A DNA stretch of 52,968 nt, counting the filler, from Basidioascus undulatus (Eukaryota), in assembly GCA_000826855.1 (NCBI GenBank). It is 3 parts of 3 records of this genome, joined end to end, with 100 filler letters (N's around TTAATTAATTAA, not from the genome) between each part and the next. Parts side by side here need not be neighbours in the genome. Positions count along the whole stretch, not along the records: positions 1 to 17,595 come from JTLS01000523.1; 2 more parts are not named here. One strand, 5' to 3'. Both the position numbers and the translations under genes were made by a program. Positions 1 through 52,968 of this stretch are shown here, one piece after another; positions within the stretch are counted from its first letter, which is position 1; each line of letters starts with the position of its first letter. The notes below the pieces were generated by a model. It worked only from the letters and a program-made list of their open reading frames with translations. It was not told the origin of the DNA and searched no databases.

Positions 1-1690
1 ATGGGTGCAGCGGCAGACCATCGTCATCGCCGGTCTTCGCTGGTCCTCGCTGGTCCTCGCTCGCTTCTCTGCCGCTGGTACCCATTTCCTCCCGCTTTCT
101 GTGCCCGCCCATGTGACTTATGTGACTTGGCAGCATCGGCTGTGCGCTCGATGGCGGTGCTCAGTCCGAGCGAGTCATATCCGACCCCAGGCCGAGCTGG
201 TCATCACAGAGGAGGCAAAACGCAGAGCTGCACCAGAAGGAGGCATTTCAGTCGCCGTTCCACGCCGCCCGCGGGGCGTATATCTGTATATCTGTACCGA
301 AAAGCAATGCGCATCGTGTGCCGCGCATGGCGGGCTTGCGCTAGACCGGGCAGGGCACGGCGACTCTTCTCACGTGCCGCAGCAGAGCACGCGGCCGTAC
401 GGCTGTGGAGATGCCACTCGGTGGGGCCGTCTGCTGCAGATGCGCTCTTGAGCCCGATGCGCTCCTGAGCCCTCTCGCAGAGTAGAAGGAGGAAGAGCTG
501 CAGAAATACATGTTCTGACCTCCGAGAAGAAAAGAAAAAAGAAAAGAAAAAAGGACGAAATCGAAGTAAAAGAAGCGTTGGATGCATCTCCACACTGCTC
601 TCTCGGTTGGACTCTTGCCACGCTGCGGACGCATGTACATCCGCCGCCGGCCCTCATGCGAATGCCGGGCGCACAAGGACGAAGATCTTAGCATGGATCG
701 ACCGCCGATCCATCAGTCAGGCGGCTCGAACTGTCAAGTGATACATACAGCACAGCGCGGACGCAAGGCGACCGAAGAGGACGCGAGGCGGAACATTTGC
801 TTGCTGGCGGGCTGGGTTTTGCAGCTAGCTCTGAGGAAACTCGACCCTCCCCGCGAGTCGCAGAAGGTGCATGTCGAGTAGAGTTTTGACGATAGCTAAG
901 AAGGTCGCTTTGTAGCAAGCACGAGCGTCGCATCGCATCCCATCGCGGACTCCGAGCTTGGCTTGCCGTGGACAGGGAGGAGGACGAGGCACATCCTTCC
1001 GTCCCTTGGCGACAACTGTCTTCGCCGCTCTCAGAGTTGATGACCGTGTCTTACTCTTTCGGGTGTCCGTCGCGCATGCGCATGTGTTCGAGTGGGTTGT
1101 TGGCGTTGAAGTCACGGGTGAGCGGGATATGCAGGTGCCCGTCGACGTTCCTATGCCCCAGCTTTCTAGCCCTCCGAGAACGATGAATGCCCCTGGCGGC
1201 GATGCACTATGAGGCAGAACTAAGATAGCGTTTTGCCCGATTCCGAGGCTCGAAGACGTGCTTATTACCGATATGAACACTTCTTCCCCCTTGCGCATCT
1301 TCCCTCTTTGTTTGACGCATTACCTTCTCTCCGCTCTTTGCCCTCCGTCTTTTACCCTTCTTTCGCCTTGAGGTTACACGTGATCGTGTCTTCATCCCCT
1401 TCGATCATGACGTTTACTTCCCTGCGCTCACATGGCCCTTTCACTCATGTTGTTGTTTTTCTCCTGCACACAAACACACCACTTCCGATACACTCCTCCA
1501 CGTTGTTGTTCTTAAAGCCATGATAAAAGGGCCACTTCATCATGTCTACTTTCGCTTGACGATAATACACTAGCTCCTGCTCGGCGGCTGAGTGCTGTTC
1601 ACTTCGATACTTATAACAGGCTGCTTTTCATCTCGCTCTTCTCGTCTACTCACTCTCCCGGCAAGTTTGAGAACTTCGCACTTACTGACC

Positions 1691-4282
1691 ATGATCAAGT
1701 CGGCACGTCTCCCCGTCCGATTCAATTGCTGCGGGTGCAGCCCTCAAGGACAAAGACGAATCTTACGCCCCATCTCCTTGCCCAAAGGCTTTACTGGCAC
1801 TCTTCCTTTGCTCTTTCGCCGCAGCCCAAGTCATCGTTCCCCAATTTCCCAGCTCTCTCGTCATCTTCCCGAACCGCGACTTCATCACCGTCGAAGGCTT
1901 TTCGGAACGCGGACCTCCGGCGGTCACCCCAGGGCAGACGGGCCTCGTCGAGGTCCGCCGCAAGATCGACAGGGTCGACCAAACGGTGGATGTCCAAATC
2001 GTCGGCTCTGCAACCGGCACCGTGTCTGGCGGCGATGTCGCGTTCGAAATCAACCACCCTGGCGGAAGCTGCTGGGGCGACGGCACGGACCTCAAGGTAA
2101 GTTCGCTTCTGTTGTTGGTGGTCCCGCAACAGCAGACCTCACATGCTCTCGTCTCCAGGTCACGCCCAACATCGTAGCGGGAGATGAGGTCTTCCTCTTT
2201 TTCGACGACGGTCAGGTGAGCACTCCACCCGCGGGACAAGGACTACATCGATTCTGAGCACTGACTCCCTTTTTTGTATCGGGACAGGCCGCGATGACGC
2301 CTGTCCTTAACGTCTCTGTCTTCGAGGGTATTCCTGAGCACACCGGTAACACGGTCATCGTCCGGGGCACGGTCGGTGCTGACGTGTTGAACAAAAACTT
2401 CATGGAATCGGTAAGTCTACCCTTCGGAGTGAGATTAAAAAATGAAACCCAGCCTTACCGACATCCCTTCAGCGCATCGTTAACCCCGATTTCGACGACA
2501 CGAGCGTCGGACGCCGCGACGTACGAGCCAATTGGGGGCCGCTGACGGACGCGCCGAAGGGCGGCTACAGGTCCGGCCTGGAGTTAGACCCATTAGACCC
2601 AACCGGAACCACTTGGAAGGCTACGTACGAGTTCGACGATGCGGCGGCTGCCGCCATCGCTGCGACAGGCACAGGTGCTCGCATCATGGCGTGGAACACC
2701 GAGGACCCCGCCGGCGACCCGCAGCAGCTCACCATCGCTGAGGCCGGCGAGTCTGACGGGCCTGGCATGGGCGGCTGCCCAGCCGGCCCAGGGGCTCTTC
2801 CTGCTCCCGTGGGATCCGCGCGCGTCGTACGCTCCGCCGACAAGCTCTCTTACGCGGTGTCGTGGATGCCGGTCGAAGCCGCCCCCGGCACTGCTGCCGT
2901 AACTGGATACAGGTGCGTTTTCCTGTTGCTCCATCTCTTCTTCTTTACTCTTATTTTTCCAGAATCTTTACACTCGGACACGTCTTCTATTATGGTCAAC
3001 AGCGTAGTTGCCGTCTCTCAGACGGCAATTCCCGGTTCTACGTAAGTCATCAATGCATTCGCGGGACTGCTGGAACTCTTGTTGATGTCTGCTTCCTGCA
3101 CTCAGCGACCTCGCTCAAACGAGCTTGCGCGCCAGCGCGTCCACGCCAGGTGTGACAATCAACGTCCCGGACACCAGCGACTACACTATTGAGGTCCGCT
3201 CGTTGGCGGGCCCTCGTATGTCCGAGCCGTTCCCGATCACCACCCCAACGTCAACCGATCCAGGCGGCGGCACCGACATTACCGCGCCCGAGGTCACGGC
3301 CTCCCCGCCCCCACAGGGCACAACTGTCGTGCAAACCTCGCAGGTAGAGCTCTCGACCGAGCCGGGCGCTCTCATCTTCTTCACGACGGACGGCAGCCCG
3401 CCGTACGTGAACGGCATGCCCGCCGCCAAAGCCGAACTGTACACCGCGCCAATAAAGATCACCCAGGAGAACACCATGTGCGTCACGCTCTCCTTTCACC
3501 ATCTGCACCACAGCGCTAATTTTATCTGGCGACTGCAGGCTCAGCTGGGCAGCATGGGACAGCGCGAGCAACTTCATGCCGGACCTAGGCGGCGTTTACA
3601 GTCCCCCTACCGCCTCCACTCAGCCGGGGCCGGCGCCAACACCTCTCCCCGACACCGGTACCTCGAGCGGCAGTCAGGCTACGGCTAACAGCGTGACGAT
3701 GCGGTGGGCCCCGCCTGTCGGGGCAACGCCCGAGAGCTACGTTGTCCGGCTGTTCAGCATTTCGCCGACGTCGCCGCCAACCAGAGACCCTGTCATGCTC
3801 CCAAACACGAACAATCCGAACAGGACGACGAGGGGTACTGCGCTCTCTGTATCTCCCTTGTACCCGCTGCTCGGCTACACGTTCGAGGTCGCGGGCGTTT
3901 ACAACGGCAAGGAGGGGGATATTGGCACGTTTGATGGCGTTCTCCGGCCCACCGATGCGATTACGGTCACCAACCGGTACATCTCGCCACATGCTGAATG
4001 CCATGCAGTGAAACTAACCCTTCACCGTCATTCAGGTGGAGGAGCAGGGACTTCCGCATTTCCATCACTGGCTCGCTTGGGTCGGCGACCATGAAGGTGA
4101 CAGTCAAGGCCTCAACGGGCGTCGACGTAGTGGTCGCCCAAAATGCGCCTTTGGTGACGACGCCAGGCCTCGCCGGCGGAACCCTCGACTTGCGGCCTTC
4201 AGGGTTCAACACCCAGCCTCAAAGCATTACCGTCGAGTCATCGGCGCGCGGCAGGAAAACCGTCCCAATTACGGTCGACTGA
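1691..4282 (+). CDS. Secreted multidomain protein: signal peptide, conserved N-terminal domain of unknown function, FN3-like domain, chitobiase/beta-hexosaminidase C-terminal (Fn3-associated) domain, second FN3-like domain; about 9 exons
   Basis: Spliced reading: MIKS/ALLALFLCSFAAA-QVIVPQFPSSLVIFPNRDFITVEG...AFEINHPGGSCWGDGTDLK/VTPNIVAGD...RIVNPDFDDTSVGRRDVRA...GPGMGGCPAGP...IFFTTDGSPP...YTAPIKIT...LSWAAWDSASN...SVTMRWAPP...YTFEVAGVY. Introns at about 1703-1787 (GC-AG), 2097-2158, 2216-2287, 2411-2472, 2913-3003, 3042-3105, 3479-3538 and 3977-4035 keep the frame to TGA at 4282. Confidence 0.85.
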
Positions 4283-4749
4283 TGGAGCCATGGTAGGCGG
4301 GGATGGGACCTTGGGTCGCGGACTTTCTTCCTATTTCTGGGCTTGACGTTGTCTCATGTACTCTTATTTCTTTTCGGTTTGCTTTCTTCTTGCTTTTTGT
4401 CGCGTCTTTTCGCTTTAATTTCTTCTTGTTTTTTGTCGCGTTCTCAACGCAGGCTGATCAACAGAACACCTTTGCCGTTCTGTACTGAAGCCGCGCAATG
4501 CACTGCACGGCTGCCCAGCGCTCCTTGTCTGAAAACCATGTCCCTCGCTGGCATCGCGTACATATGTGTATGTACGTGCGTCGTGTTGCAACGTGAACAT
4601 GAGCAGATTAAGATTCTTAAGGCTTCGCTATCTTCCAGCTGAACACAGGTGACCCTACATGCATGCCGGCCAGCCCTGTGGACCCCTAACATGGACAGGC
4701 AGAGTTTGGATTTGTCTGTCCAAAAACGACTTTGACGCAACAAATCGTA

Positions 4750-5760
4750 TGTTCATGCTCACCTCAATACTTCCTTACGCGCCTCCAACACCTCCGCAAC
4801 AGCTTTAAGGGAATCACTGAATGTCAGTCTCCTCTACGGCGAAGCTGAGCGAGAGCTCTCGTCGTTAGGTGGCTCATGGCAGTCACGCAGGGCTGCAACA
4901 ATCTTACGCAGTCACCCGCGCCAAGCATGGGCTCCATCAGAATCGCAGCGAGGTCGTGGTGCGGGGCGACGACAAAGTTCTTCGGGCAGCAAATGCCGTC
5001 AAAAGGAAATGGGTCTGCGTGCAAACGATCAGGCCGAGATACTTACATACGGCGCCTTGAGAACGTACAACTGCACTTCCCCGCACCTTTGGCGCCCTCT
5101 TCGGTCTTGGGAAGCTCGCAGTGGCTGAGCATTGAGTCGTGATATCCCCCACAAAAACGAGAACTTCGGAGCGTCCCGTGAACTTAAGAGAGGTCGACAG
5201 TGCGAGCACCTTGGCTTCGGTTCCGAAATTGGCGAAACGGATGATTCGATGGAGGGGAAACGTTGTCGAAGCAGCGACGGCAAGCGTGCAATCAATGATA
5301 CGACCAAAACAACATCATGAATGTGACCCCCCTACAAGGGAAAACTCACCTCGGGCGGGCGCTCCTGCTCCACGGGCTCGAGCCTTTTCAGAACCACAGT
5401 CACGGGACCTGACTCCACGATCACGTTGTCACTGCGCGAAGGCGTGAGAATGCCAGATAATAAAGCTGTAGAGGACTAATCCGAGCCTTATAGACTTACT
5501 GTCCGTCGTCACCGCGAAGCTTCGAGCCTTGAAGGTCCAGGTGAACAACTTGGCTCGGACGCTCCCCTCCTTCCAACCCGACGGGCCATCGATGATGTCG
5601 TTCAAGATATTGTATATATCCCAAGTGCTTTGTCAACACCACCGTCAAGGTCTATATGCACAAGAAGAAAAAAAAGAAAAACCCCTCACCTCATCCGCGA
5701 CGTCCGTCGCAGGAAGATGTCGAAGCCTCTTGTTTCGAGCAGCGTTCTTGCCGTCAATCT
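4750..5760 (-). pseudogene. Degenerate class-III aminotransferase (glutamate-1-semialdehyde aminomutase-like)
   Basis: Minus strand gives RQRFPSIE/(frameshift)IRFANFGTEAKVLALSTSLKFTGRSEVLVF/(frameshift)GGYHDSMLS, then AAILMEPMLGAGDC. These match the RF-NSGTEA, GGYHG and AAILxEPxxG motifs. Weak upstream remnants (QGSKLRGDDG, HSH) are also present. There are multiple frameshifts and large deletions; boundaries are approximate. Confidence 0.75.
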
Positions 5761-6719
5761 GGCAAAGCTAGTTCAATTAGCATATGGTGATGCATATTCG
5801 AAAGTGCAACAAGAAGAGATACGCACGAGTCTTCTGCCCCACTGTTTGCGAATATCTTCACGGTCCTTCAAAGTCCGGAAGAACAGGCCGTTGTTTGTAG
5901 CCCACCGGACCATTGGGGAAGGCCGTCGAGTATCCCAAGGGTCGCTAACAGACGCGATCGTTAAGGCGAAGCCACGAACAGAGACAGGGCAGCAGATTGA
6001 TCCAAAGGCGATGAGAGAGCGAAAGGTGCGCGGGATGCTGAACTGTCGGCGCTGGAAGCAGGTGGGAGAAGTGGTTCAGGAAGTGGAACGGGGTTTGAGA
6101 TATCTTAAGGGACGCAGGATTTGTGGAGGGGAAGGGTGCGTGAAGGCGGAGCGTCGAGTGAAGTGGTGAGGGCTAGGAAGCGGAATATTTCGTTGAAATG
6201 GGTTGCTGCGGAACGTGAGCCGGTGAGCCGGCTTGTCTTGCGCTCCCTGTACTTTCGAGGCTCACGCAAACATTGCGTTCTGTTCCGGTGCGCGGATGGG
6301 AAGGTCAGAACTTGTGGCAATCGGTTCAAAACTCATGCACTACTCTCACCGCTTGATCATGTGTCCAGTTTACGTTTTTGAGTAGCCTCGTCTGCGTCAG
6401 ACTGGGACTCATTGGCACAGTGTGCGTGCGTGAGCCGCTCCCAGCTCTTTCTTCTGGGATGAGCATCAGGTTGCAAAGGTGTTCCCTGGCTGCAGATTTG
6501 AGAGACTATTTGACGGAAGTTAAAGCATCCGAGCGATCGTGTAAAGCTCACGAAGGCCGTATTGCAGTGACGACCCTCCTCGGCGTCCTTCAGCGGGCAA
6601 GGAATAAAGGTAATCAAAACAGTACTAAGCGGCCAGCATCAAGTATCCAGCATCATGCATGTCTCCCGTCTCCTCTATGCCAGCTCCCGCACACAAGTCT
6701 CCCCCTCCCGCTCGTCGAC

Positions 6720-9060
6720 TCATCGCACTTTGAACATGCCGACCTCGGTCTTCCCCTCCCGCGCAGAGTCGGCACCGCCCTGCACGCTGTAGTGAATCTC
6801 GACGTCGAGCTCGCGCGAGTTGTCGGTGCTCTTGAGGCAGTGGAACGTGCCGGAGATGGTCGTTCCTGTTCACCCGTATGGTGTGAGCAGGAGCCGTCGA
6901 GGAAGGAAAAGGGGAAAAGTGGGGAAGGGGGCGAAAAGAGATGACAAACCTTCTTTGACCTCAATCGGCTGGCGCAGCAAGAACAGCGTCTGCTTCCAGT
7001 GCGTCGCCGTGCCCTGCGGGCCAGTCGTGAAGCTGACTTCCCGTCCCTCGCCGTCCTCCTTGCCCCCATCCGGTCCCTTGAAAGTCTCCTCCTTCGGCGG
7101 GTCCACGGTGTTGCATTCCCGCTCGTCGGGGACGGGCTCGCCCGAGGGCGTGAAGAACGTGTCGAAGTAGCCGAGGAAGGCGTGGACTGTCCCCGCGCGC
7201 GTGGCGCGGATGGTGAAGGGCGTGCGGAAGGAGAGCTGCGGGATTTGGATGGTGGAGATGGGGAGTTCCTGTGCGGGGAAAGGGGTTAGTGAGGAGAAGG
7301 GAGGGGGAGGGAAAGGGGAAGGGAAAGGGCACCTTGATGCTCGTGACTGAGGTGATGAGCGCCGAGGAGGAGACGACGTCGACCATCGCCTCGTCGTAGA
7401 CCTCCGAAGCCATCGAGGACATGTTGAAGCCTAGGCGTTTGGCGGACGATGGCAATTAGTAAGACAGCCCACGAAAGAAGCAGGTTAAAGACAAGCAGGA
7501 GCGACACACCGTATATGTCGGACCAGAACAAAACCTTGTCGCGAACGAGCTCGTCATCCTGTACCGCGCCGAGCATGATCCGGCACTGGCTCGGGGCCAG
7601 CACGCCCCCGGGGCGGAGGAAGCGGTCGCGCGCGACGAGCACGGAGTCGAGCATCGCCTCGTAGAGGACTGGGGACGGAGAGAGGTTAACGCGAGGAAAG
7701 AAGAAAGAAGAGAGATGGTCAAGGTAGGGGACACACGGAAGTAACCCATCCACTCAGAGATGACAATGTCCACCTTGTCCACGGGAAGGGTGATCTCCTC
7801 AACCTTCCCCCGAATCACACTGTCTCCCCACCCAGCATCTCCGGTCAGCCTCTCCGCCTCGTCGCAGTACCCAAAAAGCAAAGGAGATGAAACGCACGTG
7901 ATGACACCCTCCGCCCCGTTATCCTTGATGTTCCTCCTGGCCTTCTCAACGACCTCGCTCGCGTCGATCGCGAAGACCTTCTTCGCGCCTGCCCTCGCGG
8001 CGAAGAGACTCAAGATCCCCGAGCCGCACCCGACGTCGAGGACGGTCGCGCCCTTGAAGAGCTTCGGGTTGGAGAGGATGAACTGCGCGTAGGAGGCGGT
8101 GCGGACATGGTCCTTGAGCATGATCTCGTGGATGTCGTTCGACGAGTAGGATTGGAAGTAGTGCTGCGCCCACGCCAAGCAACAACCCCATTCCAGATCA
8201 GTTTCTTGGGGAAAAGAAAGCAGGGAAAAGAGGGGAGAAAAGAAAACGAACAGTGTCGTCGTCACGCTCCGGCTTTGCAGGCGCGTCGCCGGCCGCCCTG
8301 TCCGCAGCGGCTGCCTCGCTGAAGGCTTCAGGACGGAGCTGGGTTTGTACAAGTTGACGGAAGTCGGAGAGGTCCCCGCGGGCTTGCGCGAGCTGCGCCT
8401 CGAGCTCGCGGATCTTGCGCTGTGCGTGGGGGAGGTCGCCCGCCGGCGCGGCGCTGCCCTCGTCGTCGGACCAGTCGTCAGAGTCAAGCTCGAGCTCTAA
8501 AAGCGGGGTGCGAGATGAGTTTAGAGATGAGGTGGAGAAGAGTGAATGAGGAAAGGAACAGGGTAGACGGACGGAGGAGAGGGTCGTCAGGGATGACTGG
8601 GACGAGGTACTCGTCCGCGGAGAGGAACGCTTCTTGGCCGGTGAGCTTGGCGAGGTCCGCTGCAGGAGGACACTGGGAGCGTATGTAGTTCACGAGGCGG
8701 ATAGACTGGTGGAAGTCGAGTGCTGGCCATCCCCTCCCTGTCAGCACTCGCTTCGGTCTTCCAGACGTCCCAGCGCAACTCACCCAGTCTCCCCGCAACC
8801 TCCTTCAAATCAAACCCAAATTTCTCCCGGTCCCACGCGAGCGCCTCCTCCGGCGTAGGGAGGAACTTGCCCTCCTCGAACAGCGAGCGCGTCGCATGCG
8901 CCGCCGCCTCATCTGCGTCTTCCTCCCAGCCTTCGAAGTCGTCCGGCTCCGAGTCGGACGAGGAGGCGGAGGAGCCCGAGTAGGAGGGGGCACGGGCGCT
9001 GGTGGAAGGGCCTGGCACCGCGGCGGCGGAGGAGGAGGGGACGCCGACCTGATAGCTCAT
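6720..9060 (-). CDS. RMT3: Protein arginine N-methyltransferase 3 (ribosomal protein S2 methyltransferase), multi-exon
   Basis: Motifs YFQSYSSNDIHEIMLKDHVRT, VLDVGCGSGILSLFAARAGAKKVFAID, VDIVISEWMGY and THWKQT. The acidic N-terminus with the LDFHQSIRLVNYIRS segment is typical of PRMT3. ATG at 9060, TGA at 6720-6722. Confidence 0.93.
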
Positions 9061-9499
9061 GGTGAAGGTGAGGGTGGGCAACAGAGAAGACGAAACCCGG
9101 CGTGGGCTGCCGTGCGACGAAGTTCTGGCCGGATGCAAACGCGCGGTGCAGGGGCGGACAGTCCGCGGCCAGGCGAGGGCTGCCGCCCGTCTGTGCAGTC
9201 GTTTGCACAAGTCCCGCAACATGTCACTTTCTGAAGGTGGTATTACAGGGTAAAGGAGGGATTCAAGGCCCTTGGAGGAACACCGGCATCGTGGTCTGAG
9301 TCATGACAGACAAACCGACACTGCCGCCTGAAGCAGCTCTTCCAAGCCTCTTGGGATACACCAGATAGGTATCACCCTGCAGGCTGCTCGCATTGCTACA
9401 CCCCCTCGCCTAGGAGCTCCGACCCTGCCGGATCGCCTCAAGGGCGGCCGTATCGGAGATGCCGCAAGACAGCGCACGATGAGCATGGTCGTTTACAGG

Positions 9500-10112
9500 A
9501 GCAAGCGAGTTAACTGACGTTGTGATGAAGGAACACTCCACATTCCTTGGCCTCTCTGGGAGGGCTGCCGCAGAAGAAGAGCTGAATGAAGTGACACGAG
9601 CGATGCGATCGAATGCTCTGGCACAGGTATCACGTACGTGCAAGGCCATCCACGCGGCGTTCAAGTCGAGAAAGGGACGACCTGATCTCCGTAAGCGCGG
9701 AATTTTCTGCCGGTGCGCGTGCGAGTCTGTCGAGCACGGCTGTGTTGGTCTGCATGGCGCTCGTAAGGGCGCAGATGACCGCCCCGAGGGCGTCCTGGCC
9801 TGGGGACGAGGTAGATGAACGATCCACGCCGGCGTTCATCGACGAGGGAGGCTGTTGGTTACACAGAAGAGCAAGGCTCAGCAGTCTTGTCCTTGACGGA
9901 CTTTCCAGGACAAATGTCACTCGTACCGGAGGAGAGCCAGACGCGGAGGAAGAAACAGTATGCGGGCGTTCTGCTGCAATGGTCGCCGAGGACGTATCGT
10001 CAATAGCTGTATTCGGCTCATAGGCATTTATAGACGTCACCGGCGGTGCAGGGTCCGGTGCCTTGGAGGTACGCGTGCGCTCAGCCGAAGCTCGAGGTCG
10101 CCTGGGACGCAT
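9500..10112 (-). CDS. Hypothetical spliced protein with a short coiled coil (possibly decayed)
   Basis: ORF 10112-9630 contains an in-frame GTACGA...GCTGAG...CAACAG intron-like segment and the coiled-coil-like ALTEIRSSLSRLERRVDGL, followed by another GTACGT...CAG intron. No family recognised; 3' end uncertain. Confidence 0.35.
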
Positions 10113-11843
10113 TTTGGCCTGGTGCGGCTCAACCCAACGTTAGCGGTGAGGCGATGATTTGCACCGGCAGGACAGGAGACACCACTTGAATCTTCAAATT
10201 GCTGATGTCTGAACTGGCGGCATTTACAGATCAGTTGACTTGCTCAAGTGCCGTCAGGCGCAAAGATCGCGCAAGGTCGTGGCCCGAGGGTTTCTGAAAC
10301 GAAGCGAACGCAATAAGGAGCCATATCATTGTGCGTGTATAGCAAGAGCAACACGAACCAGAGATGTGAGGATTCGTGTAGGTTCCGGCCGGAGGCGGGC
10401 AAGCTCGTTGCGTACCGAGGCAGGCGGCAGCGCTGACGGGAGATGCTGAGGGGACAAGATTAGCCAAAAAAGACCTATTTAGACAGTTAGGTATCTTCGC
10501 GAGACGTGCATGTGCCAGCTCTTTCGAAACTCGGGGGATCTGTGAGGGGCGCCCCTTTAGTCAGTCTTGTTCCGCGCTCGCCAGCAAGCCCTGAACATGC
10601 CTTTTACCTCGATTCCCGGTCCAGAAGAATTTCCTGAGGGCGCATCTGAGACATGAGCCGAGGTCTACGGGAAAAGGCTTATGAGGTTCGACGAGGTCAG
10701 CAGAAAAATAAAGGAGGTTAGAGTTCGTGCAAGACCGACCACCGCCTCGGTGCGTGCTCGGTGAATCGTACGCTTTAGCGCCTGATATATGGCATACGTG
10801 AGTTTAGGTGTTTGTCAAGTTGCTAGGAGAAAACACACCACAACTTCAAGCTTCAAGCTGCCAGAATTTGCACCTTGTATGCACCAGTTGAGTTGCTCGA
10901 GTTCGGTCAATCGGAATGCCCTTGCACGCTTCCAGAGCGACGAATTCTTACATAAGAGGTGATCAGAGGAAGTTCGGCCAGGGTGAGTACTTAGTGTTGA
11001 TGTCATGACGCACGAGCGACGACACCAGCGAGGTGGGTCCGGGCGGAGACGGCGGAGCTCGCGTTGCAGCATAGGATGCGGAAGCGGTGTTGAGCAAAAC
11101 TGGCCAGGAGACATGGAACGCCACTGTGTATGGGACAAGCGGCTGGTGAGCCGGAGTACGCTAGCTGTGATACGATGAGACTTGCCTCTGCGAGTTGCAG
11201 AGAGACGCCCTAGTCCGGTGCGAAGTGGACGGAGGGCGTCAGCTAGTATATCAGCAACGTTGCCTTTGCGCGAGAAGGGACCGGCTCCTCTTTCTTTTCC
11301 CGGGGTACAGGAGAGCCTCGCCTTCCCCCAGTTGCCGAGGAGCGACAGCGAGAGGGCTCAGGCGCTGCTGCAGAAGCCCTGTTTCACCCCGCTCGCAACA
11401 CATCAGCTCACTGTCTTCGGGCCAGAAAGTAGCATCAGTTACGCACGGCGCGCCAGCATCTTGAGCGCTGGGTGGGAGGAATGGGTGTTCAGTGATCGTG
11501 ACTTCGGCTCTGAGGCTTCTCTTGCGCGCCGTAACCTCCTTTACGTAGTCAAAGTTTATTTTTGATTCGCTTCTTGTTATCGCGCGGATGGATTGAGCAC
11601 AATAATGCCTGCCATCGGTATGTGCTTCAGTGGTTATCGTCAAGCACCAAGAGTCATAACGAATGAACAGGGGAAAACAAAATAGAAGTTGATAAGATTA
11701 CCACCGCCCCTTGAAACGCCAAACTACCTGTGACGCAACATCGTGTGCACGACCGACGGAGAGTGCTCTCTGGCTCTCACCGCCGCCACCACCACCACAC
11801 ATCTGCAGTGATCCGCCGTATGCTACGAATCTCTTAGAAAATT

Positions 11844-13111
11844 ATGTCGGATTCCGGCAGCCCTCCAACGCCCCCGCGGCGGACGCTCCTCTCTCTCCCG
11901 CCGGAGTTGCTCTCTCATATCCTCTCCTTAGCGCTCGTCCTCCCCGAAGACGCAGTCTCGCAGGCACGGACAGGCCCCGAGAGCGCGCGGCCGCTCGCGC
12001 TGGAGTCTGTGAGGACACGGAGGCGGGTAATTCGGGTTTGCAGGACATTCTATGTGAGTCTGCATGGCTGTCCTTTCCATCGTGCAATTGGAGATTGATG
12101 AAGCTGGCGTGGCACGTCAAACAGGACCTCGCGCAGCCGTGGCTTTCGCACCAGCGCATCGTACTCTCCCCGGAATCATTCCCCTTCTCCTCCTCTTCCC
12201 ACCCACAACCGTCCGCGCCATACCCCGTTCTCTCAGTGATCTACGAGCCCCTCCCTCATCTGCGCTTCCCGTCGCTCGACCCGCTGTTCGCGGGGCTACC
12301 GCACCTTCCGCAACTCCAACACCTTCATCTCCCCCGGACTACGCGCATCGACCTCTCTCTCCTTCTCCCCACTCTCTCCGCGCACACGTCGCATCTCCGC
12401 ACCCTGAGCCTCGGCGCGATCCGCGAGACGGACGACCTTTGGGCCCTCCTTGCCGCGCTCCCATCTCTACGCACCCTCGAACTCGCCAGCCTCGGCCACG
12501 CACCGAGCTGGGCTGTCATTCGGCGCCCCGCGACGGTCCTCTCTGCCATGAGCGACTGGGTGCCGGACGACGAGCCCGTGCATTCTCACGCCGCGCTGGA
12601 GAGCCTCGCGATCGATCGCCTCTTTGACGGCTCGGAGGGCTCGCTACTCCGCGCGCACTTGCCTAATTTGGTGCATCTCCAGCTGTCCACGCACACAGCG
12701 TCCTTCTCTCTCGCCCTCAATCGTATCGTCGGGCTCGGCTCGCTCCGCTCCCTCGCACTGCGAAGCGAAGCGCAGCGGCCGGACGAGCTCGTCGACGCGC
12801 TGCTCCGGCTCGAGGCGTTCCTCGACGCGCTGGCGGGTGCGGGATCGCTCGGTGCGCTGGAGGAAGTCCGAATCGTGGGCAGCACGCCGGTGCTGAGGAC
12901 GGGCGGGCTGGGCGGACTCGTGCACGAGCACACACCGCGGGCTGAGGAGGAGGCCGATCGCGTCTGGCGGGAGGTCGAGGGCGACGGTCGACTTGAAGGC
13001 CTCGAGAGCCGGCTTGCTTGGCTTGTGAGGAAGCTTGGGGCGGCCGGGGTGGAGGTGCGGAACGGGGAGGGTAGGGAGTTTGGGATGAGGGCGTTTTGTG
13101 CGGGCAGATGA
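11844..13111 (+). CDS. F-box-like / leucine-rich-repeat protein, 2 exons
   Basis: N-terminal LLSLPPELLSHILSL...VIRVCRTFY. Intron 12054-12124 (GTGAGT...CAG). Repeated LxxLxL segments follow (LQHLHL, LRTLSL, LRTLEL, LVHLQL, LRSLAL). Confidence 0.8.
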
Positions 13112-14487
13112 AGGAAGGGTCGGTAGATGGGTGGCTGCTGGCTTCTGACGCCACCGCGTTGCAGAATTGGAGGTATCGGATGCTTGCTTGATTCTGAGAA
13201 CGTGCTTTTGAAGCGTGCGTGTGGAAGTGGCAGGGTTATTCGCCGGCGTACGCAGGACCTCTTGGGCCTTCCGGTATGGCTCTCGTGACTATGTGTAAGC
13301 GGGAGAGTGAGTAGTAGGTTTGGGATGGTTGAAAAAAGGCTCTGATGCTCAGATCTCTTACGCTCGAAAATGCATTTGCGCAAGTTGCTGCAGTGTTCAA
13401 CACGTACTCGGTCCAACGGACATACAGCTCCATATCAGCTTTTCCAGCCTTTCCAGCAGAATCCATCAATGTTGTCAGAATAAAACATCACCTATTTCTT
13501 ATCGTAGTGGTTTGATCAAAGGGTGGGTAAACCATTCCACCCCTCTACGCAACAGTGCTCGTGGCTAAGGCTGAAGGAACATATCATCTTCAGCCGTCAG
13601 CCTTCCTCATGCCAATCGGGGGATTCTACAGGTCAAGGATATTTAACATCGTAAGTTTTGCTTTTCAAATTTACGATACAACCAGAGCAGATTAATGTTT
13701 GGCCATCATGGAAAAGCGGTGCAGGCCGTCAACTTGCTGTTTCGCATACTATAGTTGTGCCTTGGGCTGTGATGATTTAGTGGGGTACACACTGCATCTT
13801 CCACTGTTTATCGGAGAGCTCAACACCAAATCGGGATGGGTGACTGCAAGTTACCAGTCGACGGTAATGCGGACAGGCCGTGGTGTAGCGCTGGCTCCGT
13901 CTGAACTGTACACCTTCGCTACACCCCACTTGGCCTCTTTGAATTAGAAGGTCTATATCCTTAGAAAGGTCCATTACACCAACCCCGAAAGGTACTCGCA
14001 AAGCCAGGCGCAGTCCTACGGCTGCCTCGCCCTTGACCTGCCTCCACTTACGGTGTTGACTCGCACTGGGCGTTGAGGACCCGCTTGAGTCTTAGCCACG
14101 TGCTTTGGGGGAGGAAGAGCTGAGAAGGCAACATCACGTTTGACTTTCTAAGGATCTCAGGTGGGGCCTCGCCGGCCAACCTTGTATCTGCCAGTCCCAA
14201 GGCGGTTGTCCACCGAGGAGTAAAGGAAGGTCAGTTGATCCGGCACCGGGCAGCCCGTTTCTACAACTGCCGTCTACTACCGCCCATATCGTGTGCCGTT
14301 CAGAAGCCACAACATTCGATCGACCATCATATGGCACGTGAACAGCTACTCTCCAGCTAGTCTGTGCTTGCCCAGATTCGCCGTTCCTTGGCCTGGTCTT
14401 ATCTGTCGAAGTTGTGAAGCAGTCAAAAGACCGGCGCGTCGACTCCTTTACTCTCAACCACCTCCCACACATTCAGCTTCAGCCAAG

Positions 14488-17400
14488 ATGGAACCCACTT
14501 CAATTGTGTCAGCAACGCCTACGATGGACCCGACGGAGCGAAAGAGACTGGAGAGAAGGGTCCTTTTCAAGTTGGACGTGCACGTCCTGCCGGCTCTGGC
14601 ATTCCTCTGGCTGTGAGTGGCATGGTCAGCTAGTACTCGAATTGCTGCTTATATGGAAGTTATACATGCAAGGATGAACTTTATCGATCGTGAGCTGTAC
14701 CCCTTGCGGCAGGGCTTTCTGTGACGAGGCTGATCTGGTCAACTACAGGGAGCAACATGTGAGCGGGTTCCGTATTCGCTGAGGCCGTGATCTTGGGGTT
14801 GACAGATGGCCCTTCACAGCGGAAATGCTCGTATAGCTGGCTTGGAAAGAGACCTTGGGTTAAAGGGAAACCAATTCAAGTGCGTTCCATAATTCCAAGC
14901 TGCGAACCGTCATCCTGCAGGGTCATCTCAACGTACCTTACTACAGCATCGCACTCTCTGTGTTCTATATAACGTACGTTCAAGCCGGATCACAACCCCA
15001 CGTCCATGAATTGATAGTTTCAATTTCCCTTTCAGCTACATCATAGTCGAGATACCGTCAAACATGTTCGTGGCGTGCGCCTGCCCTTCCGCTGCATTCT
15101 GACGTCTCATGCTCATTAGGGTTCTTAAGCGCGTCGGCGCAAACATCTGGTTGCCGGCACTCGTTTGTGCATGGGGACTTGTTACGACTCTGTCGGGATT
15201 CGTTCAGAACTTCGCCGGTGAGCATGTACCATAATGAGAGCAATCAGCAATTTCTCACGAAGACTTCTTCAGGGCTGGTTGCGATTCGCATGGTGCTCGG
15301 CTTTTGCGAAGGCGGTCTCCTGGGAGGCATGGTGCTCTATCTTTCCACGCTATACCGGTACGTTAGCACATCGAGGATAACTCTTTGTTACGGTGCTGAT
15401 CTCAGATGTTTGCCAGGCGCCACGAGTTCCAGTTGCGAGTGGCGCTCTTTTACGCAAGTGCCAGCTTGTCGGGAGCTTTTGGCGGCTTGCTTGCGACAGG
15501 ACTGGAAAGTGTGTCATTTCACAATAAGATCTTTGTGGGTGGGAGGACTCGTCGCTGACCCATTCGTGGTGGCCAGAAATGAACGGGCTTGGAAACCTTG
15601 CAGGATGGCGTACGTAGTTTATCCCGTTTGGCCTCGCCGTGAGCAGTACTGATTGCGAGGGCGTACTTCAGGGTGGATCTTCATCATAGAGTTTGTCTCC
15701 TCTCAAGTTTTGCGAGACTTCCTGAAGTCTGAGCGGGCTGTTGCAGGGGAATTGCAACGATCGTCGTTGGCGTCGTCTCGGTGAGCTTCTCACTAGAACT
15801 AACGATTTTGCGGGTTCTGACACTCAGGGGTATTTGGAGGCTCTGGTTATGCCCGAGAACGTTCTCAAGGCTCGTTTTCTTAACGAAGAGGAGCGACACT
15901 TTGCCTGTAAGCATTTCAAATGAAAAGGATGGTGTTATGCCCGCCTGCTGATCGTCCAAGCGAGCAACAGATGACCGTCTGCGTGACGACATGCACGCTG
16001 CAGAAGGGTTGGTCCAGGGACTTACTTCTGCGAAAGAATACGAGAACGACAAGCAAGACATCACGCACGTAGAAGACTTCGAGTCCACTCGCCAGACTCC
16101 CATCGTGCCGCAGATGGACGAGAAGTTCGAGTGGCGGGAGTTGCGTCGGGGTTTGTGAGTATTCGATACATGTGCGGGGTAGAATTTGTGTACCGGTCTA
16201 ACAACCGTGAGTTGTGTAGGTCGGATGTCCAGGTCTGGCTGACTGGATGCGCGTACATGGCTATATGCGTTTCTCTCTATTCTTTTTCCCTCTTTCTGTA
16301 CGTTCTTCTCCATGATTCAAGGGAATTTGGGAACTGACCTTCCTCCCCCAGGCCTACGATTGTGGTCGGGCTTGGTTACGTGAGACCCTTGCGTTCCATC
16401 GTCGGTTTCCGCTCTGTAGGACTGACAGAATTTTCGCAGTCCGGCACCCGAGCACAGCTCTTAACGGTTCCGCCATACGTCCCGGCCACCGTATGCCCAT
16501 CCAATACTTTCTCACAGGCCCACGCTGATAATTCCTTGAAGGTCATTGTTATCCTCATCGCGTTTGCAGCGGACAAACTGCGCTGGCGCGGTCCTTTCAT
16601 GCTGATGTTCTTGCCCATATGCATTGCTGGTACGTGCCTTTGGGGTCTCCGCAATCCAATGAACATGCTAAATCAATGTCACTCTCCTTACAGGATACGT
16701 AAGGGCTCCATTACTCCGCAGTGTACCAGGGTTTGAAGCCGGAGCTCATGACGCTGTCACTGCAGGCTCTGATGCTCGCTGCCGACACTAACGAGCAGCG
16801 CTACGCTGGTGTTTGTAAGGAAAATTTAACACTAGAAGAAATGTACTGAGAAACTGAAATCTCTTCCCCTCAAGTTCTTATCGCACTGGGGCTGTACCCA
16901 TCGGTCCCGTCCCTCTTGTGTCCGTCGTTTTCAGCTGCCCCGTCCGATTAATGCGCTCCACGTAACTCACTCATTATCCTTACAGCTATTCTTCCTGTCA
17001 GTGACTATCCGCCTCTCTCGCACGCATACTTCCGTTCGACATTCCCAGTGCTAACTGATCAGGTGCAGAACAACCACGCTGGCCACTATAAACGTGCGAC
17101 CACTACCGCCTTCCAACTTATGCTAGCGAACCTCGCAGGCTTCATCGCGACGTTCATTTACCGCCCCGAAGACAAGCCCCTGTACCGCCCAGGAAAGCCT
17201 GCGCGACTCCACCCTTCACGTCCACTTCTAGGCATTAACCTTCTCCCACATAACCACAGGCCACGCAATTACTCTTGGATTCGTCTGTCTCGCCTGGGTC
17301 TTGATCGCCGCAAACGTCACCTACTGTTGGTGGGAAAACAAAGCGCGTCGTGAAGGCCGGCGCGAAGGCAACATCGCTGCGTATAACGAGCTCGTTCGGC

Positions 17401-17516
17401 AAGGCAAGACGAGCGCACCGATAGGTGATCGTAATCCGAGGTAATCTCAGTTGAGTCCAACCCGTCTGAACAAGCACTAACAGCATCCCAACTTAAGGTT
17501 CATGTACACGCTCTAA
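14488..17516 (+). CDS. MFS transporter, anion:cation symporter family (Dal5/Tna1-like); roughly 20 introns
   Basis: Spliced motifs ERRVLFKLDVHVLP, NFIDRSNIGNARIAGL, IVEIPSN, RMVLGFCEGGLLGG, AGWRWIFIIEG, AQLLTVPPY, NNHAGHYKRAT, YCWWENKAR, ending RFMYTL* at 17516. Confidence 0.93.
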
Positions 17517-17595
17517 AACTATCATGAATACCCTCCCTCCCTTCACCAAGGACATCTACACCCTCCCCTACCCTCTCCCTATTGTCACCTTCCTT

Positions 17596-17695
17596 NNNNN
17601 NNNNNNNNNNNNNNNNNNNNNNNNNNNNNNNNNNNNNNNTTAATTAATTAANNNNNNNNNNNNNNNNNNNNNNNNNNNNNNNNNNNNNNNNNNNN
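17596..17695. other. Assembly gap with artificial linker (44 N + TTAATTAATTAA + 44 N)
   Basis: Exactly 100 nt, with stop codons in all six frames; an identical structure occurs at 35287-35386. Confidence 0.97.
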
Positions 17696-17962
17696 CGGCC
17701 TTTCCGGTTCTCCCGAAGTTCGCGCTGATATATCTTCGTCCTTTTTGTGCTTTACTTCCTTGGCCTTCCCGCCCCCGCCGCCCGCCTTCTTCTTGGACGA
17801 GGAGGCCTTCCGCGGCTCGTCCTCCCGCGAATACTTCGCCTTCTTTGACTTGTCCCCGCCCACTTTGAACGTGATCTTAGTCGCCGACGGCGCGGGTGCC
17901 GCAGCCGAGGACGATGAAGAGCGCCCGTTCCCGAGGGACTTTTTGGGGCGAGACGAAGACAT
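17696..17962 (-). CDS. 5' part of a Lys/Ser-rich protein, truncated by the gap
   Basis: ORF MSSSRPKKSLGNGRSSSS...KKAKYSREDEPRKASSSKKK is open to the gap and has coding-like codon usage. It is divergent from the PheRS gene. Confidence 0.6.
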
Positions 17963-18361
17963 CGAGGAGTCGATAATGATGATCGAATGTCAGTATGATG
18001 AGAGGGTTAAGAAACCCGCGCTCGTGTGCGCTGGGTCGTGCTCGTCGTTCGAGATCAAGAGGCGGTGAATGGGCTGGTGGGAGCTTTGCTTCCGGTCCTC
18101 CGCGTATCCACCGCGGAATGTCCCAGGCCGGCCGGCGACGGAAACGCCCGGTCTTCTCGCTTGCTTCCTCCGCCCTTCTCCTCACACTCCTTGCTACATT
18201 TGCAGTACTGGCAACTGTGGTTCGAACACATCGATCGAATTTCTTCTTGTGAGGCTTCGGGAACCCGCTTTCTGTACGCTAGGTTCCAAATGTAACCAGC
18301 GAGATGCCTCGATTCGCTCACCGGCGTCTTCCTCTGTCGATGTTTCTTCAGATCTTCCATC

Positions 18362-20115
18362 ATGCTCGCTCGAAACTGCTCAAGAATAGCTCGGATACTC
18401 TCTCGAACTGCAGCTTCTCCTTCTTCGTTGCGGCTACAGCCTGTCCTGGCTTATGCCGCTCGCACACTGTCAACGTCCCGCACCGCCTTGGTCGATGCCA
18501 CAACAGCCGCGAAACCTGCGCCGGCACCTTCGAAAACCTGTGCATATCCTTCTCACACTTTGGGCGAATCCTCTCTTATGTTAAATTTTTACCAGACCTC
18601 CCACCCATCACCGTCGACGGCCAGACGTTCGTGCGCGACGCATGGACGAACACCCCTCCCTCGATCCTCTCTCTCCTCCCCCGGCGACTGCACATGAACC
18701 CCGCGCACCCCATCGGGATCCTCCGGCACCTCCTCGAGTCCTACCTCCCCACCTACACGCATCTCAGCGCCCCCTCGCCCATCGTCACCGTCAAGCAGAA
18801 CTTCGACGACCTCGGCTTCCCCGCCGACCACCCGGGCCGGTCCCGCGGCGACTCGTATTACCTCGACGCGCGCACGATGCTGCGCACGCACACATCCGCG
18901 CACGAGCCGGAGGTGTTTGCCCGCGGCGAGGACCGCTGGGTTCTCACTGCGGACGTGTACAGGCGGGACGAGATCGACGCGAGCCATTATCCCGCGTTTC
19001 ACCAGATGGAGGGCGCCCATGTTTGGGATAGGAGCACAATCAAGGACGTGCTTCCTGCGGAGATTGCGAGGCTGCGGGCGGAGCTCGACCAGGCGAAGCT
19101 CATCATCGAGGATGAAACGCTACCGAACTCGCCTACGAACCCGTACCAGGCACAGCATGATCCCGAGATGTGCGTTTTCCATCGAGCTTTCCTACATTCC
19201 TGCGAAAGTTAATGCTTGACGCGGATTCTTTTCTCGCAGTGCTGCTCTGGTCGCCGACCACCTCAAGGCCCCCCTCAGCGGGCTGGTCTACAGGCTCTTC
19301 AGCGGGCTGCAGCGGCCCGGCGACGAGCCGCTGCGGGTACGCTGGATCGAGGCGTACTTCCCGTGGACCGGTCCGTCCTTCGAGGTCGAAGTCATGTACC
19401 GGGGCGAGTGGCTGGAGCTTCTCGGCTGCGGTATGATGTCCCAAGACGCTCTGGACCGGTTCGGTTCGTCTTCTCATTTCTTCGTCTCCCTACCGCTCTC
19501 TCCCTGCTCCCACTCACTCCCTCCTGACCGTGTCTCCCGCGCTTAGGCGTCCCCCAGAAGACCGGCTGGGCGTTTGGCCTCGGCCTCGAGCGCATCGCGA
19601 TGGTACTCTTCAACATCCCGGACATCCGCCTCTTCTGGTCCGTCGACGAGCGCTTCGCGCGCCAGTTTGCGCCCGGGCGTGTCAGCACGTTCGAGCCGTA
19701 CAGCCGCTTCCCGCCGTGCTACAAGGACATCAGCTTCTGGCTCCCCGAGCAGTGGCATGAGAACGACTTTTTCGAGGTCGTCCGCGAGGTCGCGCGCGAC
19801 TCGGTCGAGGACGTCAAGCTCGTAAGTGGCGCACTATGCCCATCTTTAATCTCAACAGCCAGAAGGATGACTGATTGAAATGGAACATGGGAACAGATCG
19901 ATGACTTCACGCACCCCAAGACGGCCCGGAGAAGCGTGTGCTTCCGCGTCAATTACCGCTCGATGGACCGGTCTGTCCTCTTAGCTCTCGCGTCCCCGCA
20001 CTCATGGCTTACCACAATGCTTATCTGCAGCAACCTGACCAACGAGGAGGCGAACGAGCTGCACGCGAAGGTGACGGACAAGCTCGTGCGGACGCTCGGC
20101 ATCGAGCCGCGATGA
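18362..20115 (+). CDS. MSF1: Mitochondrial phenylalanyl-tRNA synthetase (monomeric, with C-terminal FDX anticodon-binding domain)
   Basis: Arg/Ser-rich presequence; [79 protein letters not shown] and [10 protein letters not shown]. Confidence 0.96.
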
Positions 20116-20938
20116 ACGCGCAGTATTGCTCTGTATCGCATTTTCATGGGGTTGACGATGTATCATCCACTGCTTCCTCCTGCCCCGACCCGCGTGCCGC
20201 CTTGTCCTCGCAGAAACCGCGAACTCGCTTGCCAAACATGTCATGCTTCCCCCTCCCCCTGCCCGCCATCACCAAGGCGCCTCATGCAGTCCGGGTGACC
20301 GAAGCGGCCGCTCGGCGGGGCAAGGCTTCGGCGTCGGTAGGCGTTGCGGGTAGCTCGAGGCGGTCGAAGACGAGGTTCCGGCTGGACCTTGGGCTTTCTG
20401 TGCGTGGGTGTGTGCGGGGCTGTCTGCGCTGACAGCCTCAGTACTCTCGGGCGTGACACGACAACGTAGGAACGGATGGGGTTACTTTTGGGGCACCATG
20501 CACTCAGTTTGTCCTGAGGCCTAAAAGCGCCTTCGAATCAACTCCAAGCTCTAGGTGTATCTCCCGTCCCGCGACGGGGGTGTGATAGGGACGTACGAGC
20601 ATGTGCGGGACTCTGACTTGATCACAGTCGTGATGAGGAAAAGGTCGTCAATAGAGGCCATGGCTGACTGCAGGCATGGTCGCTCGAGACAGAGTGAGTG
20701 GCAATGTGAGCGGTGGGCATGCGCCCAGAATCAAGTCCATCAGGCGGTGCAAGCAACCATGGCAACAGGTGGTCTGCCTGAAAGTCTATCCTCAACCGAT
20801 GACGACGAAACGCAGTTTACCTTCCCAATGCAAGGAAGCTCTCGTGCAGAAGAAAGTCAAACACGCAGCATTCCATGCAATAAATTCTAAATGCATGCAA
20901 CAGATTTATTGTACTAATGAAAGAAAGACAGTGCAGGT

Positions 20939-23616
20939 CTATGCGTGCTGCTCGACGTGCTCCTCCTCCACTGCGAATCGCTTCTCGCCCTTTGCGCCAG
21001 CAGGCAGAGCCGGTCCAGAGGACGTGGAGTCGCGCCGCGCCTTCTCGCCGATGTGGCTGGTCTGTTGGCGCCGGTACTCGCGCTCGGCGTCCCAGGAGAA
21101 AGGGCTGGAGGGCGAGAAAAGGACGTTGATCGACTCGAGAGGGCGGCGCGCAGTCTGCGAAAGCCATGGGGGGATTGTCAGATCCGAAGGGCTTGTGGTG
21201 GTAGATGAGAAAGACCCACCTCAGGGTAGAACACGTAGACAATCGGAATCCAGACGACATTGAGCGCGCCGAAGATGAAGAAGCCTTTGCTGCCGAGGGA
21301 GTCGAACATGACTGCAAGACATAGACTCGTTAGCAAGATCCTGTGAGTGAAAAAGCAGATTTAATCCTTACTCGGAACGAGGAGCGTGGCAGAGCCGACA
21401 CCCAATGCCCAGCCGGCGATACCGAAGCCGTTGCCCTGGACGCGCAGCTTGGTGGGGAAGACTGCAAGGGAGCCAAACGTTAGCATGGTTCTTTTTGGTG
21501 AAAACGGATGAGGATGGAAATATCTGGGAAGATGGTAGGAAAGGGCCAGTTGAGAGAAGAACTCCGCACTCACTTTCGGTAGGAACGATGAATGCAACGG
21601 AGCCCCACGTCATAGCGTAAGCGACGGTGAAGCTGTAAAGCCGGAAATTTCAGTCAGTAGTTGTTGAGAAAAACCCCATGCCGGTCGTCTTACATGAAAA
21701 GCATCGAGGCAGTGGCTGCCCCGTACTGCGACGCCTGGTCCGGGTTTTCGATAAGGCCAATGCCGAGGCCGCCGGCAATGAAGTTGACAGTGAGAAGAGC
21801 CGCAGAGCCGAACATGACGACGTTCTTGCGTCCAGCGACATCGACGTATTGCGCACAGAGCTAGAGAACGAAAGGCGTCAGCGGATGGGTGACATGTGGG
21901 GTTTGGCGCTGGAATGTGCTGCCTTACGATGGTGCCAAGAATGCCGACAGTGTTGGTCAGAGCCGAGAGCCAGCGCTGCTTGACGTCGGTGTATCCGGCA
22001 ACAGTGTAGAGAGTAGGAGAGTAGACAGTGATGCTGGATGAACGCGAAAGAGATCGGCGGTCACCGTATGCTGCCCACGAGATCACGGGGCTACTCACGC
22101 AACGACACCCGTCCACTGAGCCATAACCTGAAGCCAAACAGCCAGCCATGCACGACGACCAAGGTGGACCTCGTTCGTGAACCCGCCGAGGATCTGGAAG
22201 ACGTTGGGGGTGCCCTCTCGGACGGCAGCCGCCGCGTCGCAGATGTCGGCCCACTCCTCCTCAGTCTCGGGACCGGGTCCGCGACTGGCAGGATGTTTCC
22301 ATCGGTCAGAAGTTTCCTAGCCATTCAATATTAAGCCACTTACAGGTGGACCAGCACCTCATACGCCTCCTCGTGCCTGCCAACCTGCGCGAGCCAGCGC
22401 GGAGAGTCGGGCTAATCGATTTGGAAGAATGAGCATGCAGCGATCTTGGGTAGTTTGTTTGATTATAGAAACAACGTACGCAGATGTGCATGAAGCACGC
22501 GATGATCAGAGCAGGCACGCACTACGTGTCCGTAACGTCAGCCGCATGTTCGCGGAGGTTGATGTGAGGACTCATTGTCACCTGCAGGGCGAGCGGCAAG
22601 CGCCAGCGGAAAGAGCTCTCGCCATTCTCATGGAAGCTAGTACCAAAGCCGATCTGGAGACAGGCCGAATGAGACGTGAGCGACGACCGACACAAGACGT
22701 TGTCCAATCCCACTCACCCAGTAGCTGACAGCAATGCCGAGATAGTTGGCTGTACGCAGAGGAGGGTCAGACGCATTGAAGATGCTCCAAAGATCTCAAG
22801 GGCTTGCCGATGAAAACATAACAGATAGTACTATGCAGAAGCATTCGCGGGTCAGCTTTGCAGTATAGACAACAGGAACCCCTTCGAGACTTACGCGCCA
22901 CGGGAGTGCGCCTCCGCAGTCTCACCAACATATACGGGAACGACTGAAGTCAGGGTACCCGTTCCAAGACCGGTGATAACACGGGCGCACTGTCACCAAG
23001 TGGGGTAAGCTTCTACCTTTACAGGGAGCAGTGTCCTCGACGTACAAGCATCATATTCATATTTTGCGCACCCGCCTGCAGGGCGCCACCCAGGATGATC
23101 CACAGCGACGCAAAGATGCTGGAAAAGTCGGGTTCAGTAAGTCTCGCAGCCACCCGTAGCAACGTTGCTGATTGACTCACGTTCCCCTGATACGGCCAAT
23201 CTTGTCGGCCAGCATGCCACCAATGAAACAGCCAAACAACGCCCCGAAGTAGTATACCGCCACAATACCTGAGCAAAATAGAAGTCCACCGTCAGCTCAA
23301 GATATTGCATGTGTCTGGCGAGGCAAAGTACGCACCGCCCTCCTTCGTCCTGTCGCCCTCGATCCCAACCGTCCGAATGTAATCTGGCGACGGATTCACA
23401 CCACCCATCACACCTGGGAGAGCAGGGCCATGGCGTTAGGCTAATACGGCATAATACGCACGCAGAAAAAGCCGTACCTTGGTCATAACCCTCGAAGAAG
23501 ATTGCAGTGAGGGAGAATATTTGAATGAGGACATTCAGACTGCGTGGAGACAGCGTTTTCCACCAGCGGTGCTTGTTCTCTGTTGGCGGGAACATTGCGG
23601 GCGGCGTGCTTGACAT
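20939..23616 (-). CDS. Sugar porter family MFS transporter, multi-exon; candidate levoglucosan permease
   Basis: Spliced motifs FFEGYDQGVMGG, LADKIGRIRG, ARVITGLGTG...VPVYVGETAEAHSRG, FRWRLPLALQ, PDSPRWL, WLQVMAQWTGVVAITVYSP and VFPTKLRVQGNG. ATG at 23616, TAG at 20939-20941. Confidence 0.93.
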
Positions 23617-24709
23617 CGTGAGGGGGAGGTGTGGGTGAAGATTCTGGAGTACAGAACCACGAGGAGAAGAAATGTGGGGCTACGGACGGGGATCTCCGGG
23701 CAGATGTACCCCGGAGCGGAGTCGGGGCAGGGGAAACGGGGCCCGCTTAGCGCGGCCGACCTGCCCCACCAAGTGTCGTAGCAACATCGATCTTTCCTTA
23801 GGCCAAGGTCATGATGACGCTTGTAGACAAGGGCATCCGAAAGCTGGAAGATAATAAGCCATGCAAAACGCGTTGAGCTGATGACGACGAGGTGGAGGTG
23901 CAACAAAGTTTAAGCGCCTTGTCCGGTCCGGCTGTGGAAGGCAATGTCCTGCTCATAAACATACTAATAGCTCTGCCAGTCATGTATCGTAGAGTCAAGG
24001 ATGCCAACTACTGACGGTGACATCTGAGTATGTTGAATACGTTGCAAAAGGGAAAGCGTGGTGGCTGTAGTGGGGCGAGGACGCGAGTCAACTCGCGTCG
24101 CAGTGCCACCGTGAGAAAGTTCAGAGCACCCGGCACCCGTTTCATTGTTTACTCTGCTTCTGGGCCTGATCTCTCACAGAAGACAAATCTTTCATCATTT
24201 CACTCCACATTGGACCACTTCAGTAAGACGCGGGTCCCGGAAGTTACAGTTTGGAAGGTGCTGTCGCCTGCAGAGCCGGCACAGTCCGCTCAACTTCCTG
24301 ATCAAGGCAGCTCCTTGGCCGAGGGGACGGTTGACTTCGCCGCGGGCTGACGACGGAGCCGGATGTCTTCGGAGTGATCGTTGGAATACCTTGGAAACAC
24401 TCTGAGCTTGGCGAGACAGGCGAAGCAAGGTGAACGCACCAAGGCACACGGCCGTCTGTCTAGGGAGCCTGGCCCATCCGGCAACTCACCCGAAGCTCAT
24501 CTTTCTTCCTCCACTTAACGCCGGGATTGGCTTAGGCGGAGTCGGAACTCCGCGGAGTGGTGCCCCACATTTTCTCCCAAGGAGTCCCCTTTTCTTCCCC
24601 AGCTGCCCCGTTCTCTCCACTCTTGACCTTCGAAGTCGACGTCCACCTTCGTCTCTCGTCTACTCCCTCCTACCTTCGTCCTCCCGCCGTACAACACCTA
24701 CTATCCGCG
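23617..24709. promoter_or_regulatory. Putative bidirectional promoter between the sugar porter and levoglucosan kinase
   Basis: 1093 bp lie between the divergent ATGs. GCGGAGTCGG occurs at 23716 and 24536, a perfect palindrome ACTCCGCGGAGT at 24547-24558, and CGGAGT again at 24370. Confidence 0.6.
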
Positions 24710-26945
<2,236 letters not shown>

Positions 26946-27885
26946 GTGTCCACCCTATTTTATACCCCTTCGTGTTTCCGGGCTCCTGTGTTTGTACCGC
27001 ATCGCATCGCATTCATTTCTTTACTGTATACAAGGCGTGCCTGAGTAAGCGTTCAAGCGGGTTTTCCGGAGCACGAGTGCATGCATGGCTGCACATAACG
27101 CACAGTTGTGATGCGGGTTCCATCTCCATCGCTGAGCGTGAGTGTACCGTAGCGCGACAACCTTGCATAATCGAAGCCACAGTATCGAGCCTGACATTTT
27201 GAATGATTGTTGATGTTGCCAAAGAACCAAGTTCGGTATCATGCATGGCTATCAGCGGAAGGAATCCAGTTCCGGCAACGGAACGGCTGTGGATTAAGGG
27301 TTGTCTACGGGCGACTTCTATAGAACGGCGTGTGCTCAGAACAGTTGCTATAGAACTCCAAGGCCCTGATGCATTAAAAGTAATTAAAGCTGGGCATAAG
27401 AGTACTGGTGCCGAGGCCTGTGTGAAAGCGTGCTTCTGAAAGAGCGCTGCATGCCGAGATCTTCCGTGCCCTCGTCGCGACCATGTCATGAAACAGTCGC
27501 TGCGTTCCTCCTTCTCTCGATACTAATTACTCCATCGTAGTTATTTTTCCGTGCATTGTTCACTGGTGAAAAGTCTACCCAGACACGTTTCATGCGTCTT
27601 CAATCTCAGCGCCCAGCTCGGCTTCTTGGGATCCTTGGCGGCGCGTCTTGAGGACGCTTGGAACGATCGCCAGCGGGCTATGACCCCTCGCTGGCGAGCA
27701 CATGGCCTCAAATGGGGATCTCTTGCGCAGCGGACCGCCTCTTGACTTGCTTTCACTCCATCCACTGTCTTCCCATCGTCTCTTCTGTTCTGTCGGTTTC
27801 ATTGTCTCTCATCGCTCTCCTTCCTCCCTCACACCCACCCCTTCCACTGTCGACCGCGCTCTCGCCGCCTTCCAAACTACCCTCA

Positions 27886-29724
27886 ATGGCTCCTCGCGCT
27901 CTATACCCCGTTATCGCTCTCTCGGCGGTCGCCGGAGTCCGCGCCCAGACGGCGACGTCCACCGCCTCCAGCTCGACTGCCGCGGCGGCGACCCTACCCA
28001 CCCCCAGTGCGACAATTTGTCCCTGACTGGTTTGTAACTTCGTGAACTCACAATGTCTCTGCGGCAGTTCCCGGCCAGCCGTACCCTCCGTTGACTGAGG
28101 GCTTCTGGTACGACAACGCCGTTTCAGACGATGGCTACGAGGTGAGCATTTTGCGGGGGGGCAATTGAAAGGGGATTGCTCAAGACTGACTACTTTTGAT
28201 ATGACAGACCCTGTACTCTACCACGTGGGACCCGAACAACCTCCCTGACACCTCCCAGCCGGTACGTAGTTCGAATCAGTTGCGTAGCGAGCGCAGCCGA
28301 TCTGACGTCTCGACTTGCAGGGTCAAGCTGGCACCAACCTCTGCACGGAGGACTCCCAAGGCACCTCACAATCAAACTTGTGATTGTGATCCGCACAGAC
28401 TGAGGCATTTTGCATTTGCGTTCACAGATTCCCAGTGCCAGGTCGCTTGGATCAACTCTCGTGAGCGCCGAAGCTTTGCCGTCCACACAGACAAACAGAC
28501 AGCCTTCTAACGGTTATTGTACCACGCAGTCGAGGACTTCTGTCTCTGGTCCGCCCCTGAGCCTGACTCTGCCATCGGCGACATCGAGCGTATCGCGGTC
28601 GCATGGTGCAACAAGCCCGGTCACGGGTGTGTCTTCTTGCCGCTTGCAGTCCCCCTTACCTGCCATGCTGATCTGAGTTATGACAGCACTCGTTTGATCC
28701 CGGACGGCACCATCACTGGCGCCCACTTCGTCGTCACTCCCGACTACGTCCAGATCTCTGGGCAGGGCGAGCTCCGCAACCTGAACATCATCGAGGGCGA
28801 CCAGGGCGGTGAGATGGACCCTCACGGCGCGGATGGTAACGGCAACCCCATCGGCGGTATTGTCTTCACCACCGCCTTCACCGGCGAGGTCGAGCAGGTC
28901 CACGGTGAGTCGCCAAGTCTTTCAGGTCATGAAGGTTGCGCTGACGGCTTCGCATGACAGAATGGTTCGCCTGTCTCACCCAACGCGACCACCTTGTTTT
29001 ACTGACATGTCTTCCACAGGAACAACTTCATGTCGGCGAAGGAGTTCTGTCTCCGCGCGTGCAGGCCTGGCCCGATGGCTGCCGTCTGGTGCGAGCACAT
29101 CTACGACGTCGAGGGTAGGTCGTTTCCCTTTCCGCAGAGATTTTTTTTGCTGACAACTGCCCCCCTCACTTAGGCTGCTGGTGTAAACTTGTCCTTGTAC
29201 CTCAGTCTGGAGAGTCTTCTGACAGCTGCTCTTCTCTAATCAGGGAACCACCCGGGCAACTACTCGACAGGCTTCGACCAGTGTGAGGCCGACTCTGGCG
29301 AGCCCGCTGGCCTGTACGTCTCTTCAAGCACATTTATAATTACGGGACGTCACTCATGGAGCTCTTCTCTTGTAGTTACCCCGTGACCGTCGACGGCGAG
29401 GTCGTTACCTCTACCTTCCTCCGCGCCCGTGACCCGCTCCCCACTGCCCGCCCCGCTCCGCCCCGGAGCCAGTGCCAGGAGATCACCACCTTCTCTGCGG
29501 TCGGCGTTGAGCCCTCCGTTGCACCTCCTTCCGCCACCGGCGGGTCCGGCTCGCCGGCCGGCATGCCCCCGCGCGTCATTCCCTCCGGCACCAACAACGG
29601 CGCCGCCACACGCGATGCTGAGGGGGCCAGCGCCGAGCCTACCTCGGACGCCGTCAAGTTCGGCGCCGCTGGCGTTACGCTTCTGGCGTTCTGCGGCATG
29701 ATTGGGGCTGCGCTCGTTCTCTGA
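27886..29724 (+). CDS. Secreted, probably GPI-anchored mannoprotein of the Cryptococcus MP88 / macrophage-activating glycoprotein family
   Basis: Signal peptide and S/T-rich linker; CQVAWINSLEDFCLW, VAWCNKPGHGTRLIPDGTITG, GGEMDPHGADGNGNPIGG, EWNNFMS..EFC.RAC and CEHIYD..GC; hydrophobic C-terminal GPI-like signal. Confidence 0.88.
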
Positions 29725-31529
29725 TCCACTCCCCTCGGAATCTCCCCTGAAATAACATCATAGCCCTCTTCTCCCGTCTTTCCCCTCTCGTTGCGTTATC
29801 CTCTAGCATTCTTTCGTAACATCGGACTCTCCTTTGGAACTCTATACTCTAGTTAGATTGCATAACTTGCAACCATCGTCACTCGTTTACCCACCGCGCC
29901 CTCGGTGTGCCAATACAATACCTGCCCGGCACTCTCGGGCTGTAGGCTTGAGTGCTTGACTGTGAGAAGTTCAGCATGAAGCCTCAACCTAACATTTGGA
30001 TGTACCTAATTAGTTGGAAAAGCGGCGTATATGACCCTCAGACCGCTAGCGGTTGACGGGGGCTGGCTGTACCACACTGTACCCGTTTCCGGACATGCTC
30101 TCGTTAGCGCGTGCACAAGGAGCACGGGGCATTTCTCGGTCTTATTATTCTCCCATGTCAAACTAGAGCTACGCTGAGGTACAAGGCTTCCAAATCAGGA
30201 CGATCAGGACCGGAAGGTAGAAAAAAAGACAGCTTGCCTCTGGCTCGCGCCTCGGACTGAGACACAGCCGCGACCGTTGCCTTGCAGCATTACCTAGACT
30301 GTCTACCACTGCGGCAAAGCTCAGCCTGGCCAATTTGCTTTATTTTTGCAAATGGCTTGCTCAAGCAAGAACTTCCAGGTTCCAAGGCAATAAGAGCGAC
30401 ATGGATGGTGCAGCGGCAAAGCCATTAATGGCTCATTGATAATGCTCACAGCTTAAAAGGCATGAGAAGCCGACCATGCTGGCATATTGGCTGATTTGTT
30501 TAATCTTTGGGCTTGGTGAGAAATATGCGCCCTGAGAGTGAGTTTGTCAGAAAAAAAGGATAATAGCCATTCAGCATAACCCAAAGAAGACACAAACTTG
30601 CGTGAAGAAACAAGCTTACCTGATTCATGGCCGTCCCTCATTTGGGCCACAAGGGGCGATTGCATGCTTCTTAGCTCTGCGACCCCATGTCCGAGGGCAG
30701 TCACTTGCGGAGGACAACCGGTATGCGCAGCTTTCTGAATATTGTCAGTGTGCTTTGCTACCCACCTTGGTTATGCAAGACCCATAGTTTCCGAGGAAAA
30801 CCGTGCCACATTGCCTGGCCGCAGGCTTGGATAGCATGCCAAAAAGGACCGGATGTCTATTCCTCTGCAGCTTGCTGTGTTCTTGGCCGGTAACAGAGCC
30901 AAAAAGACAACCTGTCGTTCTTGTCGTTTGCCCTGTGCTGACCGCTTTCTGGGCTTCCGAGAGCAAGGAAGGCAACCGGTTCTCTATGTCTGGCTGTGGT
31001 CCAGCCGGTCTGATTCCGGTTGCGAAAAAGACAGCGCTTCCGTTTCTTTGCCACAAAGCTTTTTACCCGGGGTCCGGCGCTTTCCATCCTGTTTCGAACA
31101 AAGTGCAGCTTGCGTCCCCTGTGGCGAGTCTCACTCAGGAAGCTGGATCATCCCCTGCAAGCCTTTTGGCTCCTGCTCGATGTTCTGGCGCAGCCAAGTG
31201 CGTCCCCCGTGACAAAAACCTTGTTCATCTTAGGCAGGGGGTATGGGGCGGCATGAGGACACCGAGAACGGCAGATGTCCATGGGTTGTGGAAGACCTTG
31301 GTACTTGGGAACCTTTGTTGGACATGTATGCATTTGTTCACAAACACCTTACCTCCCTCAAGTTGACTAGCTTTGTGCTTCAGTGGTGTGTGAGCTTGAT
31401 GATGGGGTGAAGCTGACAGAGATCTGAGAGCTCCCTCTTATGATCCTCAGCTCCGCGTCTTCATGATGGAGGTATAGCGCCCGGTCGACAGGAGAGGGAC
31501 CAGGGTAAATGTGCGGCCTAGGGGGCCAA

Positions 31530-32870
31530 CGTGAGTCTCATCTCGGATCCGGCGCCGGCACTCACCCAAGAAGAACTGGGTCAGGTCGTCGCGGTAGGCA
31601 AGGGGGTCTTGACCCGGCGGAATGAGGGCTTCGACATTTGTGCGCGCTGTTCGCGCAAGAGGAAGAGCGAGGACGCCGCGGACAGTCTTGTCGGGGAATG
31701 TGGATGCAGTTGGCCGGGCGACAGAGACAAAGGTATGGGCAATGAGTCCCAGGGTGAGGTCGGCAAGACTCTCTGTCTAAGGGGAAAGGCATCCTGTGAT
31801 GGCGGCTGCGAACTTGGTCTCGCGCGGTAAATCAGCAATGAGCCAAATGACTGCCCATGTCCATACCTGGTCTGTGCTATAGAGTAGAGTCTGGTGCTCG
31901 CGGACATTGCCTGTCCAGAGCCAGACCAGAGAGCCAGTGTACTTGATAAGGGGTCAGATGAAAATCCTGAGGATGGTGAGTCAAGTTACACGTGACAACT
32001 TTTCTCCCTTCATGATACAGTAACAGACCACGGCCTCCATCTTGGTTGTGGCGGTGCCCATCTAGCCCGCCCAATCTAGACTTCCAGCGCACGGGGGAAC
32101 ACCGAGGCACTTGTAGAACGAAACGTTTGGAATAGGCTGCTCATAGAGCGTCATTGTAGAAGTGTCACAGGAGACCACACCGCATTTCTTGATGTTGAAG
32201 CTCATACCATTGCACTCTGCTGAAGACTCTTCTTTACGGAGAAGCTCGACTGCCTTGTCGTAGGTACGCCCGAGGATGGACCTGTCATCTGCAAAAAAGG
32301 AAGTCGAAGCCATGGTTTTGCCATTCTGTGCAAAAGCTGCATCGGCTTCGCGGTTAAAATCTCGTATCAAGGGTCAATGAAGATGTTCAACATATTAGGC
32401 GAGCTTGTGACGACCTTGAGTGAATCCGCGTGTGCGCCGCAACGGGAGGAGGTGTGCCCATTGACAATGAGACTGGCCTGCGCCCCATGCAATACCAACG
32501 CCCATATGATGGAGCGCTACTCGAATGGACCGCCTCGAGTTCAAAGCACTTGGTCCACGTGGGAGGGATCGGGAGAATCACATACTATTGCAAATTCAAG
32601 GCAGATGACGTACAGCTTCTGCCCCCCAGATGTGGATGAGGCAACAACAGCCGCGCTGAAAGCTCGCGTGAACAAGCTGGAGCGAGATTGAGTGATCCAA
32701 GCAGCGGCCACCTCCTGTTAAGAAGCGGTTGGACTCGATATCAAATAGGCGCCGGAACAAGACCGTGAGGGAAGGGGCAGGAGGCTGTCGCATAGAAAGG
32801 GCCATCAGAGGACTTGGGAAGGAGAGCTACTACGCACTCTCCCAAGAGGGTGGGTTTTTAAGCCATTGCC
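31530..32870 (-). mobile_element. Degenerate, 5'-truncated non-LTR (LINE-like) retrotransposon reverse transcriptase
   Basis: Minus-strand remnants lie in order: PSLTVLFRRLFD, SFQRG, SPNMLNIFIDPL, FFADD, GMSFNIKKCGVV and YKCLGVP, matching non-LTR RT motifs. Frameshifts and stops are present; boundaries are approximate. Confidence 0.85.
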
Positions 32871-32993
32871 GTTGAGAGAACGAGGAGCTGGTAGAGCTGG
32901 TGGAGGAAGGGCTGGGGGGGGTTGGAATGAAGACCCGCAAGCTTGTTTGTTCTGTGCCCTCACCGTCGCGCTCCACAGACATGATAGCTCGCC

Positions 32994-33510
32994 ATGGGAC
33001 CCAAGAAGCAGCCGCGAACCTCCAACGACTCTACACATGAAGTCCCTCTCTCACTTCTTGTCAACCGCCTCAGTCGCCCGGGCTGGAAGGTGCATACCTC
33101 GCTCTCGCCGCTCAGGCGCCCAACCCCAGCATTGCGCGCTCCCTGATCGAGGCCGCCCTACCAAACATCCTCAGGGCAGGAGCCCTCGGTGCGGGTCGAG
33201 ACCAAGACTTTCAGGGCTGGCGCGAGCACCGGTGAGCCACGAGTGTGTCGAAGGAGGATGCGCTGGGGCGCTGACTGCGGCTTGTCAGATCTGTTCGACA
33301 CTCTTGGCGAGATCTTCCTGCAGATTGTCGCTACTTGGAGCTCAAAGGTATCCTTACGGTGAGATACGTAACATTGTACCTGGTGTCGCAGAGGGGCTGA
33401 TGGTTTGGCGGGGATGCGTCAGGTCTGCGGACAAGTCTGCAAGAGCTGGAGGGCTGTCGGGACCTCAGGAGCAGGAACGGGAAGATGGCGTCGGATGGAA
33501 CTTTACGGTC
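32994..33510 (+). pseudogene. Frameshifted spliced gene relic with an F-box-like motif
   Basis: Two intron-like segments (GTGAGC..GCTGAC..CAG at about 33232-33288; GTATCC..GCTGAT..CAG at about 33348-33422) join DLFDTLGEIFLQIVATWSSK/VCGQVCKSWRAV. The frame from ATG 32994 needs frameshifts. Confidence 0.45.
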
Positions 33511-33834
33511 TACACCAAAAGCCTCGTGGATGTTTATACCTAGATATCTGCGTGATAGCCTATTTTAAGTAGCAGCTCCCTTTGAGAAGATGCGTGTCTG
33601 CGAGGGCTTACCTCGCGGCCCCAGCGGCCCTCGGGCATTCCTTCGTCCACTTGGCAAGCCTCACGCACTCATCAGACGTACAGGGGGTCTTCAAGTGTTC
33701 GAAAAGGAGCGGGAACACCACAGCGCGGACGGTCGAGCTGACGAGCGAGAACGTCTTGAGCGTCTCTCGGTTGCACATAGCCCCGATAGCGAGTATGAGC
33801 TCGGGCGCAAGGGTGACGAATGGTTTTGGGACAT
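33450..33834 (-). pseudogene. F-box protein fragment
   Basis: FVTLAPELILAIGAMCNRETLKTFSLVSSTVRAVVFPLLFEHL is an F-box-like motif. The nearest ATG (33834) is out of frame. A GTAAGC donor follows and no intact continuation is visible. Confidence 0.55.
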
Positions 33835-34841
33835 GTTGCGCGGCGGTAGACAGTCAGTTGCACGATACAAAGTGAGGCCGTTCTGGAGTTTGACTGCGTC
33901 GGCGGTGAGAATGATGATGGTCGAGAGGAAAGGTCAGTCGTTGCCGGCGCGCGGGTGAAAGGCTGTCTTTAAGGTCTGTGGCCGTATTCCCGTTTCGAAC
34001 ATCACATCGCAGCGTCCCTTTGCCTGCCCTTCCCGGCGTGAGTTGGGACGAGATTAAACACGATAATGAACCCGACGACGTTCGTGTAAACAATCAGTAA
34101 CAATCAAAGTAAGCACAGCTCCCAGAAAGAAGCGTGCCTGTCGACAGCTCAAACTCCTAATAGCCTGACCGACCGAGTTCCACCGAAATTGACCTCTTCA
34201 ACTCATGCGACTGTAGGGAAATGTATAGTGACCCAGATTCACGTGGGACCAGAGGTGGGACAGCAAGGGCAGGACCGCTTTCGAGCCGTGCCTTTCTGCA
34301 TCATGGCAGCCGAGCCTTCGACCATTACCACCACGGCGCGCTCGAAGAGGTCCGGTTCGAAGTCTCTTTCTCAGAACCATACCCGTATGACTCATTATAT
34401 TGCCCGTGGTCATGAGCCCCGAGACCTGGCTCAACCGCAGCGTTGCAAGGAGAGAGAGCACTCGACTGCACTGCGTGACTTCCTAATACCAGCGCCAAGG
34501 CTTTTGCGATCCTCGACCCTCTACCCACGTGCGGGCGTTTGACTGAGAGAAGCAGATGCAAGATGGAGAAGACAGAGCTTCGACTTGCCAGCCCCGGCTG
34601 TTGGCCACCAGAGATACTGTAGATGAGGTTCAGACCCGCTCGTCAACACTCGAGAGGCAGTGGCACCAAGCACCAAGGTACCACTTTGAGCGAGCGAGCT
34701 GTCTTTTGGACGCTGCACATCCACCAAGTAAAGCCTCAATGGAATGCTGAGTGCTCAGGTCCGGCAGGGAGATGTAGGGACCCCCAGACCCATAGACCAG
34801 GAACACTCCGTCTGCGGGCGGTACGCCGAGCAATAGCTGCG

Positions 34842-35286
34842 ATGAATCTATCGCCCACCCCGCTTAGCCCCCCAGTGCCCTCTCCACCCCCTCCCACCGC
34901 CCCACAGTCTCAGTACTCCGCCGCCTCATCCTACAACTCCCCCTACCCGCCGTACCCCCCTGCTCCCGCGCTCTACACCGCCGCCGCCTCGCCCCCCTAC
35001 CCTCCCGGCGCCGCGCCCCCAGCAGGCCCCACGCCCGCACCGGGAGCATGGATGTTCGTCCCCCACTCCAGCCGCCCTCCTCCAGCGGACACCCACTCTG
35101 CGCCGGGCACGTCCCTGCCCCCGCCTGTATCCCAACCCCACCCCCCGCAGCAGCAGCAGCAGCACGTCTACCCCCAGGGCGGGGGGTGGTACGGCGCCAC
35201 GCCGCCTGCGCAGTGTGCCGCACCGTACAACGCTTTAACTCCGTATAACCCTTACGCACCCGCCCCACCCTCCATCGAGCGCCCGC
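34842..35286 (+). CDS. 5' part of a Pro/Tyr/Gln-rich low-complexity protein, truncated by the gap
   Basis: Open frame MNLSPTPLSPPVPSPPPP...PYPPYPPAP...QQQQQHVYPQGGGWYG runs into the N gap. Confidence 0.6.
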
Positions 35287-35386
35287 NNNNNNNNNNNNNN
35301 NNNNNNNNNNNNNNNNNNNNNNNNNNNNNNTTAATTAATTAANNNNNNNNNNNNNNNNNNNNNNNNNNNNNNNNNNNNNNNNNNNN
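35287..35386. other. Assembly gap with artificial linker (44 N + TTAATTAATTAA + 44 N)
   Basis: Same 100-nt structure as 17596-17695. Confidence 0.97.
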
Positions 35387-36010
35387 GAGGAGGACGAGGA
35401 GGACGAGGATGGTGCGGGGTTGGGGAGCGGACGGACAACTCCATGCTCATCCACGGCCGGTTGGCGGTCATCACTTCGTAGCTGCCGACTCAGACTGGTT
35501 AGTTGGGGTGAGCGGCCTTGGACAAGTAGTTCACGCACGAAGCAAGGTCGGCATCGGTTGAGACATACACGACTTTCAGTTTGTGCCGGTACTGCAGCGC
35601 CCATACGCATCAGCCTCGCCACGGTCTCGTATTCCGCCCTTCAATAACGCCCGCACCTTCTCCGCAGCATTGTGCAGATCCTGCCTCTCCCACATCATCG
35701 TTCAGTTCCGGCGCAGCAGACAAACACGTTCAAAGAAGACGCAGCGACTCACCGCATGGAACTCCTTCAGCGCGCTGTACGACCTGCCCCACCCGCTCCC
35801 AAAGTACAGGACGAGGACTTGTGCGTCCCTAAACTCGCCCTCGAGGTTCTCGAGCGGCTCGCGCGCGCCGGGAAGACGCATGCGCAGGCGGCGGAGGAGC
35901 GGGTCCGCGTGCGTGTACAGCTTGCGCGGGAGGTCCGCGGACGGCGACGGCGACGGCGCCGGGGGTTTGGTGTCGGGCGTGAAGGACACGGATGACTTGG
36001 GCTTGGTCAT
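35387..36010 (-). CDS. Thioredoxin-fold nucleoredoxin/tryparedoxin-like protein lacking CxxC; 3' end lost in the gap
   Basis: Spliced: ...VLVLYFGSGWGRSYSALKEFHA/DLHNAAEK/YRHKLKVVYVSTDADLAS/YEVMTANRPWMSME. This fits the LYFxAxW...VVYVSxD...PW pattern of nucleoredoxins. Confidence 0.72.
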
Positions 36011-36469
36011 GGCTGTGGGTTGCGGCGGGGTAAAGAGAGGATGAAGAACAAGAAGAAAGTAGTTGGAGGATGCAGACAAGATGCTGACGCTGACGCTGCT
36101 CGAGGATACAGGGCGCCGGGCGTGGGAATCTCGTCCCTTCCGCCCCAAGTTGCATAATCGGGCGGCACGGCGGCCGGCAGTCGCAGTGAATTTCAATCTA
36201 CGATGTTCTTGAGCTAAACCTGAAAGATGGGATGAAGATGAACAAGTAAGAAAGTGTTCTCGAAAGAATCACCGGCCCGGTAACTCTTATCGAGACGACG
36301 GGCCGGGAACAAGCAGTAGTCTGTCGAACAGTCGATAGCCAGGCTGCGACGACGGCAGCTTGCCTTTCATTCTTAAAAAAGAGACATCTGAGGAGCACAG
36401 TTCCTATTGAAGGAAATGACTCTGCTAAAGCCTACTCCAAAGTGAAAGTTGAATGTTATGGTAGGCTGC

Positions 36470-38300
36470 GAGAAGAGGACCCGCACGTCTTGCTGCCCGA
36501 AGAAACTCCGCCATGCACAGCATCAAACCTCAAGGATCGATAGGTGGAGGCATGTAATTGAAGAGAATTACAGTGTTCTGCTTGTCAGGTTCAAGGCCAA
36601 GCGCTCGACCGACGACTTCACCGCGGGCCCCTCAGGCTGGCGTGAGTTGCCGGTTGCGTTTGGGTCCGCGGGTCCGCAATCAACCTGGGCAATCAGCTAT
36701 CAAATTTTTACTGTCCCACCTGTCTCTTGGGGTTGTATCTTTATCAGGCGCGGGGGCTCCGGTGCGCGGCGCCAGTCGTCGATGACGAGGCGTGGGGGTG
36801 GGCGCTCAATGCGAGTCTCGCGCCCTTGCCGGCTGATGCCCCAACGGCAGACAAGGCTGTTGTCGTTGGGCTTCGGCGGCTCGATGGAGCTAGCGTGGTA
36901 GATGATCTGGAAGTGCTCAAGAGGACGAGCCCGCAATATTTGGTTCGGCCGGAGAAGGAGCTCCTCAGGTTCGGGCTCGTACCCGTCGGTACCGAAGTTG
37001 CTGTCGGACTTGAGCGCGAAGATGACGGAACGCTCGTCGAGCTAGTTCGGCTGGTCAGGGACGCGGATGATGGACTGGCTTAGTGCGTAAAGCGGCGGAG
37101 ACGGAAGTGCTGTTGGTCGTGGTCGTACACCGCGAATACAGCGACCTCGACGAGCAGCTCCTTCTTTTCTGTGAAGCCGTTCTATGTGTAGCGATATGAT
37201 CAGTGCGATGGCAGTTCACGCGTGCGTGCAGATATGCTTACCCTGCCCAGATCGCCTTCGATATTGACCTCTTCAACGATCTCATAGACGTCAACGACCT
37301 GCAAGGACAGCAACCAATGAGCAACAACAAGACGTGATTTGAGTGCGACCCGTCACAGCTCACCTCGACCTCGTCGCCGTCTTGATAGGGGCAGGCGAGT
37401 AAGTTGAGATTGCCCAGGTTGTTTCTGTTCGCATAGCACAATTTCAGTTCGTAAGTCAGAACAATGTCCTGGAGACGCACGATATCGGCTCCACGAATGG
37501 TTTGCGTCCCCTGCAAGAAGACCTCGAGCTCGTCCTCGTTCAGCGACTCGTCGAGCTGTTCCTCCCTCTTCGTCCGTCTCCACGTCGTTTTCGGTCTTGT
37601 CGTTGAGTGCTCCGGTAGCTGAAGTTGAAGTTTAGATCAATGAGGTCCATGAGCGTTGGAGGGTGGGGAAGAACTGCTCGAATCGAGGGTCTCCTCTCCG
37701 CATCCTGCGAAGCTGTGAGGGCCTGTTTCAAAGTTGATCGATGGGATCAAGTGAGATAAAGACGCACAAGATGGCGGTGCAGCCGGACTGATAAGAGGGG
37801 GAGCGGTTGAGGTTCGGACTGGCTAGGGGCACTGTCAAACGGAGGACCTGCGTCAGCGAGAGCGACAAGCGGGTAACAAATCGCGCTAAGTATATACGTA
37901 CAAGGCTTCAACGATGATTTCCCATACTTCACTTCCAGGAACACCGTTTTCGAGATACGGGAAAGAGGCTGTAAATGTCCCTCGCGACTCTCAGCCTCCT
38001 CCGCTGCATCGAGCAGCACCGTTAGATGGCTCACCGCGTCCCGCGTGATCACGGAGACCTTGACCTCGAGAACGCGGAAGTCCTTCGGCGTCTTGAATAT
38101 GTACACAACTTCGTTGAGCTCGTCCGCGAAACGCTCCTTCCCGGAACCATCGAAGAGCCGGAGGAGGTAAGACTCGGCTTCCTCATGGGGCGGCCACGAA
38201 AATGAATCGAACGACCATCGCGCGTAGCGACCACGGACATGACCCGAGGTATCGGGTGTCGGGTGCCCGGTTAGTAAGGGGAGGACGACGGACTTGATAT
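36470..38300 (-). pseudogene. Decayed multi-exon gene; possible BAH-domain / C5 DNA methyltransferase relic
   Basis: Several canonical introns separate exons with frameshifts and in-frame stops: ...YQDGDEVE/VVDVYEIVEE.../...FAVYDHDQQHFRLRRF...LDERSVIF...QILRARPL...SLVCRW, then LSILEV*CCA/GGVSSG near 36540-36490. Pseudogene status is clear; the family call is tentative. Confidence 0.45.
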
Positions 38301-38449
38301 AAGATGGCTGTTTGCCGTTGAGCCGGACTTGACCGCCCCGCGCGTCTTGGACGCGCCCGCAAGGCCAGGCGCTTTCCTTGCCTTCGCACCACGACGTCGT
38401 CCGATCAAGCTCTCCGCCACTACCGCCTGCTCGGGTCCGGACTCGCAAC

Positions 38450-40217
38450 ATGGATCAAGTACGCTTTCACGTCTGCCGCCGCTTTATGATTCTCACAAAT
38501 CCTTGTACTCCCAGGACGCTTTCCGGCAGCTCATCCAGACGCCTCGTCCCGGAACCTCGAGCTCAGCTTCGACGAGCCGAGTTCTCGGCGGTGCGGCACC
38601 TCGCCGTGGCTTTACGGGGGCATCGTCCAAGTTCGTATACTTCTCAACTATCATCGTGCTATGTGCTAATCATTCCACTTTTCTAGGCCCAAGGTAAAGG
38701 AGGAGAAGAAGCCGGCGAACGTATTCAAGCCCAGGAAAGTCAAGAAGGCGGACGACCGGTACCGTGACCGCGCCGCCGAGCGCAGGGGGGGTGTTGCTGG
38801 GGATTTTGCGGACGTAAGTATGCATAGCTTTGGATGTACAGGTACGGTGCTTATAGGATGGTGCGAACAGGCGGAGCAGATGCTGGCGGAGTTCGAGGCC
38901 CGGGCGGCTTCTGGGGATAAGGACGAGGTGCGTATTCTAGTGTTGCTGAGGTCGTATCACCTTTATCTGACGAGGTTTGGCACAGATTGAAAAGCAGCGG
39001 GCGTATCTCGGTGGTGATGCGGAGCATTCTATCCTCGTCAAAGGTGCGCACCGCCACTCTATCTGCGGCTAACTATCCTTCTGAACACGTCATCCTCGCA
39101 GGCCTCGACTACTCGCTTTTGGCGGCGCAGAAGCGCAATCTCGAGCGCGATCAGGAGGACGTCGACGACGAGCTCGAGTCGGCCTTCGCGTCAGCGCCTG
39201 CAGTTGCTGAAGTGACCGCTCCCAAGAAGCGGTCGCGTGACGATGTGCTGCGCGAGCTCAAGGAGCGCCGCGCGGGGTCCGGGACGCCTGCGGCGAATGA
39301 CGAGCTCGAGCGCGCGAAGAAGATGGGCAAGTTCAGGCCAATTGGTTTCAAGGAGGCCACGCCGGCAAAGAGGACGGGCGAGCCGGTCAAGAAGAAGAAG
39401 AAAAAGAAGAACGCTGTCGCTCCTCCGTCCGCGGCAGACGGAACGTCTGCGGCACCCGCTGCTGCCCCCGCACTCGAACCATCTGCACCTGCACCTCCTT
39501 CCTCCATGACTGCTCCCGCCGCCTCTCCCGCCGCTGCCTCTACCGCCAAGCCTTCTCCGTCTCCTCCACGACCCGCGCGCCCTCCCCCGCCACCGAAGCC
39601 GAACCTCGACGACAACATCTTTTCCGACGCAGGCGAATATGTCGGCGCGGACCTCAGCTCGGACGATGAGTCAGACGACGCCGCACCGCGGGCGGACAAA
39701 GGCAAAGGGAGGGCGCGGGACGAATCGCCGGAGGCGCCCGCAGAACCGGCGCGCAAGCGCAACTGGTTCGGCGATGCGCCGTCGCGGTCCCCCTCTCCCC
39801 TGCCTTCCCCGCCGCGTAACGTTGCGACGACTGCTGCGGGGGCCGCAGAGTCTGCGCGTCCTGCGCGTCCTGCGCGGTCGCCGTCGCCGGAGGTACTGCC
39901 AGGGGGACGGCTGCAGGGCTTCGCCTCGAGCGCGCTGCCGAGCGTGCGCGACCTGCTCGAGATGGACAAGCATGCCGAGGCGAGTTATCTACGTTCTTCC
40001 GCCCTGCACTGTTGCTATAGGCTGACTGGGAATCATTGGGTAGGCGGCCGAGAAGCGCAAGGAGCGCAAGGAGGCTTGGAAGAAAAAGCAGGGCATCAAG
40101 CCTGCCGACGGGGAGGCGCCCAGCGAGAAGCCCAAGAAGACCATGAGCGACGCGGCGAAGACCAATCGGGAGTACCAGCAGCTGCAGTCCTACATGTCGA
40201 AACGGGGCGGGCTCTAA
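38450..40217 (+). CDS. RED-like (IK/RED N-terminal domain) spliceosome-associated protein
   Basis: MDQ/DAFRQLIQTPR...YRDRAAERR...AYLGGDAEHSILVK/GLDYSLL...DDNIFSDAGEY matches the RED_N signature. Ends at TAA 40217. Confidence 0.88.
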
Positions 40218-40325
40218 ACGCGCTTCCTCTTATTGCATCCGCCCATGTAGTCATGCGGTATCTGTCCGAAGTGGCGTTTTTTGGCTCTCGCTGCGAAGTT
40301 TGGCACACGCACAGATCATGCACAT

Positions 40326-41068
40326 TCAAGATGCATGGGGTTTATCGTGCTGTCGCGCTTCCCAGTTCCCGAACATTGCTCGTCCCGGCGCGCGGCCTGC
40401 AAGACGAGGTTGGAAGCGGACGGGGAAAGAGGCGCAGAACATGGACGGCCCGTCGAGGGATGTCGTTATGTTGAATTCGAGAGAGTTAAAATCCTGTCAA
40501 GACTAAGTCAGATTGGTCCATACGATTGAAGGAGTGAATGAGGAGCGCACGCTGTTGAGTGTTTGGAACGGGTAGCGGTAGACTGCGGGCTGGTTCGCTG
40601 GGATGGGGCAGGCGGTGTACTGTGTACGTTCCAAGACGGTCAGAATACTGGCTGTATGGTAAGATCTCTGACCAAACGTACTGTGCATCCCGAGAAACTT
40701 TGCCCCGAGTACGCGTACGGCCCAAACCGATCGCTACCTGCGCGTAGACCAGCTCGCGGCGCGGTGACGATCCCAGGAGCGCGGGAGATGAAGTGGATGT
40801 CGATGGTATAGTTCCTGCATCTCCAAATACTCTTTAGCCTTCTGAGCCCTGCCTGAAGAACCAGAAAACACACTCCGCACCTCCCACTTTCAAACCGACA
40901 CGGACTGCCCAGCGTCCCGTCCCCACCTTCACAAGGCGAAACATCAATCGAGGTGACCTCCCCGACGCTGGAAGGAGTCGAGCAGGGGGTATAGGAGATG
41001 TTGAGGGCGTGAGAGAGTGCGGGGAGGAGGAGAGCCAGGAAAGCATAAGTTCGTGAGATGCTGCGCAT
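40326..41068 (-). CDS. Secreted ML-domain (MD-2/NPC2-like lipid-recognition) protein, about 4 exons
   Basis: Signal peptide, then YTPC...VTSIDVSPC...SPCRF..GRNYTIDIHF...SGC/QYTACPI...YRYPF.../FNIT...MFCASFPV. The six-Cys ML pattern is present. Confidence 0.75.
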
Positions 41069-41851
41069 CGTGAAAGTCTACTCGTGGATTAGTGGGTTGA
41101 GTGGAAGTGTGTGGGTTGCGCTCAGTACAAGAGTACGGGTCTGCGGAGACCGGCTCGCAATATGGGGGAAGGAGATGAGAAGGGTGCGGGAGAGGTTGAG
41201 TCTGCGGGGCGGTGGCAGGCAGTGTGTTGAAAGCGTCTAGCGCAGTTGAAGTCGTCAGAGGCTGGTGAAGCTGAAACTCCGTCATCGAGCTGATGCTTCA
41301 GAGATGGCTTGATCTGCACTATAATGGCCCCCGGTAATTGAAGAATTTCTGTAAAATATTGGAGGGATTGCGCAGAAATGTTGACCCTTGTAGCAATGCA
41401 AGCGTGGCAGGTGTGCCTCCTGGAGATCGGTGTCCCGAGGATCTTTCCCTGGAAGGTGTCCGAGGAGGATACTTCCACGTACAGTTTCTCATTTAAAGAG
41501 ACATCAAGGTCTATGTTCCGTTTGGAGGTCACTCGACGAGGGGCGTTGCAGATGAGGCCGGCGCCTAGAGTGAACTTCCCTCTTCCTCCAGGATGGATGG
41601 CCTGTGTCGGACGAAAGGACTAGGAGAGCTGCTCAGGCAGTGTGCTTCAAAGTCATTCTATCCAAGATCCGGATGCCTGGGCTAGTTCGAGGTTTCGCAG
41701 TCAGTCCATGGTGACAGTGAAAACTGGTCCTACGAGACAGGCCAGTGTTGGATTAGGATGCGCTCCGTCGCACCCAGGAAAAGAGGAGGAAACGGTGGAG
41801 TGAGGGCGAGATAGGCAGTCGAGGCACTTAAGACGTTATCGGACACTTTCT

Positions 41852-43500
41852 TTACGTTATCTTCCTTATGTTTCCCTCTCCTCGTTCAGTCTTTGCTTCG
41901 CCTCTCTCTGGCACCTTTCCCTCAGTCGCTCGCTTGCGGACGCTGGGACAGGCCACCGTCCAACAGCCAGCAAAACGCCAATCATCAAATGAGCATAGAA
42001 CAAAGTCCACATGTACCATTTCCTGCCGGTCCTTCCTCATCCCGATCCGGCGGCTGACGCACCGGCCCGGTTAGCTGAGCTTCCCATGAAATTGGAGCAG
42101 ACAGACGGAATGGTACCTTGCGCTCCGGCGTATTCGACTGTCTTCCAAGCGTACGAAGGAACAAATGACTTGACTTCATGGCGATCATACGGCGGGAGGA
42201 ACCTGTGCGCGCGCCAATGCGCTTTGACGTCTTTCTCAAAGTCGGAGTAGCGCAAGCACAGAGAGGCAGGGAGGCTGTGCGCCGTGAGCTCCTCCAGGAA
42301 GTCCGCGACGGGCTTCGAAACGCTGGGTAGCTCGAGACGAGCACAACTGCCCGACGAAGCGATCGTGAGAATCTCGGGAAGGTGAGGAATGTCCAAGTGG
42401 ATGGCGTTGAGGTGGAGCACCGAGAGGGGCTGGACAGCGGCGAGCGCGGGTGCGAGCGCAGCGAGGGCACTGGCCGGGACGCGCAGCGAGAGGCCCGCGA
42501 GACCGTACGTCGACCAAAGGGGAAGGACGCTCGCGATCCCGGCCAGGGTGGTTTCGTCTACGGCGGGAACCGGCACCTCCCACAAGATCTCCAGCGGCTC
42601 GCCGCGCAAGTAGCTCATGAGGCTCTCGTAACTCAGGTTGAAGCGCTGGTAGAGCGGCGGGGAGTTGAAGGGCGCGATCGAGATGTGAGCGTGCGTCGGC
42701 TCTACGAAGGTGAGTGAGTGAAGCGCGGCGCGGCTGAGCGGAAGACATGCCGAGTCGATCAGGAGGTAGAGCGCCTCGAGCCGCGTGCAGTGCCGCATCA
42801 GTTCGAACGCGGCGGTGTAGGGCGTGGACTCTGAGATGACGATCGCGAGCGTGCGGATGAGCGGCGCGAGGTCCGGGGCCTGGCAGTGCTGCCGGAAGAC
42901 TTCGCCGCCCCCGGGCCCGTCAACGATGACCGTTCGGAGCGCCGCGCGCCGAGCCGCGACGGCCCAGCGCCGGGACACCTGCGAGAACGCCGTCAGGGGG
43001 CGACGCTTGTGCGGGAGGTGCCCGTACACCAGACGCGAGGGATGCTGCGCGTTGAGGGCCGCGCTCGGAAGGGGGGACGCGGCGAGGTCGAGGATGTACT
43101 CGAGCAGCTCGAGTGGCAGTCTGTCGATCTTGCTGCGGTAGAACGGATTGCTGGTGGTACTGCATGTGAGCATTGCATCGCCCCGGTTCGAGTACTCGTG
43201 TCAGCGCACAATGCTGGTCGCTTTACAACGCAAACAGCTGCGGGGAAGCAGAGGGGTCAACGTTCGGACCTGGCAGTCGCGAATGCTCAACAGGTGGGTT
43301 CGGACCTTGTTTGGGCTCCACCGAGGTAACCGCTGCGTGCGCCAGCTTCAGAGCATCGAACGCGGCCGCTTCCGCATCGCGGGCGAGCTTCCTGCAGAGC
43401 TGCTCGACGTTGACGCGGAGCGCCGGGCTAAGACCCACGAACGCGGAGGGGTTGAAGTGGAAAGTGAGGGGCGCGATGAGCGGGGGAAGCCTGGTGCAGG
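41852..43500 (-). CDS. F-box-like protein (ends approximate)
   Basis: IDRLPLELLEYILDL...LTAFSQVSRRWAVAARRAALRTV...LIRTLAI...CTRLEALYL lies in ORF 43173-42037. Probable additional exons lie upstream (about 43300-43490) and downstream (RRIGMRKDRQ... to stop at 41852). Confidence 0.72.
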
Positions 43501-45783
43501 CTGATGAGTCAGTACGCGACAGGAAACCGTTGCATTCGATCTGAATTACATGAGAGCAGCAGGCAAGAATACAAGGATGCCAGAAGAAGAGATGAGGGCA
43601 GGAACGGAGACAACTAAAGCGGTTCTGGCTGTTACCCGTCTCGCGTCGCGTCCTGTTACGTGTTCAGGTATGCTTTCAGTGGCCTCGCACATGCCTGATC
43701 TCGAGAAGGACCGAGAGCTGCGACGGCACCGATACGTCAAGCGAAGTCTGAGCTATTCGGCAGGCGGGCAGTGCGGACGAGCTATGCGATCCGCAAACGA
43801 AGGGTTTCCCGGTACCAGAAGTTTCATAAGGGGTTCCTGTGGACGCATTGACCCAAAAGCTGGACATATGGGTGCCTCTAAATCGTTCGCATCCTCTGGG
43901 TGAAAGGAGAGAGAACAACGTGCAACGCTGAGCGCTGAACACATCAGTTTTTCCGTGAAGTCGGCCAAGCGTTTCTGAGAATATGCAGGCTTGCGCTCCG
44001 ATATGTAATTATCAATTTAATCTGTCCGAGCGCTTTCTGCGTGAAATACCCAATGTTGCGGAAGCTTGATGCCAGCGGCACATCCACCGGGGCCTGACAA
44101 TACCGGCAGCATACACGGTGAAAAAGACTCTTTTGTCATGGACCATCTTGAGATCATAACTAAATATGATTTCAACATTTCCTTGCTCGCGACTGTGCGA
44201 TCTGATAGAGCGGTGTTACTAAAACCTCTGGCGGTGGCGCCGCACCGCACTGTCACACCGGAGAGGTAGCTTGCTCAATTGTGCTCTCTACCCAATTCTG
44301 CCTCTTGGTGTCCCTTGAACCACTGAATCAGACTTCTGAACCGGGCGAAAGATTGCTACAAGATTGCTACGCAATAATCTGCTGGGCATGCGCTCGTTAT
44401 CGTCCCGTGCGGCGGCTAATTCACCGACGTTGCTCACTGAATTTCATCCTACGCACGGCATAATAATCCCCGGTTGCGCAAGTGCCATGGACGCGAGAAA
44501 GATCTCCCGGTGCTGATGAAGCAACATCTACGCAAACAAGCAGGCTTGCGTTTCACGCAGTCTGCCCCGTCGTCAGCGGGAAAGTGCTCTCCATAATTGA
44601 TGAGGCGCATCAAGCGGACATGAGTGGATGGCCTCTCCGAGACCATTGACCCTACGATTCGGCCGTAAACGTGAAGATCCTCTACGTAAACAGCTGAAGT
44701 GCTGATAATCTATTTACCCGCCCATATTCATAAGCAACAACCGCCAAGCAAAGTTGTCTCGCGTGTGTGGTCCAGCGCTAGCCATAGCGTTATGAGCCCG
44801 CTGCACTTGCCCACCCACTCAAACAGGCCGGACGGGAGGCGTCTGTTGATATAAATGGCCTCGAGCTCAGCGGTGCATCCCAAGCAAGTGCTTTCGAATT
44901 TCAAGAGAAGCCTCCGCAAATCCCTCCGAACGAGAGGGCAGGGCAGAGCGCAGCATTGAGAGCGAAAGTCGGGAAGGTGAAGAAAAGACCGACTGTCTTG
45001 GATTGTCGAACATTCAATAGCGTTTTGTGCAGGAGACAACGCATTCGCAGCCAACGGCACTTAATGTCGATCACTGCGATCGGCCCACGCCTCTGGCGAC
45101 TCGATCGAGCGGCGCCGACTCTTGCCTTTCGCCCGGGAGCTCGGGCGTGGTGTTCTGCGGCAGGGGAGCATGTTGAACATGGGCTTCTTTTGCCAAAGCT
45201 TGACCGTTTGGATAGTGTTGCACCAGGATTCTGGGACGCCCGAGCTCTCCAGATGATGTGAGTGCCGAAGTGCCGAAGTGCTCCGTGGTGCACAGTCTCA
45301 CATCCCGGCTGCTTTTGTCGGGTGCGGGCCCAGCAATTGAGCTCCGTGCCACGCGCGTCGCCGCGTCCCGAACCCACCTTGGATAGTACTGTATTGCCGA
45401 GTCCTTTCCGCGCGAGCCGTTTCACATACGCGCCGCCTCATCCAAACCCCAGAGGCGTCTCGGGATGCGTGTCCGTTACAGTAATGGTCATGCATGGACT
45501 TGGACGGCTCGACACTCCGGCGCCAATCACTTTCCCCTTGCTGAACAAGGTGGCGCACGAACCCGCCGCTGCTCGTCATCCACACACCTATCGGCGGTAA
45601 TAAGCACCCTGGCCTCCCAAATCTCAACGATTCTCTACCTGACTGACGCCCTGTTATACTCTTCCTCCTCACCTCTTCCCCTTAAAACCATCTTCTCATC
45701 CCCTACGATCCAGCTCGTATTTCTATCACTGCCATCTCGCGTACTCCTTTACAACATCATTGCACCATCGGCATCCTACCGCC

Positions 45784-46618
45784 ATGCCCAAGGCAGCGTC
45801 CGCATGCTATCCCACCCCGCCAGCGTCCCCGCGAAGCACCGCGCCGGCCGGATCTCCACTGGCGCCGTACTACCCTCTCAGCGCCCTCTGCGCTCAATTC
45901 ATCCTCCACCTATTCCACATCTCCTCCGAAGCCCTCCCGGACTTCACGTACTTTGTCCAGCACCTCCTCTACCGCACCCGCCTCCCCGACGCCGTCCCTC
46001 TTGCAGCGCTCGTCCTCCTCACCCGGCTCAAGAACCGGTATCCTGGCGCCCGGGCAGTCGGCGGAGAGCGACTCTTCCTTTCGGCCGTCATGCTGGCTTC
46101 CAAGTCCCTCCAAGACTCCACGTACGCGAACCGAAGTTGGCACGAGTGCGTGCGCTCGCAGTTCACCATCAGCGAGGTCAACCAGAGTGCGTCTTCTTGC
46201 ATTTTTCTGTAGTCTCTGGCGCTGTTTGTGGGCTGGAACCGATACTGACTATTAGACTGCACTCACAGTGGAGCGCGAGCTGTTCGCTCACCTCGACTTC
46301 CACATCACCGTTCACAAGCCCGAAATCGAGCTCTTCGTGTCCTCCCTTCCTTCCCCACCATCACCCTCGCCTCAACCCCCCTCCCCCGCTGTCAAGCCCT
46401 TGTTCACTACTCGACCACTTTACAACCCCGCGCCCATCTCTCCGCCCGAGTCGTTAGTTGGCTCTCCGATGTCCTCGTCCTCATCAACATCCCCCGCCGT
46501 AGCGTCTTACCCCGTCCAGTCCACACCCTCTTCCTCTCGATCCCGACCGCCGCGGCTATCTTCATTTCGTGCCAAAGCATTAGCCGCATTATCCTCTTCA
46601 TCCAAACTGTCTCGCTAG
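45784..46618 (+). CDS. Pho85-type cyclin (Pcl/Clg1-like), 2 exons
   Basis: FVQHLLYRTRL...AALVLLTRLK...RLFLSAVMLASKSLQDSTYANRSW...EVNQ/MERELFAHLDF is a cyclin-box signature. Intron 46188-46268; S/P-rich tail. Confidence 0.9.
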
Positions 46619-48339
46619 TTATCAATATCGTAGTTGCAGAGACCGGGCTGGACCCGACGTCCTCGCTGCAGCTGCGCTGCTTAGTCTTTCGCTTCCCGTC
46701 GGCTTCTCCCTGTCCCCGCTTCGCATCTCTTTCGCTCGCCCCATCACGTCGCAGTTATTATTTGTCTCTCACTGTACAACACCGCATTATGTACCCTACT
46801 ATCGACACATAGCTAGCAGGCTCCACCTAATTCGCATCATGCATCGCACACAGTATCGCTTGAAACTGGCCTGCCGTTCGCCGTGTGCAAATTGATTACC
46901 TCGGAAGCGCGGATCAGCGTGGCTCTCGGGGACTCTTGGCTCATCGCGTGGGACTGAACGCCAGCATTAGCGCAGAGACATGCACACTCGCCGAGCTTTG
47001 GTCCGTTTTGCATGGCTGCCGAAGCCTTAGCGCCAATGTGCTGGGTTGCCCCGACCATTGGACGGACATAATTGGGCACCGCCTCGCAGCCGCAGAAGCA
47101 AGCGATGGCCTGCTACTGATCGGTTTCGAAAAGGAGCAAAGGAGCTTTGGCCTTGGGATAAGAGACTGCTTAAGCACCCGTGAGTCACATGTTGTGCTTT
47201 CATTAATCCTGTCGCAGCTGAGCATGAGCACCTGAAGCGTCGGCAAAAGCCCTCCTGACTCTTTACCAGCTTCGGACAGGAGCTGTGCCAACGAAACAAA
47301 CTCCAGGCCAAAAGCCCTCTGGAAAATTGTCACAAGCAGCGTATAAGCAAGATACCAGTGGCTGAGCGAAGCTGCCGAATTCGCGCACCGCAGCCTCGAG
47401 TGCCCTCTGAGCGCGGAGCTCGCTGACCATCGTCGAGTCTGTCCTTGAAAGTTACAGCGCTTTGATCACAGCCTCCGAGCCCAAACAGCTACCAGGACGT
47501 GCTTCACTCCAATAGTAATGCCGACTGCAAATCTTGTTCATTCGGTAGTTGTAGTGAGCGAGGGTCTGTGCGGAAAGCAGAGAGCTAGCTAGCAACCAGT
47601 CTAAAATTGCTTTTGCTCCCGCGCGTTGGCGTTTGCCACTTTGACCGCAACGATACTCGTCTTTTCACGCTTGCAACGACCACTGCAATTGATGCAACAG
47701 CTTCTGGCGCCTCTCAGATGGTCCACCTGCCGGCGGCCGCGCTGTGCTCGTGGACACCTGTGATCCGCCGTTCGGCTTCGCTCCGGGACCAGCCATGAAG
47801 TCTTGTTTCTCTGACGGCGCCCGCTTCCGACTTGTTGAGCAATCTCCTCCGTGGGGATACTGCCAAGTCCGAACCGAGCGTGCGCATGCGGCGATCTGAG
47901 TCTTGCGAGGTGAAGGTCATGCACTCCGAGGTCAGCTCGGGTTCAGCTCCCTGGATCTTTGCATGGTTGTGAAGCACATGTTGCGCTCAGCGCGAGGAGG
48001 GAAGGGCCAAAATCGTCAATGACAAAGGAGTCTTGAGAGCAATACTTCCGGTCAAATAGAAACATAGAAAGACACTGGAGACCGCAGTGGGAAGAGTGGC
48101 TCGTAGGCACGGAGCCGAACTCCATCGGTGGGGTGCGAGCGCGAGCCAAACCCGTCCAGGGTGAGTGGGGAGAAGCATGCGAGATGTGTATGGGTCGGGC
48201 GGGCTTTGGCTTCAGCGAGTGTGCAGGTGGCTGTGTAACGCAACCACGATGGCGACGATCGTATGACTCGCTTTCGTCGATCACTGCTCAGAATGCAACC
48301 AGCATATATCTATTCATTTCCTCCTCATGGACCCACCCG

Positions 48340-49755
48340 CTAGCTCCCCGCCCCCTCTCCCTCCCCCTCTCTGACCCCAAAGAAACCCCCCAGCACGACG
48401 CTCAGCGCACGGCGGACGCCCCACCCGCGCGCGAGGAGCTTCGCAAAGTGCTCCGGGATCGCACAGACGGGGGGGAGCTGGTCGGGAGGGAGGCGGACTG
48501 ACGTTTGGGGGGGGAGGGAGGGAGTCAGCTTCGTTTGAGAATAGTTAGGGAGGATGGGGATGGGGATGGGGAGGGGAGAAGGAAGCCGGACCGTGAGAAG
48601 GGAGGCGGGGGAGAACGGTGAGAAGTGGGACGATGGACTGGTCGGCGGAGGAGAATTCGGGGCGGTAAAGGAGGGTGAGGGAGGCTGTTCTGTGGGTTTG
48701 AGGCGGCCGGGGGTGAGGGGTGAAGGCGGCATGGGAGGCATGGGGCCACGTACTGAGCATTTTGGAATGTGATCGCGTTGTTGGATATCCGTGGGCGGAG
48801 GGCGGGGTATGAGGACTGCAGCTCGGCAAAGAGCGCTGTGCGGTCCGCGAGGAGGGCGCTGAGAGTTCGGAGGGTGGAGAAGAAAAGGGGCAGTGACTGC
48901 TTCGCTATGATGCTGCCACGCGCACAGACACTCATCCACCAATTAATTCTGTTCGCCTGGAAGGAATGGCGTGTGGAAAGTGTACACGCACTGCGGCATG
49001 AACTCGTCCATCTCCCTCAAGCCGCACTCGATCTCCATCGCCTTGACGCGCCCCTCGGGGTGCGCACTGATGAACCGCACGGACCACGCAACAGGCGGGA
49101 GGGGTGCGGGGGGCGCGTACGTGCCGGCGAGGGTGTGTGCGCGGGTGGTGGGCGAGAGGGGCGATTGGGTGGGCGGGTGGAGCGTGAGGGAGGTGAAGCG
49201 GGCGTTTTGGGAGATCTGCGGATGCAGGGGTTGGGTGAGCGTGAGGGAGCGGAAGTTGGGGGAGAGGGAGGGATGGCGTACGAGCTTTTTATGCTTTTCG
49301 AAGAGGATTGAGGGATCGAGTGGGGGGGATGTGGGCGCGGGGGGAGGCGCGGCGAGTGGGTCGAGCGCGGCGAGGAGCGCTACGTCCGAGCCTTCCAAGA
49401 GGCGTTGCCTGTCCCACCCAACCAACGCACGATCACCACACTGCCCTTCAGCAACCCCACAAAAACTCACATGATAGCCTCCAAATCCTCCTCGTCCCAC
49501 TCATCCTCCTCCTCCGGCGGGGGCGCGTCCCCCACGCGGTCCTCGAGCTCGGCAACCTCTTGCTCGAGCAGGGCGATGGAGCGCTCGAGCCTGTCGCGCT
49601 CGGACCTGAGCGTCGAGACTGAGGAGGCTGTGAGGTGGTCTGAGGACGGGTGGGAGGATGGCCGGAAGGGCGTGGGCGAGTCGAAGGATGGGGCGGACCG
49701 CACTGGGCGGAGGGGCGTCAGCTGCCTACGGAGGGCTCGAGAGGGTGGACCTACT
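48340..49755 (-). CDS. Coiled-coil + RWD-like protein, possibly kinetochore CENP-P/Ctf19-like; multi-exon
   Basis: N-terminal coiled coil LRSERDRLERSIALLEQEVAELE, then beta-rich segments, QSLPLFFSTLRTLSALLADRTALFAELQSSYP and a C-terminal IPEHFAKLL..WGVRRALSVVL. The architecture recalls CENP-P; the family call is inference. Confidence 0.6.
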
Positions 49756-50017
49756 AAGTGTATCTGATGGAAGTAATTACGAGGAGGTTCTCTGGGTATC
49801 GATAGGACGTTTGGCCTTCAACAGCGAGCACGAAGGGTGCGGTGGGCAGAACGCAAGCCGCGACGGCGAGGACGCGTCGAATTGCTTGCGCGTCGAAATC
49901 GCACGTGATTGATTGAGTGAAAGTGGCTGGCTTCCTTCGCCAGCGCAGCTGCGCAGGCCACTTTCGTTCCTTCCGCCATTTTGAACACCCTTACAGCCCC
50001 CGAGCAGGGGATCAACC

Positions 50018-51048
50018 ATGGCGCTCACATTCCTGCACCCGATCACTCACAACTTGCCCTTCTTCATCCGCGAGCCAGCAACAGCCATCATCGGCGAGGT
50101 GTGCCATCTCCCTCCTCTCCCCCTCTTCCTTCCCAATCCCCCACTGATCTCTCCCTCCCAGAAATGCTACAACACCCTCATATACGATGCGGATATTTTT
50201 GACGCCGACTGCCTGCGCTTCGCCCTCTCCAAAGCGCTCGGACTGGGCATCGTCCTTGGCGGGGCGATCCTCAAGCTACCCCAGATCGCGATCATCCTCC
50301 GCGGGCGCAGCGCGCGCGGACTCGACTTTACCGCGCATGGGCTTGAAACAGTCGCATATTCGGTCAGCCTCGCGTATGCCGCACAGCGGGGGTACGCCTT
50401 CAGCACGTACGGGGAGAACGCGTTCCTGGCAGCGCAGGTGCGTCTTCCTCCTCCTGGCCCCCTCCTCCCACACCCTCGCACGCTCATACTTGCCCCCCCG
50501 GCAGAACGTCGTCATCCTCTTCCTCGTCCTGTACTACCGCCCCGTTTCCCCGCGCGCCCTAGCGCTCTACGTCCTCGCGCTCCTCCTCGCGGGCGCTGCC
50601 CTCTTCGCCGCGCCCCTCCCGCTCCTCGCGACGCTGTTCAACCTCTCCATCCCTCTCTCACTCTCCTCAAAGGTCCCACAGATCCTCGCGAACCACCGCG
50701 CGCGCTCGACGGGCCAGCTCAGCGCCTTCGCTGTCTTCAACCAGCTCGGAGGGTGCCTCGCCCGCGTGTTCACGAGCGTCACGGAGGCGGGCGGGGATAC
50801 CGCGCTCTTACTTAGCTTCGTGGGCGCCGCGGTATTGAACTGCGTGATCGCTTGGCAGATGGTCGTGTGTCTTTCGCTGCTTCCTCTTCCTTTCGGCACG
50901 GTTTGGTCACTGATGGCGCGGACTGCGGGCGGATGCACAGAAATACTGGGGCCAGGGTCAAGTCGGACCGGAGGACGGCGTCGAGCTGGAGAGTGTCAGC
51001 CTCGGCAGCGAGTCGTCCAAGCGGAACAGCTTGCGGAAACAGGACTAG
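50018..51048 (+). CDS. MPDU1: Mannose-P-dolichol utilization defect 1 protein (PQ-loop), 4 exons
   Basis: CLRFALSKALGLGIVLGGAILKLPQI, FSTYGENAFL, SKVPQILAN..ARSTGQLSAF and GCLARVFTS. Ends RKQD* at 51048. Confidence 0.93.
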
Positions 51049-52276
51049 ATGGGAGAGAGCGGACGGACATGGACTCCCTTTCGTGCGCATACCGATGGGC
51101 GTCGCTTGGCTGGACGAGTCATTCACTGGCGTTTTGCCTCTTGCGCAATATTTTCTCTAATCGGCGAGTACAGGGGGATGCGGGCCAAACGGCCAAATCT
51201 GACAAGCGGACTGCAGGCCTAACCCACATCTGGCGTCCACTCGACTGCGTACCGCTGTCGTTTCTCCTCCAACTCCAACCCGGGTTCGACCCCCCTTAGA
51301 AAACGCTCTTAAATTATTCCAGAGCCAATACTAGCATGGGTAGCTCTGAACTGTGGCTTGTGCGAGTGGATGAGACTCAGACCTGCGAGTTCCTCATTCC
51401 AGTCGCTGCCCAAGGCGAAGCAGGCTGAGGTTTTGAGCAGCGAAGTCTCCGATGGCACGTTATCAAGGGTTTTTTTTTTTTCGTTGAGCACCAGATTTGA
51501 CCATTCCGCCTCTCTTCTTCCACTCCCTGAGAACGCTCAGGCCGCCAGGCGGCTCTCTCGGAGAACAAGTCTTATAGCGTGCATGCCGGGAACTGTGCTT
51601 GCCCACTGCGTTTTGATTGGGGTTATGAGAGAGTCTCAAGATGTAGGCTCTGGCCGGTCAGCTGAATGCTTTGAGGGTCCCCTGCATCGGCATCCCGTAG
51701 CACTGCGGAGTTCCCTAAAGAGCTGTAACGTTGGTGGGTACCTGCCAACCATTGTGGATCAAGCTCAGTAATTCTTACAATTTCAGGCTAGAATAGGGTC
51801 ATGTCTCTGTTCAAGAAGAGTTCAACGATCATGAAGCAACGTCCAGAGGACAGGTTCACCGCGAGCAAGTACACAGCTGCGAACACGGCCGTAAGCGTGC
51901 CCTTACTGTTATTTAAGAACGAATAAGTTATTGTGTTCATAGGGTGCATCAAATACGGACGGTTGACAAAGAAATTTTATACCGAGCTGGCGGCAGTGAG
52001 GCCTGCGTGGCGCGCCTGCAGGGAGTACACCGATTTGTGGCGACCCCAAGAGCTCTTTGTGGTTACCTATTATTTGTTTATCTTCAAGACTTTAAGAGGA
52101 GCATTATTCTCAGAAGATTCACCCAAATCGCTCGGCCTGCGAAGAGTCGAGGCTATGGAATCGAGGCCGCAGTGCCCATCGACCCACCACGACAGACCTG
52201 GTCGCGGTTCGTGAAGGTATTCCAGTACATTTTGAACTAGGATTCGTTGTTTCCAGGGGGCTTAGAAGAGTGAGGA

Positions 52277-52320
52277 AGTCACGCGAAAGGCAGTCACGCG
52301 AAAGGCAGTCACGCGAAAGG
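52277..52320 (+). repeat. 15-bp tandem repeat x3 (AGTCACGCGAAAGGC)
   Basis: Directly visible: agtcacgcgaaaggc agtcacgcgaaaggc agtcacgcgaaagg. Confidence 0.95.
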
Positions 52321-52897
52321 AAGGCGGTAAAAGGAAGAGTCTCGCCGTGAGAGGCTTCGCAGTGTAGAATATTTGGCGCTCATCTAACGCAAGCGCAACT
52401 CGCATCACTAATCCCGCTGACTCGGACTCGCAATTTGTTGTGCGCTTCTTATCGCGTCTTCCCCCGTTCACGCTCTCGCGCTCGTCGGCGCATCGCCTCG
52501 AGTTGGGCAGTTGTAGGGCTCTTAGACAAGAAAACTAAGCTCGTAAGGTCAGTTGCGGGTACGGGGAACGCGCAGGAGCCGCAGGGAGAGCGGGCGGGCG
52601 TACAGATTGGCCTGTAGACCGTAGGCCAACACTGCTCGCGCGGAGCGGGAGAGCTGGAGGGCTGGGTTCTCATACGGCTTTGTTAGGCTTGATTGGGCCT
52701 GAAAGATTGTAAGAATACTTTATGGATGCTGACATTAGGGGTTTGGGGTGGCCCAGGCTGCAGAACGACGCCGGCCTTCTCCCTCGCTGTCGCACAGCAG
52801 TTACATAGGGAGGTTTCGCCTTTAGTGCGCCTGTTTCGTTCTTCTACCTCGCGACGGAGTACCTGCTGAAGTCCCAGTTTTCTGCTCACAGTCAGCC

Positions 52898-52968
52898 ATG
52901 TCTACCCTCACTTCGACCTCCACAACGACCCTCCCCGCCACCCCGGACCCGCCCCCGGTCTTCCTCCC
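52898..52968 (+). CDS. Possible start of a gene running off the window
   Basis: GCCATG context followed by open MSTLTSTSTTTLPATPDPPPVFL. Confidence 0.35.
   Translation, partial: MSTLTSTSTTTLPATPDPPPVFL

Follow-up and report, generated by a model that had tools for sequence, protein, structure and literature searches.

How a gene cut by spliceosomal introns came to encode a bacterial-looking secreted protein in a fungus is the question raised by one locus of Basidioascus undulatus, at positions 1691-4282 of the stretch of DNA analysed here (52,968 nucleotides, three parts of assembly GCA_000826855.1 joined by filler; hereafter the window). A first-pass annotation of the DNA had read the locus as an old bacterium-to-fungus transfer domesticated by intron gain. 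We consider it highly probable that the gene is bacterial in origin, and likely, with somewhat less assurance, that it is an expressed fungal gene that came from Actinomycetota, has since been domesticated and yields a secreted product.

Gene model and splicing

The first-pass annotation had set the gene at 1691-4282, correctly: this interval reads on the plus strand as one gene of nine exons with a TGA stop at 4280-4282. Its estimate of about eight introns was borne out, seven being demanded by alignment with the bacterial homologues (of which six are exact in contigs of run X3, below) and one inferred at the 5' end. The seven internal introns, placed by eye, run GT..AG, measure 59-90 nt and have fungal-type branch sites; they are required because end-to-end colinearity with the bacterial proteins is otherwise lost. 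With these seven introns removed, the sequence from 1788 encodes an open product of 674 aa (~680 aa with a putative exon 1), which shows no gap at any exon junction in an alignment with five bacterial homologues.

Exon 2 (1788-2096) carries the remainder of the signal peptide (to ~1832) and the start of the N-terminal domain with FPNRDFITVEG and AFEINHPGGSCWG, and is followed by intron 2 (2097-2158; 62 nt, GTAAGT..CAG), which homologue colinearity requires. Exons 3 (2159-2215; VTPNIVAGD...) and 4 (2288-2410), both set by reading frame and homologue alignment, flank intron 3 (2216-2287, 72 nt), and intron 4 (2411-2472, 62 nt) leads into exon 5 (2473-2912), the most conserved exon, which holds the second half of the N-terminal domain, the motifs RIVNPD, VGRRDVRA and GPGMGGCP (2758-2781), and the start of the first fibronectin type III module (FN3-1). 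Intron 5 (2913-3002, 90 nt) and intron 6 (3042-3105, 64 nt) enclose the 13 codons of exon 6 (3003-3041), which lie within FN3-1 and were set by frame and alignment as well. Exon 7 (3106-3477) contains the end of FN3-1, a linker and, from ~3311, a CHB_HEX_C_1/Fn3_assoc module detected with Pfam; after intron 7 (3478-3538, 61 nt), exon 8 (3539-3976) contains the end of that module, a Pro/Thr/Ser linker and FN3-2 (~3672-3911). Intron 8 (3977-4035; 59 nt, GTACAT..CAG) precedes exon 9 (4036-4282), which encodes a C-terminal domain of ~80 aa (WRSRDFRISITG...), colinear with that of the bacterial proteins, and the stop.

Three sequencing runs were found (X1, X2 and X3). Contig joints in X3 skip exactly six of the seven internal introns (72, 62, 90, 64, 61 and 59 nt; introns 3 to 8), with an exact GT..AG joint at intron 3 and, at intron 7, 246 letters of contig on the shorter side of the joint. 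At intron 2 (2097-2158) X3 has only an imprecise 74-nt skip (2068 to 2143), on a divergent contig. The same introns are retained in X1 and in X2, the latter from the same sample as X3. No run of the three is recorded as RNA, and for X3 the type given is a guess ('DNA?'), so that expression is read from the spliced contigs.

At the 5' end, the ATG at 1691 and the signal-like ALLALFLCSFAAAQV at 1788 stand in different frames; the frame of the latter has no upstream ATG, and an eighth, 5' intron is therefore needed for a start. An intron at 1715-1787 (73 nt, GTCCGA..AAG) would join putative exon 1 (1691-1714; ATG plus 7 codons, MIKSARLP, a signal peptide n-region) to the FPNRDF frame, giving the signal-like MIKSARLPALLALFLCSFAAAQV. 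Among all joins of an ATG through a single intron, only this one has a length in the range of the other seven introns; a 49-nt alternative (1707-1755) likewise leaves the frame open. The gene occurs in two versions, and in the second a T is inserted (+1) behind 1715 and an A>C change at 1785 makes the AAG acceptor a CAG; both are harmless only if the stretch is intronic and thus support intron 1. No X3 contig covers this region, and exon 1, the intron at 1715-1787 and the signal peptide are all regarded as putative.

Genomic context and composition

The neighbouring gene for mitochondrial PheRS is closest to those of Rhodotorula (61%), Rhizoctonia and Tulasnella, i.e. Basidiomycota, and by this one gene the host looks like a basidiomycete. 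The window also contains PRMT-like and PQ-loop genes, and no repeats of at least 40 nt. The GC3 of the gene (0.75) falls within that of its neighbours (0.55-0.80) and below that of four bacterial homologues (0.83-0.94). Bacterial contamination or a chimeric assembly would explain the bacterial affinity of the protein and nothing else. It is refuted already by the eight GT..AG introns with their fungal-type branch sites, and the gene shares one sequence stretch with fungal genes, has host-like GC3 and was found, in its two versions, in runs of two studies. The first-pass annotation had argued against contamination from the introns; taken together with the fungal neighbours and the occurrence in runs of two studies, they exclude it for practical purposes.

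Protein architecture and coding constraint

The product consists of an N-terminal head of ~250 aa, FN3, CHB_HEX_C/Fn3_assoc, a second FN3 and a C-terminal beta domain. Pfam was scanned exon by exon, with FN3-1 spread over three exons. The chitobiase-C/Fn3-associated module named by the first-pass annotation was recovered in exon 3106-3477 above both cut-offs (CHB_HEX_C_1, PF13290: 4.4e-9, 36.6 bits against a cut-off of 22; Fn3_assoc, PF13287: 3.4e-7, 30.7 bits against 23). On the single exon 3539-3976, fn3 (PF00041) reached 6.6e-5 and 23.5 bits against a cut-off of 25; FN3-2 aligns with the fn3 modules of bacterial homologues, which score 55-81 bits. Pfam matched neither the N-terminal exons nor the C-terminal exon 9.

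The head has a family signature (FPxRDF, AFE[IV]NHPGGxCWG, VTPDI..GD, RRD[IV]RA and GGPGMGGCPAGP), all of which is found in the fungal product. All five motifs quoted in the first-pass annotation (FPNRDFITVEG, AFEINHPGGSCWG, VTPNIVAGD, VGRRDVRA and GPGMGGCP) lie in the frames read here, and the two Cys that it counted are present in the mature N-terminal domain. Core motifs are also retained in chytrid, algal and outgroup copies, and elsewhere in the family the head is accompanied by CHB_HEX_C, Big_5, Big_13, PKD, CBM96 and F5/8-type-C modules. The mature N-terminus is A-V-P-x-F-P in the bacterial proteins and V-I-V-P-Q-F-P in the fungal one.

Coding constraint may be judged from the family signature and from the two gene versions. 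Substitutions between the versions (40 of 89 listed) comprise 22 non-synonymous, 11 synonymous and 7 intronic changes, and in the 5' half the divergence of exons (~5-6%) is near that of introns; the excess among the 33 listed exonic differences suggests that constraint may be relaxed. The gene could accordingly be a decaying or neutral passenger, transferred and still transcribed with its bacterial role lost, and this would also fit the alteration of four columns that are invariant in bacteria, three of them in one loop (GNRQG to GDPQQ) and the fourth being G262D. Against it, the frame is open through all nine exons in both versions, and all listed indels between them that are not multiples of three (9 rows) fall in predicted introns, the sole remaining listed row being an in-frame AGG insertion behind 2666. 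The protein keeps 26 of 30 columns invariant across 115 bacterial sequences together with all core motifs, six introns are precisely spliced, and eight introns with host-like GC3 imply long residence without loss. We judge a passenger quite improbable and retain the reading of a domesticated gene. Among the indels, one insertion, placed a base apart in the two runs, may account for both +T rows (2229 and 2230).

Bacterial affinity and distribution

End-to-end alignments of the fungal protein with five Actinomycetota proteins cover 615-631 residues at 40-44% identity; bacterial homologues measure 640-690 aa. Identity rises to 55-65% in exon 5, within the N-terminal domain. The first-pass annotation had named a bacterial similarity confined to the FN3 modules as evidence against transfer; the similarity runs end to end and peaks outside those modules. 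A query with the N-domain exon (2473-2910) returned 458 proteins at E ≤ 1e-3, the best 120 of which are 54-63% identical (BLASTP), and all named matches are from Actinomycetota (Nocardioidaceae, Solirubrobacteraceae, Microlunatus, Arthrobacter and Friedmanniella). In a pattern search of prokaryote contigs from one genome per species, 218 of 346 stretches encode a relative, and the best 80 of the 218 are all from Actinomycetota, so that the actinobacterial resemblance proposed in the first-pass annotation proved accurate. Relatives thus occur in at least 218 species-representative prokaryote genomes of several classes, with bacterial families clustering by taxonomy, and a divergent subfamily with a tandem head is also from Actinomycetota (Rubrobacter and Nocardioides).

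A search of a 1.84-billion-sequence library, which includes neither the fungal protein itself nor unannotated fungal genomes (including those of the host's relatives), gave 212 representatives at 50% identity, none above 65% identical and with E-values down to 7.8e-41. We looked up 20 of the 212: five are chytrid proteins from three genera (Borealophlyctis nickersoniae, Geranomyces michiganensis and Fimicolochytrium jonesii), one is from the xanthophyte alga Tribonema minus, and five more are AT-rich and eukaryote-like by composition. Chytrids and Tribonema are the only eukaryotic names among the 20, and fungal orthologues, a broad vertical distribution of which the first-pass annotation had named as refuting a transfer, are represented there by chytrids alone. 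The conserved exon, used as query in a 'near'-length search, had 32 matches (best 62% identity); the six examined were bacterial fragments with out-of-frame tails, and neither a eukaryote-like fragment of the exon nor the protein itself was seen among them.

Phylogeny and number of transfers

The careful full-length tree was rooted on the tandem-head subfamily (100/100), itself from Actinomycetota. The fungal gene lies within a crown clade of 56 rows (100/100) and, inside it, within a clade of 48 rows (100/92) that holds all 43 crown Actinomycetota rows. Its sister is a metagenomic bacterial protein, P0036 (94/78), with the chytrids apart, and P0036 is again the sister in the careful tree of the N-domain only (81/86). 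The fungal branch is long (1.29-1.6 changes per column), and the exact sister is uncertain for that reason.

Under this rooting, chytrid and AT-rich eukaryote-like rows form the basal grade of the crown clade, as would be seen if the family were eukaryotic in origin and Actinomycetota the recipients. The outgroup subfamily is itself from Actinomycetota, prokaryotic relatives span several classes and cluster by taxonomy, as given above, and apart from B. undulatus the eukaryotes named among the members belong to just four genera. A long-branched basal grade beside a long outgroup is an expected artefact, and the basal chytrid position may be long-branch attraction. We consider transfer in the reverse direction very improbable, and hold to a bacterial origin.

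Whether the eukaryotic copies share one origin is less clear-cut. A single ancient transfer from a bacterium to a eukaryote, for example an early fungus, could lie behind all of them if it was followed by massive loss or by transfer between eukaryotes. In AU tests, holding all 10 eukaryotic or eukaryote-like rows together at full length lowered lnL by 19.84 (p 0.147), and for the N-domain the eukaryote-constrained tree even outscored the quick free tree (p 0.79). That quick N-domain tree groups the fungal gene weakly (83) with Fimicolochytrium and Tribonema, and R250P is common to the fungal protein, both Fimicolochytrium proteins and P0375. Set against these points are the bacterial sister in both careful trees, in neither of which any of 200 bootstrap trees unites the eukaryotes, and well-supported branches of the full-length tree that force at least three changes of eukaryote label. 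Identity of the conserved exon is also higher with bacteria (up to 65%) than with the eukaryotic or eukaryote-like representatives looked up (35-54%), and a single transfer demands loss from nearly all fungi. We think a single transfer rather unlikely and lean modestly towards a fungal acquisition independent of the chytrid copies; neither AU test rejects one eukaryotic clade, and independence is therefore not established. The transfer proposed in the first-pass annotation is thus borne out by a fungal gene nested in a crown clade of Actinomycetota, and its call for a phylogeny was answered in that respect but not for the unity of the eukaryotic copies.

In the account that we prefer, an ancestor of B. 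undulatus, probably a basidiomycete, took up an Actinomycetota gene encoding a secreted protein of ~650 aa. During domestication the gene has gained eight spliceosomal introns (the first of them putative), its bacterial leader has been exchanged for a short eukaryote-type (putative) signal peptide, and its base composition has drifted to that of the host; the product is probably secreted. That the transfer was old, as the first-pass annotation had it, is an undated estimate, suggested by the 40-44% identity, the host-like GC3 and the eight introns.

Structure and possible function of the head

An AF2 model of the head (mean pLDDT 83, >90 for residues 40-260) is all-beta, and the head models as two Ig-like beta-sandwiches in tandem. 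With Foldseek, the only matches in the PDB were scFv and tandem-Ig structures (TM 0.15-0.24), and among 48,161 chains compared with VIA-align the highest Z was 5.2 (TCR V domains, IL-21R and an accessory domain of chitinase ChiW). The fold comparison advised by the first-pass annotation thus yielded a modelled fold with generic Ig-like matches, which demonstrate neither a function nor a new fold.

The first-pass annotation could name no function for the head, and database searches agree: there is no match in NCBIfam, no usable match in the ESM Atlas, nothing credible in Pfam at E ≤ 10, and matches of a PDB profile search are confined to the FN3 part. No known catalytic domain was found in the fungal exons or in any family member examined, a full-text literature search returned no study of the family, and the genes flanking ten bacterial loci include no conserved partner. 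A BTAD/Trans_reg_C regulator lies near two of the ten, which we take as chance.

Four known systems were considered and set aside. Of a GH20 chitobiase/beta-hexosaminidase, only the C-terminal accessory module is matched, the GH20 catalytic domain being absent. His-brace LPMOs (AA9/AA10/X325-like) have His as the first mature residue; the mature N-terminus here has no His1, and the sole near-invariant His is internal (NHPGG). CnaB-type domains with intramolecular isopeptide bonds have an invariant Lys, and none is among the conserved columns. The sequence HPGG is suggestive of a cytochrome-b5-like haem site, which the all-beta model contradicts.

The two conserved Cys, one in the universally conserved NHPGGxCW loop and one in the GGPGxGGCP linker, probably form a disulfide clamp. 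The head may recognise, and perhaps act on, an extracellular polymer, for which a glycan is the likeliest candidate, with the FN3, CHB_HEX_C and C-terminal modules serving as spacers or auxiliary binders; a glycan-directed function is put forward tentatively. A bolder reading takes the double beta-sandwich head, with its NHPGGxCW motif, GGPGxGGCP linker and many invariant Asp, Glu and Arg, to be an extracellular module of a new kind, either catalytic or made to capture a ligand; a carbohydrate-active family that has so far escaped recognition would be one example. Being useful to osmotrophs, it would have passed independently from Actinomycetota into a Dikarya fungus, into chytrids and into a xanthophyte alga, three eukaryotic lineages at the least; we regard this as doubtful.

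Comparison with known systems

Among the extracellular glycoside hydrolases and LPMOs of bacteria are enzymes in which a functional head at the N-terminus is followed by FN3 and CHB_HEX_C as accessory modules. The present family resembles them in being secreted and in having an N-terminal head followed by FN3 and CHB_HEX_C/Fn3_assoc, to which some variants add CBM96 or F5/8-type-C, and differs from them in that a known catalytic domain is absent in all members examined. With its Actinomycetota relatives the fungal protein shares the five-part layout, the motif set and the two Cys (40-44% identity overall, 55-65% in the head), whereas the fungal gene has eight introns, lower GC3, an altered GNRQG loop and a short eukaryote-type (putative) signal peptide in place of a long Ala-rich leader. 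Members from chytrids and Tribonema share the head motifs, are of comparable length (559-694 aa) and likewise have short signal peptides of eukaryote type, but are 40-53% identical to the fungal conserved exon, below the best bacteria, and do not group with the fungal gene in the careful trees.

The locus flags an uncharacterised family that is widespread in soil Actinomycetota, with a head that has no Pfam, NCBIfam or PDB entry and that recurs in chytrids, an alga and AT-rich eukaryote-like sequences. If unrelated eukaryotes, osmotrophic or walled, captured this one secreted protein repeatedly, its extracellular function may well be a portable one.

In a survey of 829 Dikarya genomes, 44% of 20,093 transferred genes have introns and mean identity to the donor is 46% (PMC11708051), and a study of early-diverging fungi places Actinomycetia among donors to chytrids (PMC11291939). 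Supplement rows of the former for Event1247 list FN3 proteins of Streptomyces and Nocardioides and a GDSL esterase, with no tie to the present family found in them (PMC11708051); fibronectin is not mentioned in the available part of the latter (PMC11291939). As far as these sources extend, the prokaryote-derived fungal genes that they survey likewise have a bacterial donor, a secreted product, introns of later date and low identity to the donor (PMC11708051, PMC11291939). Bacterium-to-fungus transfer followed by intron gain is already well documented, and the event itself is unsurprising. Compared with the surveyed genes, in so far as those sources describe them, eight introns is a high count, and the family does not consist of metabolic enzymes with an established function. 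The case is unusually clean, with a complete bacterial architecture over ~620 residues, eight introns apparently gained (six exact in one run), a signal peptide that was putatively replaced, and a composition fully ameliorated to that of the host.

Gene model and host context

The motifs quoted in the first-pass annotation were all found in open frames on the + strand of 1691-4282, and removal of seven GT..AG introns gave a 674-residue open product running from 1788 to the TGA at 4280-4282. The introns, all on the + strand, lie at 2097-2158 (within the 59-90 nt range), 2216-2287 (72 nt), 2411-2472 (62 nt), 2913-3002 (90 nt), 3042-3105 (64 nt), 3478-3538 (61 nt) and 3977-4035 (59 nt); their donors are GTAAGT, GTGAGC, GTGCGT or GTACAT, and several contain CTAAC- or CTGAC-like branch sites. 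Alignment to bacterial proteins and contig joints of sequencing run X3 served as two independent checks on the splice model. Five bacterial proteins (637-687 aa) aligned end to end with the spliced product at 40-44% identity over 615-631 aligned residues, with no alignment gap at the seven exon junctions. X3 contigs skipped six of the seven introns exactly, always with GT..AG joints, and intron 2097-2158 was covered solely by an imprecise 74-nt skip in a divergent contig. The introns were retained in X1 and X2, two runs of about 35 million letters apiece, and none of the X3 joints was seen there.

X2 and X3 share a sample, none of the runs is recorded as RNA, and the kind of X3 is guessed as 'DNA?'. 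X3 nevertheless resembles a transcript assembly, with 15.7 million letters split over 36,764 records and joints lacking six introns; compared over 1300-4500, it gave no cover at 1621-1727. We regard X3 as derived from transcripts, and even if it were DNA its joints would still show the exact introns removed from mRNA.

X1 and X2 each contain the window's version of the gene and a second, ~95% identical version at a depth ratio of roughly 1:2 (14-18 versus 33-40 in X1 and ~45 versus 83-88 in X2, over 1300-4500), and spliced contigs of both are present in X3. Nine listed indel rows have lengths that are not a multiple of three, and all fall in predicted introns (the +T rows at 2229 and 2230 may represent a single insertion that the two runs position a base apart); the sole other listed indel is an in-frame AGG insertion behind 2666. 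The 40 listed substitutions out of 89 comprise 22 non-synonymous, 11 synonymous and 7 intronic changes; coming from a subset, these counts give no more than a hint of weak constraint. Divergence is patchy, reaching 5-6% at 1785-3132 and 4066-4239 and amounting to 3 differences in 698 nt at 3087-3784. The two versions could be alleles, if the genome is non-haploid or hybrid, or the product of a recent duplication with gene conversion.

A signal-like ALLALFLCSFAAAQV begins at 1788; the ATG at 1691 is out of that frame, and no in-frame ATG lies upstream. Start candidates were enumerated by pairing each ATG with one intron. Of these, a putative intron at 1715-1787 (73 nt, in the size range of the others; weak donor, GTCCGA) is the most plausible; it yields MIKSARLPALLALFLCSFAAAQV followed by VIVPQFP, the latter aligning with AVPxFP at the mature N-terminus of the bacterial proteins. 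In the second gene version a T is inserted behind 1715 and the A at 1785 is replaced by C, giving the acceptor CAG in place of AAG; both changes are harmless only within an intron, which lends the putative intron indirect support. An alternative first intron would be 1707-1755 (49 nt). With the preferred intron at 1715-1787 counted, the number of introns, earlier put at about eight, is exactly eight.

Contamination is excluded by the introns, the fungal open reading frames in the window and a host-range GC3; base composition along the window does not step at 1691-4282. The GC3 of the gene (0.75) falls within the 0.55-0.80 of eight neighbouring open reading frames and below the 0.83-0.94 of four bacterial homologues. 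An open reading frame at 18283-19212 (+) encodes the class-II core of mitochondrial PheRS, whose best named matches among proteins of at least 542 aa are basidiomycete, namely Rhodotorula toruloides (61%) and Rhizoctonia solani and Tulasnella (55%), with Ascomycota (41-53%), Mucoromycota and chytrids ranking below. By this gene the host is a fungus and probably belongs to the basidiomycetes. A PRMT/PrmA-like methyltransferase (7456-8496, -) and PQ-loop repeat open reading frames (49985-51299, +) are likewise ordinary fungal genes. Separately, depth at ~1496-1553, 140-190 nt upstream of the ATG, rose to 609 in X1 and 1620 in X2 against ~40-100 around it, and several contigs diverged into unlike sequence at 1496, 1505, 1537, 1540 and 1553. 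The stretch looks like a dispersed repeat or a common promoter element, and the window holds no second copy of it.

Bacterial relatives and domain layout

The most conserved exon (2473-2910, 146 aa, within the N-terminal domain) was used as the query for homology searches. It retrieved 458 proteins of 257-2000 aa at E ≤ 1e-3, the best 120 of which were 54-63% identical and mostly 620-700 aa long; the named ones among these were all Actinomycetota (Nocardioidaceae, Solirubrobacteraceae, Microlunatus flavus, Arthrobacter crystallopoietes, Friedmanniella and Propionibacteriaceae). With one genome per prokaryote species, a relative was encoded at 218 of 346 pattern matches, and the best 80 of these loci were again all from Actinomycetota, namely Arthrobacter and allies, Actinoplanes, Krasilnikovia, Pseudonocardia, Microlunatus, Phycicoccus, Terrabacter, Nakamurella, Solirubrobacteraceae and Ilumatobacteraceae. 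The resemblance to Arthrobacter and Nocardioides types proposed in the first-pass annotation was therefore correct. Among 1.84 billion cluster representatives searched exhaustively with phmmer, 212 matched at E ≤ 1e-3 and 117 at E ≤ 1e-10 (top identity 65%); the protein of 1691-4282 itself is absent from that library. Gene neighbourhoods of 10 bacterial loci showed no conservation. In two of them (Arthrobacter agilis and Terrabacter sp.) a BTAD/Trans_reg_C (SARP-like) regulator adjoins the homologue or lies one gene off; the ten otherwise have nothing in common.

Pfam assigned CHB_HEX_C_1 (4.4e-9) and Fn3_assoc (3.4e-7) to exon 3106-3477 and fn3 (6.6e-5; 23.5 bits, slightly under the cut-off of 25) to exon 3539-3976, and no family to the N-terminal exons or the last exon. 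The bacterial homologues have a matching layout with higher scores (fn3 twice, 55-81 bits, plus CHB_HEX_C_1/Fn3_assoc) and no Pfam family over their first ~280 or last ~100 residues. Likeness to the bacterial proteins peaks outside the FN3 modules and is not confined to them.

Fold and conservation of the N-terminal head

Neither Pfam at E ≤ 10 nor NCBIfam added anything for the N-terminal domain (the head). An AlphaFold2 model built on the family member P0029 with a 115-sequence alignment (mean pLDDT 83; >90 over residues 40-260) is all-beta, with two sandwiches at approximately residues 40-140 and 135-260 modelled as one piece. VIA-align against 48,161 chains gave a top Z of 5.2, a PDB profile search matched the FN3 part alone, and the ESM Atlas gave no usable hit. 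Foldseek against the PDB returned scFv-type tandem-Ig matches only (TM ~0.2). As modelled, the head is two Ig-like sandwiches with no specific known relative in the searches made.

Thirty columns are invariant among the 115 bacterial sequences, and their core is common to the window, the chytrids, the alga and the tandem-head outgroup: R-D, E, N-H-P-G-G-x-C-W, T-P-D, E170/R172, R186/D187, Y203, R237, W241, E257, E260 and G-G-P...C-P. The window retains 26 of the 30 columns, the changes being a loop, GNRQG to GDPQQ (2720-2735), and G262D. No known catalytic domain was found in any member examined; companion modules are FN3, CHB_HEX_C, PKD and Big domains, with carbohydrate-binding modules in some variants. 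We tentatively suggest, at somewhat less than even confidence, a secreted protein with a head that recognises, or acts on, a glycan or wall polymer outside the cell. The universally conserved Cys pair would then join the NHPGGxCW loop to the GGPGxGGCP linker by a disulfide, and the remaining modules would serve as spacers or binders.

Eukaryotic members and number of transfers

Representatives were screened by leader peptide and composition, and 20 of the 212 were looked up. Named eukaryotic members are the chytrids Borealophlyctis nickersoniae and Fimicolochytrium jonesii, with two proteins each, and Geranomyces michiganensis, together with the xanthophyte alga Tribonema minus. Five nameless, AT-rich members look eukaryotic (P0273, P0356, P0375, P0385 and P0363), with short eukaryote-type leaders and A+G+R+P down to 0.17; their organisms are probably further eukaryotic recipients. 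Four of the five form a strongly supported clade, and P0273 falls inside the AT-rich clade in N-domain trees (at least 94/94) and apart in the full-length tree. A divergent subfamily (P0306, P0307, P0334, P0393, P0288, P0300, P0331 and P0333) has two tandem heads; its named members come from Rubrobacter tropicus, other Rubrobacteraceae and a Nocardioides/Nocardia isolate, and Big_5, Big_13, CBM96, F5/8-type-C or NHL modules occur in some of its proteins. Head copies of the same protein pair in trees for three of four proteins (two of the four pairings are well supported), suggestive of repeated duplication within the protein or of concerted evolution.

A quick tree of 75 full-length rows placed the window on a very long branch (1.6) beside Solirubrobacteraceae. 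For the N-domain (67 rows, tandem-head subfamily as outgroup), a quick tree put the window next to Fimicolochytrium and Tribonema with weak support (83), and holding 12 eukaryote or eukaryote-like rows together beat that tree's likelihood in an AU test (p-AU 0.79). A careful search found a still better tree (lnL -25146.9), in which the backbone is a polytomy and P0036, a metagenomic bacterial protein, is the window's sister (81/86). In the careful full-length tree (65 rows, 616 columns) the outgroup separates at 100/100, a basal grade comprises Geranomyces, the AT-rich group, P0273, Fimicolochytrium and Borealophlyctis, and a 48-row clade (100/92) unites all 43 crown Actinomycetota rows with the window and Tribonema. 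This placement supports the bacterium-to-fungus transfer proposed from the sequence. P0036 is again the window's sister (94/78), within a Pseudonocardia-type group (86/97).

A single eukaryotic acquisition was weighed on the same tree. Well-supported branches force at least three eukaryote-label changes, and the eukaryotes are united in none of 200 bootstrap trees; uniting the 10 eukaryote or eukaryote-like rows costs 19.84 log-likelihood units and is not rejected (p-AU 0.147). The basal grade sets long eukaryotic branches beside the equally notable long branch of the outgroup and may be artefactual. The Arg of GNRQG, invariant in bacteria (column 250 of P0029), is Pro in the window, both Fimicolochytrium proteins and P0375, either by convergence or as a faint trace of shared ancestry of the eukaryotic copies. 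The bacterial origin of the gene is secure, and acquisition by the window lineage independently of the other eukaryotes is favoured.

Comparison with known transfers

Prokaryote-to-fungus transfer with later intron gain is already well described. A survey of 829 Dikarya genomes reports 20,093 prokaryote-derived genes, 44% with introns, at a mean donor identity of 46% (PMC11708051), and work on early-diverging fungi reports Actinomycetia among chytrid donors, signal peptides as a frequent feature, and chytrid xenologs with multiple introns (PMC11291939). A full-text literature search found no paper on the present protein family, and within the Event1247 rows of the PMC11708051 supplement, which name FN3 proteins, no tie to it was established. 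The added interest here is an uncharacterised protein family that recurs in several unrelated eukaryotes.
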